NCBI GenBank assembly: GCA_002104945.1
Contig: MCFH01000018.1
Span: 620,001-684,000 of the forward strand
DNA from: Piromyces finnis finn
Lineage: Eukaryota > Fungi > Neocallimastigomycota
Reading direction: 5' to 3'
Length of the DNA stretch: 64,000 bases
Shown: positions 1-64,000 of the stretch, one piece after another
How the letters are laid out: each line of letters starts with the position of its first letter
Numbering within the stretch: position 1 is the stretch's first letter
The notes under the pieces: generated by a model
Database searches by the model: none
The model's input: the letters and a program-made list of their open reading frames with translations, nothing else
What the model was told of the DNA's origin: nothing
Position numbers and translations under genes: made by a program

Positions 1-1010
1 ACTTTATCGATATTAATATCTTGATTGATATCTCATTTTTTAAGCATGGGAATAAAAATTCTATATATGTTGGTTCTTCATACTAACGCTCAAATGAATA
101 CATGTTTTTTATAATGGTCATACCACACATCTAGTTGCTCTATTGTAGCAATAACTAGTTCTTTATTTTTATTTCCAATTGATCAGTAAAGAGAGGATCT
201 TTTCCAATTTTAGTAGTTTTTTTAATCTATTTCCAAACTTTCTTAGAATTGTGTGTTTTCATATAATCATAACCTGTTTTAATCCAATGAGGATATTCCT
301 GTTTTCTAAACTCATTATTCTTTTTGTGAATGATAGCAATATAAGCAATATGTTTCATAATCTTATTAATAAATTCATTTAGATTATGATTATCAAGACT
401 ATCTCCTTTTAAATCCTTATAAAGCTTCATTTTAACTTTCTTAAGATTAAAAATTTGTTGGAAAAATATAAAATGAAAATATAATAATTTCATTAATTGT
501 AGTGAAGCTGAGCTCCTCAGCAATTGAAAAAGCAACTAAAATAAAATCATTATAAAGTTCATCTAATGAAATATTAGAATCGTTGGATTTGGAATTTATT
601 ACGACTAAGAACGAGAATGGAGTTCTTTTCTTCAATACAGTTTAATCTTCTTTATATAAAGAATTTCTTTGGAATACTAAAGTCGAAAATCATTAAAAGA
701 ATCATCAGCTGGGATAGATTTACAATTAATAAAGAAAGGTTTATTATTTGTTATAGTATATAGTATGATAGTCAATAAATGTGCCTGAAGCTAAAAGATA
801 TTTCATCTTCAAATTGGCAAGAGAATAACCAATGTCAGAACATTGATCTCCTCTTGTCCAAAAAGGTTCATCCATTACCTAAAGTCCAATAATAGAACTT
901 CAAGGACTAATTAAGCATCCATTATACAATGCTTAGATTTTTCTAACTCCTCGGTACCATGAGCATTGAATAGGCCTCCTCAGGAAACAACACCAAAAAG
1001 GAAATTCGTT
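1..1010 (-). mobile_element. Decayed non-LTR retrotransposon (LINE) ORF2 fragment, probably endonuclease-to-RT linker region; continues off the window edge
   Basis: GC-richer than its flanks. The minus-strand translation is broken by stops and frameshifts but contains KTHNSKKVWK*IKKTTK and NKNKELVIATIEQLDVWYDHYKK, resembling the K-x-W-K-x-I-K and D-x-x-G-x-L...W-x-E-H-F motifs of the LINE pre-RT linker. No clean catalytic motif seen. Confidence 0.4.
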
Positions 1011-1131
1011 CCTAAAAGAGTTAAAAGTAAAAAAAAATAGAATTCGAAAAATGATAAAGGTTTGTAAAATATATAAAAAAAGCAAATAATTACTATTCAA
1101 TATTAATATTTTGTTCAAATATATATGTATA

Positions 1132-1237
<106 letters not shown>

Positions 1238-1473
1238 TAAACTCACATATTCCAAACAAATTCATATTATAAAAAAAACTTTTATCATTATTTAATAAAA
1301 AAAATCTTATATTTAACATTTTTTAAATATGTCTTTTGTATAAATATATAAATATACAATTTTTTTCAATTTTAATTAAAATCATTGTAACAGTTTCCAG
1401 TTTCAAAAGAGTAACTTGATTTCTGTTATAAATTGTCTTTAAAAAAATAATAAAAAGATCTAGTATAAATTAA

Positions 1474-1559
1474 TATTTATCCTAGATTTTTGGGGATTTA
1501 ACCAGACTTTTTTGCCAGAAGAAATTTGATCTTAGGCAAACTTTATACCAGAAAATTTT
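1474..1559 (+). repeat. Dispersed ~85-bp repeat, copy A (TATTTATCCTAGATTTTTG followed by three CCAGA iterons)
   Basis: 19-nt exact match to 31157-31175. CCAGA at 1502/1516/1548 versus 31186/31199/31232 (spacings 14,32 versus 13,33). Confidence 0.7.
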
Positions 1560-2351
1560 CAAAAATGGTTTTTTATTAGTATTTGATTAAAAAAATCATT
1601 ATTTACATTATATATATAATAAGAATGATAAAAAACAGAAAAATGAAATTTCAAAAAGAAAAAACTAAAGTATACAATATATATGAATAAATAAAATATG
1701 CAATATTATATTTATTTATTTAAATATGTAAAACATAGATTTTATTCATTAATCCGGCCGGTTATTTATAAATAAGAAAATAATATTATGAAAAGTTTTA
1801 TTATATTGTTATTAATTCTGGTATTAAATTGTTTTGTTATAATAATAATTTTTTCATCTTTTCAGAAACCAATAAATGATAAAAAAAAATTATTAAATAA
1901 TATTAAAATTCCTTCTCAAAGAAAAAAAAAATAAAATATGATAAAAAGGAAAGATATTACTGTATTTTCCAATAATAATGTATGATTATTAGCATAATGA
2001 CCTTTTTTATGGTCACAATTAAAAAAAAAAACTTTAATTAAATATTGAATATTATATACTTTAGTTTAAAATAGAAAAATATTTAAATTATTTATTTAAA
2101 TTATCAAATAAATAGAAACTTTAATCAATTATATTATATTATTATATTATATTATTATATTATATTATATTATATTTATATTTATAAGAGTGAATAAATT
2201 TTATTTGAGAAAATGGGTATAAAATGAACAACTTCTTTGTATTTTTTTTTTCTTTTCATTATTTACTTATAACATTACAATAAAATATTAATATTGATAT
2301 TGATAATCATTTTATTATATAATAAATAAAAAAAAAGACATTATAATAAAT

Positions 2352-4556
2352 ATGACTTCAAATAAAAGACATAATAAAAAGGTATATAAAAATTTATTCA
2401 AAAAACTAAATTTTTTCGAAATTTTTGAATATATTAATATATTAATTAATACAACATTTTTAATATATAGATTTCAAAAAAGAATAAATATTCTTCAAAA
2501 GAAAATGAAGCCAATGTAAGTAAAGATAAAACACTAATTTTAAAATTAAAATGAAAAAGAAATTATACTTATTTTTAATCATAAATATAATTATTATGTT
2601 TATAGCGTATTAAAAAATATATTCTAACAGATGATGATAAAAAAGATATCATTGATTTTTTAAAATCAATAAGGAATAAGAATTATGAAAGACCTTTTTT
2701 AAAACTAAGAATTAATAAAAATGGAATTTTTAAAAAAGGAAATAAAAGTCCATTGAAATATAAACCTGCTTTAAACATTATAAAAATGTTAGTTATGTTG
2801 ATTAAGGAGAAAAAAGTAAATGAAAAAACTTTTTCAAATTCAATTACAGTTCAAAAAGTATTATACCACAATGATTCTGTTATAGAACAACCAGATGATA
2901 TAACAAAAGTAATTACTGTTCCTATTTTTAATTGCATTTCCTCAAACAATATTGAAAGAATATGTGGAACGTTGAAAGGTGTTAAAACCTATCTTATTGA
3001 ATTTGACTTTTTCTCAAAAGACGATCAATTTATAGAAAATTTAAACAATTATAAAAAAGTATACCTTCAAAATAAAGAGATACTTGTAGAAAATAATGAA
3101 GAAAATATAAGAAACAATGAACCTATTGATCATATAAATAAAAAGGTTGATACCAAATTGTATAATATAAATTATACTTCAGAAGATAAAATGGGTAAAA
3201 TGCGTATAATATAATATTTTAATATATATTTTAATAGAAAAATATATAATATTTATTAATATCATACATATAAATATTAATAATTAATAATAATATATAT
3301 ATATAATAGGAGAATTATCATTAAAAATTAATACAAAAGTACGTAATATAAATAATCATGTTATATTCACGATTATACTTTTTGGAAATAAGAATCATGG
3401 CATTATTTTAGAATTTTTCACAACATCAGAATATAAAGATTATATTCAAAGAACCAACAAAGATACAAGATTCTTTTCTTGGTATATAAATGATCCTTGT
3501 TCATTTATAAGAAATTTTATAACTTTAATCAATGATAATTTAAATTTTAATAGTAATTTTGACTTTTCATTAAATTACCGAGTTTTTTCAATAAATTCTT
3601 CAATAAAGAGAAAAATATCAAATAATGAACTCCATTTAATTGAATTATATAACATTTTTTTGAGTTCAGAAGAAGATTCATATACATCTGATAATATATT
3701 AGAACAAGGACAACCATCAATATCTTATTCTTTAAATCCACCCCAAGAAAGCAATTTACCAAATAATAACAATTTTGATTCTTTTTTCTTAAATACAATA
3801 ATGAATGAAGAAACAACTAATTCACCTGATAGTACAACTATCACTAGTCAATTTTTAAATGAAAATAGTATTAATAATTCACTTGATTCAGATTTATTTA
3901 ATAAAATACAAAATAATGCTCAAGAATCAGATATTGATTTTAGTATGACTAATTCATCTAATACACCCGAAAATAATACAAATATACTAATGAACCAACA
4001 TATGATGAATAATAGAAATTTAAATAATCAAGAATATAACAACATGTCATCTTTATTAAGCACTCAATATAACTCACCACTTCTTAACATGGATAACCAA
4101 CAAGAATTAAGTAAAGATTTTCAATCAATAATATCTAATAATATAGCAATGCCAGCGGAAAATACAAATATATCATTAAATCAATTATATTGTAATTTTT
4201 TGAAATGTAATTTATTACCAAATAATAATTCACAACCATTATTAGAAAATTTTTATAGTCAAAATACTTCAATCACAGATTATCAAAATAATCAAAATTA
4301 TTTACAACAAGCTTCCTCATCTCAACCTTTAGCTTCATCACAAGCACATTATTATTCTAGCATTTTTAATTATTCTTCTAATGAAAGCATAGATAAAATA
4401 GATAAAATATTAAATGAAGCTAATAAAGAAAAACTAATAAAGATTTGTGAAGAAATAATTAGAGAAATTGATGATAAAAAACTAATCCATATTTGTAAAA
4501 TTTTACTAAAACAATTTGCAGATTCTAGTATTATGGATTTGATTGAAAAATATTAG
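2352..4556 (+). CDS. Uncharacterised protein (~636 aa), paralogue 1 of an unrecognised family; basic N-terminus, conserved central domain, N/Q/S-rich C-terminal region
   Basis: Exons 2352-2381, 2471-2515, 2606-3194, 3310-4556 join in frame with GT..AG introns and merge ORFs 2753..3214 and 3660..4556. Shares PLxYKP, SIxxQKVLY and FTTSEYKDYIQRTN plus a phase-1 intron position with the gene at 33878-35770. Confidence 0.8.
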
Positions 4557-5863
4557 TTAATAGAATTTCTTCCGATTTATCAGAATATTATAAAATATAT
4601 TAAAATACATTATTTTTATTTTGATAAAAGCAAATTTCTTTTTCAAAATATTTGAATATCTCTAAAGATTTGCCACAGCTACTTTAAATATAATGTATTG
4701 TAATTTTAAAATTACAATTATTTATGTTAAAGTTGTAGTTGATAAATGTGGAATAACTATAAAGATACCACAAATAATTGAAAAAACTCACTAATAATTT
4801 TTCAATAAAAAAAAAATATAACTTGTTTGTTAGTAAACTATATTGCTAATATTTCAATATGAAAAAAAAAATGCTGTAAACATTATATATATATATATAT
4901 ATATATTAAGATGCTACATTTAAAAAAAAAGTATATTTTCAAAAAATAATAATGAAATAATAATTTATCATATTTAAAAGTATATATTCATAACTGTTTA
5001 TTAATTTCTATAAAAAACTTATATTTATTTGTAATTTTTCATATCTAATTAAAATATATAATAATCTAAAATAGTTATTATTTATTAATAAAAAATTAAT
5101 ATAATTTATTTAAATGAGTACAAAAGTATCTTAAAAACGTAATGTAATTTTATTATTATAAATCCTAAAATAATAATAATATTATTAGTATAACAGGTAT
5201 AGAACAACAACAATCGAAAATCTTTTTTAACAAAAGTTTTTTCTTGAAAATGAGGTGTTTATATAAATTGTAAATTATTGTTATTGTTATTTATTTATTT
5301 TAAATTAAATAATTATAGTTAATTAAATTATTTTAACGAATCATCTTTAATTTGTTAATTGGATTGACCATTTTATCTGTTAATTATAATAATTAAATTA
5401 AATATATTTAATAAAAATAATGGTCACTCACTTCATATCTAAAAATAAAAAAAAACCTTTTTCATTTTGTGTAACAATTTATCAATATTAAATAAGCTTA
5501 TGAATATTTTCCTAATAACAACTCTAATGAATAATAAAACAACCACAAAAAAGCTTTAGCTATTGAAAATTGATAAATCTATTTATTAATATGTAATTAT
5601 TCATATATTTCATAAAATACTATTGTAAAAACAAAGTATTCATTTTTATACCAAATATTAATGATAAAAATGGTATTTAATAATTTAATTTTCTTCTTTT
5701 GAATTGTCATAATTACAATTATATAATTTAACTCTTAACCTTTTTAAATATATATAGATCATATTTTTGTATTATCTTTGGTATTCATATAGTTATTAAG
5801 TATTGTATTTAAAATAATATATAAAAAAATTATTTATTTATACATAAATAAATAAACTAATTT

Positions 5864-8800
5864 TTATTGATTCCATTTTAAAAACATATCATCAAAATCT
5901 TCAGTTGAAAAATTGGTATTTAAATAGTCAATAAAAGCTCTAGAAAAAATATTTCTTTCTTGAGTGAAACATATGGTATTTAAATTTGGATGATGTGATA
6001 TAAAATTCCTTATTGTTTTTTCCGTAATTCTAAAACATCCTTTAATATTTAACTATAAAATTTTTGTACAAATTAAAAAAAATTATTAATATTTTTTATT
6101 TTTATATATATCATTAATTAAAAAAAAAAGTTTTTTTTTTTGTATTTATTTTATAAAATAAATTACTTTCTCTATATTTGGACAATAGGTATTTAAACAA
6201 TCAATTGATTTATTTGTTAAAGCTTCTGAATTTGCAATGGATAAATATTTAATTTTTGATTGAGGTTTAATGAATGCTTCAAATCCTTCATCTGTAATTC
6301 TTGGACAATCATCAATTGATATGGCTTCTAAAGCCTCACAATAATCTGCAATTATCTTTAACCCATCATCCGTAATATCTATACAATCACTAAGATTAAT
6401 ACGTTTAACTCTAGAATTTTTTGGATGTCCATGGCTTCGTGTATAGCCATTAAAACGATATTTAAAAAGAAAATCATTAGAAATATTTGAAGAAAGATTT
6501 TCATTCATAAATGTAGAATCTTTTCCAATAGCAAAAAGATTTTCAAGGCCTTGATCCGTAATATTAATAAGACCAGTAAAGTTTAAATATTCCAATTTTG
6601 AGCAATAACGATTTATTAATTTCAATGAAGAATCAGAAAAACTAGTAGTCAACATTAAGCCTAATTCTTCCACATTCTTTAAATATGGAATAATATAATT
6701 AAAATCATCCTCTTCACATTCCACTTGAATTAAATCTAGATTTTTTAATGATGGTTCCAAATTTTTAAATATTTTTTTAATGCTAGCTTTAGATGAAAAA
6801 GAAAAGAAAGAAAGAATTAAAGAATGAATGTTGTGACAATGTTCAGTTATATGTAATAAACTACATTCACTAATATTTGATTTCGAAAATGGAATAAATA
6901 ATAATTGTTGAACATTTGTACAAACAGATGAAATAACTTCTGCTGTTAAATTACTAAAGTTTACTCCAAATAATGCAATATCTATTATGGTTATTATAAT
7001 TATCATTTTATAAATATTATATATAATATACAAATTTTATTATATAAAATTATTATTCAAAAAAATATTTAAATTTAAAAATGGAGTTTTTTATAATTAT
7101 TTTTAAATAGGTATGATATGTATGATATATATTCTTACATTTTAGATTTGGGCAATTACGAAGTATCATGTTAAATGCCAATTCACCCTTACGATCATAC
7201 CAATCTTTCGAATCTGGAACTTTACCATCATGAGTGACTCTTAAAACGATAGTACGAGTAGGAGAAATTTTTTCAGATTTGCATATAACTTCTAAAGATG
7301 CAGCAATTTTTAATAAAAGATAGGAATTAATAATATTAACATAGTTGAATGATAAAGTATGATAAAGTTCCTTTTGAGCTAAATAACGCCAATGACGACA
7401 AACTCGAATACAATTGTACAGTGCATTATAATTATTAGGATTAGTCTTTGAATCATGATCTTGATCCTCGGAAATACCAGAATATTGATCTTCATTATTT
7501 GAAATAGTTTCATTTGATTCGGATAAATTAATGCCGGATGAATTACTATTATTGTCATTAGTTTGATCTGACATTGAAGGTGAACTAGAAGAAGCTGTTG
7601 ATATGTCACTGGATGGTGATAGTGAACAATGTTTTGTTTTATTTTTAATATTTTTTTGGTTAATACGAACATATCGAAATATTTTTACTAAAATTTCAGG
7701 TGGGAAATTTTGTATTTTCGATGGAATTTTCTCCTTTGAAGTTGTGGTAATATCATTCACTATAGATGATGAGGAACTCTGTTCAAGTGAATTTACACTT
7801 GAAAAACTTTGCAAAAGAGCATTATTATGCAATTTATTTTTATTTAAAAATAAATCTTTATCGGATACAGATAAATCCAAATTAAAATAATCATGGAAAG
7901 ATGGTGTTGATAAAGAATAAGAAGAACTTTCTTTCACTTCATATAAATCGATAGAAACTGTGGAGGATGAAAGATTTTCATGGATAGATAGAGTATTTAA
8001 CTTGTTTTCTATTCTATCTTCAGAAGGTATTCTCTCTAATGAAACTTGTTTTTGTTCTTCATTCTCTTTAACCTCTACCACTTTACCCTTGTTTTTATTT
8101 GACACATACGACTTTTCCTCTTTCATTTTAATCGTACATATCATACTGTTTACCATAGTAGTTCGAGGCATATAATTAAGGGATATTTTATTCATTTCAT
8201 TTTTTTCATGATGATCATTAGTTAAAATATTAGAGCTAACATAATGATTATCTCTAGCAAATAAATCTTTATCATATTTTTCTATTTTTAAGAAGGAATG
8301 ACTCAATACACTCAATAGATTACGAATTGATGCCACAGATTCTGGATTAAGAATAGTATTATACATTTCATTATCTGTTGCTTCATTCAAATGATGACGA
8401 GCATGTCTATTTTCTTCAGCCATACTATCAAAATTATTATAGTATGGATCATCGGATATTATTAATAAATTTCTACAAGCACTCATTATATATATTAATT
8501 GACGTTTATAGGATTGAAATCGCTTTTGATAGTATTCAATATTCATTTTTAATAAAAATAAATTTTTATCAAAAATATTCTCATCTCTAATACGTTCATA
8601 TTTGTATAATAAGTTAAGAACTATTGCAATTTAAATAGTTATATAATAAAAAAAAAGATAATTATTAGAAAAAAAAATAATATTATATAAATGAATATAA
8701 ATTTAATAATTAAATGCTTATTTTTATAATTTTAAATCATTTTAATATGAAATTAAAAAAAATTCTAACATCAATTCAAGATATTAATATTATTATTATT

Positions 8801-9782
8801 TTAATTAAATAATGTATGGCCCTTTTTTTTGTTTTGTCTTATTTTATAATTCTTTTTCTTTAATAACTAGTATAAACTTACATTCATCATATTCAAAAGT
8901 GAATTTTGATTGAAGACTTGAAAGACAAAGATTTAATGTCCATGAAAGAGATTTATTTATTAATCGTTCATTTAAATATTTACAATGAATACCAAAATTT
9001 TCATTTTGAATATCTTCATTTCTTGCTTCTTGTTCTGCATGATGATTTTCTACTTCTTGTACAATATTAATTTCATCTATAATATCATTTTCTTCATTAT
9101 TATTATTATTATTTTCTTCGTCATTTTCAGCAAAATTATTAAAATTAATAGTATGTCGACGTCTATTATTATTATCAATATCTTCAACTGGTATTTCTTC
9201 TTGCCTTTCTACAAATGTAATATTTGAAGAAAGATGATTAGCAGACATAGAATTATTTAAATCGGCAGGTTGTTGGAATTCATTATCATTACTATTGTCA
9301 TTGTTATTATTAAATAGTAAAGCTCGACGTCCACCATGACGAATTTCTTCTTCTTCACTATCGATATCAGAATCTTCATCATCATTATCATTATTATAAT
9401 TAAAATGATTTATTAAAAGTGAACGAGGGCCTTCCTCATCATCATCATCACTATCATTGGAAACTAAGGAATAATGATAATTGCTATTTTGAAAATTTAA
9501 ATTAGAAGAATCCATTGCATTTATATGTAATCTAAAAGAATTTCCAATGGTATTCTGACGTTCATGAACAATTCGATTTAATTCTTCATCACTATGAACT
9601 GAAAGAGGAGGAAGTTGTAATGGGGATGGTAAATTTGTTGATTGACGACCATTTAATAATATACCCATTCTAGGTCTATAATTTTCCTCCTCTTCTACCG
9701 TCAAAGGACGGTATATTTGATCTTGACTAGTCCTTGACTCTACAAATGTTATATGTCTATTCTCGTAATTTTCATTTTCCAT
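5864..9782 (-). CDS. F-box / leucine-rich-repeat protein (FBXL/Grr1-like architecture), ~1128 aa
   Basis: Exons 9782-8882, 8620-7139, 6981-6167, 6052-5864 splice in frame (3387 nt) and join three ORF-track ORFs. F-box IQNFPPEILVKIFRYV...LYNCIRVCRHWRYLA; AMN1-type LRRs such as INLSDCIDITDDGLKIIADYCEALEAISIDDCPRITDEG. Confidence 0.85.
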
Positions 9783-11600
9783 AATTAATGATAATGACTT
9801 TTAAAATTATATTAAATGATATAATATCTAAAATACTAATGTTAATGAGATTTTTTGAAGAATAAAAACTCTTCCAGTAATGTAATTCTTTTTTGTAATG
9901 ATTATAATTATAGAATAGGTTATATATAAATAGATATCATCCAGTAGTAATATGATTATATAATTCAAGACAATATTATAGTTAAAAAGATTTATTGTTA
10001 AAATTATTATTCATAAAAAAGCCAAGTGTATTAAATAAAATAAAAAAAAAAAAAAAGATATTTATATATATTTATATTATTGGAATTTTCATTATTCTAT
10101 TCAATTTTTTTTTTTTTTTAATTTTATTTATTAATTTTTCTATTATCTTTATATTATTCTTTTTTCTTTATCTATACTAATTATTCTTATTTTAATGATA
10201 ATAATAGCTTAAAATAATTAAACAATAATAGATTGTTTTTTATCCAAAAAAAAAAAAAAAAAAAAAAATTATATAGTATTCATAAAATAGTTATCCATTT
10301 AATTAGGTATTATTTAATATAAATAAACTACTATCAAATAATTTCTTTTTTTTTTTATTATTATTATTATTATTTTATTATCATTCTACTCTATTAAAAT
10401 ACATTATATAATTTTAAATCTTAAATTTATTAAAAGTATAGAGTTTAAATTTAAATTAAAAAATAAGTTCAATTCTTTTTTTTTTTTTTTATCTATTTTT
10501 CAAATATAGCTATAGTTTAAATTATATATATTATTATTGGGCAAAAAATATTTATATATTTAATAACTGTAGAGGTATTTAAAAAAAAAAAAAAAAAAAA
10601 AGGATATTATAACAAAATATGAATGAATTTAACCCATTCATTATTTATGCAATAAAAACAATAAATATAAATATCATAATAAATCAATAAATTTAAAAAT
10701 TCATATTTCTTTCATTTTTCTAATACCTTAATAGTATTAAAACTTATTTATTATAAAATAATTAGTTTAAATCTGTAATTCTAATTCTTATCCTAGTAAA
10801 ATAATAAAACAATCTATAGTAAATATTAAAAAGACTATCCATTCATTTAATTAAAAATAGAGGAAAAGAAATAAGTATAATATATCTTTTCTAATAAAAA
10901 TATATAACATTATTAATACTTCAAAATGATTAAAAAAAAAAAATAAAATTAAAAAATAATACAATGCATTATATATTACAATAAACTTTTTTATTTAATA
11001 AAAAAATAAAGAATAAGTTAATTTGGAAATGTCGTCCGTTCAAACTTAAAATTTAAAATATATATATTTATTTATTTTAAATTTGTAGCACATGTTCAAC
11101 TATTATAATTTTATATATAAGGATTTTACAAAAAAAAAAAAAAAAAAAAAAAAAAAACTAGAATAATTAATATTATATAACATATATTTATATATAAATA
11201 GTATCATTAGTTTATAATCAACAACACAAAAAAAAAAAAAAAAAAACTTAATTTTTCATAAAAAAAAAAAAAAAAAAAAAAGTGATATATTTCTAATAAA
11301 AATCATATTTAAACTAATTATAATTTTATATAGCATATATAACACTATAACACTATTCTACGATATTTAATTATAATTTTAAAAATTACTCTTATTATTC
11401 TACCTCATTTCTTTGAATTTAGTCTAATCCTACATTTCTATTAACAAAAAAAAAAAAAATTAAATAAAAAAAAAATATTTTGATGGTAAAGAAATCAAGT
11501 ATTCCCTTAAAAAAAAAAAACGAATTAAAAGACTTAATAAAGCTAAAAATTTTAAGTAATAGTAATTAATATGCTAATGAACTTTTATTAAGGATACTGA

Positions 11601-11639
<39 letters not shown>

Positions 11640-11640
11640 A

Positions 11641-11649
11641 TGCTACGGA

Positions 11650-11688
<39 letters not shown>

Positions 11689-11823
11689 TTCCGAGTGCAT
11701 TTCTCCCATCGATCAGAGTTAGCTCCAATGGTGGTTCTTAGAGAAACGTTGGCTCATTCCTATTGCTAGGTGGTTGTGACCCTCCTGGTCTGTCATACTG
11801 TTTCTTCAGTGCTACGGATATAT
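11641..11823 (-). mobile_element. 5'-truncated poly(A) retroposon (LINE 3' end or SINE), copy 1, with 14-bp TSD
   Basis: TSD TGCTACGGATATAT at 11641-11654 and 11810-11823; ~32-nt poly(T) on + strand (poly(A) tail on -); ~125-nt GC-rich body matching 46683-46774 with 4 substitutions over ~92 nt. Confidence 0.85.
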
Positions 11824-12141
11824 ATCCATATTAAAGCATTAAGTTTATTAAATAAAAAAAATTTTTTTATATATAATTTTATAAAAAAGATTTAATGTTT
11901 AAACTACTATATTTATAATATTATTATTTATTTATAATGGATATATATTAAATTAATTAAAACTAAAATTAAAATAAATATATTTTTATATATTTTATAT
12001 TTCAAAAAAAAAAAAAAAGTTTTTCTAAATTTAAATTTAAAAATATTACATTATGAATTTTAAATAAAAGATATATGAAATAATTATTAAATTAAAAGTT
12101 GGTATACAAAAAAAAAATAGAATACAAAATAAAAGATATTG

Positions 12142-13194
12142 ATGAATATTGTTAATAAAAGACTTTTAAGTCAACAATTAATTTCACCTCAATTCGTTGA
12201 TCCGGTGGATGTAGTAGAATGGATGGGAGCTTTACAAGCTCAAGATTATAAAATGATGAGATGGGCAGTAGCGGTTAGAACATGTAAACCATCTATTAAA
12301 CGATTTGAAGAAGCCTATAATAATGGAGAAATTATTAGAGTACATCTTTTACGAGGAACATGGCATTTAATTGCTGGAAAAGATTTACATTGGATGTTAA
12401 AAATTTGTCAGGAACGAGTAAGAAAAGCCACTTTTAGTAGAATGAAAACAAATAAAGTAGATATTACGGAAAATGAAATAGATCAATATCGGAATATTAT
12501 GAAAGAAGCGTTCAATGAGAAACATAGTGTAACAAAAGTAGATTTTCTTGAAGCCTTTTCAAAAAATAATGTTAAAATTAGTGATAGAAAATTAGGTTAT
12601 CATATTCGTTTAGCAGAAAATGATGGAATATTATGTAGTGGTGATTTAACATCAGGAATTTCTCCAACGTATAGCTTAGTATCTGAAAAAGTAAATAAAA
12701 ATAAGGAAGCATCAGATATAAGTTATGAAGAAGCCTTGAAACGTCTTACGCTAAAGTATTTTCGTAGTCATTCACCAGCAACCTTGGAAGATTTTGTATG
12801 GTGGACAGGTTTTACCAAAACAGAAGGGAAAAAATGCATTAAATTAATGGGAGATAAGCTTGTTGAAAAAGTATATGAAGGTCAAACATTTTATGTTTAT
12901 TCAGAAGGTAGAACAAAAGGTGTACCGAAAAGTTCAGTTTTATTATTATCCCCATTTGATGAATATTTGATTGGATACAAAAGTAGAGATATTGTACTGG
13001 AACCAAAGTACCGACATTACGCTCATAATAATAATGGTATTTTTTATCCGGTTTTTGCAATAGATGGACATATAAAGGGTAATTGGAAGCCAAGAAAAAA
13101 AGATGGCGATTTTACATTCTTTTCCCAAAAAAATAAAAGTAAATCTAGTCTTAAACTTGCATTTCAAAAATTTAAAGAATGGGGTGGTGTATAA
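12142..13194 (+). CDS. AlkZ-like (HTH_42 / winged-helix) DNA glycosylase, QAQ-motif type; probable bacterial horizontal transfer
   Basis: Intronless 350-aa ORF with GALQAQD, HLLRGTWH, YFRSHSPATLEDFVWWTG, LLSPFDEYLIGYKSR and NGIFYPVFAIDGHIKGNW, all characteristic of the bacterial AlkZ/YcaQ family. The ORF track starts at an upstream TTG; the first ATG is at 12142. Confidence 0.85.
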   Translation: MNIVNKRLLSQQLISPQFVDPVDVVEWMGALQAQDYKMMRWAVAVRTCKPSIKRFEEAYNNGEIIRVHLLRGTWHLIAGKDLHWMLKICQERVRKATFSRMKTNKVDITENEIDQYRNIMKEAFNEKHSVTKVDFLEAFSKNNVKISDRKLGYHIRLAENDGILCSGDLTSGISPTYSLVSEKVNKNKEASDISYEEALKRLTLKYFRSHSPATLEDFVWWTGFTKTEGKKCIKLMGDKLVEKVYEGQTFYVYSEGRTKGVPKSSVLLLSPFDEYLIGYKSRDIVLEPKYRHYAHNNNGIFYPVFAIDGHIKGNWKPRKKDGDFTFFSQKNKSKSSLKLAFQKFKEWGGV

Positions 13195-14434
13195 TGAATT
13201 CAATACAGAAAAAGAAGATTCAACATATGAGAATGGGAATTAAAAAAAAAAAAAACTAAAGAGGTTATTTTACCAAAATTAATGATAATGATTGATTGTA
13301 ATAGAAATGGTTGAAAAAGTATATGTATTAAACTAATTTTTTTTTTTTTAATGTATTGTTGTTGGTTGATAGTTGTTATGAATATTTTTAAAGATCATTT
13401 TAAAAATAAAATTTAGATACTGATTATTCTATGTCTATTAATTTAGAAGGAGTAATACGAATATAATTGATAAGAATAGGGAAATAATTAAAAGGAAGGG
13501 AAAAAAAAAAGTAATCTTTTAAAGAAAAGATTATTATATAATATTTACTTTTTTTTTTTTTTTTTTTTTTTAAATCATTATATTGAAAAGTTTATTAAAG
13601 ATAAAATAAAAAAAAACTATCTGAACATAAATAAAAATCTTTTATTTTCAAAATAATTAACTGATCTTTAGTGGTATGTGTTCTATCTTTATGATTAATA
13701 TATATATTTAGTGTGAAATATTAATTAAAAAATATAAATATAATTATTAGTATTAATATGATCAATTTACATATATATTTATATATATAAAAACTCTTTT
13801 TTATTCTGTTTTTCGTAACTTTTTTTTTAATAATACGGTGTGTTCTTTTAATAAAGTTTTATTTTATATATTAAAAATTATAAAAACAAAATACATTAGA
13901 TGGCATGACCAAATTATTATAGTAATAAACTATTTATAAGGAATGGATAAAATTTTAAAGTTTAATTTTTTTTATTTGTAAAGGTAAAAGATATCAATAA
14001 TGTTAATATTTTTTTTTATTATTATTTTAATTGAGAAATTAGTAATGGAATCATTACACTTCTAGCAAAACTACGATTGATTTTAAAAAAAAAATGAATA
14101 GGAACTAAATAACTTTACTATTTAATACATATGAATATCTAAAGTATTTTTACAATATAGAACAATACAATAATTTTGGTATATAAGGAAGGGAGAATGA
14201 ACTTTACTTCTTTTGACTTTTTGAATAATATATGTACTAAATAATTGTAAATGATTAAACCATTTTATTGTAGGTGTCAAAGATTATTTAATTTAAATCG
14301 TTTGTTTTTATTAATTACAAATATAAAATAAAAAATAATTTAAAAAAGAATTTTTTTTAATTAAATATCTAAAAGAAAAGAAGATTATGAAGAAAAATAG
14401 GAACACAATACAATACAATTGTTGTCAATATTTA

Positions 14435-14465
<31 letters not shown>

Positions 14466-14624
14466 TTATTATTATGCATATATTGAAAAATAAATATTAT
14501 AAAACAGATTATAAATAAAATAAGGATCAAAATAATATTAGTAAAATTAAAAAGAGTGGTAATATTTTATTGTTATTTCTATTGTTGCAATTAACATTAT
14601 TATTATGTTTATTACTATTATTAT

Positions 14625-15520
14625 TATGACCCCGATGAACTGTAAAGATGTTCATTCAAATGTCTTTGTTCCGCCTTATCAATTTATAGTTCATCGTAAG
14701 CTAAATTTCCACATTCCACCAAGAAGGAACATAAAAATATAGTTATAACTTGTTTTTCTTACTTCCAATTCAGGGAATAAATAAGTAATGAATTGATTCA
14801 TGTATTTATTATGAAAAAAAGGTAAAATGATCGTCAAAAAAGCAAAGTGAAGAAGATCTGTATTCAGAGAATGCAGAACATTCTAATATCCAATGGTAAA
14901 AAAATTGTTCATCCTATCCGCAACATGGACAGCCACAAGAGGGTAATCAGGAATAACTCTATTACTGGCAATAGCAATCCTGGTAGTATTTTCATAACCG
15001 CATCGAATACGAATAATCCAAGTAATTCCTAAATTTAAGTGAAGCTTGTTGAGACTGATATGAATCGAGCAATTGAAATTAAGGAATTTATTGTTAGTAT
15101 ATTTGAGGACATTACTTCCATTATTTAAGTTACTATTATTCTAATAATGTTCTCTAATATCTTTAATACTTTTAATTTTTATTTTCAAAAGTTTCTTATG
15201 TAGTGAAAAAGATTCTTTGGCCCAAGGGTAATGAGGCATGAAAGGAATAGATCAGACGAGATCTTTAATCATACAGTTTGATTTTCTCCATTTAACAAGG
15301 CATTTCACTTTTTGCACAGCACAAATAACTAAAAGTGTTGAAATCCTAAAATTTCTTGTACAAACTAGTAAATGAATTTCATTCAAAAATAAAATCACTT
15401 TTATTTAGACTTTTATTGTGAAAGCTATTGACACTCCATAAAACAGCAGTATTGATAAAAAAAATTGGACTCTGCGAGTTCTATTTTGTTGGATTTTTTT
15501 TTTTTAACGGCATCAAATCA
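14625..15520 (-). mobile_element. Decayed LINE ORF2 C-terminal fragment with CCHC zinc knuckle
   Basis: Minus-strand translation with stops and frameshifts: QKVKCLVKWRKSNCMIKDL, LGITWIIRIRCGY, CPCCG*DEQFFYHWILECSAFSEYR (C-x2-C...H-x4-C), IFMFLLGG. Confidence 0.7.
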
Positions 15521-16643
15521 TCTTAAACTTTATTATTAATTTAAAATTATAATTCAGGTTAAAATAATTTTTTTTTTCTTTTTTTTTTTTAAAAGACTAG
15601 GAAGAGAATACACATCTTTTATTTATTTATTTAATTTGTGATATTACATAATATTAGGTGATAATACATATTGATATAATAAATAATAAATAAAAATAAT
15701 AAAATATATATAAATAAAAATAAAAATATAAAATAATATAAAATAATTATTTAAGTTGCATAAAAGTTCAATGAACTCTGCAATTTGTACTGTGTGGGAT
15801 TGGTCCCTACCTAATAAATTAAATGAAATAAAAAAAAAAGGAAGTAACATCAGGTATGATAGTGTGGTGTCCACTAAACTCTCCCATGAATTCATAGGTT
15901 AAAATAAATATAAATGAATAAAAATTGGGTATAATGTATTTTAGTAATTAAAAAAAGTCACTATTATACTAAAGTATAATAATAATTGTATTTGACTTCC
16001 GTTGGAACACCGAGCCAAAGATCAAAATTTTATCATGGTACATCCATTGGTTGTGCTTACTGTATCTTCATCATTGATGGTCTTGGTTGTTGCTTCAAAT
16101 TTTTTGAAAAAATATCATAAGATTTCTTGATACTTTTTACAAAATTAATTGAAAATAAAAAAAAAATAAAAAAATAAAAAAGAAGAATTTTAATGATTTA
16201 AAAATTAACACTTTACTTTTTATTCATAAATTGTTTTTTTTTTTTTATTTTTTTTTTTTAAAAAATTTTTTATTTTTTTTTTTTTTTTATTTTTTTTTTG
16301 GTTATTTGTTATTTGCAAAAAAAAAAAACTTTTAAAATTAAAATAGGAAATATAAAAAATAAAAAAAAAATTAAAAATGTATTATATACTATAAAACTTT
16401 AAAATTTTACACTTTTGAGAAATAATAAAAAAATAAATGTATATATCTTTTTAAGAAAAATAAGTATATATATATATTATATTATTTATAATTAAAAATT
16501 AATTTATATATAAAAATAAATATTTATAAAAAAATACTTTGTATATTTAAAATAAAAAATTTATTATTGATTTTGTCTTTGGATAAAAGAACAAAACTAA
16601 AAAAAAAAAAAAAAATATTTTTTACTACTCTTTAAAGGCATTA

Positions 16644-18911
16644 TTAGTTAGTCAAGTGACAAGAAATTTTTTCATGACGGTGAAGAGCATCTTTTCTGTT
16701 AAACTTCTTACCACAGTTCTTGCAAAAGAATTTTTCTCCTTGATGAATGGAGGCAATGTGTCTACTTAAAACAGATGAACTAAAGAATCCTTCATTACAG
16801 TATTCGCAAACAAAGTCCTTATTTCTTTTTGGGTTGTGGATTCTAATGTGTTCCTTTAAATTAAATTCTCTGTTAAACTTTTTGTGACAGTTAGCAAATG
16901 GGCAAATGCTAAACTTTCTTGGCTTTCTTGGGCGTCCTTTTCCCCTTTTCTGACTTGCTAACTTTTCAAGTTCAATCACATCCTCTTGTACTACTTCAAC
17001 TGGAGTAAGTCTAACCAACTTTGTAATATTTTCATTAGTAAAATCAAAATCTTCTTCCTTAACCATACAACGTTTAATGCAATCATTTGATGGGAATGAT
17101 GGGTCAACTTCAATGCCATTTGAAGTTGAAGATGGCGAGGATGAGGTGGATGGTTGTGTGATTCCATTATTTTGTAAAATATCATTCATCGCCTTCATAA
17201 TAAAATCAACCTTTTCCAAGTCGGAATCCTTATTTTCATTGTTTCTACTTTCAGTTTCCAAATTTGCTCCTAATAAAGTATTACCTGATAAAAGTGATGT
17301 AGGTGGAATAAATGTGTCATTTTGAATAGTTGAGGTTGAATTATCTGATAAATTAAATGAAGAGAATGAAAATGGAGTTGTTGATGAAGTTTGACCGGCT
17401 GGAGAAGATATCATAGCTGAATCTAATGAGTTTTGAATACCTGCTTCTAATGGATAATTTGGAATTGTAGATTGTGAAATGGAATTTAAAATATCTTCAA
17501 TTTCATTACTAGTTGGTTGGATTGGAATATTATTAAGTAATGCATTGTCTAATGGCGATTGTAAGGTTTGTTGAGATGAAGTATCATTACTAAGTAATGT
17601 AGATATTAATGGAGATTGCATCATTTGTTGAGATGGCATATCAGCAAGTAATGAAGAAATTAATGGGGATTGCATTGGCTGTTGAGATGGAGTTCCGGCA
17701 AGTAATGAAGAAACTAATGGGGATTGCATTGGTTGTTGAGATGGAGTTCCGGCAAGTAATGAAGAAACTAATGGGGATTGCATTGGTTGTTGAGATGGAG
17801 TTCCGGCAAGTAAGGATGAAACTAATGGAGATTGCATTGATTGTTGAGATGGAGTTCCAGCAAGTAAGGAGGAAACTAATGGGGATTGCATTGGTTGTTG
17901 AGATGGAGTTCCAGCAAGTAAGGAGGAAACTAATGGGGATTGCATTGATTGTTGAGATGGAGTTCCAGCAAGTAAGGAGGAAACTAATGGGGATTGCATT
18001 GGTTGTTGAGATGGAGTATCAGAGAGTAAAGAGGAAACTAATGGGGATTGCATCATTGGTGATGGCTCTAAAAGATTTGCAGGACTTTGAGTCATTGGGG
18101 ATGGCATTAAAAGATCCATTGGACTTTGAGCAGTATCTATTGGAGCTGGGGTCTTGAATGGATCAAGTTCATTTTTGTAAACAATTAATGGATCTTGGAA
18201 GGCATCATTTAAAACAGGAGTACTAGAAATAATATCATTCTTTGGAGAACCGTCATGTAAATCTATTACATTTAAATTAGATTGAATTGGAGAAATAATT
18301 TCTGGACTTGGTAAAACAGGATTACTGGATGCATTATTATCTAAATTCATTTTGAAATCTAAAAAGGCTTTATCCATTGGAGTAGTAATTGGAGTAGCTA
18401 ATTGAGAAACAGTGGATTCATCTTGTGTTTTCTTCTTTTCAAATAATTTCTCACCCATATTCTTAAAAACTTCAATAAATGTACTTGGATCAACATTTTT
18501 TATAGCATCCATAAATTCTTCCTTACTTTGAATCTTATTATTATTACCAGTTAAAACCATTTCGATTACATCTTGCATTTTATTTTCCTTTGTAGTAACG
18601 CTTTCAATTTGAGGAGTCATAATAGCGTCATTAGAAACAGAAGGTAAATCAATCTGATTTATTCCAATGAAAGGTGAATTATTTAATGATGGTTGTAATG
18701 GTGTACTAAATGGTAATGATGAGTCGGTAATAGGGATTCTGGAAGGACGTTTAATCCTTCCTTCATATAATCTCGCTTTTCTTTTATTGATTTCCAATAA
18801 TCTTCCTTCTTGACACTTTGCTTCTTGACGACGACTAAAATATCTTTTGAAAACATTTTCTAAATTCTTCTTATTTTCTAAACTAAATTTCATTGGTTGG
18901 GGATAAAACAA
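16644..18911 (-). CDS. C2H2 zinc-finger transcription factor (3 C-terminal fingers, AT-hook, S/T-P-rich tandem repeats); true N-terminus uncertain
   Basis: Fingers CPFANCHKKFNREFNLKEHIRIH, CEYCNEGFFSSSVLSRHIASIH, CKNCGKKFNRKDALHRHEKISC; AT-hook RGKGRPRKP. The ORF starts at TTG; the frame stays open to a candidate acceptor near 18942, so an upstream exon is possible. Confidence 0.88.
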   Translation of the reverse strand: MFYPQPMKFSLENKKNLENVFKRYFSRRQEAKCQEGRLLEINKRKARLYEGRIKRPSRIPITDSSLPFSTPLQPSLNNSPFIGINQIDLPSVSNDAIMTPQIESVTTKENKMQDVIEMVLTGNNNKIQSKEEFMDAIKNVDPSTFIEVFKNMGEKLFEKKKTQDESTVSQLATPITTPMDKAFLDFKMNLDNNASSNPVLPSPEIISPIQSNLNVIDLHDGSPKNDIISSTPVLNDAFQDPLIVYKNELDPFKTPAPIDTAQSPMDLLMPSPMTQSPANLLEPSPMMQSPLVSSLLSDTPSQQPMQSPLVSSLLAGTPSQQSMQSPLVSSLLAGTPSQQPMQSPLVSSLLAGTPSQQSMQSPLVSSLLAGTPSQQPMQSPLVSSLLAGTPSQQPMQSPLVSSLLAGTPSQQPMQSPLISSLLADMPSQQMMQSPLISTLLSNDTSSQQTLQSPLDNALLNNIPIQPTSNEIEDILNSISQSTIPNYPLEAGIQNSLDSAMISSPAGQTSSTTPFSFSSFNLSDNSTSTIQNDTFIPPTSLLSGNTLLGANLETESRNNENKDSDLEKVDFIMKAMNDILQNNGITQPSTSSSPSSTSNGIEVDPSFPSNDCIKRCMVKEEDFDFTNENITKLVRLTPVEVVQEDVIELEKLASQKRGKGRPRKPRKFSICPFANCHKKFNREFNLKEHIRIHNPKRNKDFVCEYCNEGFFSSSVLSRHIASIHQGEKFFCKNCGKKFNRKDALHRHEKISCHLTN
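17545..18056 (-). repeat. Coding minisatellite, 54-bp unit (MQSPLVSSLLAGTPSQQP), 9 copies plus a partial
   Basis: Read directly in DNA and protein; contiguous units with no spacers. Confidence 0.95.
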
Positions 18912-21900
18912 ATTTATACGTTGTTTTTTTAAAAAGAAAACCTATCCTATAGTTGTTTTATTGGTGGTTTCTTTTTAAAAGAATAATAAATTAATTACTT
19001 TTTTTATAAATATATAATTAAAAAAAATTGCGACTTTAAAAAATAAGCAATCTTTTTTATTTATTTAATATAATTATCTTTATATAAAAATTAATTTAAA
19101 AAGGATAAGATATAATAGTCTTCCTTTTTCTAATAATTTAAATAAATATGAATATGTCTCTTTTTTTTTCCTTATTAATATATACTTGATTCTTTTATGG
19201 GTATTAAAAGGTAAAGGATATATTAAAAGTTTTATAATTTGAATACACTATCTTAATAGTATTGTTATTACTGATTTGTTTATTATTTTAAAAAAAAAAA
19301 CTGATGTTATTATTTTTATTGTTGTTGCTGTTTGAAAAGATATTTTAAGTGTATATCTTTTCTATAAAAAGTATGTAATATTGTATTAAACTATGTTATA
19401 TATGTATTGTTATTTAATAAAATAAAAAAAAAAAAGTATTCTATTTCTCTATTCAACAAACACTTTGTATTGAAATTGCTCTTGAGTTATAAAAGTATAA
19501 ATATGAATTTGAAAAATAGAAAGGATTCATTCCAGTAATTTATATATTAAAAATTAACGATAAAACTAAACTTTTTTTTATCTAATAAAAAAAAGTAATA
19601 TTATTATTATGTTAAAATAAATTAATAAAATTGAAAACTTTTCTATTATTGTTTTTTTAACCAAAACAAAAATATATATCTATGGAAAGTTTTCTTAAAA
19701 ACTAAAAATAATATTTAAATATTATATTTTTTGTTTAACTTTTTTATATTATTTGTCATAAAATACTTTATTTTATAATAGCATATAAAATAAAGTAGTT
19801 AATTTTTGTTAATAAAATTGTAAAAAAAAATAATAATAATTGTGCTTATTTATTACGATAAAAATGTTTAACGTGTTTTTTTATTTAAGCTAAAAAAGTG
19901 CTTTTAAATTTGTTTTATAAAATTCAAATAAAAATTAAATGACTATTTAATTTTTTTTTTTAATAATTAATTTTTAACTAATTTGATGATTAAATAAAAT
20001 TTTTTTTTTGAGAAAAAACCTGCATTTATATAGGCGTTTACCATTTCATTTTTTTTTATTAAATATTAATATTTCATTATGGATCAATAAGTAATTTAAA
20101 ATATGTCATTTATATATGTATGTATATATTAGAATATACTGTAATATATTAAAATTAGAAAATATAGTTTTATTAAAAAATAAATAAATAATAACCATAA
20201 ATGAATATATACAATTTCAAAATTTCAATACAAATGTTTATATTGGTACGTATAATGAATTGAATGGATACATATATAATAAATGGTATTGGTAACTATT
20301 TATATTATAAATAAATCGATAAATGTATAAAATGGATATAATGTAATTTATTATTCTATATAATATTATATATGCTTCCAATATATTACAATATATATTT
20401 TTCAAAAAAATTCAACATCAAAATATAAACTTTATTTAATAATAAAATAAATATCCAGTTCATTTTATATATTTTTAGAATAGATTAAAATTTCAATAAC
20501 TATCATTTAATTAATAATAAATAAAAAAATTGATTTTTTCTATCAAAATTTTAAAACAGTGATACAAGCCACAATATATAATGTATACAAAATCAATGTA
20601 AAAATGGAATAAAAAAAATTTTTATATTAAAATACAAAAAAAAATTGATATTTTTTTTTATTGATTTCATAAGAAGCTAAAAGTATTTATTCCATAGTAA
20701 GATAGTAAAATGGATTATAAAACAAAATTTTGTTATTTTTTTTTAAGAATAAACTAAGAATTACTTTTAAAAAAAAGAAATTACTAAGAATTTAAATAAA
20801 AAAGAAGTTACTAAGAATGCAATTATTGTAAAAAAAAAAAAGAGTAAAAGAAAATACTATGAATAATTTAATAAAGACAAAAAAGTGAAAAAGAAATTAC
20901 TTAGAAATAAAATGAACTTTGAATTGAATCATTGAAATATATTGAATTAATTAATTTTATACTAAAAAATCTAAATTAATTTATAAACACCAATAAAATG
21001 AGCAATTTAAAATTAAAACTAGCAATTTATAATTAAAAATTTAATAAGTTTGTAACACATCAAATAAATTAAAATCTCATTCATGATTCTATAGATTCAA
21101 ATATTATAAATGTTTATAAATATTACCAATGGATGAGCTTCATTATTCTATAATTCTTTTATATATTTAGCTTTATTTTTCAAGCTAACAAGAATTTTTC
21201 TTTAGTTCTAAAAATGAAGTAGTTACAAGATGAATGTTTTATTATCTAAAATTAAAAAAAAGAAAAAAAGAAAAGTCTATTCCTGCAATACCAAAGTAAT
21301 AATGTTTATTATAGATTCAATTAATAAAATTGATCAAATTCAACCATAAAACATATATAAAGAAAAGAAGGATAATAAAATTCTATTATAAATTAGAACA
21401 AAAATACAGAATTATTCTAGAAAGTATAGAATAATTCTGATACCCTTTTAAATCTAGAATAGTTCTGATAATTGACTTTAAAAAAAAACTTTACTACTAC
21501 AATCTTTATGTTAAAATCTAGAATTTTTTAATTCATTTTGTAGTCCTAGAGAAAACAAGCCACAAAAAGTTACTAAAAATACATTTTATTACTAGAAAAT
21601 TTTTTAACAGAAAAAAAAACAAGCACAAGTTTCTAGGGGAATTACATCAATAACAACAACAACAACAACACATTAGCACTATTTTAGGATCGTGTTTTAT
21701 AGAAAGCGTATGGATAAAGGTGAATGGATAAAAAGAGTATTATTTCATAAAAAAAAACAATATAATTACTATGTTAATGATATACCTTTCATACTTTACA
21801 AATCAATGTTTTAGTTTATTTAAAAATTATAAACGTATTAATAGTAAGTGTAATAAGAAAAGTATCAGCATCAATAACTCTTAAATGTATAATTAAAAGA

Positions 21901-23595
21901 TTTGTTACTTTTTTTACATTATTACTTTTTTTTTTTTTTTAATCTTTTCCACATTACTAGCCATAAAAAAGTGATTTAAAGAATTATATGACATATTATA
22001 GAATAATATAATTTAATATATGCGTAAATTACATTGATAATATAATATAAATAAATTATTTTAAATAGAAATTTTATTGATGTGGTTATACTCAATAATT
22101 TGAATAGGAATTCTGTTTTTCTTATTTTTGGTAAATCAGAAATAACTATAGAAATAATAATATATTAGTAGTATATTCTAATATATGGTGAAGTAGTTAA
22201 TATGAGCAATTTATTAAATAATAAGGTTTATATTAAATTATTTTAAAATTAATTTTAAAAAAATTTTGTATTTTTATGTATCAGTTTAATGTACATTTTT
22301 GTATACATAATATTAATAATGTAAAAGTGTGGTTTAGTTTTTTAAAAAAAATTACACAGAAAACTGAATGATTATATTGAGGTGTAGCTGTTGGATTGCT
22401 AGTGTATAATTAGGAAATATAACCAAAAAAAAAAAAGTAATAATAAAAATTTTGACTACATAAAGGGAAATAATAATAATATTTAATTATTTATAATAAA
22501 AATTGATTTATACATTATAATAAATGTATTTGTATCTTTAGTGCGCCTTTTATTCTGAAAAATGGCTGAAATAATTGATTTTTATTATTAAAAAAAAAAA
22601 AAAAAAAAAACATGCATAAAACTTCAATCTTCAATAATAAGTAAAAATAAATAATGATTAATAATGACTATATATTCTTTCTTTATTCAAAATAAATTAT
22701 TTATTAAAGTCATTAATTATAGAAAATTTATAATTATTTTTAATGGCGAAATACTAATAATAAGATGAAAGAAAATACAAATTATATTTTTGAAAAAAAA
22801 AAAAAGTATATAAAGGGAAAATTATATCCTTTAAATATAAAGAATGAAATACTTGATAAGCTTAAAAGAGCTCTATTTTATAGATACTTACATCAAATCA
22901 ACAAAAAAAAAGACTGATTAATATGATGTAACATCATCTAATCTAAATAATCTAACCCATTCATCTTTTTTTGATCTATAAGCAACGTTGAAATGATAAT
23001 CTCTCGATATAAACCTTTTATTTTGATTAACACTTGTATTTAGTATTTCAATAGGAATTTATCTATCTCTCTATTTATATTTAATGGAAACTAGAAATGT
23101 TTATAAATTTCTTCATTATAAAATGAAAGAACCAAGAATTAATATATAATAAAAGAACCTTTAACGAAATTAAAATATAGTAGTACTTAACATATAAAGA
23201 AGTATTATTACAGAGTTTGTATAAAAGTAGAGTATTGTAATATTTGATCATTCTTATGTTTAATCTTTTTAAAGGTTAGATGGATAATTCATCTTTAAAT
23301 AGATCTATTTAATCATCTTTAGTATTTCAAATGAATAATATATAAATAATATATAGTAATAATAATAATAAATAATAAACATTTATGTTTATAAAGTTAG
23401 TTATATAATTATTATTAGTATTATTATTATTAAAAATCCACAAATTCATTAGTATTTCATTACCTTATTCTAAAACTAAATATTTTGATGGTTAGATTTA
23501 AGGAAATTAAAATGGCGAAGGTTGTATTAAACGCATTAACCACATTTTTAGTATGGATTAGAATTCTGTATTTAAATTATTTTTTATTTTTAAAT

Positions 23596-23861
23596 TGAAC
23601 CACAATTTACAATTAAAAATATCTTAATATATGTCATAATATATTGTATAATATATATAATATTATTTACCAATTGAACCAATATATTATAATATATTAT
23701 AATATTATATGACTTATTTGAAAAAACAATTAAATCGATTATAAAAATTTAAAGAGAAACATTTCTATAATATATTATATCAATATATTAAATATATTCA
23801 AATAATATATTATGTATATATTATAATATATCATGATTTTTAATAGTATGAATGTGGTTCA
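23596..23861. mobile_element. Possible degenerate MITE
   Basis: TGAACCACA at 23596-23604 and its reverse complement TGTGGTTCA at 23853-23861, with imperfect AT-rich inverted similarity extending ~60 bp inward. No clear TSD. Confidence 0.25.
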
Positions 23862-26800
23862 TCAAAAAAAAAAAAAACAAATACGCCAATTTTCTTTTAA
23901 TTCAAGTTTAATTGAAGAGGAAGAAGCATGCTATACAGAAAAAAATTTGATGGTGAACAATATAGGTTGAATTTTTTTTTATTTTAAGTATGTAAAATAA
24001 TAATAATAATAATAAAAAAACATATCTTTATATATTTATACATTTATGTCTTTATACATTAATGCATTAATACATTTATATATTTATATATTAATGAATT
24101 AATACACTTTTATCTTTATATAATTATATATTAATATTTATTAATCTATTATTTTCAAAATTCAATTTATTCCAATGGTAAAAGCTATTATCTTTTAATT
24201 CAATTTATATTTATCCTCCATAATTAACATTCTTGTGTCATGAGATTAAAAAACAAATAATAAAAAACAACAAAAAGAAATGTACAAACAAATGAAAACA
24301 CCACAAGTTTTTTTTTCATTATTAACTTCAAAAACTAAAATAAAAATTTTTTAAAGTGTAATATGTAATAGAAATGGAATAAAAAGAAAAATATGTATAA
24401 ATGGATATATATATAAAGTAATAATAAAAAGAAATAGATAGTTTATTTAATATCTACTCTTTTTCTTTTTTTTTTCATAAAAATGTTATAATAAAATAAT
24501 AAAAAAAAAAAAAAGAAAAATGGAATATACAATTATGAAGAAAAATTAAAAAATCAATTTTAGAAAAATAGAAAAATCAAAAAATGAAAAATTAATATAA
24601 AATTATTAAAAGAATAGAAAAATAGAAAAAAAAAATTTAAAAATATAATCAAAATAAAACAAAGAAAATAATAAAATAAAATATAAAATAAAATAAAAAG
24701 TAGGTATATTCAATTTTGAATAGACTCAAGTTGTATTTTCCCTCTCTCTCTCTCTTTTTTTTTTTTTAGTAGTTCATTATAGATTTTTAATCGTTTAATA
24801 TTGGAGTATGCATTGATTTTTTTATTTATTTAAATGAAATATAGATTAAATTATTTTAATAATTGCCTTTCCATAAATTAAAAATGTTTCATCTAATTAG
24901 TTTTTTGCTTAGTTGTAATGTATTTCTAAAGTTTGTAAAATACAAAAAGATTAGCTACAAAGTAGTTTTTAATACACAATATATAATAAAAATAATGATT
25001 ATAGTTTGTTTACTTAAAACGAATATTTTATATTCATAATTTAGATGCAGTTGTATTTTAAATAAAATTTATATTACTTTTCTTAACCACGAATAGTTTA
25101 TTACAAAATAAATAAAATCTTTACCACTGTAATGTAATGTATTAATTATGTATTAATGTATTAGAATTAAAGGCAACTTTTTTTTTTTTTTTTTTTTTTT
25201 GGAAAAACCATACACATAAAAAACATGATTTTAAGTTATAATTTGGTATTTTTCGCTGAAACACATAAACAATAATGAACTATATATATTTAATATTTTC
25301 CTCATTAATTAAAAAAAAAAAAAAAAGAAAAAAAAAAAAGAGGAAAAAACCAAGAGGCATACTCCAGGTAAATATAATATTTTTTTTTATTATTATTCAA
25401 AAATATTCAAAAATATAATATTACCTATGAAATCAAATTGACAATATAATACAATTTTCACTTGCAACATTAACAAAATAAAAAAAATATTTATAATATA
25501 TATAAAAAAAAGGTAAGTCATTTATTATTTTTTTATTTATTTAGTTATAATAGTATTATATATTTTATTATCTTTACTATTTTTTAAAAAGAATATTATC
25601 AATAGGATTTAACAACTTTCAATATCAAAAAGTCAATTTCAAAATTTATAATATTATAAATAGCAATACCTTATTATTTTTAAATTAAAAAAACACTTTT
25701 AAAAAAAAAATAATAATTAAATTTATATTATTTATTTAGTTATATATTTATTCATTTACTTATTAAATATGTCAAAAAATAGAATATTCTATAGAAATAT
25801 TAATAAAAAATCAAATGAAATGAAAATAAATAGAAAGTAGGATAAATAAAATATAAATAAAAAAAAATAATTAATTATTGACAAATGGATAAATAAAAAT
25901 TAAATTAAAAAAAATAAAAAGGAAAAAGAAATATAAATTCTGTATATAAATTGAAATGACTTTTTTTAAAAGGTAAGTTTTTTTTTTTGATATATTAAAT
26001 TAAAAAGAGAAAGATAATAATTGATGTTTAAAATAATTTGTAAAAAAAAAAAAGGTAAGTTGAAAAGTTTATTATAAATACTATTTAATTTAATAAATAT
26101 GTGAGTTATTAAAATAATTTCAGCAACAACAACAATAACATAAATAACAACAACAAGTAATCATAATCATGATAAAAAGCAAAAGAAATGAATAGTAAAT
26201 CAATACCATTAATTATTTTTAATTTCAACAATAAAAAAGAATAATAATTTAAAATAAAATATATTTATATTTATTTGTTCCCAATGAAATTTATTATTTA
26301 ACTTTATATTATAATTTATGATACCAAAATTTAAATTAACAATTATAGTAAAAAAAGGATAATAAATTTGACAATTTAAAAATAAAAGAAATTAATAATT
26401 GGAGACCGAATCATAATTACCATTTTAATTGTAAATGAAATATTTCAAATGAAATGGTTTTAACATTAAATGACAATTTAAAAAAAAAAAAAAGTAATTG
26501 AATGATTTAAATTTTTTAAAAAAAAATACACCCATATATATTTTAATTAATTAAGGTAAGTTTTTAAATTGTAATTTTATAATAAATGATACAACAATAG
26601 ATATATATTTATGTTTTATAAAAAAATAAAGAATTCTAAAATAAATAAAAAAGGTAAGTATTACGTTAAAATTTTGTATTTGTATTTGTATTTTATTGTA
26701 TTAAAAATATTAATAGAACACAAAAAAAAATAATGAAAAAAAAAAAGAAAAGTAAAACAAAAAACAAAACAAAACAACAACAACAACAAAAAAAAATTAA

Positions 26801-29159
26801 AAAACAAAGAAACTAAAAATTGGCATTTAAAAAATTATTGGAAACCAAAAATCAATTACCAAATTATTTATTCAATGTAATTTTAAAAATAAAATAAAAA
26901 AAAAAAGTAATTTTTATTAATTTTTTTAAAAAAAATTAGAGTTTTTACAAAGATAAAATAAATCAAAAATAAAAATAAATAAAAAATAAAAAATAAAAAA
27001 ATGAATTATATAAAAATAAATTTATATTTACATCATTAAAATGAAAATAATAAAAAATAATGAAAACTCATTTTAAAATAAATAAATTAAAAGTAGTTTA
27101 GAGTAGTTAAATTGACCAACTTTTAAAAAAAAGTAAGACATGGCAATGACGATGTCTTTTAATCCCCCTTTAATTTTTCAAAACTTTTAATATAGACGAT
27201 ATATTAAATAAAAGTTTAAAATACATAATATTATATAATAATATATGGTGTAAGTAGAGATAAAAATAGGCACATAAAAAAAAAAAGGTTTTATTATCTA
27301 ATATATCATGATATATTAAAAAAAAATTTTTTTTTTCAAATGAGGGCCTAGAAATTTTTTAATATAGCCATTTCGAGAAAGCAATTCATTACTACAACAA
27401 ATTAGTAAAAAAAAAATAAAAAATAAAAAATAATTAAATGTAAAGTTATATAAAAGTAGCATAGAATTATTGAAATGGTTTTTATAATTTGGAAGGAATT
27501 TTTTGAAAAAACAAAGAACTTTATAAAAGAAAAAAAAATAATAATTTAAGAGGGTGGGTAAAAAAAAAAAAAAAAGGAAATTAATATATTAATTAAAAAA
27601 TTAAAATGATTTCACCAAATAGAAATTAAAGTCAAGGTTATTTCATTTCAATTGAAAGGTAACCTTTTATAGATCATGAAAAACGACGTTAATGAAATCA
27701 TTTAATTTTAATCATCTTTAAAAAAAGTATCATTTATACTTTCATTTTAATATCTTTTGTTTTTGTTTTTCAAAAAAAAAATATTTTCATTTCTCTCTAA
27801 AAGTAAAAAATGGCTTGATACAAGTATTTGTTACGTATTTATAAAATTGTAGAAAGTTTTTAATAGATTAGAAAAAGGATAGACCATCAATTTTAAGTCA
27901 CGCAACCTCCAACTATAAAATAGAAAAAAAAATTGATAATCAAAAAATATAAAAAAATAGGGGGATTTTGTTTAGGTGTAGATTCAAAAAAATAAAGTTT
28001 ATTAAAATTGTTTTAAAATATTAATTAATATTAAAAAATATTTATAGAACAATAGTAAAATAAAATAGAGTAGTAGTGAGTCGTAGGAGTAGTGGTGGTG
28101 CAATATATAAAGTATAAAAATAGTAATAAAATAGAATAATATAAAAAAAATAGAGTAATATATATCTATATAATAGAGTAATATATATAAAATAGCATAG
28201 TCATAATAATTATCCTATTTATATAATAAAATTAATAATTTATGTAGAAAATAGAATAGTGGATTTTTTATTATAAAAAAAAAAAGGAGGGAGGCATTTT
28301 AGCAAAGTTTAAATAGTAAAAAAAAAAAATATTAATAATAATAAATAATAATACCAATTAATTAATTAATTAAAAAAAAAAAAAGAATTTGTATGGAATG
28401 ACAGTACCAATGACGATTTTATCTTTTAAAAAGTGAATTATTGAACAAACAATAAAAAGTACAACATTTCAATATACATTAAGGGGGAGATTCATGAACA
28501 TTCATAATATTAATATATAAACTGAAAAAAAGTATTAAAAAATTTTTTAAAAATTAAAAAATACTATTTATTATACTACTTTAACTTACCAGTATGTTTT
28601 AGATAGTTTGGTAAAATTAAAGAAGAAATTATAAATAAAAAATACAAAATTTTACAAAGTATTTAGAATTTTAAATAAATAAATAATAATATTAATAACA
28701 AAAAAGTAGGCTAGAAAACAAATATACTACATTTTTAAAAATTAAAAAAAAAAAAGAAATATAACGCCATTCTATATAATAAATAAATAAATAATAAGAA
28801 TTAAAAGTATCAATAATAAATATTTAATAGTTATAATAAATATATAAAAATTAAAGAATATTATTTAAAATTTTTATACCATAAAAGAGTAGCAAAGAAA
28901 AAATAATAATTATGAATAGAAAGACTAAAAATTATTACAGACTATTTATATAATAAAAAAGGTATATATATTTATAGTGAAATATCAAAGAATACAATTA
29001 AATAATAAAAAGATATTTTTACAAAACATTTTACTTTTATTCTTTATAGTATTATAATACAACAAAACAACAATATTTAATAATATATAAATATAATATA
29101 AAAAATATAATTAGTAAATAGACTTAAAAATAATAAATATTAATTATAAACATAAACCT

Positions 29160-29232
29160 AAATATAATAATAATAAACATAATAATAATAAACATAATAA
29201 TAATAATAATAAACATAATAATAATAATAAAC

Positions 29233-29265
<33 letters not shown>

Positions 29266-29311
29266 TAAAAAGTTTAATAATAATAATAATAATAATAATA
29301 AAATAAAAAGT

Positions 29312-29397
<86 letters not shown>

Positions 29398-29450
29398 TGA
29401 TAAAAAAAAACATAATAAACACAATAATAATAAACATAATAATAATAATT
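29160..29450. repeat. Compound (AAT)n microsatellite with AAACAT and AAAATAAAAAGTTT interruptions
   Basis: Read directly; the 14-nt interruption is at 29262 and 29300. Confidence 0.9.
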
Positions 29451-31156
29451 GATAACAACAAATATTAATTATAAAAAAAAAACATAAGCATTATTTTTAT
29501 TATAATAAATTTTATGGAAAATAGGTAAGTAGTTAGAAAAAATTAAATATATATATTAATAATTTTTTAAGAATGAAAATTGGTTAAAAATGATAAAGGT
29601 TACTTTTTAAATAAGAGATAGTTTTTATGATATTTCAGAGTTATTTGGATAAATTGAAAATAAGAAATTAAACTTGATCTATCTATTAGGAATACTAAAC
29701 TTTAAACTTTTAATTTTTATTATTTAAAAAAAAAAAAAAGAATTTATAAAGTAGTTATAATATTTTTATATTATTTATATTATGTATTGAAGAAAAAAAA
29801 AATAGCATTTTTTTTTCTTTTTTCATTGAAAAAGATAGATATCATGAATATAACTACGATGTTGTTTTTATAGAAAAAATGGTTTAAAATAATATTCATG
29901 CTTTTTTTTTATAGAAAAATATTGCAATATAGAAATGTCATTAATTTTGATCTGTTTTTTTTTGGGGAAAACACTATGAGTTGTTTATTGCTATTTTTAT
30001 TAAAAAACAAAGTAAATATATTATTTAATATTTAATATATTTAGTCGTCCTTAAGAGAGAAACAATAATTAATGGTTAATGCTATAGCAATAAATGATAA
30101 AATTATATAAAGAAGGGTAAACTATATAACATACAATAAAGAAAAAAAAAAACATAAAATTATTTTTTTAATACTATAGTTATTATGGATATAAGTTATT
30201 ATTTTTTTTATATAATTATATAATTATAATTTGATTCTTTTTTTTTTTTTCTTCTTAATTAAAAAAGTTCTTATTTACTTGTTTCATCTTTCCCCTTTTC
30301 TTATGTTAAAATATAAAAGGCATTATTTTACCTTTTCTTAGTTCACTACACAACTTTAAAAATATTTTTTCTCTTACAATTACTACAATAGATGAACATA
30401 TTAAAGTTAAAAAAAAAAAGAGATTTTATTAATAGTATAAGGAATCAAATTTTTTAAAAAGGTTTAAAACTTAATCCTTTTCCTTTCTTTTATTGCTATC
30501 TTTATTAAAATATAATTATAATAATTTAATCTTTTTAAAAACCTTTTTATAAATATAATTCAACTGCATCATTTATTATTATCATTATCATTATCGTTTA
30601 TTGACCTTTTTTTTTTTTTTTAAAAAAAAAAATTCTTTACACATACTGTAAAGTTTAGCGACAACAACAATAATGATGACACTTTTAATAATTTATATTT
30701 TTAAAAAATAAAAATATAAATTGGCTTCTTTCTAATCTATTCACTGTTGCATTATGTTTATCTATTGTTTGTTATTTATATCAATTTAAAAGTATATTCA
30801 CAAAATACTGAAAGTTTTTTTTTTTTTTTTTTTTGTTATTAATAATTTCATTATCGTTATGATTTGAACGGATTAGATACACTATTATTCATTGACTTTA
30901 TTTGGAGGTGTAAGATCGGGATTTGACGAAATATAATAGCATCTATTGAATTTTAATTAAGCTCATTATTATTAACATCATCATTAACTTGAAAATCTTG
31001 TCAATTCATAAAAGTTTATACCACTACAAATATGTAATTCCCGTTTCGGGATTTTGTACATGTATATTAGTTATTTATAATTTATGATAACTTTTGAATT
31101 TTGCTTTTTTACATTGGTATATAATAACTGATCGTTACCAAAAAATGATCAATTAG

Positions 31157-31244
31157 TATTTATCCTAGATTTTTGACCATTGTAGCCAGAATTTTTAACC
31201 AGAAGAAATTTTACTTCTTCTAGTCTTTTAGCCAGAAATTTTTT
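31157..31244 (+). repeat. Dispersed ~85-bp repeat, copy B (CCAGA iterons)
   Basis: Homologous to 1474-1559 (19-nt exact match plus conserved iteron spacing). Confidence 0.7.
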
Positions 31245-32149
31245 ATTGCTCATTTTTTGGTAATAAATGGGTTATCGACTGTACAACTTTTTCCATTATT
31301 AAAAGAATTTTCAATTTTAAAGTAAAAAGAGGGGCTCTCTAGTTTTACTTGTAGGATCATTCAAAATAATAGAATGTTTAGTAGTATGTTACCAACTTTA
31401 AAAGTATCAACTATAAAAGTGAATTTGTGTCAAAGTCAATGAAATCATTATTACTAATATATATATTAATATTTTTGACAATTATAAAATTATTTTTAAG
31501 CATTTTTAGCTTTAAATGAATCTGATCATTTCTACGATTGAAATTAGAAATGCATTTATCATATCGTATAAATTAATTATATTATTAGGGTCATGTCCTT
31601 TAGGAAAATATATGTATTATAAATAATATCAGCTAAGAAGCCATATGGAATCTTTAATATTTGTTTCCTTCAGTTTCTTAAATTAGGAATGCTATCTCTA
31701 ATGCTTAACAGTATTTTATTATAATAAAAAGTCATTTTTCATTTAATTTCAAACAAACTATCCCATACCAAAATATAAAGGTTAATAACGATGAATTAAA
31801 TTAATATATGTTCAAAAGGGAAAAAAATAAATATTTTTATCAGAAATATCAAAGAGCATAAAGACAAGGATAAAAAAATAAAAATATTCATAAATATAAA
31901 GCGGGATTTATGGCTCATCCAATATATACTAATATACTATTTTAATTAATTTATAGCATTTAAAACTTAAATTTCTTTCTTTAAATATTACTTTTTTTTT
32001 AAATATTCAATTCAATAAAATTATCGAGAATAATTGTATATTATGATGTATTTATAGATAAATTCACTGATCCCACATGTTTTTCTATCAAAAAATTAAA
32101 TGAAACAAAATAAAGTAACATTAAATAAGAGAGTATAATGTATGCTAAA

Positions 32150-32790
32150 ATTTTTTCCTATGAGTCCTTCATGCTTTCATTTGTTGAATTGTTTTCATTA
32201 AACTTTATGTAAGGAATATTAAGAATACTTTTTTTTTTGCAATAGCAGTAATTGGAGCTTTTGATGACGTAAAGTGTTTCTACTTAAACCTATCAAAAAT
32301 GTAATTTCATAGAACTTCTTAATCATAGTAACTTGATTTTAATAAAAAAAAAAAATGTAATATCTTTTATCTATGGAACATGAAATCACGATGAACTCTT
32401 AAGCTGTTTGTTCATTTAAATGTCTTTGCTCCATTTTATTAATTTGAAACTTATCATAAAACTCCACTAAAGTAGGAACGTATAAATATACAGTCATAAA
32501 TAAATCAAGGAAATATAGGTTTTAATCTTACATATCAAAGTCACCTATAAGAATTGCTAGGTGGTTGGGTTTGTTAAAAATAGTTAACCATTGGTTTTGT
32601 TTATATTGAATGCAACCAATTTTTAATTACAGTGAGATTTGGTATTATAACTTGTAATTTTTTACATAGAATTGCCGTAAATGTAATTGATAACAATAAG
32701 ATGTTGAATGGATATTATAGTAATAATTGATTCTGATAGGTTTAATAATGATAGTGGTACATTTATTATGCTAATAAAAATATTGTTATA
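32150..32790 (-). mobile_element. Decayed LINE-derived sequence (3' ORF2 fragment plus a possible endonuclease fragment)
   Basis: 32370-32450 aligns by eye with 14630-14700 and 45195-45270 (GATGAACT...TGTTCATTYAAATGTCTTTG). Minus-strand LAILIGDFDM near 32520-32560 resembles the APE GDFN motif. Confidence 0.4.
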
Positions 32791-33278
32791 TTGTTATTTA
32801 AAAAAATAAAAATAATTAAAAATAAAAGTAAAAATTTAAAACACAGAGATGAATAAAAAATAATGAGGATATAATGTAGTCTAGGTAATTTAAAGAAAAA
32901 AAAAGCTATATTTTATTTATTTATTAAAATATTAAGTAGTATTACATTTTTTTTTCTCCTTTTCTATCTTTTCTTATTATTATATTCACAATTTTTTTTA
33001 TTATTAAATTACGATGAAGCTATGATAAAATTATACTAAGAGAGTGTGAATTTAATTTTATTTGAACTTTTAATGTTTATGTTTAAATAATAGTTAAAAA
33101 TCTTTTTATAATAATATAAAAAGGGTCTTACTTCAGACACACCTTCTTATAAAGAGTATTGAATTGCCTTTAAGTATAAATATAAATTTATTAAAATATT
33201 GAATCTTTTAATTGATTTACTACCAATAATCTTTGAAATGTTTTTTAATATTTAATATTTGGTTTAAATTGTTAAAAT

Positions 33279-33351
33279 TATTTAATAAATGTCGTATTAT
33301 CGTTTTGAAATTTTTTATTTAATAAATGTCGTATTATCGTTTTGAAATTTT
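33279..33351. repeat. 37-bp tandem duplication
   Basis: TATTTAATAAATGTCGTATTATCGTTTTGAAATTTT twice, starting at 33279 and 33316. Confidence 0.9.
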
Positions 33352-33533
33352 ATAATACCATAAAAAGTGTCCTATTTTCAGACGCATCTAATAAAGAGTA
33401 TTGAATTACCTTTATTATCCATCGAATACTTTGATTAATTAATATAAACAATATGAAATTATATTTTTTTTATCTATTCGCATATCGTTTGTTAATATTG
33501 GAAAATAGAAAGGCTAAAGAAAGGTTTTCCTAT

Positions 33534-33800
33534 TAGTTGGATAGTAATAATACTTTTTATACCATATTATAAAATTATTTACTTGTCGAGGCTAATGAAA
33601 GGTTTTCATGTTACTCATCGGCTGGATCCATAATGAAAATGTAAGAAACTCTAATTCTTACTTATTTGCTTGTTTTTATTTTATTTTTATATATAATCCG
33701 AGTTTCTTACATTTTCATTATGGATCCAGCCGACGAGTAACATGAAAACCTTTCATTAGCCTCGACAAATAAATAATTTTATAATATTATTATCCAACTA
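33534..33800. mobile_element. Fold-back / MITE-like element with 88-bp near-perfect inverted arms
   Basis: Arms 33564-33651 and 33700-33787 match at 86/88 around a 48-nt loop. Outer ends TAGTTGGATA / TATCCAACTA are flanked by TAT on both sides (3-bp TSD, or a TA TSD with GTTGG termini). Confidence 0.75.
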
Positions 33801-33877
33801 TATTCTTGCTTCATCATATTTATATATTAGAATGCATTCTAAATATGTAATCAAAATAATAATAACACAAAATAGAG

Positions 33878-35434
33878 TTAACTCATTTGTATATTATTCT
33901 GATTTAATCCAAAAGTTACTTGTCCATAATTTGCCAATATATTTTGAAAATTTTTATTTATTTCATTGTGATTTTTATTTATTTCATTGTGATTTTTATT
34001 TGTTTCATTGAAATTTTTATTTATTTTATTTAATAGTTCTTCATTATTCTTATAAAGTATTTGATTTTGATTTTGCTTTTCTATTATACGTTTTCTAATT
34101 TGATTTAATAAATATTGATTATTCATAAAATTTAATGAAAATTCCAAGTTTATATATTCGTTTAATAAATATTGAGGATTCATAAAATTATTATTTTGAT
34201 ATATTTTTTCTAAATTCTTTTTTCCTTCTTTCAACATTTTATTATTTTCGCTTAATAATATATTATTAGTATTTTCTCTTTCCTGATTTTCTCTGAATAA
34301 TATAGCATTATTGAATAAATATATATACAAATTGGAGAATGAATTATTGTTTGTTTGATCTTTTAAATATTTTAACATTTTAAAAAAATCACAAAGTTTT
34401 AATTTATTTTTTTTTAATATCTTCTTCTAACTGTAACTGTGAATTCATTTCAAAGCTATTGTATTCTAATGGAAAATCAAAGTTTTCTTTGAACTCTATT
34501 TCACTATTATTTAAGGTCTTTTGAAACTCTTCTATATTACTAAAATTTTCTTTGTGTTCCATTTTACAATGAATTAAAACATTAACATGTTTTAAAAATG
34601 AAATGATATCATTATTTTTTACCCAATAATAAATTCTAGTATTTTCATTCGTTCTTTGTATATAATCTTTGTATTCAGAAGTAGTAAAAGGACTAAATAT
34701 AATTCCTTTTCTATTGTCACCCAAAATTAAAAGAGAATAAATATTTCTTGTTTTATTATCATTTCCACGTAATTGCAATGGAAGTTTTTTTTCTAATAAT
34801 TATAATATATAATTTATTAATTTTTTTATTATTATTTTTTTAAATAAATATATTACATTACTAAAATTTTACCTTCCTCATTTTCAGAAAAATCAAAAAT
34901 TTTTTTGCATTCGATAATATTGTTGTAAACTTTTTTAACTTCCCCTGATTTTGATGTATAGTTCTTATATTCATTTTCAAATTTTTTATCACTTTTAAAA
35001 TTATTGATAGTCAAAAGATATAAAGTCGCATTTTGACTTGGAAAACTTGTCTTAATCCATTTTAAAAATTCTTTACTAAAAACAATAGGTATTTCAATAA
35101 TATTCTTTTCTTCCTTATCATTTTCTTTCTTATCACTATTATCATTTTTCTTATATAAAACTTTTTGAATAATACTGGATTCTATAATTTCCCCAACTTT
35201 AATTTTTTTAGTCTTACTATTTTTAAAATTATCTACAAGTAAGTTAGTCAGAAATCTCATAGGTTTATATTGTAATGGCTTCTTATCTGATTTAAAAATA
35301 GTTTCTTTTTTTATCTGTAAACATGCACATGGACGAACTGGAAAAGATAATATGCTCAAAATATGTTTAAATAATTCAATATCCTCGGGTGATATTTCCT
35401 AATGGTTTTAATAAAATATAATTAGTGCCTATAC

Positions 35435-35465
<31 letters not shown>

Positions 35466-35473
35466 ACTTTTTA

Positions 35474-35518
<45 letters not shown>

Positions 35519-35526
35519 ACTTTTTA

Positions 35527-35568
<42 letters not shown>

Positions 35569-35576
35569 ACTTTTTA

Positions 35577-35642
<66 letters not shown>

Positions 35643-35770
35643 ACTTTTTATTTTATTATTATTATTATTATTACTAAATTTGGTACCACAGATTTCTTAA
35701 ATTTCTTTGGTTGCCTTTCACTTGAAGAAGTATTACAAGTGTTTTTTCTTTTTCCTATGGCAGCAGTCAT
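33878..35770 (-). CDS. Uncharacterised protein (~507 aa if one frameshift is corrected), paralogue 2 of the family at 2352-4556
   Basis: Exons 35770-35687, 35398-34873, 34792-33878. Motifs KPLQYKP, SSIIQKVLY and FTTSEYKDYIQRTN. An A9 run (34407-34415) creates a stop; A8 would restore the frame into ORF 33878..34378. Either an assembly error or a young pseudogene. Confidence 0.65.
35435..35673. repeat. Compound (ATT)n microsatellite inside the predicted first intron of paralogue 2
   Basis: ATT runs with AAACTTTTTATTTT interruptions at 35464, 35517, 35567 and 35641. Confidence 0.9.
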
Positions 35771-37546
35771 TTTACTCTAGTAATAATTAAAGATAAACTT
35801 GAAATATCAATTTTTATATATTATTTAGATAAAAATAACAAAAATAAAAAGTAAATAATTAATCTGAAAACAGGTTCTTTACTTCTTTTTATATAGAATT
35901 TATAAAAATCATCAAATTGTAATTATTAAATTAAAAAAAAAAATAATATAAATTAAAGTTTGAAAAAATCTTGAATTGGACATCCTTTATTTGATAAATT
36001 AATTTATAAAATTTGAAAATATAAAATGTAAATTAAAATAAAAATAGATATTATTTAAAATATACACAAAAAATGAATAAAAAAAGAAAAGTTTTAAAAG
36101 ACTTTTTTTTTTCTTTTCTTCATTTCTATAGATTATTGATTATGGATTATTAATTATAAGATAAATCTTATTCCTAATTATTACCAGAGTAAATAACTAA
36201 AATAAATAAAAAACATTACAATAAAATTACATTAAGATTCCATTATTTGAATCCACATAAATTAAGGTTTTGTAAAAATAATGATTATGAAACATTAAAG
36301 AAAGAAAAAGGACATGAATTTAAAAAAAGTTTCTAAAACATTCTATTTATAATATTTTAATATTCTATTCTATGATTTTGAATTTGAATTAATGTATCAA
36401 TTCTACATTATTAATTACATTTTTAAATTAAACAGGTGATATCATAGGATAAATTTTATTATTTTATTGTCAGATGATATATCTACATAAATAAATGAAT
36501 TTATATAATTAATGTTACATTAAAATATACTATCCATCCTTTATTTACAAATGATAAAGTATTAATGTTCACCTAAATTGATATCTATATAATATTTTGT
36601 AAATACTAGTTACTATTATTGAAAATGATTATACAAAAATAAAAATTATAAAAAATATATTAATAATAAAATATAATATTGTATATATTTTTTTTCTTTT
36701 TATAGTGTCTTGTATTCTTGTATTATTTATATATATATTATTTAGTATAATTATCACTTTCCAATTAACATGTTCTTTTTTTGTTATGCTTTAAGTTGAT
36801 TGCTTTTTTTTTTTTTTTTAAAATGAAGAATGATAAAAAAGAAAAAAAGAAAGAAAAAAAAAAAAAAGAGAAATATTGAACTATTTATATTCCTTTTTTT
36901 TTTTAAATTATAATTCTATTTTAGTTTATTTAAAACAATATCTGTCCAAATTTTTAATTATTTTAATTATTTTATTAATATTTAATATTTTTAGTCATAA
37001 CTATTTTTATAATAAAATAATTAAATAGTCATTACTTCATAAATATAATTATTAAACAAATTAAAAAAAAAAAAAAAAAAAAATTAAATAGTAGTATTAA
37101 AAAGAATTTTTATATTATAAAGAATTACATATAAATTATTGTTTATAAATATTTAAACCAAATTTTTATATTATCCTTTTACTTTTTTTTTTTTTTTTTA
37201 ATGTTTTTTTATTATTATTGTAAATGAATACATTAATACTATATATTTATATTATATATGTATTTAATACTTGCTATAATAGTTATTCATGTCTTATGAT
37301 AATATTTTTTTTATTTTTGTATTAAAAAAGAAGATAGTATAGAATAAATTTTAATAAATTTTATTTTTTCTTTTTTTTTTATTTTTATTTTTATTATATT
37401 TCTATATAGCAAAAAAAAAAACTTTTTTTTTTAGCAAGAAAGTATTATTACTTATTGTGAAGGAATACTTAAAAAACTTTAGATTTACTAGAAGGAAAAA
37501 GGAAAACATTATATTTTGAAATGGTATAAAATATTTTTTTTTTTTT

Positions 37547-40500
37547 TTAATCCAATTGATCAACAATTTTCCAAAATTCAATATTTACACATTCAAAAGG
37601 AATATTTGGTGTTTCGTAATAATAGGTTGAAAAAGTTTGGGGTTTTGCTTCATTTTCATGGCAAGATATTGTTAAAGGTTCATTTTTAAATGTATCACAA
37701 AAAGCAGTTGTACCACCTTCTAAATCAGGATCAATACTTAGTCCAAAACGCCCTTGTTTTCCACCACCAAAAGCTATCATATCGTGAGAGGTTAAAACAT
37801 TAAATTCATTTAAACCTGCCCATTCATAAACTTTAAAGGAATGATGATTCTTTTCATCCTCTTTACACCAAAGAAAACATTCACCTGAACCATAAAATCT
37901 TGAAGAAATTTTTACACTATTTGGAATATATGCTCCAAAAATATGATTTAATGTATCCTTTATAACCATTAATAAAGGTCCTTTGCCAATGATACAATCA
38001 TAAAGAGTTAAAAAACTAGAACCATGATCATTTAAACTATAAATTAATTCCCAAGAAGAATAATTACGATAACGTCTTGGTAAATGGAATCTTAACTTTT
38101 CTGCTGTAATTGTATCTAAAATTTGATCTGGGGAGACAGCTTCTTGATCAATTTCACTTAACGGTATAGGTTTATTATCATGTTCTTGAAGCTTTTCTAA
38201 ATATTGAGCACGAGCATAAATAGGATTTAATAAACGTAATTTTTCTGGCTCCGGAACAATACTTTTAAAACTACTGGGTTCACCACTGTAACTTTCAACT
38301 TTTTTATTGGAAGAGGGTAAGAACATCGATTTTTGATGTCTGATCGTTTTTTCACGAACTTTTTCTATAAAAGCAGAATCAAACATGGATGTTTTGGAAG
38401 AATTAATTTTCTTTTCTGCTTCTGCAGTAATATAAGATGGGAAAAGACAAGGAGTAGATTTAATAAAGGAATGGTCAATAAATTCATTTTCTGATTCAAT
38501 ATCTTCATTATAAATATCATTATTAAAATCATCATCATCATTATCATTAGTGAATGGAGTACTTGACAAAAAGCTAGTATACGCTTTATGAGGTATTGAA
38601 ACACCATAGTATTTAGAAGATGACGAATTCTGTTTACCTTTGTAATATAGGGATTGAGAATGCTTTAAACTAATTTTACTTACTGTATCATTATTTCTAT
38701 TATTATCATGAATAAATTTGGTTGTTTGGTGGTTAATTATGGTATCTTCATTTGGATTCTTGAATAGTTTTTTTGAAACGCTCATTGATGGTAATGAAGA
38801 TGATAAAGTTGGTAAAGTATTTTCATTATTTTCATCAATTTCTTCTTTTATAGTCTCTACACTAGGATTCATAATAAATGAAGTAAGAGAGGAAGAAGAA
38901 GAATCAAGGGAATTTCTATTTTCGTCTCTTTTACCACGAGATTTAATGAACAATGCTTTTGTTTGAGACTTATCACTGGTATATTGAATTCCTTTGGGTA
39001 AAAATGATGTTTTATTTGGTAATGATTGACTTAAATAGGATGTGTTTTTGGTGTATGAAATATATTGTTTTATAGATTTAGGTTCCAATTTTGAGTTTTG
39101 TTCCATCTTGACGCTATCAATGCTGGGTACATTTTTTGTAAATACCGATGAAGTAGAATTTTGCTGTCCATTAAGATAATTCTTATTGTTTTCATTTTCG
39201 TTTTTACTTTTATTATTATTATACAATGACGTTGAATTAATTAAAGGTGGTAAAACTACATATGAATCACCATTAGATAATATAGGTAATGATGTCATAT
39301 ATGATGGATCATTGTTTTGATAATTTTGAGAATATTTATGATTTAATGAAGATAATGAAGAGTGATAAGATGGCATCTGCTGCGAAAGATTTTCATCACT
39401 ATTTGATGAGTTTATATCGTCTAACGAATTTTTACTACTATTAGATTTAGCATAGGCGTCTGATAAATTATTAAAAACGTTTAAAAAGGAGTGAAAATCT
39501 ATCTTTGAAGATCTTTTCCCTTTTAAATAATTGGGTGATGAATTTATGTCATTGATTTGAGTTGATTTGATTGACTTTCCTTTTTCTTTTTTCTTTGAAG
39601 TTAAAATTTGATTATCCATAATAGATTTAATTTCCTTTAAATTTTGTATACTTGATACAGATTTAATAGATCCAGTTTCATCCTTATTATCCACATTATT
39701 AGCGAAATTATTAGGATTTGATTTTGATTTAAAAGATAGGAATGGAAATGATGAAGATGATGATAATATAGAAGAAACAGCAGGATTAAATTTTTTATTT
39801 TTATTATTATTATTATTGGAAGGAGAAGAAATGATTACAGCGTTATCGATAGTGGGAGAGGATATACTTGGGCTAATAGGTGATTTTAATCCATTATTAA
39901 GAGAAGGACTAGAGAATGTATAAAGAGTCGATAACCCATTAGTTGTTTGACCTTCACTTTTTGAAGGTAATAAATTAGGAGTACTTGAATATTTTGATTT
40001 TTCATTACGATCAAAAAATAACCCATTCATTACCTTTTTTAATAATGAATTAGAAGTTGAATTATTTTTCTTATGAAATGTAGTTTGATAAGCATTTTTA
40101 TCTTGATGAGACATAATTTCTAGTTCCTTTACATCATTGAAAGAAAATAAACTATATTTTGGGTATATTGAATTTGATGTGTGAACATCATCATTGTTTT
40201 TAATAGATTCCTCAATATTATTTACAATAGAGTTTTCTAAATTGTCCATAAGAGATTGATTTAGTTCACTATTAATTTGTGTTACTAAATCTTCTGGTAA
40301 AATAATGTTTTCTAACAGATTATGATCCTTTGTTGATGACAATGTATCAGGATTAATAATAACCTTTTCAACAGAATTTGACATACTATTATTCTGATTT
40401 TCAACAACCTTTTTTATATTTATATCATTATTATTATCAGTATTCACAATATAATCTATGATATTTTCAACATAATTATTTAGTAAAGGATTTGACACAT

Positions 40501-40585
40501 TATCATTAACTCCATAATCCAAATTTATGGTATTATTTTGTAGCTCTTCAAGAGGAAGAGTTTTATTAAGAGTTAAATTTGACAT
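37547..40585 (-). CDS. OXR1: OXR1-like TLDc-domain protein with long S/N-rich N-terminal region
   Basis: C-terminal TLDc: WELIYSLNDHGSSFLTLY...IKDTLNHIFGAY...FYGSGECFLW...FGGGKQGRFGLSID..L..G....CDTFKNEPL...IEFW. Single 1012-aa ORF. Confidence 0.85.
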   Translation of the reverse strand: MSNLTLNKTLPLEELQNNTINLDYGVNDNVSNPLLNNYVENIIDYIVNTDNNNDINIKKVVENQNNSMSNSVEKVIINPDTLSSTKDHNLLENIILPEDLVTQINSELNQSLMDNLENSIVNNIEESIKNNDDVHTSNSIYPKYSLFSFNDVKELEIMSHQDKNAYQTTFHKKNNSTSNSLLKKVMNGLFFDRNEKSKYSSTPNLLPSKSEGQTTNGLSTLYTFSSPSLNNGLKSPISPSISSPTIDNAVIISSPSNNNNNKNKKFNPAVSSILSSSSSFPFLSFKSKSNPNNFANNVDNKDETGSIKSVSSIQNLKEIKSIMDNQILTSKKKEKGKSIKSTQINDINSSPNYLKGKRSSKIDFHSFLNVFNNLSDAYAKSNSSKNSLDDINSSNSDENLSQQMPSYHSSLSSLNHKYSQNYQNNDPSYMTSLPILSNGDSYVVLPPLINSTSLYNNNKSKNENENNKNYLNGQQNSTSSVFTKNVPSIDSVKMEQNSKLEPKSIKQYISYTKNTSYLSQSLPNKTSFLPKGIQYTSDKSQTKALFIKSRGKRDENRNSLDSSSSSLTSFIMNPSVETIKEEIDENNENTLPTLSSSLPSMSVSKKLFKNPNEDTIINHQTTKFIHDNNRNNDTVSKISLKHSQSLYYKGKQNSSSSKYYGVSIPHKAYTSFLSSTPFTNDNDDDDFNNDIYNEDIESENEFIDHSFIKSTPCLFPSYITAEAEKKINSSKTSMFDSAFIEKVREKTIRHQKSMFLPSSNKKVESYSGEPSSFKSIVPEPEKLRLLNPIYARAQYLEKLQEHDNKPIPLSEIDQEAVSPDQILDTITAEKLRFHLPRRYRNYSSWELIYSLNDHGSSFLTLYDCIIGKGPLLMVIKDTLNHIFGAYIPNSVKISSRFYGSGECFLWCKEDEKNHHSFKVYEWAGLNEFNVLTSHDMIAFGGGKQGRFGLSIDPDLEGGTTAFCDTFKNEPLTISCHENEAKPQTFSTYYYETPNIPFECVNIEFWKIVDQLD

Positions 40586-42724
40586 TTTTTAAATTTTTTT
40601 TTTTTTTTTTTTTAATTTTTTTTTATATCGTGCGCTATTATATTTAATAGGATTAGTAATAAATGAATATTATCTAATATGATTAGTTTCTTATGATATT
40701 TTTTTAATACTTGTTAATAAAATTATTTTTTAAAAAATTTTAATATTTTATATTTTAAGAAATATTACTTTTTTTTTGTTGTTGTTGTTTGTTTGTTTTT
40801 TTATAATTATTATTTTCTTAAGTATCATAATCTTTTGAAATTATATTTTACAATACTAAAAAAAAAGAAAAGAAAAAAAAATTGAAATGCTTATGAAGCT
40901 ATCATAAATGCTTTCATAAAGGCTTTATATTTATCTGAGTTTCAAAAATATGAAAATTGTTTTATATTACTGTTTTTAAAACAATAAGAAAGATAATTTT
41001 ATTTACTAAAAATTGAAATGTCTATCGACTATATTTTCAATGAAAAATTTGAATTGTAAAAATAATTATTTTTTTAATAATAAAATTTATAAATTTGTCT
41101 TTACTTTAAATATGTAGTTTGTTTTCAGAAAGTTATTAAAAGATATCATTATCTTTTAACTTTACCATTTTATTATTAATATTAATAAAAAATTATACTA
41201 TACTTGTTTATAATTTCAATTAATATTTTTTTTTAATTTTTTTTTTTTTTTTTGAGTGATTATAATTTAATTTATTTATTTTGTTTGTTTTAATAATTCA
41301 TTTAAAATAAATATATATATAGAAAGGGAAATATGATTTTTAGTTTGTTTTATACATTATTTATGTTTCAAATACTTATACTTCCAATTGAAAAGATTGT
41401 AAAAAATTTACTGTTAATTTTACTGTTAATTATATTGATTGCTAATAATAACACATAAACATATATATATATATTTTTTTTTGGAATTATTTTATTTTAT
41501 TCCATTTATATAATAATTGTAATTTATATTATGTATATTAGTTGTATTATAAAAATGTTTAAATTTATTTTTTGTTTTTTTTGTTTTTTTTTTTTTTTTT
41601 TTTTTTGTTAACTACAGTTACTGATAAAAATAACTATTTATATATATTTGACCTTTTAAAATGGTAATATGAAATTTTAAATATTAATAATAAAATTAAA
41701 ATAAAATATATACATAAACAAAATATAAAATAAAAGAGGTTGTATATATATTGCTTATTTTTTATCAAAACCTTTCCTCTTTATACTAATTAATATTGAT
41801 ATTATTATTATCTCTTTTTTTATTAATACTAAAATTATTTATAAAAAAATAAAAAAAAAATAAGAGTAAAAAATAATTAAAAATGTTTCCTTTTATTCTA
41901 ATAATTTATTAAATTTACTTGTTAAACCTATAAAATCACGTTTTTAATTAATTATTCTAAAAGAAATTAATTCTAATGAAATAAACCTTGTGAAAGTATA
42001 TTCTTATTATAACATGATTTTATATTTGAAAATTAAATAACCATTATATACTACTAATAACAAATATTATTGTAGTTGTTTTTTTTGTATGTGTGTCTAT
42101 GTTTTTCTATATTCTTTCTCTAATTCTATTTTTAAATATTAGTTAAAATTTTCATTCTATCCTTTTTTTTTTTTTTCTATCTTTATCCTATATTTCTATC
42201 CTTTTTTTTACTTTTTTTTACATTTTTGGCTGGGATTTTTACCTTTATTTTAATTTAGAATTTTAATTTTAATTATTAATAAATCATTAAGACTCCATAA
42301 AAAATAACAAACTTTAATTATTAATAAAACTTGCTTTTTTTAATTTTATATTTTATTAACCAAAAAAGTATATTATTAAAATATATTATTTAAATATATT
42401 TGTTTATACTGGTACCACATATTATTTTGTAGATGATTCCATTTAATTCATTTATTAATATTTAATTATAATTGTAATTTATTAAAAACTTTATTTGCTT
42501 ATTGACATTTGATTTAAATATAATAAACATTATATGTCATCTATATATCATCAGTTTATTGAAATATATTATTTTATATTGTTTTTTATTTATTTTAAAA
42601 TTAAACAATTAATATAAAAATCAAAAAAGAAAACAAAAGAAAAAAAATGGAATTTTTACCTAAAATAAAATTTCCCATTGTACTAATATTACTAATAATA
42701 CTAATAGTACTAATAAATAGTCAA

Positions 42725-43070
42725 AGTAATAGTAATAGTAATAGTAATAGTAATAGTAATAGTAATAGTAATAGTAATAGTAATAGTAATAGTAATAGTA
42801 ATAGTAATAGTAATAGTAATAGTAATAGTAATAGTAATAGTAATAGTAATAGTAATAGTAATAGTAATAGTAATAGTAATAGTAATAGTAATAGTAATAG
42901 TAATAGTAATAGTAATAGTAATAGTCAAAGTAATAGTAATAGTAATAGTAATAGTAATAGTAATAGTAATAGTAATAGTAATAGTCAAAGTAATAGTAAT
43001 AGTAATAGTAATAGTAATAGTCAAAGTAATAGTAATAGTAATAGTAATAGTAATAGTCAAAATAATAGTA
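42725..43070. repeat. (AGTAAT)n hexanucleotide microsatellite
   Basis: About 55 units with occasional AGTCAA variants; lies within ORF 42647..43096. Confidence 0.95.
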
Positions 43071-43289
43071 ATTGCAATCTAAAGCTAATAAATTAATTAT
43101 AATTTTAATTGAACTGGTGATATCGTAATAATTGATTATTTTCTCATTATAATTATTTTTTTTAGAAGAATAATGATGAAAAAATAGTAATAAATAAAAT
43201 TATTAATTTAAAATTTTTTATATATTTTAAAAAAAGGTAATTAGGAAACTTATATTCAACCACCATTCATAAAGGTAATAGTGTTTAGA

Positions 43290-43570
43290 AAGATAATTAC
43301 TAATAGTATAATTTTTAGTCTTGTTGTTCCTACTAACACCTAACCATTTTCTTTACTTAATCTAACCTAGCTATTTTAGTGGATTTTTTTGTAGATCCAA
43401 CAAAAAAAAAGATCACATTTTTTTTGTACTACCATTTTATGGTAACCTTTTTTAATATATTGAAATAAACCATATGATGTAATGCCAAATAAAATTTAAT
43501 ATTTATAAAAAAAGACAATAGGCCCCTTATTAACTTAATATTAGTAAACAAACTAAGAAGGTAATTTTTT
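43290..43570 (-). mobile_element. Possible highly decayed retroelement fragment
   Basis: Locally raised GC; broken minus-strand peptides (RKWLGVSR, ILFGITSYG) loosely resemble the LINE post-RT region. Confidence 0.2.
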
Positions 43571-44455
43571 GGATCATACATTTACAATTACATTTTATTA
43601 CATTCATTATAATATAATACATAGTTTACTAGAGTTAATAATTTATAAACTTACTAATAAATATAGCCTTTAAAGCTATATAATAGCTATATAAATAGTA
43701 AAATTCATTAGTATATAAATCATAAATATTCTAATAGTAATATAATAGAATATAAATAGAATATAAAATATATTAATAAATAGATAAATCATTTTAATAT
43801 AATAACTATATATAATAAAATATAATAAAATATGGTACACATGATAAAATGATCACATGTATGTATCACAAAAATATATAAATATCATTTATAAATGTTT
43901 GTAATACATAGATATAATGCCAAGAATACCTTATTTTTTTTTTTTTTTTTGAAATTATTATAATCATTCCTGCCATTTTTTTTTTTAAAATGTACTCATT
44001 ATTAAATTGTAAAGCCAGTTATAGGATAATTATAATGCTAATATAAAAATTAATTTTATTTACTGGTTTATTGAATACTATATATAGGTTTCTTGGTTAA
44101 ATTAAATATTGATTAGTTTTTTCTATATAAAGTTTTATATATATTTATGTTAACTACATGTTTTTTGTAATATAGGATGTAAGGAGAATTTACTTCTTAA
44201 AATATAAGATGAAACTAATAAATTATGTTTTATTTTATGATATATACAGTAAAAGTCAATTTCAGCTATAATTTATATTTAAGTAATAAATAATAATGTT
44301 AATTGATTATTTTTTTAATTATAATATTATAATAGGTAAATCTAGTAGTATAAATAAATATTTAATAATTATAGTATTACTATATTCTATGATAATTATA
44401 TTTATACATATATAATTATTATTAAAGAAGTATCAAATTTTATTATTAAAATATG

Positions 44456-44491
<36 letters not shown>

Positions 44492-44808
44492 ATTTTGAAA
44501 TTAATAGAAATTATAAGGTCTATTCAAAATCAAAATCAAAGCGATATAAAAATATATGGTTTATTATTTTGATTATGCTTAAAAAATGTGTTAGTATAGA
44601 TGATTTTATAACTTTATAATAATTATTTTTAATTATCACGGAATTTGATTAAGTTGTAGAAATATATAAAAAATGTATAGTGCTATTTATTTTCCTTTTA
44701 CATATTAATTATTTTTAAGACAAAGAAGAGAAATGTATTTTATATTTTTATTTATTTAACTTTTTTTATAAAATCTATATTATTTCATATTAATAATATT
44801 AATGGAAT

Positions 44809-44810
44809 AA

Positions 44811-44858
<48 letters not shown>

Positions 44859-44880
44859 AAATAAATAAATAAATAAATAA
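44809..44880. repeat. (AAAT)n microsatellite
   Basis: Read directly. Confidence 0.9.
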
Positions 44881-45039
44881 AAACTTTATAATAGCTCGAT
44901 AATATCTGCAATTTATACTATGTATGACTATTTAATAAACTAAATGAAACAAAATAGGAAAGTAACATTATGGTAATGTAGTAATCACTAAACTCTCTCT
45001 TCTGTGAATTCTTAATGATTTTTTTTCATGAATTACTAA

Positions 45040-45325
45040 CATTGAACTTTATGTACGAAACATTAAAAATGTTCCTTTACCATATTTGTACGAAGTCGAC
45101 ACTCTTGATTTAGGCGTTTCAATAAACTTATCATAAAAAGTAGCGTCATAGGTTCTATTAATGATAGATATTATTTCAGTAATAAAAGCTCCGAGACAAT
45201 TTATATATGAAACATGAAACCAATGAACTATTAAATTGTTCATTCAAATGCGCCTTTGTTCCACTTTATTGACTCATAGTTCATGTTCATCAAAAGCTAA
45301 AGGTCCACCAAGAAGAAACATATTA
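45040..45325 (-). mobile_element. Decayed LINE 3' fragment, same family as 14625-15520
   Basis: TGTTCATTCAAATG...TTTGTTCC...AAGCTA...CCACCAAGAAG shared with 14648-14730. Confidence 0.55.
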
Positions 45326-45710
45326 AATTATTATAAAAATATTATTATCATCCATATATATATAAACTTAATTTTAATTATATATTTATTGATTGAAGTG
45401 ATGATACAAAAGAGATATACAATAATTTTAAATAATGATTATATATTTATATGTTTATAAATAAGTAATCTTGCGATGTTAATAAGATATGAATTTTTTT
45501 CTTTTTTTTTTTATTTAGCAATATCAATTTATTCACCATATTAATTTTTTTTTGGTGAAAAATAATGAAGCTTATTGACATATAAATAAAATTATTTAAT
45601 TATTGTTTAGTTAACCTATATCATTATAACTTAGTTGTATTACTTTCATCATTATATACTTTTACATTAACTTTTGATTACCCTAGATACTATCAAATCT
45701 AAAATATAAT

Positions 45711-46400
45711 CTAATTGCTATTATGGGTTATATTTGCATTTTCAATATTAATTTTTATATCACTAATATCATTTTCATTTTCTTCAGATAATGGAGTCTT
45801 GCGATCATTAGATAATTCATTTTTGTCAGAATTCTTATTTATATCCTTTTTACTTGTTTTAATAACAAATACAAATATAATAATATGTGCAATCCAAACT
45901 ATAACAAGAATTATTCTCCCAACTAATGTTTTTTTCATCATAATAAAACCAATACCCATTAAAATAGTTATAACAATAATAACTCTAATTTTAATTTTTA
46001 ATGCCATTCCTTTTCCATTCGTGAAATCTTCTAAATTGTTTTTATAAAATTTACTATTAATAAACCATTGATGAAGACGATCAGAACTTTTTGCAAAACA
46101 TAAAAAAGTTAACAAATAAAATGGAACTGTTGGAAGTATTGGTAATATTATACCAATAGTACCTAAGAAAAAGCATATACTACCAATAATAATTAATATT
46201 ATTTTAATAAATTTATTTGTCTTTTTTTTTTTAATTTCATTTTCTTTTTCGACTTTTTCCTCTCTTATTTTATTATTCATTATTTCTTCATGCTGTTTTT
46301 TATTTACAATTATTTCTTCATCTTCAATTCTTTCATTAATTACTATATTTATTTTCTCATTTTCTTTTTTAATTGTTTTACATTTCTCTTCATTTTCCAT
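45711..46400 (-). CDS. YbaN / DUF454 family membrane protein; probable bacterial horizontal transfer
   Basis: Intronless. Core GSICFFLGTIGIILPILPTVPFYLLTFLCFAKSSDRLHQWF is the YbaN signature (G-x-x-G-x-x-LP-x-LPT-x-PF...F-x-x-SS-x-R-x-H-x-W). Charged N- and C-terminal extensions. Confidence 0.88.
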   Translation of the reverse strand: MENEEKCKTIKKENEKINIVINERIEDEEIIVNKKQHEEIMNNKIREEKVEKENEIKKKKTNKFIKIILIIIGSICFFLGTIGIILPILPTVPFYLLTFLCFAKSSDRLHQWFINSKFYKNNLEDFTNGKGMALKIKIRVIIVITILMGIGFIMMKKTLVGRIILVIVWIAHIIIFVFVIKTSKKDINKNSDKNELSNDRKTPLSEENENDISDIKINIENANITHNSN

Positions 46401-46428
46401 TTTACTAAATTATATAATATTTATATCT

Positions 46429-46490
<62 letters not shown>

Positions 46491-46650
46491 CAATTTAACT
46501 TAGATTTATGATAAACTTTTTTAAAAATTGTTATATCTTTTTACTCAATCATTTTTAAAGATACTCGGCGGTTTATTATAATTTCTTTTTATTAAAAATA
46601 AAAGTTTTAATATTTTTTATTGGTAGTTATTCCGCTAGAGAGAAGCTTTA

Positions 46651-46788
46651 AGGATATATGGGTATTTTTTTTTTTTTTTTTCAACTTCCAAGTGCATTTC
46701 TCCCATCAATCAGAGTTAGCCCCAATGGTGGTTCTTAGAGAAACGCTGGCTCATTCCTATTGCTAGGTGGTTGTAGGATATATGGGTA
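46651..46788 (-). mobile_element. 5'-truncated poly(A) retroposon, copy 2, with 14-bp TSD
   Basis: TSD AGGATATATGGGTA at 46651-46664 and 46775-46788; poly(T) at 46665-46681; body ~35 nt shorter at the 5' end than copy 1. Confidence 0.85.
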
Positions 46789-47641
46789 ATACATTTAAAA
46801 TATAAATTTCTAATATATTACAATTTATGTAGTACATGTTAATGTATCATATTTAAGCATTTTTAATAGTAATGAATTATTTACGTTTAGTATTTCTTAC
46901 TAATATACTTTTTTTTTTTTTTGGTTGAATTATGATTTTAAATTAATTTATGTATATGCTAGCACATTTGTTTTTATTTTATTTATTTTATTTTATTTTA
47001 TTATTATCATTTTTTTTTTACTTATTTCTATTTATATTGATTATATTATATTTTGACAATTTAATTGTAATGTATCAATCTTTTTTAATTTTTATCCATA
47101 ATTAAACCATTGTTTATATAAAAATTAATATATTTTTAATTATAATTATTACACTTTTTATATTCTTTTTCTTTTAATTTATATATATTATAATTTTTTA
47201 ATATAACTATTATTAGTTATTATTATTATTATTAGGTTTATATTATAGTTTTTAACACTTCTTTTGAAAAAGTGAATATTTAAAACGTTCAAATATAATT
47301 ATATAATCTATTTTTTTTTGTTGGTACTCGTAACATTCAAATAAATAATTAAATATATATAACAAAAAATAAAGATAAAGATTCCATTCATAATAAAAGA
47401 CAATACCTTGAAAATTGATTACAAAAGCATTTACTACTATTAATAATTCTACTTTAATTATTTATACTGTTTTTGGAAAGATAAAAGATGATCAGTAAAA
47501 TAATTACCGTTAAATTCATTTAAACCTTAATTATATTAATTTATTTTTTAATTTAATTTGTGACACCTGAAAATTGAACATTAAATTTTTATTAAAGTTT
47601 ATTATAGTAATTCAATTTTAATAATAAAAATTCATAAATAA

Positions 47642-47653
47642 CGGCATATGCCG
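47642..47653. promoter_or_regulatory. Candidate CGG-N6-CCG palindromic transcription-factor site upstream of the GH11 gene
   Basis: Perfect palindrome CGGCATATGCCG, 382 nt upstream of the ATG, in otherwise almost GC-free DNA. Confidence 0.35.
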
Positions 47654-48034
47654 CAAGTTATATATTAAATATAATTCAAATTATTTTTATTTTTTTATTA
47701 ATATTCTATATAGAAAAATATAATACATAAAAAAAAAAAATAAATTAAAAATATGTATCTATATATAAATGAATTTTTGCTTTTTTTTTTTTTAAATTAT
47801 ATTTTTATTATTATTCAATAAATAGACTTTATTACTTTTAAAATATTTATAATATAGTATTATAATTGTAAAATAACTGTATATATTGAAATTGTAAATT
47901 CATAATTCATTTAAAAGAAATATATAATATTTTTGAAGTATCATATATATATATTGTTGAATAACAATAATAAAATTTTATATACTGTACAATAACAAAA
48001 ACAATATCAACATAAAAGAAAGAACAAAATAAAA

Positions 48035-49441
48035 ATGAAGATTTCTCATATTATTTCATTTTTAGTATCAACATCTACTGTAGCCTTAGCTCAGAGTTTT
48101 TGTGATGCAACTGGTCACAGTGGTGAAAGTATTAAAGTTAATGGTAATAAAATTGGTAAAATAGGAAATGTTGATTATCAATTATGGGCTGATGGTGGTA
48201 ATAATAGTGCAACTTTCTATTCTGATGGTTCCTTTTCTTGTGCTTTCCAAACTTCAATAGATTATTTATGTCGTACTGGTATGTCTTTTAATAATGGAAA
48301 AACACATTCTCAAATTGGTCATATAACAGCAGATTTTAAAGTTGTAAAACAAAGCATTACTAATGTTGGTTATGCTTATGTTGGTGTTTATGGTTGGACT
48401 AAAAATCCAAGAGTAGAATATTATGTTGTCGATGACTGGCTTTCTCCACAAAGACCAGGTGATTGGCTTGGTAATCAAAAGCAAGGTGATTTCACTATTG
48501 ATGGTGCTGAATATACAGTATATAAGAACGTACGTAGTGATCTCACACAATACTTTAGTCTTCGTAAGGTTGGCCGTAGTTGTGGTTCTATTAATGTTTC
48601 TGCTCATTTTCAACAATGGGAAAAACTTGGTATGACAATGGGTACCATAGATGAAGTTAAGGTTTTAGCGGAAATAGGAAATAGTAATGGTGGTGTTACT
48701 GGTACTGTAGAATTCCCATATGCTAAGGTTTATCTTGGCGCCCCATCTCAAAGTCAAAGTTCAACTCAAGGACAAGCAACAACTCAAGGTCAAAGTTCAA
48801 CTCAAGGACAAACAACAACTCAAGGTCAAAATCCAACTCAAGGACAAACAACAACTCAAGGTCAAAATCCAACTCAAGGACAAACAACAACACAAGATCA
48901 AAATACCTCACAAAATAATAATTGGGGTAATAATAATGGTGGTTTTGATATTCCAACTAATCCAGCTCCAGGACAAGCTCCACAATGGCCTGGTATGGGC
49001 GGTAATGGTGGCTTTGATATTCCAACTAATCCAGCTCCAGGACAAGCTCCACAATGGCCTGGTATGGGCGGTAATGGTGGTTTTGATATTCCATCTAATC
49101 CAGCTCCAGGACAAGCTCCACAATGGCCTGGTATGGGAGGTAATGATGGTTTTGATATTCCATCTAATCCAGCTCCAGGACAAGCTCCACAATGGCCTGG
49201 TATGGGAGGTAATGGTGGTTGGAGTATGCCACCAAGTCCAGCTCCAGGACAGGCTCCACAATGGGGTAATATTGGTGGAGGTGCTCCACAAAGTGCTGTT
49301 ACCAATGCAAATGGTGGTGGTAATTGTGCAGGTGATTGGGCTCAATGTGGTGGTCAAGGATTTAATGGACCAACTTGTTGTACTAAAGGAAAATGCTTGA
49401 AAATTAATGAATATTATTCTCAATGTAAACCATATCTTTAA
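48035..49441 (+). CDS. Secreted GH11 xylanase-family protein with repetitive linker and C-terminal CBM1 (no dockerin); thumb-loop tip deleted
   Basis: Signal peptide MKISHIISFLVSTSTVALA; GH11 motifs VYGWTKNPRVEYYVV and SAHFQQWEKLGM...KVLAEIG; CBM1 CAGDWAQCGGQGFNGPTCCTKGKCLKINEYYSQC. Confidence 0.92.
   Translation: MKISHIISFLVSTSTVALAQSFCDATGHSGESIKVNGNKIGKIGNVDYQLWADGGNNSATFYSDGSFSCAFQTSIDYLCRTGMSFNNGKTHSQIGHITADFKVVKQSITNVGYAYVGVYGWTKNPRVEYYVVDDWLSPQRPGDWLGNQKQGDFTIDGAEYTVYKNVRSDLTQYFSLRKVGRSCGSINVSAHFQQWEKLGMTMGTIDEVKVLAEIGNSNGGVTGTVEFPYAKVYLGAPSQSQSSTQGQATTQGQSSTQGQTTTQGQNPTQGQTTTQGQNPTQGQTTTQDQNTSQNNNWGNNNGGFDIPTNPAPGQAPQWPGMGGNGGFDIPTNPAPGQAPQWPGMGGNGGFDIPSNPAPGQAPQWPGMGGNDGFDIPSNPAPGQAPQWPGMGGNGGWSMPPSPAPGQAPQWGNIGGGAPQSAVTNANGGGNCAGDWAQCGGQGFNGPTCCTKGKCLKINEYYSQCKPYL
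48757..49270 (+). repeat. Coding linker repeats: 36-bp Q/T/G units, then a 69-bp unit (GGFDIPxNPAPGQAPQWPGMGGN) x4 plus one degenerate copy
   Basis: Read directly; the 69-bp array starts at 48938. Confidence 0.92.
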
Positions 49442-50918
49442 ATTAAGTGTTTACCTAATAAATAATTATTTTGATTTTATTTATTTTATATATATGTTTA
49501 ATTTACTTTTTTTATTCTTTGTAAGATTTTTATTACTATATAATTTTAATATATATAATATTAATATGTATATAATAAAAACAATCATATTCTCTAATTA
49601 ATATCATTTCTAAAATAAATAAATTATTATCTTATTTACTATCATATACAATAAACATAATAATAATTATTAATAAAAAATAATATATTAAAAGTGTAAT
49701 ATTAGATATATATTAAAAAAAAAAAAAAAAACGATATTTTCAATGTTTTGCATGCTTGTGTATTGTTTGCAATATAGAGATTGTTATCAAAGAGGATTAA
49801 TAAATGGCATAATAATACTAAAATATACAAATTATTTAAATGTCATGAAATTTCGTTTTTAATAATAAAAAATAACATTAATAATAAATAACTGATGAAT
49901 TCTCTTTATATTTTTTAATAAAAATAGATATAAATACTATTCATAAATAATTAGATTTATATTTTATTTACACTCATTTCAATTAAAATTTTTATAATTT
50001 AACTATTAGTATTTTTACATAATATTATCTTTAATATTAATGCCTACTTCAGAAAATAATTTTAAGAATAATTTTATTTTATGGATCATTTTATACTACT
50101 TTTTTTTTATTGTATCTTCCTCAATAGAAATACAATATTTGACATTTTAAACATTAAGATATAGTAACTAAGTAAATTGTTGAAATATAAGTGTATATTG
50201 ATAATATTAATGGATTAAAATTAAAAAGAAAATTTACTTTTAAGTAACTATAACTATCAGAAGATTAAAATTTAAAAGGAATTTCACAAATTCATGGTAA
50301 AAAAAGTACAGAAAATTTAGTTTTTTAGAGAGGATTTAGGATTTTTTTTTAATGTTTATTATAACTAAGATAATATAAAATATCAAAGGAAATGATTTAA
50401 TAAAAATAATTTTTTAAAAATTTTTCAAAATGCTTGATCCAAAATTTAATCAATATAATAATAGTAGGTATCAATTAAAAATTTCATTATTTTAATAATG
50501 AATTGATGTAAATACACTAAACTCATCATCAATTACTACTTATTATTATCATTATTTTTATATTTAAAAGAATAAATAAATAAATTGTTTTTAATTTGAA
50601 TATTTTTCATATTTTTCATTTATTTATTTTGAACTTTCTAATTTTTATTATTTTTATTTATTTTTTATTTTCATTTTTTATTTTTTGTTATGTATTATTA
50701 TTATTTTAAATAGTTATCTTATATTGATATATAAATATATATATCATTATAACATAATTTATATTATCCTTTTTTACTTTTAACTTTTGGATTATTTGGA
50801 TTACATTAAAAATTTTTTTTTTTTTACTTTTAAAAAATTTTATCTTGATTCTATTCTTAGTATTGCTATTATTGTTATTGTAATTGTTCGTAATTGTTAT
50901 TATTATTTAATAGTTTTC

Positions 50919-50949
<31 letters not shown>

Positions 50950-51124
50950 CATTTTTCTTTTTTTGATAAACCTTTTATATATACACTCTGATTTCCTTTT
51001 TTTCAAATAACATATAAATAATGTATTTAATAATACAATTTTATTAAAAATATGTTATTATTATTATAAATGATAGTTACTAGAAAATTTGAATTGTTTT
51101 TATCCAACAAATAATTCTATTATA

Positions 51125-51159
<35 letters not shown>

Positions 51160-52344
51160 AAACAACTACAGAATTATTTGTCAAAAGTGGTTATAAAAAT
51201 TATAAAAATTCCTTTTATAATTCTTTTATGATTGAAAGAGAATGTATATATTAATTGATATTGTTTGTTCATTTTATTCCTCTTATAAGAAGCATTATTG
51301 TTTCTTGAATTATTATGTAGAGCAGTTATCTTTAAAAATATCATTTTTTTTTATCTATATAAACTTTTTAAAATTTTTACTATATATATTATTATTCATT
51401 AAAAAATAATTCTCTTTTCTATTTTTTTAAACTCGATTGTCTCTATAATTTTTTATTTTTCTTTTTCTTTCTTTCTTTTTTTTTTTTTCAATATTTCATG
51501 TCTATATATATATCTATTAATAATTATAATATATATAATAAAATAAAATATAAACTAATTTTCTTGGTAATTAACTATTATCTTTAAAATTAGAATAATA
51601 TAACTAAATTATCCTTTTTTTTCTTTTCTAGCCTTTTTACGAAAAAAATAAGCATTTTTTAATTTTATTATTATTATTTTTTTTTAATAAAATTCTCTTT
51701 TATTTATTTTCCAATTTACGATATATAAAAATAAATAAATAAATAAATAAAAAAACTAAAATCAATTGATAATTTTAATTTTTTTTTTTCTGCTTTGTTT
51801 TAAAAATGGGTTTTAATATTATAAATATTACAAAATAATGATGATTTAAATAAATATATATATTTATAAAATAATAAGGCATGATAATAATAACTATCTT
51901 TCTAAATATTTTAAAGATTAAAATGATATTTAAATGATAAAGTCTTTTACTTTTTCCTTGTTTTGAAAAAGGAAAGATATATTAATAAATAATTTTTGGA
52001 TAATAATGCTTAATATTAAGAATCAAAATTTTTATCTATTGTTTTTTTTTTAAAAGTACAATACAAAAATAAAATATATTAATAATGTTAATTGTACCTT
52101 TATATAATACGAAAAATATAAAATTTTAAAATTATTGGTTTAATAATTACCTTTTTCTACATTTTAATAAGATAAGATATAGGTTAGAAATGATATAATT
52201 TTTAATTATTAGCTTATTGGATTATTGGTCATAATAAATGTGTATTGTGTGTGTATAGGTATTATTTGAATGAAAATAATTGTTATATATGATTTTAATT
52301 TATTTTTTCTCTTGATTTTATAATGATCAAATTTACTAATCTTA

Positions 52345-54088
52345 TTATTGTTTATCGTTACTATCTGGAATAACAGTGTCAACAGCATCCGATACAGTTT
52401 CAGCAACTGGTTTAATAAAGTTGATGTAGATGAATGAGAAAAGAAGAATAAGAACAATGATAATAATAATGGTAATAATCCATAAGACCTAAATTTTATG
52501 GTATTAATAAAAAATTCCAACATAAAATTATTTATTTGGATTTATAAAACAATTTTTTTTTTTAAATTATTTTATATTACTATTTATTTATTATTTACCT
52601 TTCTACTACTTTTACGTTTTTCAACAGCCTTTACCATTTCTTCTGATGCTTGTTGAACAGCATCTTCGGCTTCATCAACTTGATTTTCTATTGAAATAAT
52701 AGCTTCATTTTGTGTAACTAACATGGTTTGCATATCTTGGAAAGTATATAATAATTCCTATTATAATGAATATATATATAATATACAATAATTAATATTT
52801 AATTCTTAATTGAAAATTTCAAATAAATTTGTTTAAAGTGCGTATTTATGGGTGTAAAGTTTTATTATATTCACTCACTTCAATGGATTGTTCAATTTTT
52901 TTCATTTCAGCATATCTATCTTGAGATTCTTGGTAAGCTCTCTTTGAAAGTTGAGAGCTTGATAATTCTTTAATGAATACTGGTTCGTTGTTATTTTCTT
53001 CAAAAGCCTTTTGAATTTCCCTTTCAGAAGCAGAACTATTAGCTATTAAAATGAAATTATTTAATTATTTTAATTTTTTTTTTTCAAATATATTATTATA
53101 TATATTATTATTCATTAATGAAAATTACTAATTATGTATTGATGCTTGAACATTTGGTAAGCTTCTTTTTGGTTGGCTTCTTTAACAGCATTGAATTCAT
53201 TTAAAGTATCTTTTAAATCTTTAGCAAGTTTTCTTTGGAAGGAAATACGAAGTGGCGTTGCTTTATCCTTTTTTTGAGCTTTAGTAGCATTACCAAGGGC
53301 TAAAAGTTGAGTACCAACATCTCTTAATCTACCCGAGATTTCTAATCCTAATCTATCTAATACTCTATTGGTTTCATATACTTTTGAAGTATTAACATTG
53401 GTTCTTAATTGTGAACCAAGTCTTCTCATTTGTTCAATATCTTTCTTGGCTAAATTAATTTCATTTTGTAAATTATTAATCTACAATTAATAAATATAAC
53501 AATATGAACATACAATAATAATTATATTAAATTTTATAAATTAACAATGAATTTGGTTTCATAAAGAATATTATATAAATAATTTTATGTGCATCATCTA
53601 TATATTATATATCTTTGCCATCTTAATATTATCTATTTTGAAATAATCTATTATAATAAAGTTTTTCTTACTTGTTTATCAAATTTCTCATCGACAACGA
53701 CTTGTTGATTACTGATTTTTTGATTACTAATATCTCCACTTTTTTCGTAATATTTAGTTTGATTGTTATCATTATCATTGTCATAATTACCATTGCTCTT
53801 TTTTTCGATAATATTTGTTTAAAAAAATATTTGATAATATTATTTCATTTGATTATTTATTTAATAAAGCCATAATAATTGAATGAAAAAGAAAAATATA
53901 AAAAAAAATAAGAATATTTTATTTTTTATATTATGAAATTTAAAAAATAGAATATATGAGAAAAAAAAAAAAAAAAATTAATTTACTGTTTTTAAAATAT
54001 AATTAAATTAATCAATAATATCATATATATAAAAAATACTGAAAACTATAGTTTTTACCTTTAAAGCATGAATAAGATCGCGATTCAT
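52345..54088 (-). CDS. Syntaxin (Sso1/syntaxin-1-like Qa-SNARE), ~324 aa
   Basis: Exons 54088-54059, 53797-53672, 53480-53129, 53042-52879, 52757-52599, 52488-52345 join in frame (975 nt). N-peptide MNRDLIHALK, Habc region, SNARE motif QDRYAEMKKIEQSIEELLYTFQDMQTMLVTQNEAIISIENQV, C-terminal TM helix. The exon 2 acceptor is AAG and less certain. Confidence 0.85.
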
Positions 54089-55582
54089 TTTGATATTATT
54101 ATTTTATATTAAACTGGTATATTGAAAAAGAAATAATAGTTTTTGGTTTGTCTTTTTTTATAAGCTTTGAATTGTATTAATTTTTATTTATTTTTATAAT
54201 AAGAAAAGTCTTGTATTATTATAAAAATAAATTAAGGATATAAAATATTTATAAATTGTTGAGTATTCCTTTTTTTTTTTTTTTTTTTATACTTTATAAA
54301 TATGAATTATTTTATAAATAAAAAGAAATAATTATATTTATATTTATAATATTATATTAAATAAGTAATTGCTAATTTTTAGAGATGAAAAAGTACAAAA
54401 ATTAAAAAAAAAAAAAAAAAAAAAAAAAGCAAAATAATAATAATTATATATTTAATATAAGGAAAAAATCGATATAATTGTTTTTTTTAAAACCCCAATA
54501 TTTAATTAATATCTTTTATATTTTATTATTGAAATTTTTAGTATGAATATTCTAATTATTTCTTTTTATTAATAAAAATTACGAAAAATTATTAATGTTT
54601 TTTTTTTTGCAAATATAAATTTTTAATTTATTAATATATCTATTAAATATATTAATAATATATTTATTTATATAACAATTACTATATTAATATTACACAA
54701 TTTAATTTATCATAATATATATAATCTATATAAAATACTAGAGCTACACTTCAAATCTTGTTTTATACACTAAATATAATAATAATTAAAGTTTGTATCT
54801 ATTTAAATAGTAAATAAATTAATTATTATAGGCTCTTTATTAAGCTGTATATATTAAAATATATTTTGAATATATTTAAAATAGTAAGAAATAAATGACT
54901 TTTTAAAATCATGATAAAAACTATTAATAAATTATTAAGAAATAATATTTTATAGGCTAAGCTTTTTTTAGATATCAAATTTGTCGATAGCTAAAGCTTT
55001 AGCTTTTGAAAGTTCTATGCTATTATTATTTTAAAAGGATGTCAATAGAAGACTAACGATATTATTAAAATGGAGTTGGAATAATAATATTGTGCTATTA
55101 TGCTTTTAAGAATAGTAATTAATCTTTATTTTTTTTTTTCAGTTTTCTTTTTTTTTTATTTAAATTTGGTATAAAAGTTGTGAATATTTCAAAAGTGTGA
55201 GAAACAACTATTTGTTATAAAATAAGATAATTATTAGGTATTTTTATTAATATATGAATAAAATAGTCCAAATAACCTTTTATATATTATTAATTATTGA
55301 TAAAACCAATTAACAACCTGCTTAATTTCTCATTTAAACTGAATAACATTAATGCCATCATTATTATTTGAATAATTATGAAAAAAACTTTAATGAATAA
55401 AAAACGTGTGTAAAAGTATTAAATTTATATATATAAAAAGCTTCTTTAATCTTTAGTTTCAATTAATTTATAAAATGCGTATTTTAAAAGAGGAATTACT
55501 TTTTTCTTTTTCTTTTTCTGTGTTATTTGTTATTTTCCAATTATACCAAGTCTTGTAATTAAATATATAGATAATTATCCTC

Positions 55583-55616
<34 letters not shown>

Positions 55617-55910
55617 CTGTATAATTTTAATTTTGAATAGATATATTTAAATATTTTGAAAAAGAATGATATTATACAAGAATGAATAATACTTTTATAT
55701 TTTTATTCCAGTATCATCATAACAATTATCATTAAATAATTATCAATAGTTCGCTTAATCGCTAATAATAAAATAATAGCAAAGGTATATGGGTATTTTT
55801 TAGGAGTTAGATGTTTGATAAAACTTTTTTTTTTTCTTATTTTTTGTTATTATTATCCTGTAACTGCATGATATATCCTAAAATAATAGTGAAATAATTA
55901 GGAAAATATA

Positions 55911-57219
55911 TTAACTTTGTTTTTGTTTTTTATTTGAAATTTCTTCTTTGTAATTTATAATCATGTCATCAATATTTTTTAATTTTGAAATTAACAAAGA
56001 GTATGCATTCTAAAAAAAAAAAAAGAATAATTAATTTGTATTTTGAATAGTTCATATATTATAGAGTCAAATGTATATATCTCTTACATTATTTTCATTA
56101 TTTTCATTCTTTGTTAGTTCTCCAACTTTATTTAATATTTTATCATATTTTTGCTGTACACTCTTCCAATTAACCTCTGTATCATCATCTTTGTATAAAT
56201 TCATATTATTATTATAATCATTTTTAAATAATTGTTATTAAAAACATTTAAATTTAAAAAGATTTGTACTCATACATGAATAAATTTAATGAATACTTTA
56301 CCTATTTCTATTATTGAAGGAGATACATCATTAATCTTTGTTTTTTTAATTTCTTTATTCTTTATATTAATTTCTTGAATTGTCATTTTTTTGATAGCTT
56401 CTGAATATTTTCGTCTTTGCTCTGAAATCTCGATTTGTAAAAGCGATATTTGTTTATCTAAATCTGTAAGAGTTTTTGCTAAATTGGCATCAAGAGGTTC
56501 ATGCGCTAATTATTCATTTTAAGAAAATTGTCATAGTAGTAAAGTAAATTATTATATTATTGAATTATTTTCTTTTTTTTTTCATTTTTAAAATATTGTC
56601 TTTTTTTAAAGATAATAAATATTTTATTTCTTTTTTTTTTTTTTGTTATAACATAAGCTATTAATTATCAATTATAGTATTATCATTATTTATTATATAC
56701 CTTCTTCCGTATTAAACACTTCTTCATAATTTTCTCCCCCTATTACAATATTGGGTCCTGCCATTTTAAATATTTGTTCTATCCACTTTTTTTTTTTTTT
56801 AAAAAAAAATAATGATTTTTTAATTATTATTGCTATTTTCATAATTGATTATTATTCATTAAACATTCAACTTTTTTTAACTAATCATTTTATAAAATTA
56901 AAAATTCATATTTTATTTTCAGTGTATTTTAATTAATAGTAATTACCTCATTCATTGTTTGGTCTAATTCATTTCTCCATTTTTTTTTTAATTTATCTTT
57001 AGTTACTCTTTTGCGTTTTTTTGTTATTTGAATATCATCAAAATTTTGAGGGTATAAATTGTTATCTTTTTCCATTTCATCACATATTTTTTTTATTGAA
57101 TTTTTAAATTGATTTTTTAAAAATTCTATATCGTAACGTGAATCCACTGAAATTTTTGGGAAAGAATCCTTTTGAGTATTTAAATTTTCCATGGGGTTTA
57201 TATCTTTTGATTTATCCAT
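55911..57219 (-). CDS. Nsl1/Mis14-like kinetochore (Mis12 complex) protein, ~253 aa
   Basis: Exons 57219-56947, 56785-56701, 56505-56302, 56188-56088, 56009-55911 join in frame (762 nt). PKISVDSRYDIEFL and HEPLDANLAKTL...EISEQRR resemble Nsl1 motifs. Confidence 0.65.
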
Positions 57220-58143
57220 TAAAAAATAAAGTATTAGTTTTTTTTTTTTTTAAATAACAATAATGTTTATTAAAATTGGAAAAAGAATAAAAAAAAAAAA
57301 TTAATAAATTGTAGTATTTTACCAAAATTTCTTTAAATATTTTGGTTACATTTATATTTATGAATTTTAAAAATTAAAATTTTTAATTTAATATATAAAA
57401 AATAAAAAAATATTATATAAAATATTGTACTATTTATTGTATATGAAAAAATATATGAAATGGTTTTATATAAAGCTAACATAAACCCTTTTTTTTTTTT
57501 TGCTTACGATAAAACCTTTAGAGCATACATTAAAATACTTGAATATTAAAAATTATTTTAAAAATATCTAAAAAAATATAGATAATAATTAATTAATATG
57601 TGTATTATATATTTAAAATGCAATTATCATGGATAACATATTTGGGTTTTTAGTATTATATTTCTTTTATTATTATGAATAAATTAATTTAAAAAGTTAT
57701 TCATAGATTCATAGATTATTATTTTTACTTTTGCATAACAATAAAATGACTAATAAAAAAGCTCTATATTTCGTATGGTTAAAGAGTGAAAAGCATTCGT
57801 TTTTATTTAAATCTATTATTTAATTAAAAAAAAATATTTAGATAAACTCTAATTTATATATTTTATTTTTTAATTAATAGTTTTACAATTTATATAATTT
57901 ATATAATTTATATATTTTATATATATAAAGGTTTTTGCATTTCACATTTTAAAATCTTAATTTCAATTACATTTTAATAATTTCTTTTATTCATTATATA
58001 AACGTAGTACCTTTTTCATATATTTATTATTTTTTAAATATTATATATTTCATTTGTAAATAAATAAACATAAATAAATAAATTTATTAGCAAATAAAGA
58101 AAGAAAAAAAGACTTTAAAGAATAATATTAATAAATATATAAA

Positions 58144-59805
58144 ATGAATGAAATTGAAGAATTCAAATTATTTATTGAGGAAAATAAATGTAATCTTAAT
58201 AAAATAAATTTATATATTAATTCAAAAAAGATATTTCTAACCAAATTAAATAAGGAGACCCTTGAGATTGTATTATTCTCAATTGAATGTCATGCCTCTC
58301 ATAGTATCATTAAAATGCTTATTAATAAATATGGGAATTACAGTTTTTTAAAGTACTGTATTGATACTCATAATCTTAATGCACTTTCCCTTTTTTTTAA
58401 AATATTTACTTATGATAATCAATTTATTTTAAATATCATTAAACTTTTAAAAAATAACCCAAAAAATTTAACGGAACACTTTATGACCCTAATTAATGAT
58501 GAAAAATGCAAAATAAAGATACCAATATCGTTTTATAAAACGGCTTTAACTCACCGTCACTACGATACTCTTAAGCTATTATTAGAAAACGAAACACCAG
58601 AAACTATTTTAGTCATCAATGATGAATTAGATTTATTTTCAAATGCCGTTCAAGATGATAATTTAATGATAGTTAAAATACTTGCTAACTATGCTGTTGA
58701 TATTACTAAAAAATCAATTTATTTACCTGTATTAAAAACAGCATCCGAAAATGGCTATTTAGACATTCTTCAATATTTGTTAGATGTAGGTAATGTAGAT
58801 ATAAATGAAGTGTTTAGTTATGGATTTACTGCACTCATGATTGCCGTTAAAAAAGATTTACTACCAGTAGTTCAATTTTTAATTGAACATGGTGCTAATA
58901 TTTATTATAAAGATAACAATAACAATACTGCACTCTTACTAGGTGTAAGATATAATCGAAGTCAAATTATAAATTATTTAGTAGAAAAGGAAGGTAAATT
59001 TCTTTTCCAAAAGGATAGTAATGGTAAAAAAGCACTATTAATAGCCATGAAATATGAATATAACGATATAGCAAAAATATTATTAAAATACTATCCAGAA
59101 ATAAATGAAAAGGATGAACATGGAAATTCGTTAATACACATTGCTATACAACATAATCAGAAGGATTTGGTGAATGATTTAATAAGAAGGGGTGTTCTAT
59201 TAAATAACTTAGATTGCTGTAATAACACACCATTACTACTTTCAATTAAAGAAGGTTATTATGATATTGCATTAGAACTTTTAGAAAATAAAGTCGATAT
59301 TCATACAAAAGATAATGTTAACGATACAGCATTAATTATTTCAGCAAGAAAGGGTCGTCTAGAATTAGTTATAAGATTAATACAACAAGGGGCAAAAATG
59401 TCAGATAAGAATAAGGAAGGTTTCACACCTCTATTTTCAGCCTATACTGAGAATCATACAGATGTTCTCATTTATATGTTAGAAAATACCTCAAATGTCA
59501 ACGAAAAAAATAGTAAAGGTGAAACTTTGTTAATGTGTGCTGTAAAAGATAATAACATTATGATATGTAATTACCTAATACAAAGAAAAAAAATTAATAT
59601 TAACAGTAAAGATAATGAAGGAAATACAGCCTTGATTCTAGCCTCTCAAAAAGATAATTTTTCTTTAGTAAAATATTTAGTGGAAAATGGAGCCAATGTT
59701 CATGAAAAAAATAATCAACTCAAAGATGCATTATACTATTCATCCAAAGAATATGATTATAATAAATATATTTATGATTTTTTGGAACCATTAATGAATA
59801 ATTAA
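58144..59805 (+). CDS. Ankyrin-repeat protein (553 aa), cluster member 1
   Basis: Multiple G-x-TAL/TPL..A....vkyLve.GA ankyrin repeats; intronless. Confidence 0.92.
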   Translation: MNEIEEFKLFIEENKCNLNKINLYINSKKIFLTKLNKETLEIVLFSIECHASHSIIKMLINKYGNYSFLKYCIDTHNLNALSLFFKIFTYDNQFILNIIKLLKNNPKNLTEHFMTLINDEKCKIKIPISFYKTALTHRHYDTLKLLLENETPETILVINDELDLFSNAVQDDNLMIVKILANYAVDITKKSIYLPVLKTASENGYLDILQYLLDVGNVDINEVFSYGFTALMIAVKKDLLPVVQFLIEHGANIYYKDNNNNTALLLGVRYNRSQIINYLVEKEGKFLFQKDSNGKKALLIAMKYEYNDIAKILLKYYPEINEKDEHGNSLIHIAIQHNQKDLVNDLIRRGVLLNNLDCCNNTPLLLSIKEGYYDIALELLENKVDIHTKDNVNDTALIISARKGRLELVIRLIQQGAKMSDKNKEGFTPLFSAYTENHTDVLIYMLENTSNVNEKNSKGETLLMCAVKDNNIMICNYLIQRKKININSKDNEGNTALILASQKDNFSLVKYLVENGANVHEKNNQLKDALYYSSKEYDYNKYIYDFLEPLMNN

Positions 59806-59974
59806 ATAAATAATAAATATATACTTTTTTTCAAACTTAAAAATAAAAAAAAGTCTATGTAGTAAAAAAAAAAAAAACTATCGAATTTAAATAATATTTT
59901 TAAATAATATTTATTAATTATTTATATAATATTATATACTTTTTTCTCTTTTGTATGTGTTATTAATAATGATG

Positions 59975-60009
<35 letters not shown>

Positions 60010-60291
60010 CGAATAAAAGCATAATAAAAAAATAATATTTATAAATTAATAATTAATAAATATTATTTAAATAAATTTATGTAGTGTTTTAATATTCCTT
60101 TTATTAGTATTATTAAAATATTTTTTAATTATCATTAAAAATTAATTTATTTATCTTAATATTAAAATTTCAAAATTTGAAATTCTGAAATGCAATTTCA
60201 ATTTTAATTTGTATAATTTAACATTTATTATTAAAATAGATAGATAGATAGATAGATAAAATATACTTTTTTAAAATAGCTTTTAATAATC

Positions 60292-61497
60292 ATGGCGATA
60301 ATTGATAATGAAATTCAAAACTTAATTCAAAATAATGATGTCACAAATCTCAAAATTATACTTGATATCCCTCGTGAAACTTCATTTTATTCACAATTAC
60401 TAATATATGCAATTAATAGTAATGCTTCTAATGAAGTTATGAATATAATATTAAATTATATGGATTACTCAGTGTTTTTCAATACTATATCGTTAAATGA
60501 CCTTGACGGTCTTAAATTAATATATGATAAAATGATTTTTCACACCAATTTTACAAAAGACTATATAAATTTTATGAAAATTCATTTAAGTGAAAGAAAG
60601 TCAATATTTGATGAATTATGGAATTACTTTTATATAATAGCTATTGAAAAGAACTTTTGTATTCTTAGATTTTTATTAGTCTATGAAACTAAGGACACTT
60701 TAAATACTGTCAATACAATGTATAATATATTTCAAAAATCTATTGAAAAAAATCAACTTCCTATAATTCGTTATTTAATTTCTAAAGGAATAGATGGTAA
60801 GAATATTCCTCATCAACGGGATTCTATTTTATACACAACTTTCAAAAATGGTTTTATTTCAATGGCTAATTTATTGTTAAGCCAGAAAGTTTTAAATCTA
60901 TCAAACGAAGATCTGCTTGATATAATAAAATTATCACTGAGAAACAATGATGTCAAGATATTAGAATGTCTTTTTAAAAATAATATCCAAGTGAATGAAA
61001 TTAAAGATAAGTATGGTTATCATCCTATTCACTTTGCAATCAAAAATAAAAAATTAGAATGTATTGATTATCTACTTGAAAATGGTGCTTCTATTAATGA
61101 AAAAACAAAGGATGGATATTCACCTCTCTTTTTAGCCTATGATACTCATGATCCTTTAATCATTGAATCATTAATAAGGCATAATGCTGATATCAATGAT
61201 GTAAATAAGGAAGGAGAGACTATTCTTTTTCTTGCGGTTAAAGATAATGATATAGAATTAGTAAAATGTTTAATTAATAATAATGCTAATGTCAATGTTA
61301 AAGATAAAGATGAAAATACACCTTTAATGATTGCTTCCCATGAACGTTACTTTCAAATTGTTCGTTGGCTTGTGAAAGGAGGTGCAAATATTAATGAGAA
61401 AAATAAATATCACGATACTGCACTTTACTATTCCTCACCTAATTATGGATACAAAAAAGAAATATATAATTTTTTAAAAGTAAGAGGAGCATGTTAA
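60292..61497 (+). CDS. Ankyrin-repeat protein (401 aa), cluster member 2
   Basis: Ankyrin repeats in the C-terminal half; intronless; C-terminal TALYYS..Y.Y...IY.FL shared with member 1. Confidence 0.92.
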   Translation: MAIIDNEIQNLIQNNDVTNLKIILDIPRETSFYSQLLIYAINSNASNEVMNIILNYMDYSVFFNTISLNDLDGLKLIYDKMIFHTNFTKDYINFMKIHLSERKSIFDELWNYFYIIAIEKNFCILRFLLVYETKDTLNTVNTMYNIFQKSIEKNQLPIIRYLISKGIDGKNIPHQRDSILYTTFKNGFISMANLLLSQKVLNLSNEDLLDIIKLSLRNNDVKILECLFKNNIQVNEIKDKYGYHPIHFAIKNKKLECIDYLLENGASINEKTKDGYSPLFLAYDTHDPLIIESLIRHNADINDVNKEGETILFLAVKDNDIELVKCLINNNANVNVKDKDENTPLMIASHERYFQIVRWLVKGGANINEKNKYHDTALYYSSPNYGYKKEIYNFLKVRGAC

Positions 61498-61653
61498 GAA
61501 ATAATTACTACAGATAGATAATATTAAAAAAAAAAAAAATTTAATTATTATGGTATTTATAATATAATATAAAATAATTGTATAGACGTATTTTTAATTA
61601 ATAAAATATGTTTATGAATAGATTTGTAGATTTGAAATAAATAAAAGAAAAAG

Positions 61654-61685
61654 AAAAAACCTAAGTAGTAGTACTTAGGTTTTTT
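61654..61685. other. Perfect 14-bp stem / 4-nt loop hairpin downstream of ankyrin gene 2
   Basis: AAAAAACCTAAGTA-GTAG-TACTTAGGTTTTTT, about 157 nt after the stop codon. Confidence 0.6.
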
Positions 61686-62722
61686 ATTGATAAAGTTAAT
61701 GAAAATATGTACTTAAATATAGTTAAATTAATTATAATATATAATGTTATATAATGTATTATATTCAACTTTTATATTCATTTATTGATAAAACTTGAAA
61801 ATAAAAATAAAAACTACGCTAGAAAAAAATAATACTTTTTCTTAAAGAAAAAAAAAAAAAAAGAAATTTAAAATTTGGAATTTTTCCGTTATTTTTCATC
61901 TTTATCTTTAATGAGAATTATAAATATGAAATATAAAAAGTATCCTGTTTTTTTATTACTTTAAAAAAATAAAGTTCAGATCGAAATATCATATGATAAC
62001 TTTATTTTCTTTTTTTTTTTTTTTTTTTTTGAAATTGTTTGTATCCTTATATAAACAAATAAGCAAATTCAATGATAAATATATAGATATAAATAGATGA
62101 ATGCGTATTTAAAGTGATCTTTAATATATATAATTAAATATAAGCGCCACAACTATATTAAACTAAAATTTAACTTTGTTCTTCTTTGTTTTTTATAAAG
62201 TATATATCATTTATGTATTATTTTTTACATCGTTTAAATTGATAATTTAATGGTTTAATAAAACATAATATGAATATATTCCAAAAATGCTAAAAAAAAT
62301 CAAGGTAAATAAAAATATTTTTTTTTTTATTAAACTTTTTGTATAAAATTTTTGTTCTTTTTTTTTTTTTTTTGTATTATTTTTTTGTTTATGTTTTACT
62401 TTTCTGATTTAATTTATACTTTATTGGTAAAAATAATATTTATTAATACAAGTGATAAACTTTAAAAAATAATGAATTTCTTCTCTAATGAATACAAAAA
62501 TAAAATAATAAAAAGGTAAAAAAAAAAAACAATATATATAAAAAAGGAAGGTAAAAAAAAAAAAAAAAAAAAAAGCTATAATATAAAATGTAAATATTTT
62601 GATAAAAATACTTTTGTTTTATCTTTTAATAAGCTAATAATATAAAACAAAAATCTATATTACACGACTATCATTATTATTTTTATTATTATTATTGGAA
62701 AAAAAATACAAAGAAAACTTTG

Positions 62723-64000
62723 ATGAATAAATCTGTACTAGTACAAACTACTGAAATTAAGAATGTTATCAAGAAAGGAAACTTTGTTCAATTTGTAAAT
62801 TTTTTAAATAATAACAACATTAAATGGAAAGGAACAGAATTGTATCATCTATTACTTTATGCTATTGAACATCATGCTTCCCTTGATATTATTAAATACA
62901 TTGAGTATCAATATGGTGCAAATGAAATTTTAGAATATCTTTTAAAACATAATATTAAATATTTTCGGTGGTTATTTAATCATCATAAATATCATAATGA
63001 TTATGTATTGAGACTTCTTTATCTTTCAAAATATCATATTAAAACTAGTAATGAAAAATTAAATAGCATGATCAAAAAAGAACAAAATCAAATCATCATA
63101 TCTAAAAGAATGTATGATTATGCTCTCCAAAAAGGTAACCATTCTATTATAAAACTTTTTCTAATAAATGATACTCAAGAATCAATTCTTGCTATAAATA
63201 AAAAATATAATTTATTACTCTATTCTGTAAAATATAATCAATATGAAATACTTATTAGCCTTCTAAAGCATTTTAATATTCAACATCAAAAAATATATAT
63301 GCCATTATTACTTGCCTCTATAAAAAGAGGACGTATAGATATGGTTAAATTAATTTTACAATATCCTATTGATATTAATAATAATAGTTATAAAAATGGT
63401 TTTACTCCTCTTATGTATTCAATATTTTATAAGCAACAACATATCATTAAATGTTTATTGGAAGCTAAAGCTAATGTCAATTGCATTGATAATCATGGTA
63501 ATACCGCATTAATTATTGCTCTAAAGAATAAACTCTATGAAATAATGAAAATGTTAATTCAATATGGAGCTAATATTAATCATACTAATTTTTACGAAGA
63601 TACTCCTTTAATAATATCTATTAAAAAAAAATATAATAAAATAGCTATGCTTCTTGTCGATAATGGGGCAGATGTGAATGCTAAAGATAGTCATGGTGAT
63701 ACTATTCTAATTTTAGCAACTAAAAGTGAAAATAAAGATATGGTAGAATATTTATTAGATCATGGAGCTAATATTAATGATAAAGATATTAATGGAAATA
63801 CACCATTATTTATTGCATATTATAATTGTATGATTGACATTATTTCAATTCTTATTAAAAAAAAAGCTAATATCAATGAAAAAAACAATACTTTAGGAAT
63901 TACTGTATTAATGCTCGCTTCCCAAAATGGTTTTCTATTAAATGTAAAATACTTGATAGAAAATGGAGCAAATGTAAATGTAAAAGATCATTATGGAAAT
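62723..64000 (+). CDS. Ankyrin-repeat protein, cluster member 3 (3'-partial; absent from the ORF track because it runs off the window)
   Basis: Open frame from ATG 62723 to the end: MNKSVLVQTTEIK...LLYAIEHHASLDIIKY...GFTPLMYS...GNTALIIA...GDTILILA...GNTPLFIA. Confidence 0.9.
   Translation, partial: MNKSVLVQTTEIKNVIKKGNFVQFVNFLNNNNIKWKGTELYHLLLYAIEHHASLDIIKYIEYQYGANEILEYLLKHNIKYFRWLFNHHKYHNDYVLRLLYLSKYHIKTSNEKLNSMIKKEQNQIIISKRMYDYALQKGNHSIIKLFLINDTQESILAINKKYNLLLYSVKYNQYEILISLLKHFNIQHQKIYMPLLLASIKRGRIDMVKLILQYPIDINNNSYKNGFTPLMYSIFYKQQHIIKCLLEAKANVNCIDNHGNTALIIALKNKLYEIMKMLIQYGANINHTNFYEDTPLIISIKKKYNKIAMLLVDNGADVNAKDSHGDTILILATKSENKDMVEYLLDHGANINDKDINGNTPLFIAYYNCMIDIISILIKKKANINEKNNTLGITVLMLASQNGFLLNVKYLIENGANVNVKDHYGN

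Follow-up and report, generated by a model that had tools for sequence, protein, structure and literature searches.

The GH11 thumb and a fungal gene that lacks it

Structural and engineering work on family 11 glycoside hydrolases (GH11) treats the thumb as a near-universal element that is essential for substrate selection, catalysis and product release. The PSIXG motif of the thumb and its proline residue are almost completely conserved in the family (PMC8251542). The P-S-I tip forms hydrogen bonds with the xylosyl units at -1 and -2; selectivity, binding and product release of GH11 enzymes are governed by the thumb (PMC3299623). In BCX, altered flexibility of the thumb shifts the balance between hydrolysis and transglycosylation (PMC8251542). 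Removal of P-S-I by engineering is summarised in PMC7519127, which cites Paes et al. (2007), as yielding an inactive GH11. The thumb-tip deletions of Tx-Xyl from Thermobacillus xylanilyticus, as they are summarised there and in PMC3299623, were single-step laboratory deletions that removed Pro-Ser-Ile, left the fold and both catalytic glutamates intact and were reported to be inactive. The crystallised enzyme XynCDBFV of Neocallimastix patriciarum (3WP4, 3WP5 and 3WP6) has a full thumb including P151-S-I-D-G; E109 and E202 are its catalytic residues and the narrowest part of its cleft is formed by W32 and P151 (PMC5442702).

The gene described here was found in a window of Piromyces finnis DNA, by which the whole analysed stretch of 64 kb is meant, and its features are collected in Table 1. 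A preceding sequence-only reading had described an uninterrupted, intronless frame with intact catalytic motifs, signal peptide and carbohydrate-binding module but with a shortened thumb. The frame was recovered as a single ORF, the VEYY (nucleophile) and LAEIG (acid/base) motifs are both present, the CBM1 is intact and the hydrophobic N-terminus is predicted to be a signal peptide. The mature protein would thus start with QSFC, which aligns with the first residues of the mature crystallised CDBFV chain, and the signal-peptide pattern recurs in all members of the thumbless clade introduced below.

Table 1. Features of the thumbless GH11 gene (nucleotide positions within the 64-kb window; residues in protein numbering unless noted)
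Feature	Position	Strand	Basis
Complete intronless gene, 468 aa + stop	48035..49441	+	ORF list; Pfam GH11 + CBM1; probable transcript contigs
Predicted signal peptide, residues 1-19, ...VALA before QSFC	48035..48091	+	Hydrophobic N-terminus
GH11 beta-jelly-roll catalytic domain, residues 20-237	48092..48745	+	phmmer 3WP4; AlphaFold2; Foldseek
Catalytic nucleophile Glu codon, E128 = mature E109 = CDBFV E109	48416..48418	+	Alignment
Truncated thumb, strands 158-167 and 170-177, turn S168-D169 (nt 48536-48541)	48506..48565	+	DSSP; alignment gap
Catalytic acid/base Glu codon, E213 = mature E194 = CDBFV E202	48671..48673	+	Alignment; invariant column
Linker part 1, Thr/Gln/Gly-rich tandem repeats, 36-nt period, 4.4 copies	48747..48904	+	Tandem Repeats Finder; translation
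Linker part 2, 69-nt tandem repeat, 4.8 copies, 94% matches	48934..49264	+	Tandem Repeats Finder
C-terminal CBM1 fungal cellulose-binding module, runs to C-terminus	49337..49438	+	Pfam PF00734, residues 435-461

Pfam profiles placed the protein in GH11 (PF00457, residues 46-219, E 2.7e-30, 105.8 bits against a cut-off of 27) and identified a CBM1 (PF00734, E 2.8e-10, 40.4 bits against a cut-off of 20.6), whose conserved cysteine and aromatic pattern aligns with the CBM1s of the orthologues. The dockerin profile PF02013 had no match in the protein, nor did GH12 or any other glycoside hydrolase profile at E <= 0.01, GH11 and CBM1 being the only domains recovered. A phmmer search against the PDB aligned residues 19-235 with XynCDBFV 3WP4 (E 3e-101, 65% identity). 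Both proteins share the beta-jelly-roll, an N-terminal extension with cysteine, W32 and both catalytic glutamates, and their residue numbering is the same as far as the thumb. There, the only gap in the alignment removes exactly 8 residues at the place where CDBFV carries TGPSIDGDTTF; P-S-I-D-G is among the residues absent, in keeping with the earlier estimate of about 8 missing residues. The positions given in that reading have to be amended, as the translation of the quoted peptide, YTVYKNVRSDLTQYFSLR, was confirmed but belongs to 48512-48565 (+) and begins 9 nt before the reported start; 48521-48565 encodes Y163-R177. The protein also differs from XynCDBFV in a number of substitutions (G28D, E-to-K, F-to-L, L-to-R, H-to-D and A-to-V) and in its long repeat linker and CBM1; the second linker part has a Gly/Pro/Gln/Trp unit of 23 aa. 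Sequence, fold and catalytic residues thus make the window protein a GH11, but it does not have the long thumb hairpin with a P-S-I-x-G tip, which is a structural hallmark of GH11.

The window has an extremely low GC content (19.6%), and tblastn detected no second GH11 or paralogue in its 64 kb beyond the gene itself. As the neighbouring ORFs encode F-box, AlkZ-like, C2H2 zinc finger, TLDc, DUF454 and ankyrin proteins, which are not carbohydrate-active, the gene sits in no CAZyme cluster. A scan for bacterial promoters and terminators, which is irrelevant for a eukaryote, gave the same counts as shuffled sequence.

A thumbless lineage in anaerobic gut fungi

The sequence-only reading had suggested searching other gut-fungal genomes for the same deletion, and this search was productive. 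All closest protein relatives of the window gene are from anaerobic gut fungi. An alignment of 120 relatives obtained by word-indexed protein search contained the identical 8-residue gap in 12 sequences, together with a shared turn motif, Y-T-V-Y-K-N-V-x / x-x-L-T-Q-Y-F-S-L-R. One further sequence (P0063) carries a different, 6-residue thumb deletion, and the others have a full-length thumb, save a few short fragments outside the region, a distribution beyond chance. The phmmer search of the PDB matched 120 distinct GH11 sequences. A second search on the thumb region and a cluster look-up added further members, so that the deletion is present in 19 distinct sequences overall, from Neocallimastix, Anaeromyces, Piromyces, Orpinomyces and metagenomic or transcript-like contigs. 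Among them are N. californiae ORY62048.1 (GH11-CBM1, with 76% identity in its first 239 residues), Piromyces sp. E2 OUM63622.1 (89% identical), Anaeromyces robustus ORX85522.1 (GH11-CBM1) and ORX78329.1, and an Orpinomyces gene model. Their public names are automatic, for example 'endo-1,4-beta-xylanase' or 'concanavalin A-like lectin/glucanase', and no characterised enzyme was found inside the clade, all members having genome-derived or automatic names only. The full-text literature searched contained no natural thumbless GH11 and no characterised member, which speaks against a subfamily of this kind having been described already, a possibility raised by the sequence-only reading; subscription-only papers may mention one.

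In a maximum-likelihood tree calculated with the thumb columns removed, the 12 sampled thumbless members formed one clade (SH-aLRT 99) with long branches. This clade is nested in the fungal GH11 radiation and adjoins the CDBFV-like group (support 96), with XynCDBFV as its sister group, while bacterial Fibrobacter-type GH11s fall outside that radiation. Thumbless and thumbed sequences are 60-65% identical, and divergence inside the thumbless clade amounts to about 35-45%. The simplest reading of a single nested clade is one ancestral deletion that was followed by diversification across genera.

The oddness of the deletion raises the question whether it stems from mis-assembly or is a recent private loss on the way to pseudogenisation. 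Logan contigs of four public sequencing runs were compared over 47700-49800. X1, a DNA run that is possibly the source of the assembly itself, covers 47817-49701. Runs X2, X3 and X4 come from other samples and two other studies, and their contigs (47990-48514 and 48485-48827; 48001-48827; 48075-48827, respectively) cross the deletion site with 0 differences and 0 gaps. The 24 nt are hence absent from independent data, contrary to the artefact that the sequence-only reading had allowed for, and a deletion that is shared across genera and under selection is neither private to one strain nor evolving neutrally. The short-read contigs of all runs break up in linker part 2.

The extent of these contigs also bears on expression. 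Coverage in X2-X4 starts 0-45 nt upstream of the ATG or within the ORF and ends 6-15 nt past the stop codon, with an overall span of about 47990-49456, and X1 reaches about 200 nt further out on each side. This restriction to the ORF and short flanks suggests that X2-X4 represent transcripts, their RNA nature being an automatic guess rather than a recorded property, and the window gene is probably transcribed. Its own contigs have modest depth in these probable RNA runs, which, apart from the oddness of the deletion, is the one observation that would fit a decaying gene.

An estimate of selection pressure was obtained with a maximum-likelihood codon model for 10 members and 212 codons, with codon alignments derived from the contigs that encode them. 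The thumbless clade has an omega of 0.157, and the log-likelihood of -3662.87 fell to -3841.91, 179 units worse, when omega was set to 1. The pairwise dN/dS between the window gene and its nearest relative is 0.18. Pairwise NG86 values rise to 0.6-0.85 in the most distant pairs, those with the Anaeromyces subgroup; in our judgement, this is because dS is unreliable in extremely AT-biased codons, and the codon model was used for this reason. A thumbed control yielded an omega of 0.05, about one third of the thumbless value, although this control is small and consists mostly of near-identical paralogues, which makes the contrast only indicative. Constraint on the thumbless lineage is strong yet may be somewhat looser, or function may be diversifying; a partly relaxed constraint would be compatible with these values.

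An artefact or a decaying gene is thus excluded by the independent contigs, which show the same sequence in three runs from other samples, by the intact 468-aa ORF with all of its modules, by the presence of the deletion in 19 distinct proteins from four named genera and by purifying selection, and we give this explanation next to no credence. The earlier argument against simple decay is upheld by the multi-genus clade, its low omega, the invariant catalytic dyad and the probable transcripts. There is very little doubt that the deletion is real, of single origin and shared across genera, and that it stands in a lineage under purifying selection that is probably transcribed and has kept its fold and catalytic dyad.

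Catalytic residues, predicted fold and domain contexts

The sequences were further inspected for conservation of the catalytic apparatus. In an alignment of 73 sequences, the column of the nucleophile was glutamate in 73 of 73 and the acid/base column (E194) was likewise invariant; the E109A mutant chain 3WP6 has an alanine in the nucleophile column. Y100, W102, E109, Y111, Q153, R158 and E194 (mature numbering) are among the columns that are invariant across thumbed and thumbless sequences; the Tyr, Trp, Gln and Arg residues of this list lie around the catalytic pair in GH11. Loss of a catalytic residue, which would mark a pseudo-enzyme, was not observed, as both glutamates are kept in every thumbless member (19/19).

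Structure modelling, which had been proposed in the sequence-only reading, was performed with AlphaFold2 on the 73-sequence alignment (mean pLDDT 96.5, pTM 0.92). The modelled thumb is a tight hairpin with a two-residue turn (DSSP; model numbering is protein numbering minus 19, which places the two strands at 139-148 and 151-158). Foldseek superimposed the model on 3WP4 and 3WP5 with TM scores of 0.97-0.98 and an rmsd of 1.1-1.3 Å, and on bacterial GH11s with a TM score of about 0.8. The predicted fold is intact with the thumb reduced to a stub. An open cleft geometry would follow from the alignment and the predicted secondary structure.

Several substitutions are fixed in the clade and, judged from strand alternation, probably line the cleft. 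They comprise G28D, at a distance of four residues from W32, two changes in the strands of the thumb (F-to-L, and E-to-K at the thumb base), and H-to-D/S/T and A-to-V/I just ahead of the acid/base, where the window protein has H-to-D and A-to-V. Two subgroups can be distinguished. Subgroup A, which includes the window gene, shows an L-to-R change two residues ahead of the nucleophile and has kept the thumb-base arginine (R167). Subgroup B carries a 4-residue insertion ahead of the nucleophile and has replaced this arginine by Asn or Lys, as have most clade members other than the window protein.

Domain contexts vary within the lineage. The window gene and its orthologues carry a CBM1, as do P0004 and P0007. 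Five members have two CBM10 dockerins each (P0028, P0036, P0038, P0039 and P0136), and two dockerins are also found in P0121; other thumbless members have no added module. The proposal that the thumbless protein acts outside the cellulosome is therefore borne out for the window gene, which has a CBM1 and no dockerin, but does not extend to the lineage with its dockerin-bearing members.

Proposed function of the thumbless proteins

From the literature on the P-S-I tip, the naive prediction for the window protein would be inactivity. The reading to which we incline, with some reserve, is a still-catalytic, open-cleft and xylan-active hydrolase with shifted substrate tolerance; it is favoured because the catalytic constellation is kept, the cleft changes are co-fixed and the deployment is enzyme-like, CBM1 and dockerin settings being those in which active fungal xylanases are deployed. 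Against this reading count the inactivity of engineered deletions, as summarised in the secondary account cited above, the near-complete conservation of PSIXG, the raised omega, the long branches and the exchange of the thumb-base arginine in most of the other members. The natural lineage is set apart from the Tx-Xyl mutants, in so far as these are described there, by long purifying selection, co-fixed cleft substitutions and the insertion in subgroup B.

We propose that the product of the window gene is secreted, tethered to cellulose and part of an old and conserved paralogous GH11 lineage of the Neocallimastigomycota, in which a single ancestral deletion of 8 residues has left the thumb as a short hairpin with a tight two-residue turn. 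The lost Pro-Ser-Ile tip normally clamps the -1 and -2 xylose units and, facing W32, makes the cleft narrowest at this place. The protein would remain a retaining glycoside hydrolase on xylan with the glycone side of its cleft open, and this open cleft may admit parts of xylan to which canonical GH11s are closed, for instance a backbone with substituents near the cleavage site. Slower turnover on plain xylan would be the probable cost. Such an enzyme would work beside canonical GH11s, with the CBM1 holding the window copy on cellulose; other members would be cellulosomal through their dockerins or joined with a canonical GH11 domain in one protein.

A bolder form of this proposal is that of fully competent enzymes whose specificity is without known precedent in GH11. 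Such enzymes might, for example, cleave xylan backbones with arabinosyl, feruloyl-arabinosyl or glucuronyl substituents on the -1/-2 residues, or show a strong shift between hydrolysis and transglycosylation, and would have evolved together with canonical GH11s for the heavily decorated xylans of grasses. We put this forward as a tentative possibility. It would account for the fusion of a thumbless and a canonical domain in one cellulosomal protein (P0121, see below), because the thumbless enzymes would have evolved to work with canonical ones, and if it is true, the PSIXG thumb is not indispensable for GH11 catalysis.

The sequence-only reading had listed binders, disruptors, inhibitor decoys and wide-cleft enzymes side by side; these options are not equal, and a wide-cleft enzyme is better supported than a pure binder by the nucleophile, the acid/base and the cleft Tyr, Trp and Gln, which are invariant in 19 of 19 members. 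The main rival is nonetheless a non-catalytic pseudo-enzyme that binds xylan or the cell wall and serves as a lectin-like targeting or loosening domain via its CBM1 or dockerins. It would agree with the direct contacts of the tip to the -1 and -2 units (PMC3299623) and with the inactivation of GH11 by engineered loss of the thumb tip, as PMC7519127 summarises it. The raised omega and the branches that are long compared with thumbed paralogues point in the same direction, and the thumbless half of P0121 could equally serve its active canonical GH11 as a binding domain. However, both glutamates and the surrounding Tyr, Trp and Gln residues persist in 19 of 19 members despite about 35-45% divergence, whereas pseudo-enzymes usually lose their catalytic residues, and the fungus is already equipped with dedicated small CBMs. 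We thus regard a pure binder as unlikely, if still deserving attention.

A third view holds that the protein is still active, as a hydrolase or transglycosylase, but has exchanged xylan as its main substrate for another polysaccharide, for example mixed-linkage glucan, xyloglucan or cellulose, which the opened cleft would admit. The model for such a change are the GH12 endoglucanases, which belong to the same clan (GH-C) and share the beta-jelly-roll and the retaining mechanism with two glutamates; their cleft is more open. The window protein has no sequence membership in GH12, Pfam recognising GH11 and no other glycoside hydrolase family and every close relative being a GH11. A changed substrate is made conceivable by several cleft-side residues that are fixed differently in the clade and by a CBM1 that targets cellulose and not xylan, even though canonical GH11 xylanases linked to CBM1 are common in these fungi. 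The specificity of GH11 for xylose at -1 rests also on palm residues, and the surroundings of the -1 subsite are the same as in xylanases. The role attributed to the thumb in selectivity (PMC3299623) and the shifted reaction balance of BCX upon altered thumb flexibility (PMC8251542) could be cited in support; on the whole, a substrate other than xylan appears rather improbable.

The inhibitor decoy of the sequence-only reading found no support. Such a protein would capture the plant xylanase inhibitors TAXI, XIP or TLXI and thereby shield canonical xylanases, and nothing direct speaks for it, although such inhibitors are present in the grass diet of the host. Inhibitors of the XIP type reach with a loop into the space between thumb and palm; a thumbless protein is therefore without half of the XIP site, and a review lists Neocallimastix GH11s as not inhibited, which would leave little to protect (PMC9739030). 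A decoy is accordingly given very low probability.

A lineage that has dispensed with the thumb while its catalytic machinery stayed under selection represents a natural evolutionary experiment on the role of this element, and the thumb may perhaps be dispensable in GH11. If the thumbless proteins are active, they could serve as GH11-sized enzymes that tolerate decorated xylans, with uses in grass biomass, feed and baking, and the strong expansion of GH11 in anaerobic fungi would in part be accounted for. Should they prove inactive, a glycoside hydrolase fold would have become a binding module and yet kept its catalytic residues, which is rarely seen.

One member illustrates how thumbless and canonical domains can be combined. 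P0121 is a single ORF of 617 residues that encodes a thumbless GH11, two dockerins and a canonical, thumbed GH11. This GH11-dockerins-GH11 plan is shared with XynA of N. patriciarum (2C1F/2VG9, 'bifunctional endo-1,4-beta-xylanase A') and other multi-GH11 cellulosomal enzymes. In contrast to XynA, the N-terminal domain of P0121 is thumbless and the C-terminal domain canonical, so that two cleft geometries would be paired instead of one being duplicated; judged from this fusion, the two may complement each other. The P0121 sequence was identical in two samples, and a close variant is present in a third contig.

Thumb loss and its variants among related GH11 proteins

Most members of the thumbless clade outside the subgroup of the window gene carry a four-residue insertion directly ahead of the nucleophile strand. 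These proteins (subgroup B) read WTLxSGISGVFEFY, whereas canonical GH11 enzymes read WTRSPLVEYY; in the EYY motif the second tyrosine is retained and the first is frequently replaced by phenylalanine. This pre-nucleophile insertion may compensate for the loss of the thumb. A second kind of truncation was found outside the thumbless clade in P0063, a dockerin-bearing GH11 protein of 390 aa from a JGI contig. Its deletion of approximately six residues differs from that of the clade and is shorter, with R-x-G-P-S gone and I-D-G retained, and could reflect a thumb truncation of separate origin or else an error of assembly or gene calling.

Both types of GH11 domain were detected in one protein, P0121, whose single 617-aa ORF places a pair of CBM10 dockerins between an N-terminal thumbless GH11 domain and a C-terminal canonical one with a thumb. 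The protein is identical in two JGI samples and also occurs in a variant form (P0148). A contig of N. sp. 'constans' (JBODTK010000029.1, 21.4 kb) holds four near-identical canonical GH11 genes in mixed orientation inside 11.5 kb. With pairwise dS values of 0.07-0.11 and dN/dS values of at most 0.06, this cluster is a recent amplification, tandem or inverted, of thumbed xylanases.

Read contigs and the linker repeat

The linker repeats of the orthologues are unrelated to that of the window gene and of other lengths. As short-read contigs from all runs break within the window gene's repeat, no part of the assembled gene is less certain than the number of repeat copies. One contig of the DNA run X1, which may be the assembly's own source, fuses 47848 to 49657 and thereby omits 1808 nt including the entire gene. 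It may derive from an allele without the gene; the shorter side of the join comprises just 21 letters of very AT-rich sequence, and repeats probably led to a false fusion here.

In the probable RNA runs from other samples (X2-X4), short extra contigs of at least 95% likeness stack over 48126-48267 and 48410-48693, which contain the most conserved GH11 stretches. Their depth reaches thousands versus approximately 6-60 for the gene's own contigs, although contig depth in these runs is unfit for ranking genes. The extra contigs are presumably pieces of far more abundant canonical GH11 paralogue transcripts.

Genomic neighborhood

No link to plant cell-wall degradation was found among the other large nearby ORFs (TLDc, DUF454 and two ankyrin-repeat proteins), and the window GH11 gene therefore stands alone. 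The AlkZ-like match is strong and lies in a fungal window, although this family is typical of bacteria.

Features of the window and of contigs encoding relatives
Feature	Location	Strand	Details
AlkZ-like DNA glycosylase ORF	window 12139-13194	+	PF06224, E 2.3e-49
TLDc-domain protein	window 37547-40585	-	1012 aa
DUF454 protein	window 45711-46400	-	
Linker tandem repeat	window 48934-49264		69 nt, 4.8 copies, 94% matches; encodes 23-aa Gly/Pro/Gln/Trp-rich unit
Two adjoining ankyrin-repeat proteins	window 58144-61497	+	
P0121 ORF	L017:214-2067; L018:32-1885		
Subgroup B examples	L005:3058-3717; L002:3049-3702; L009; L012; L014
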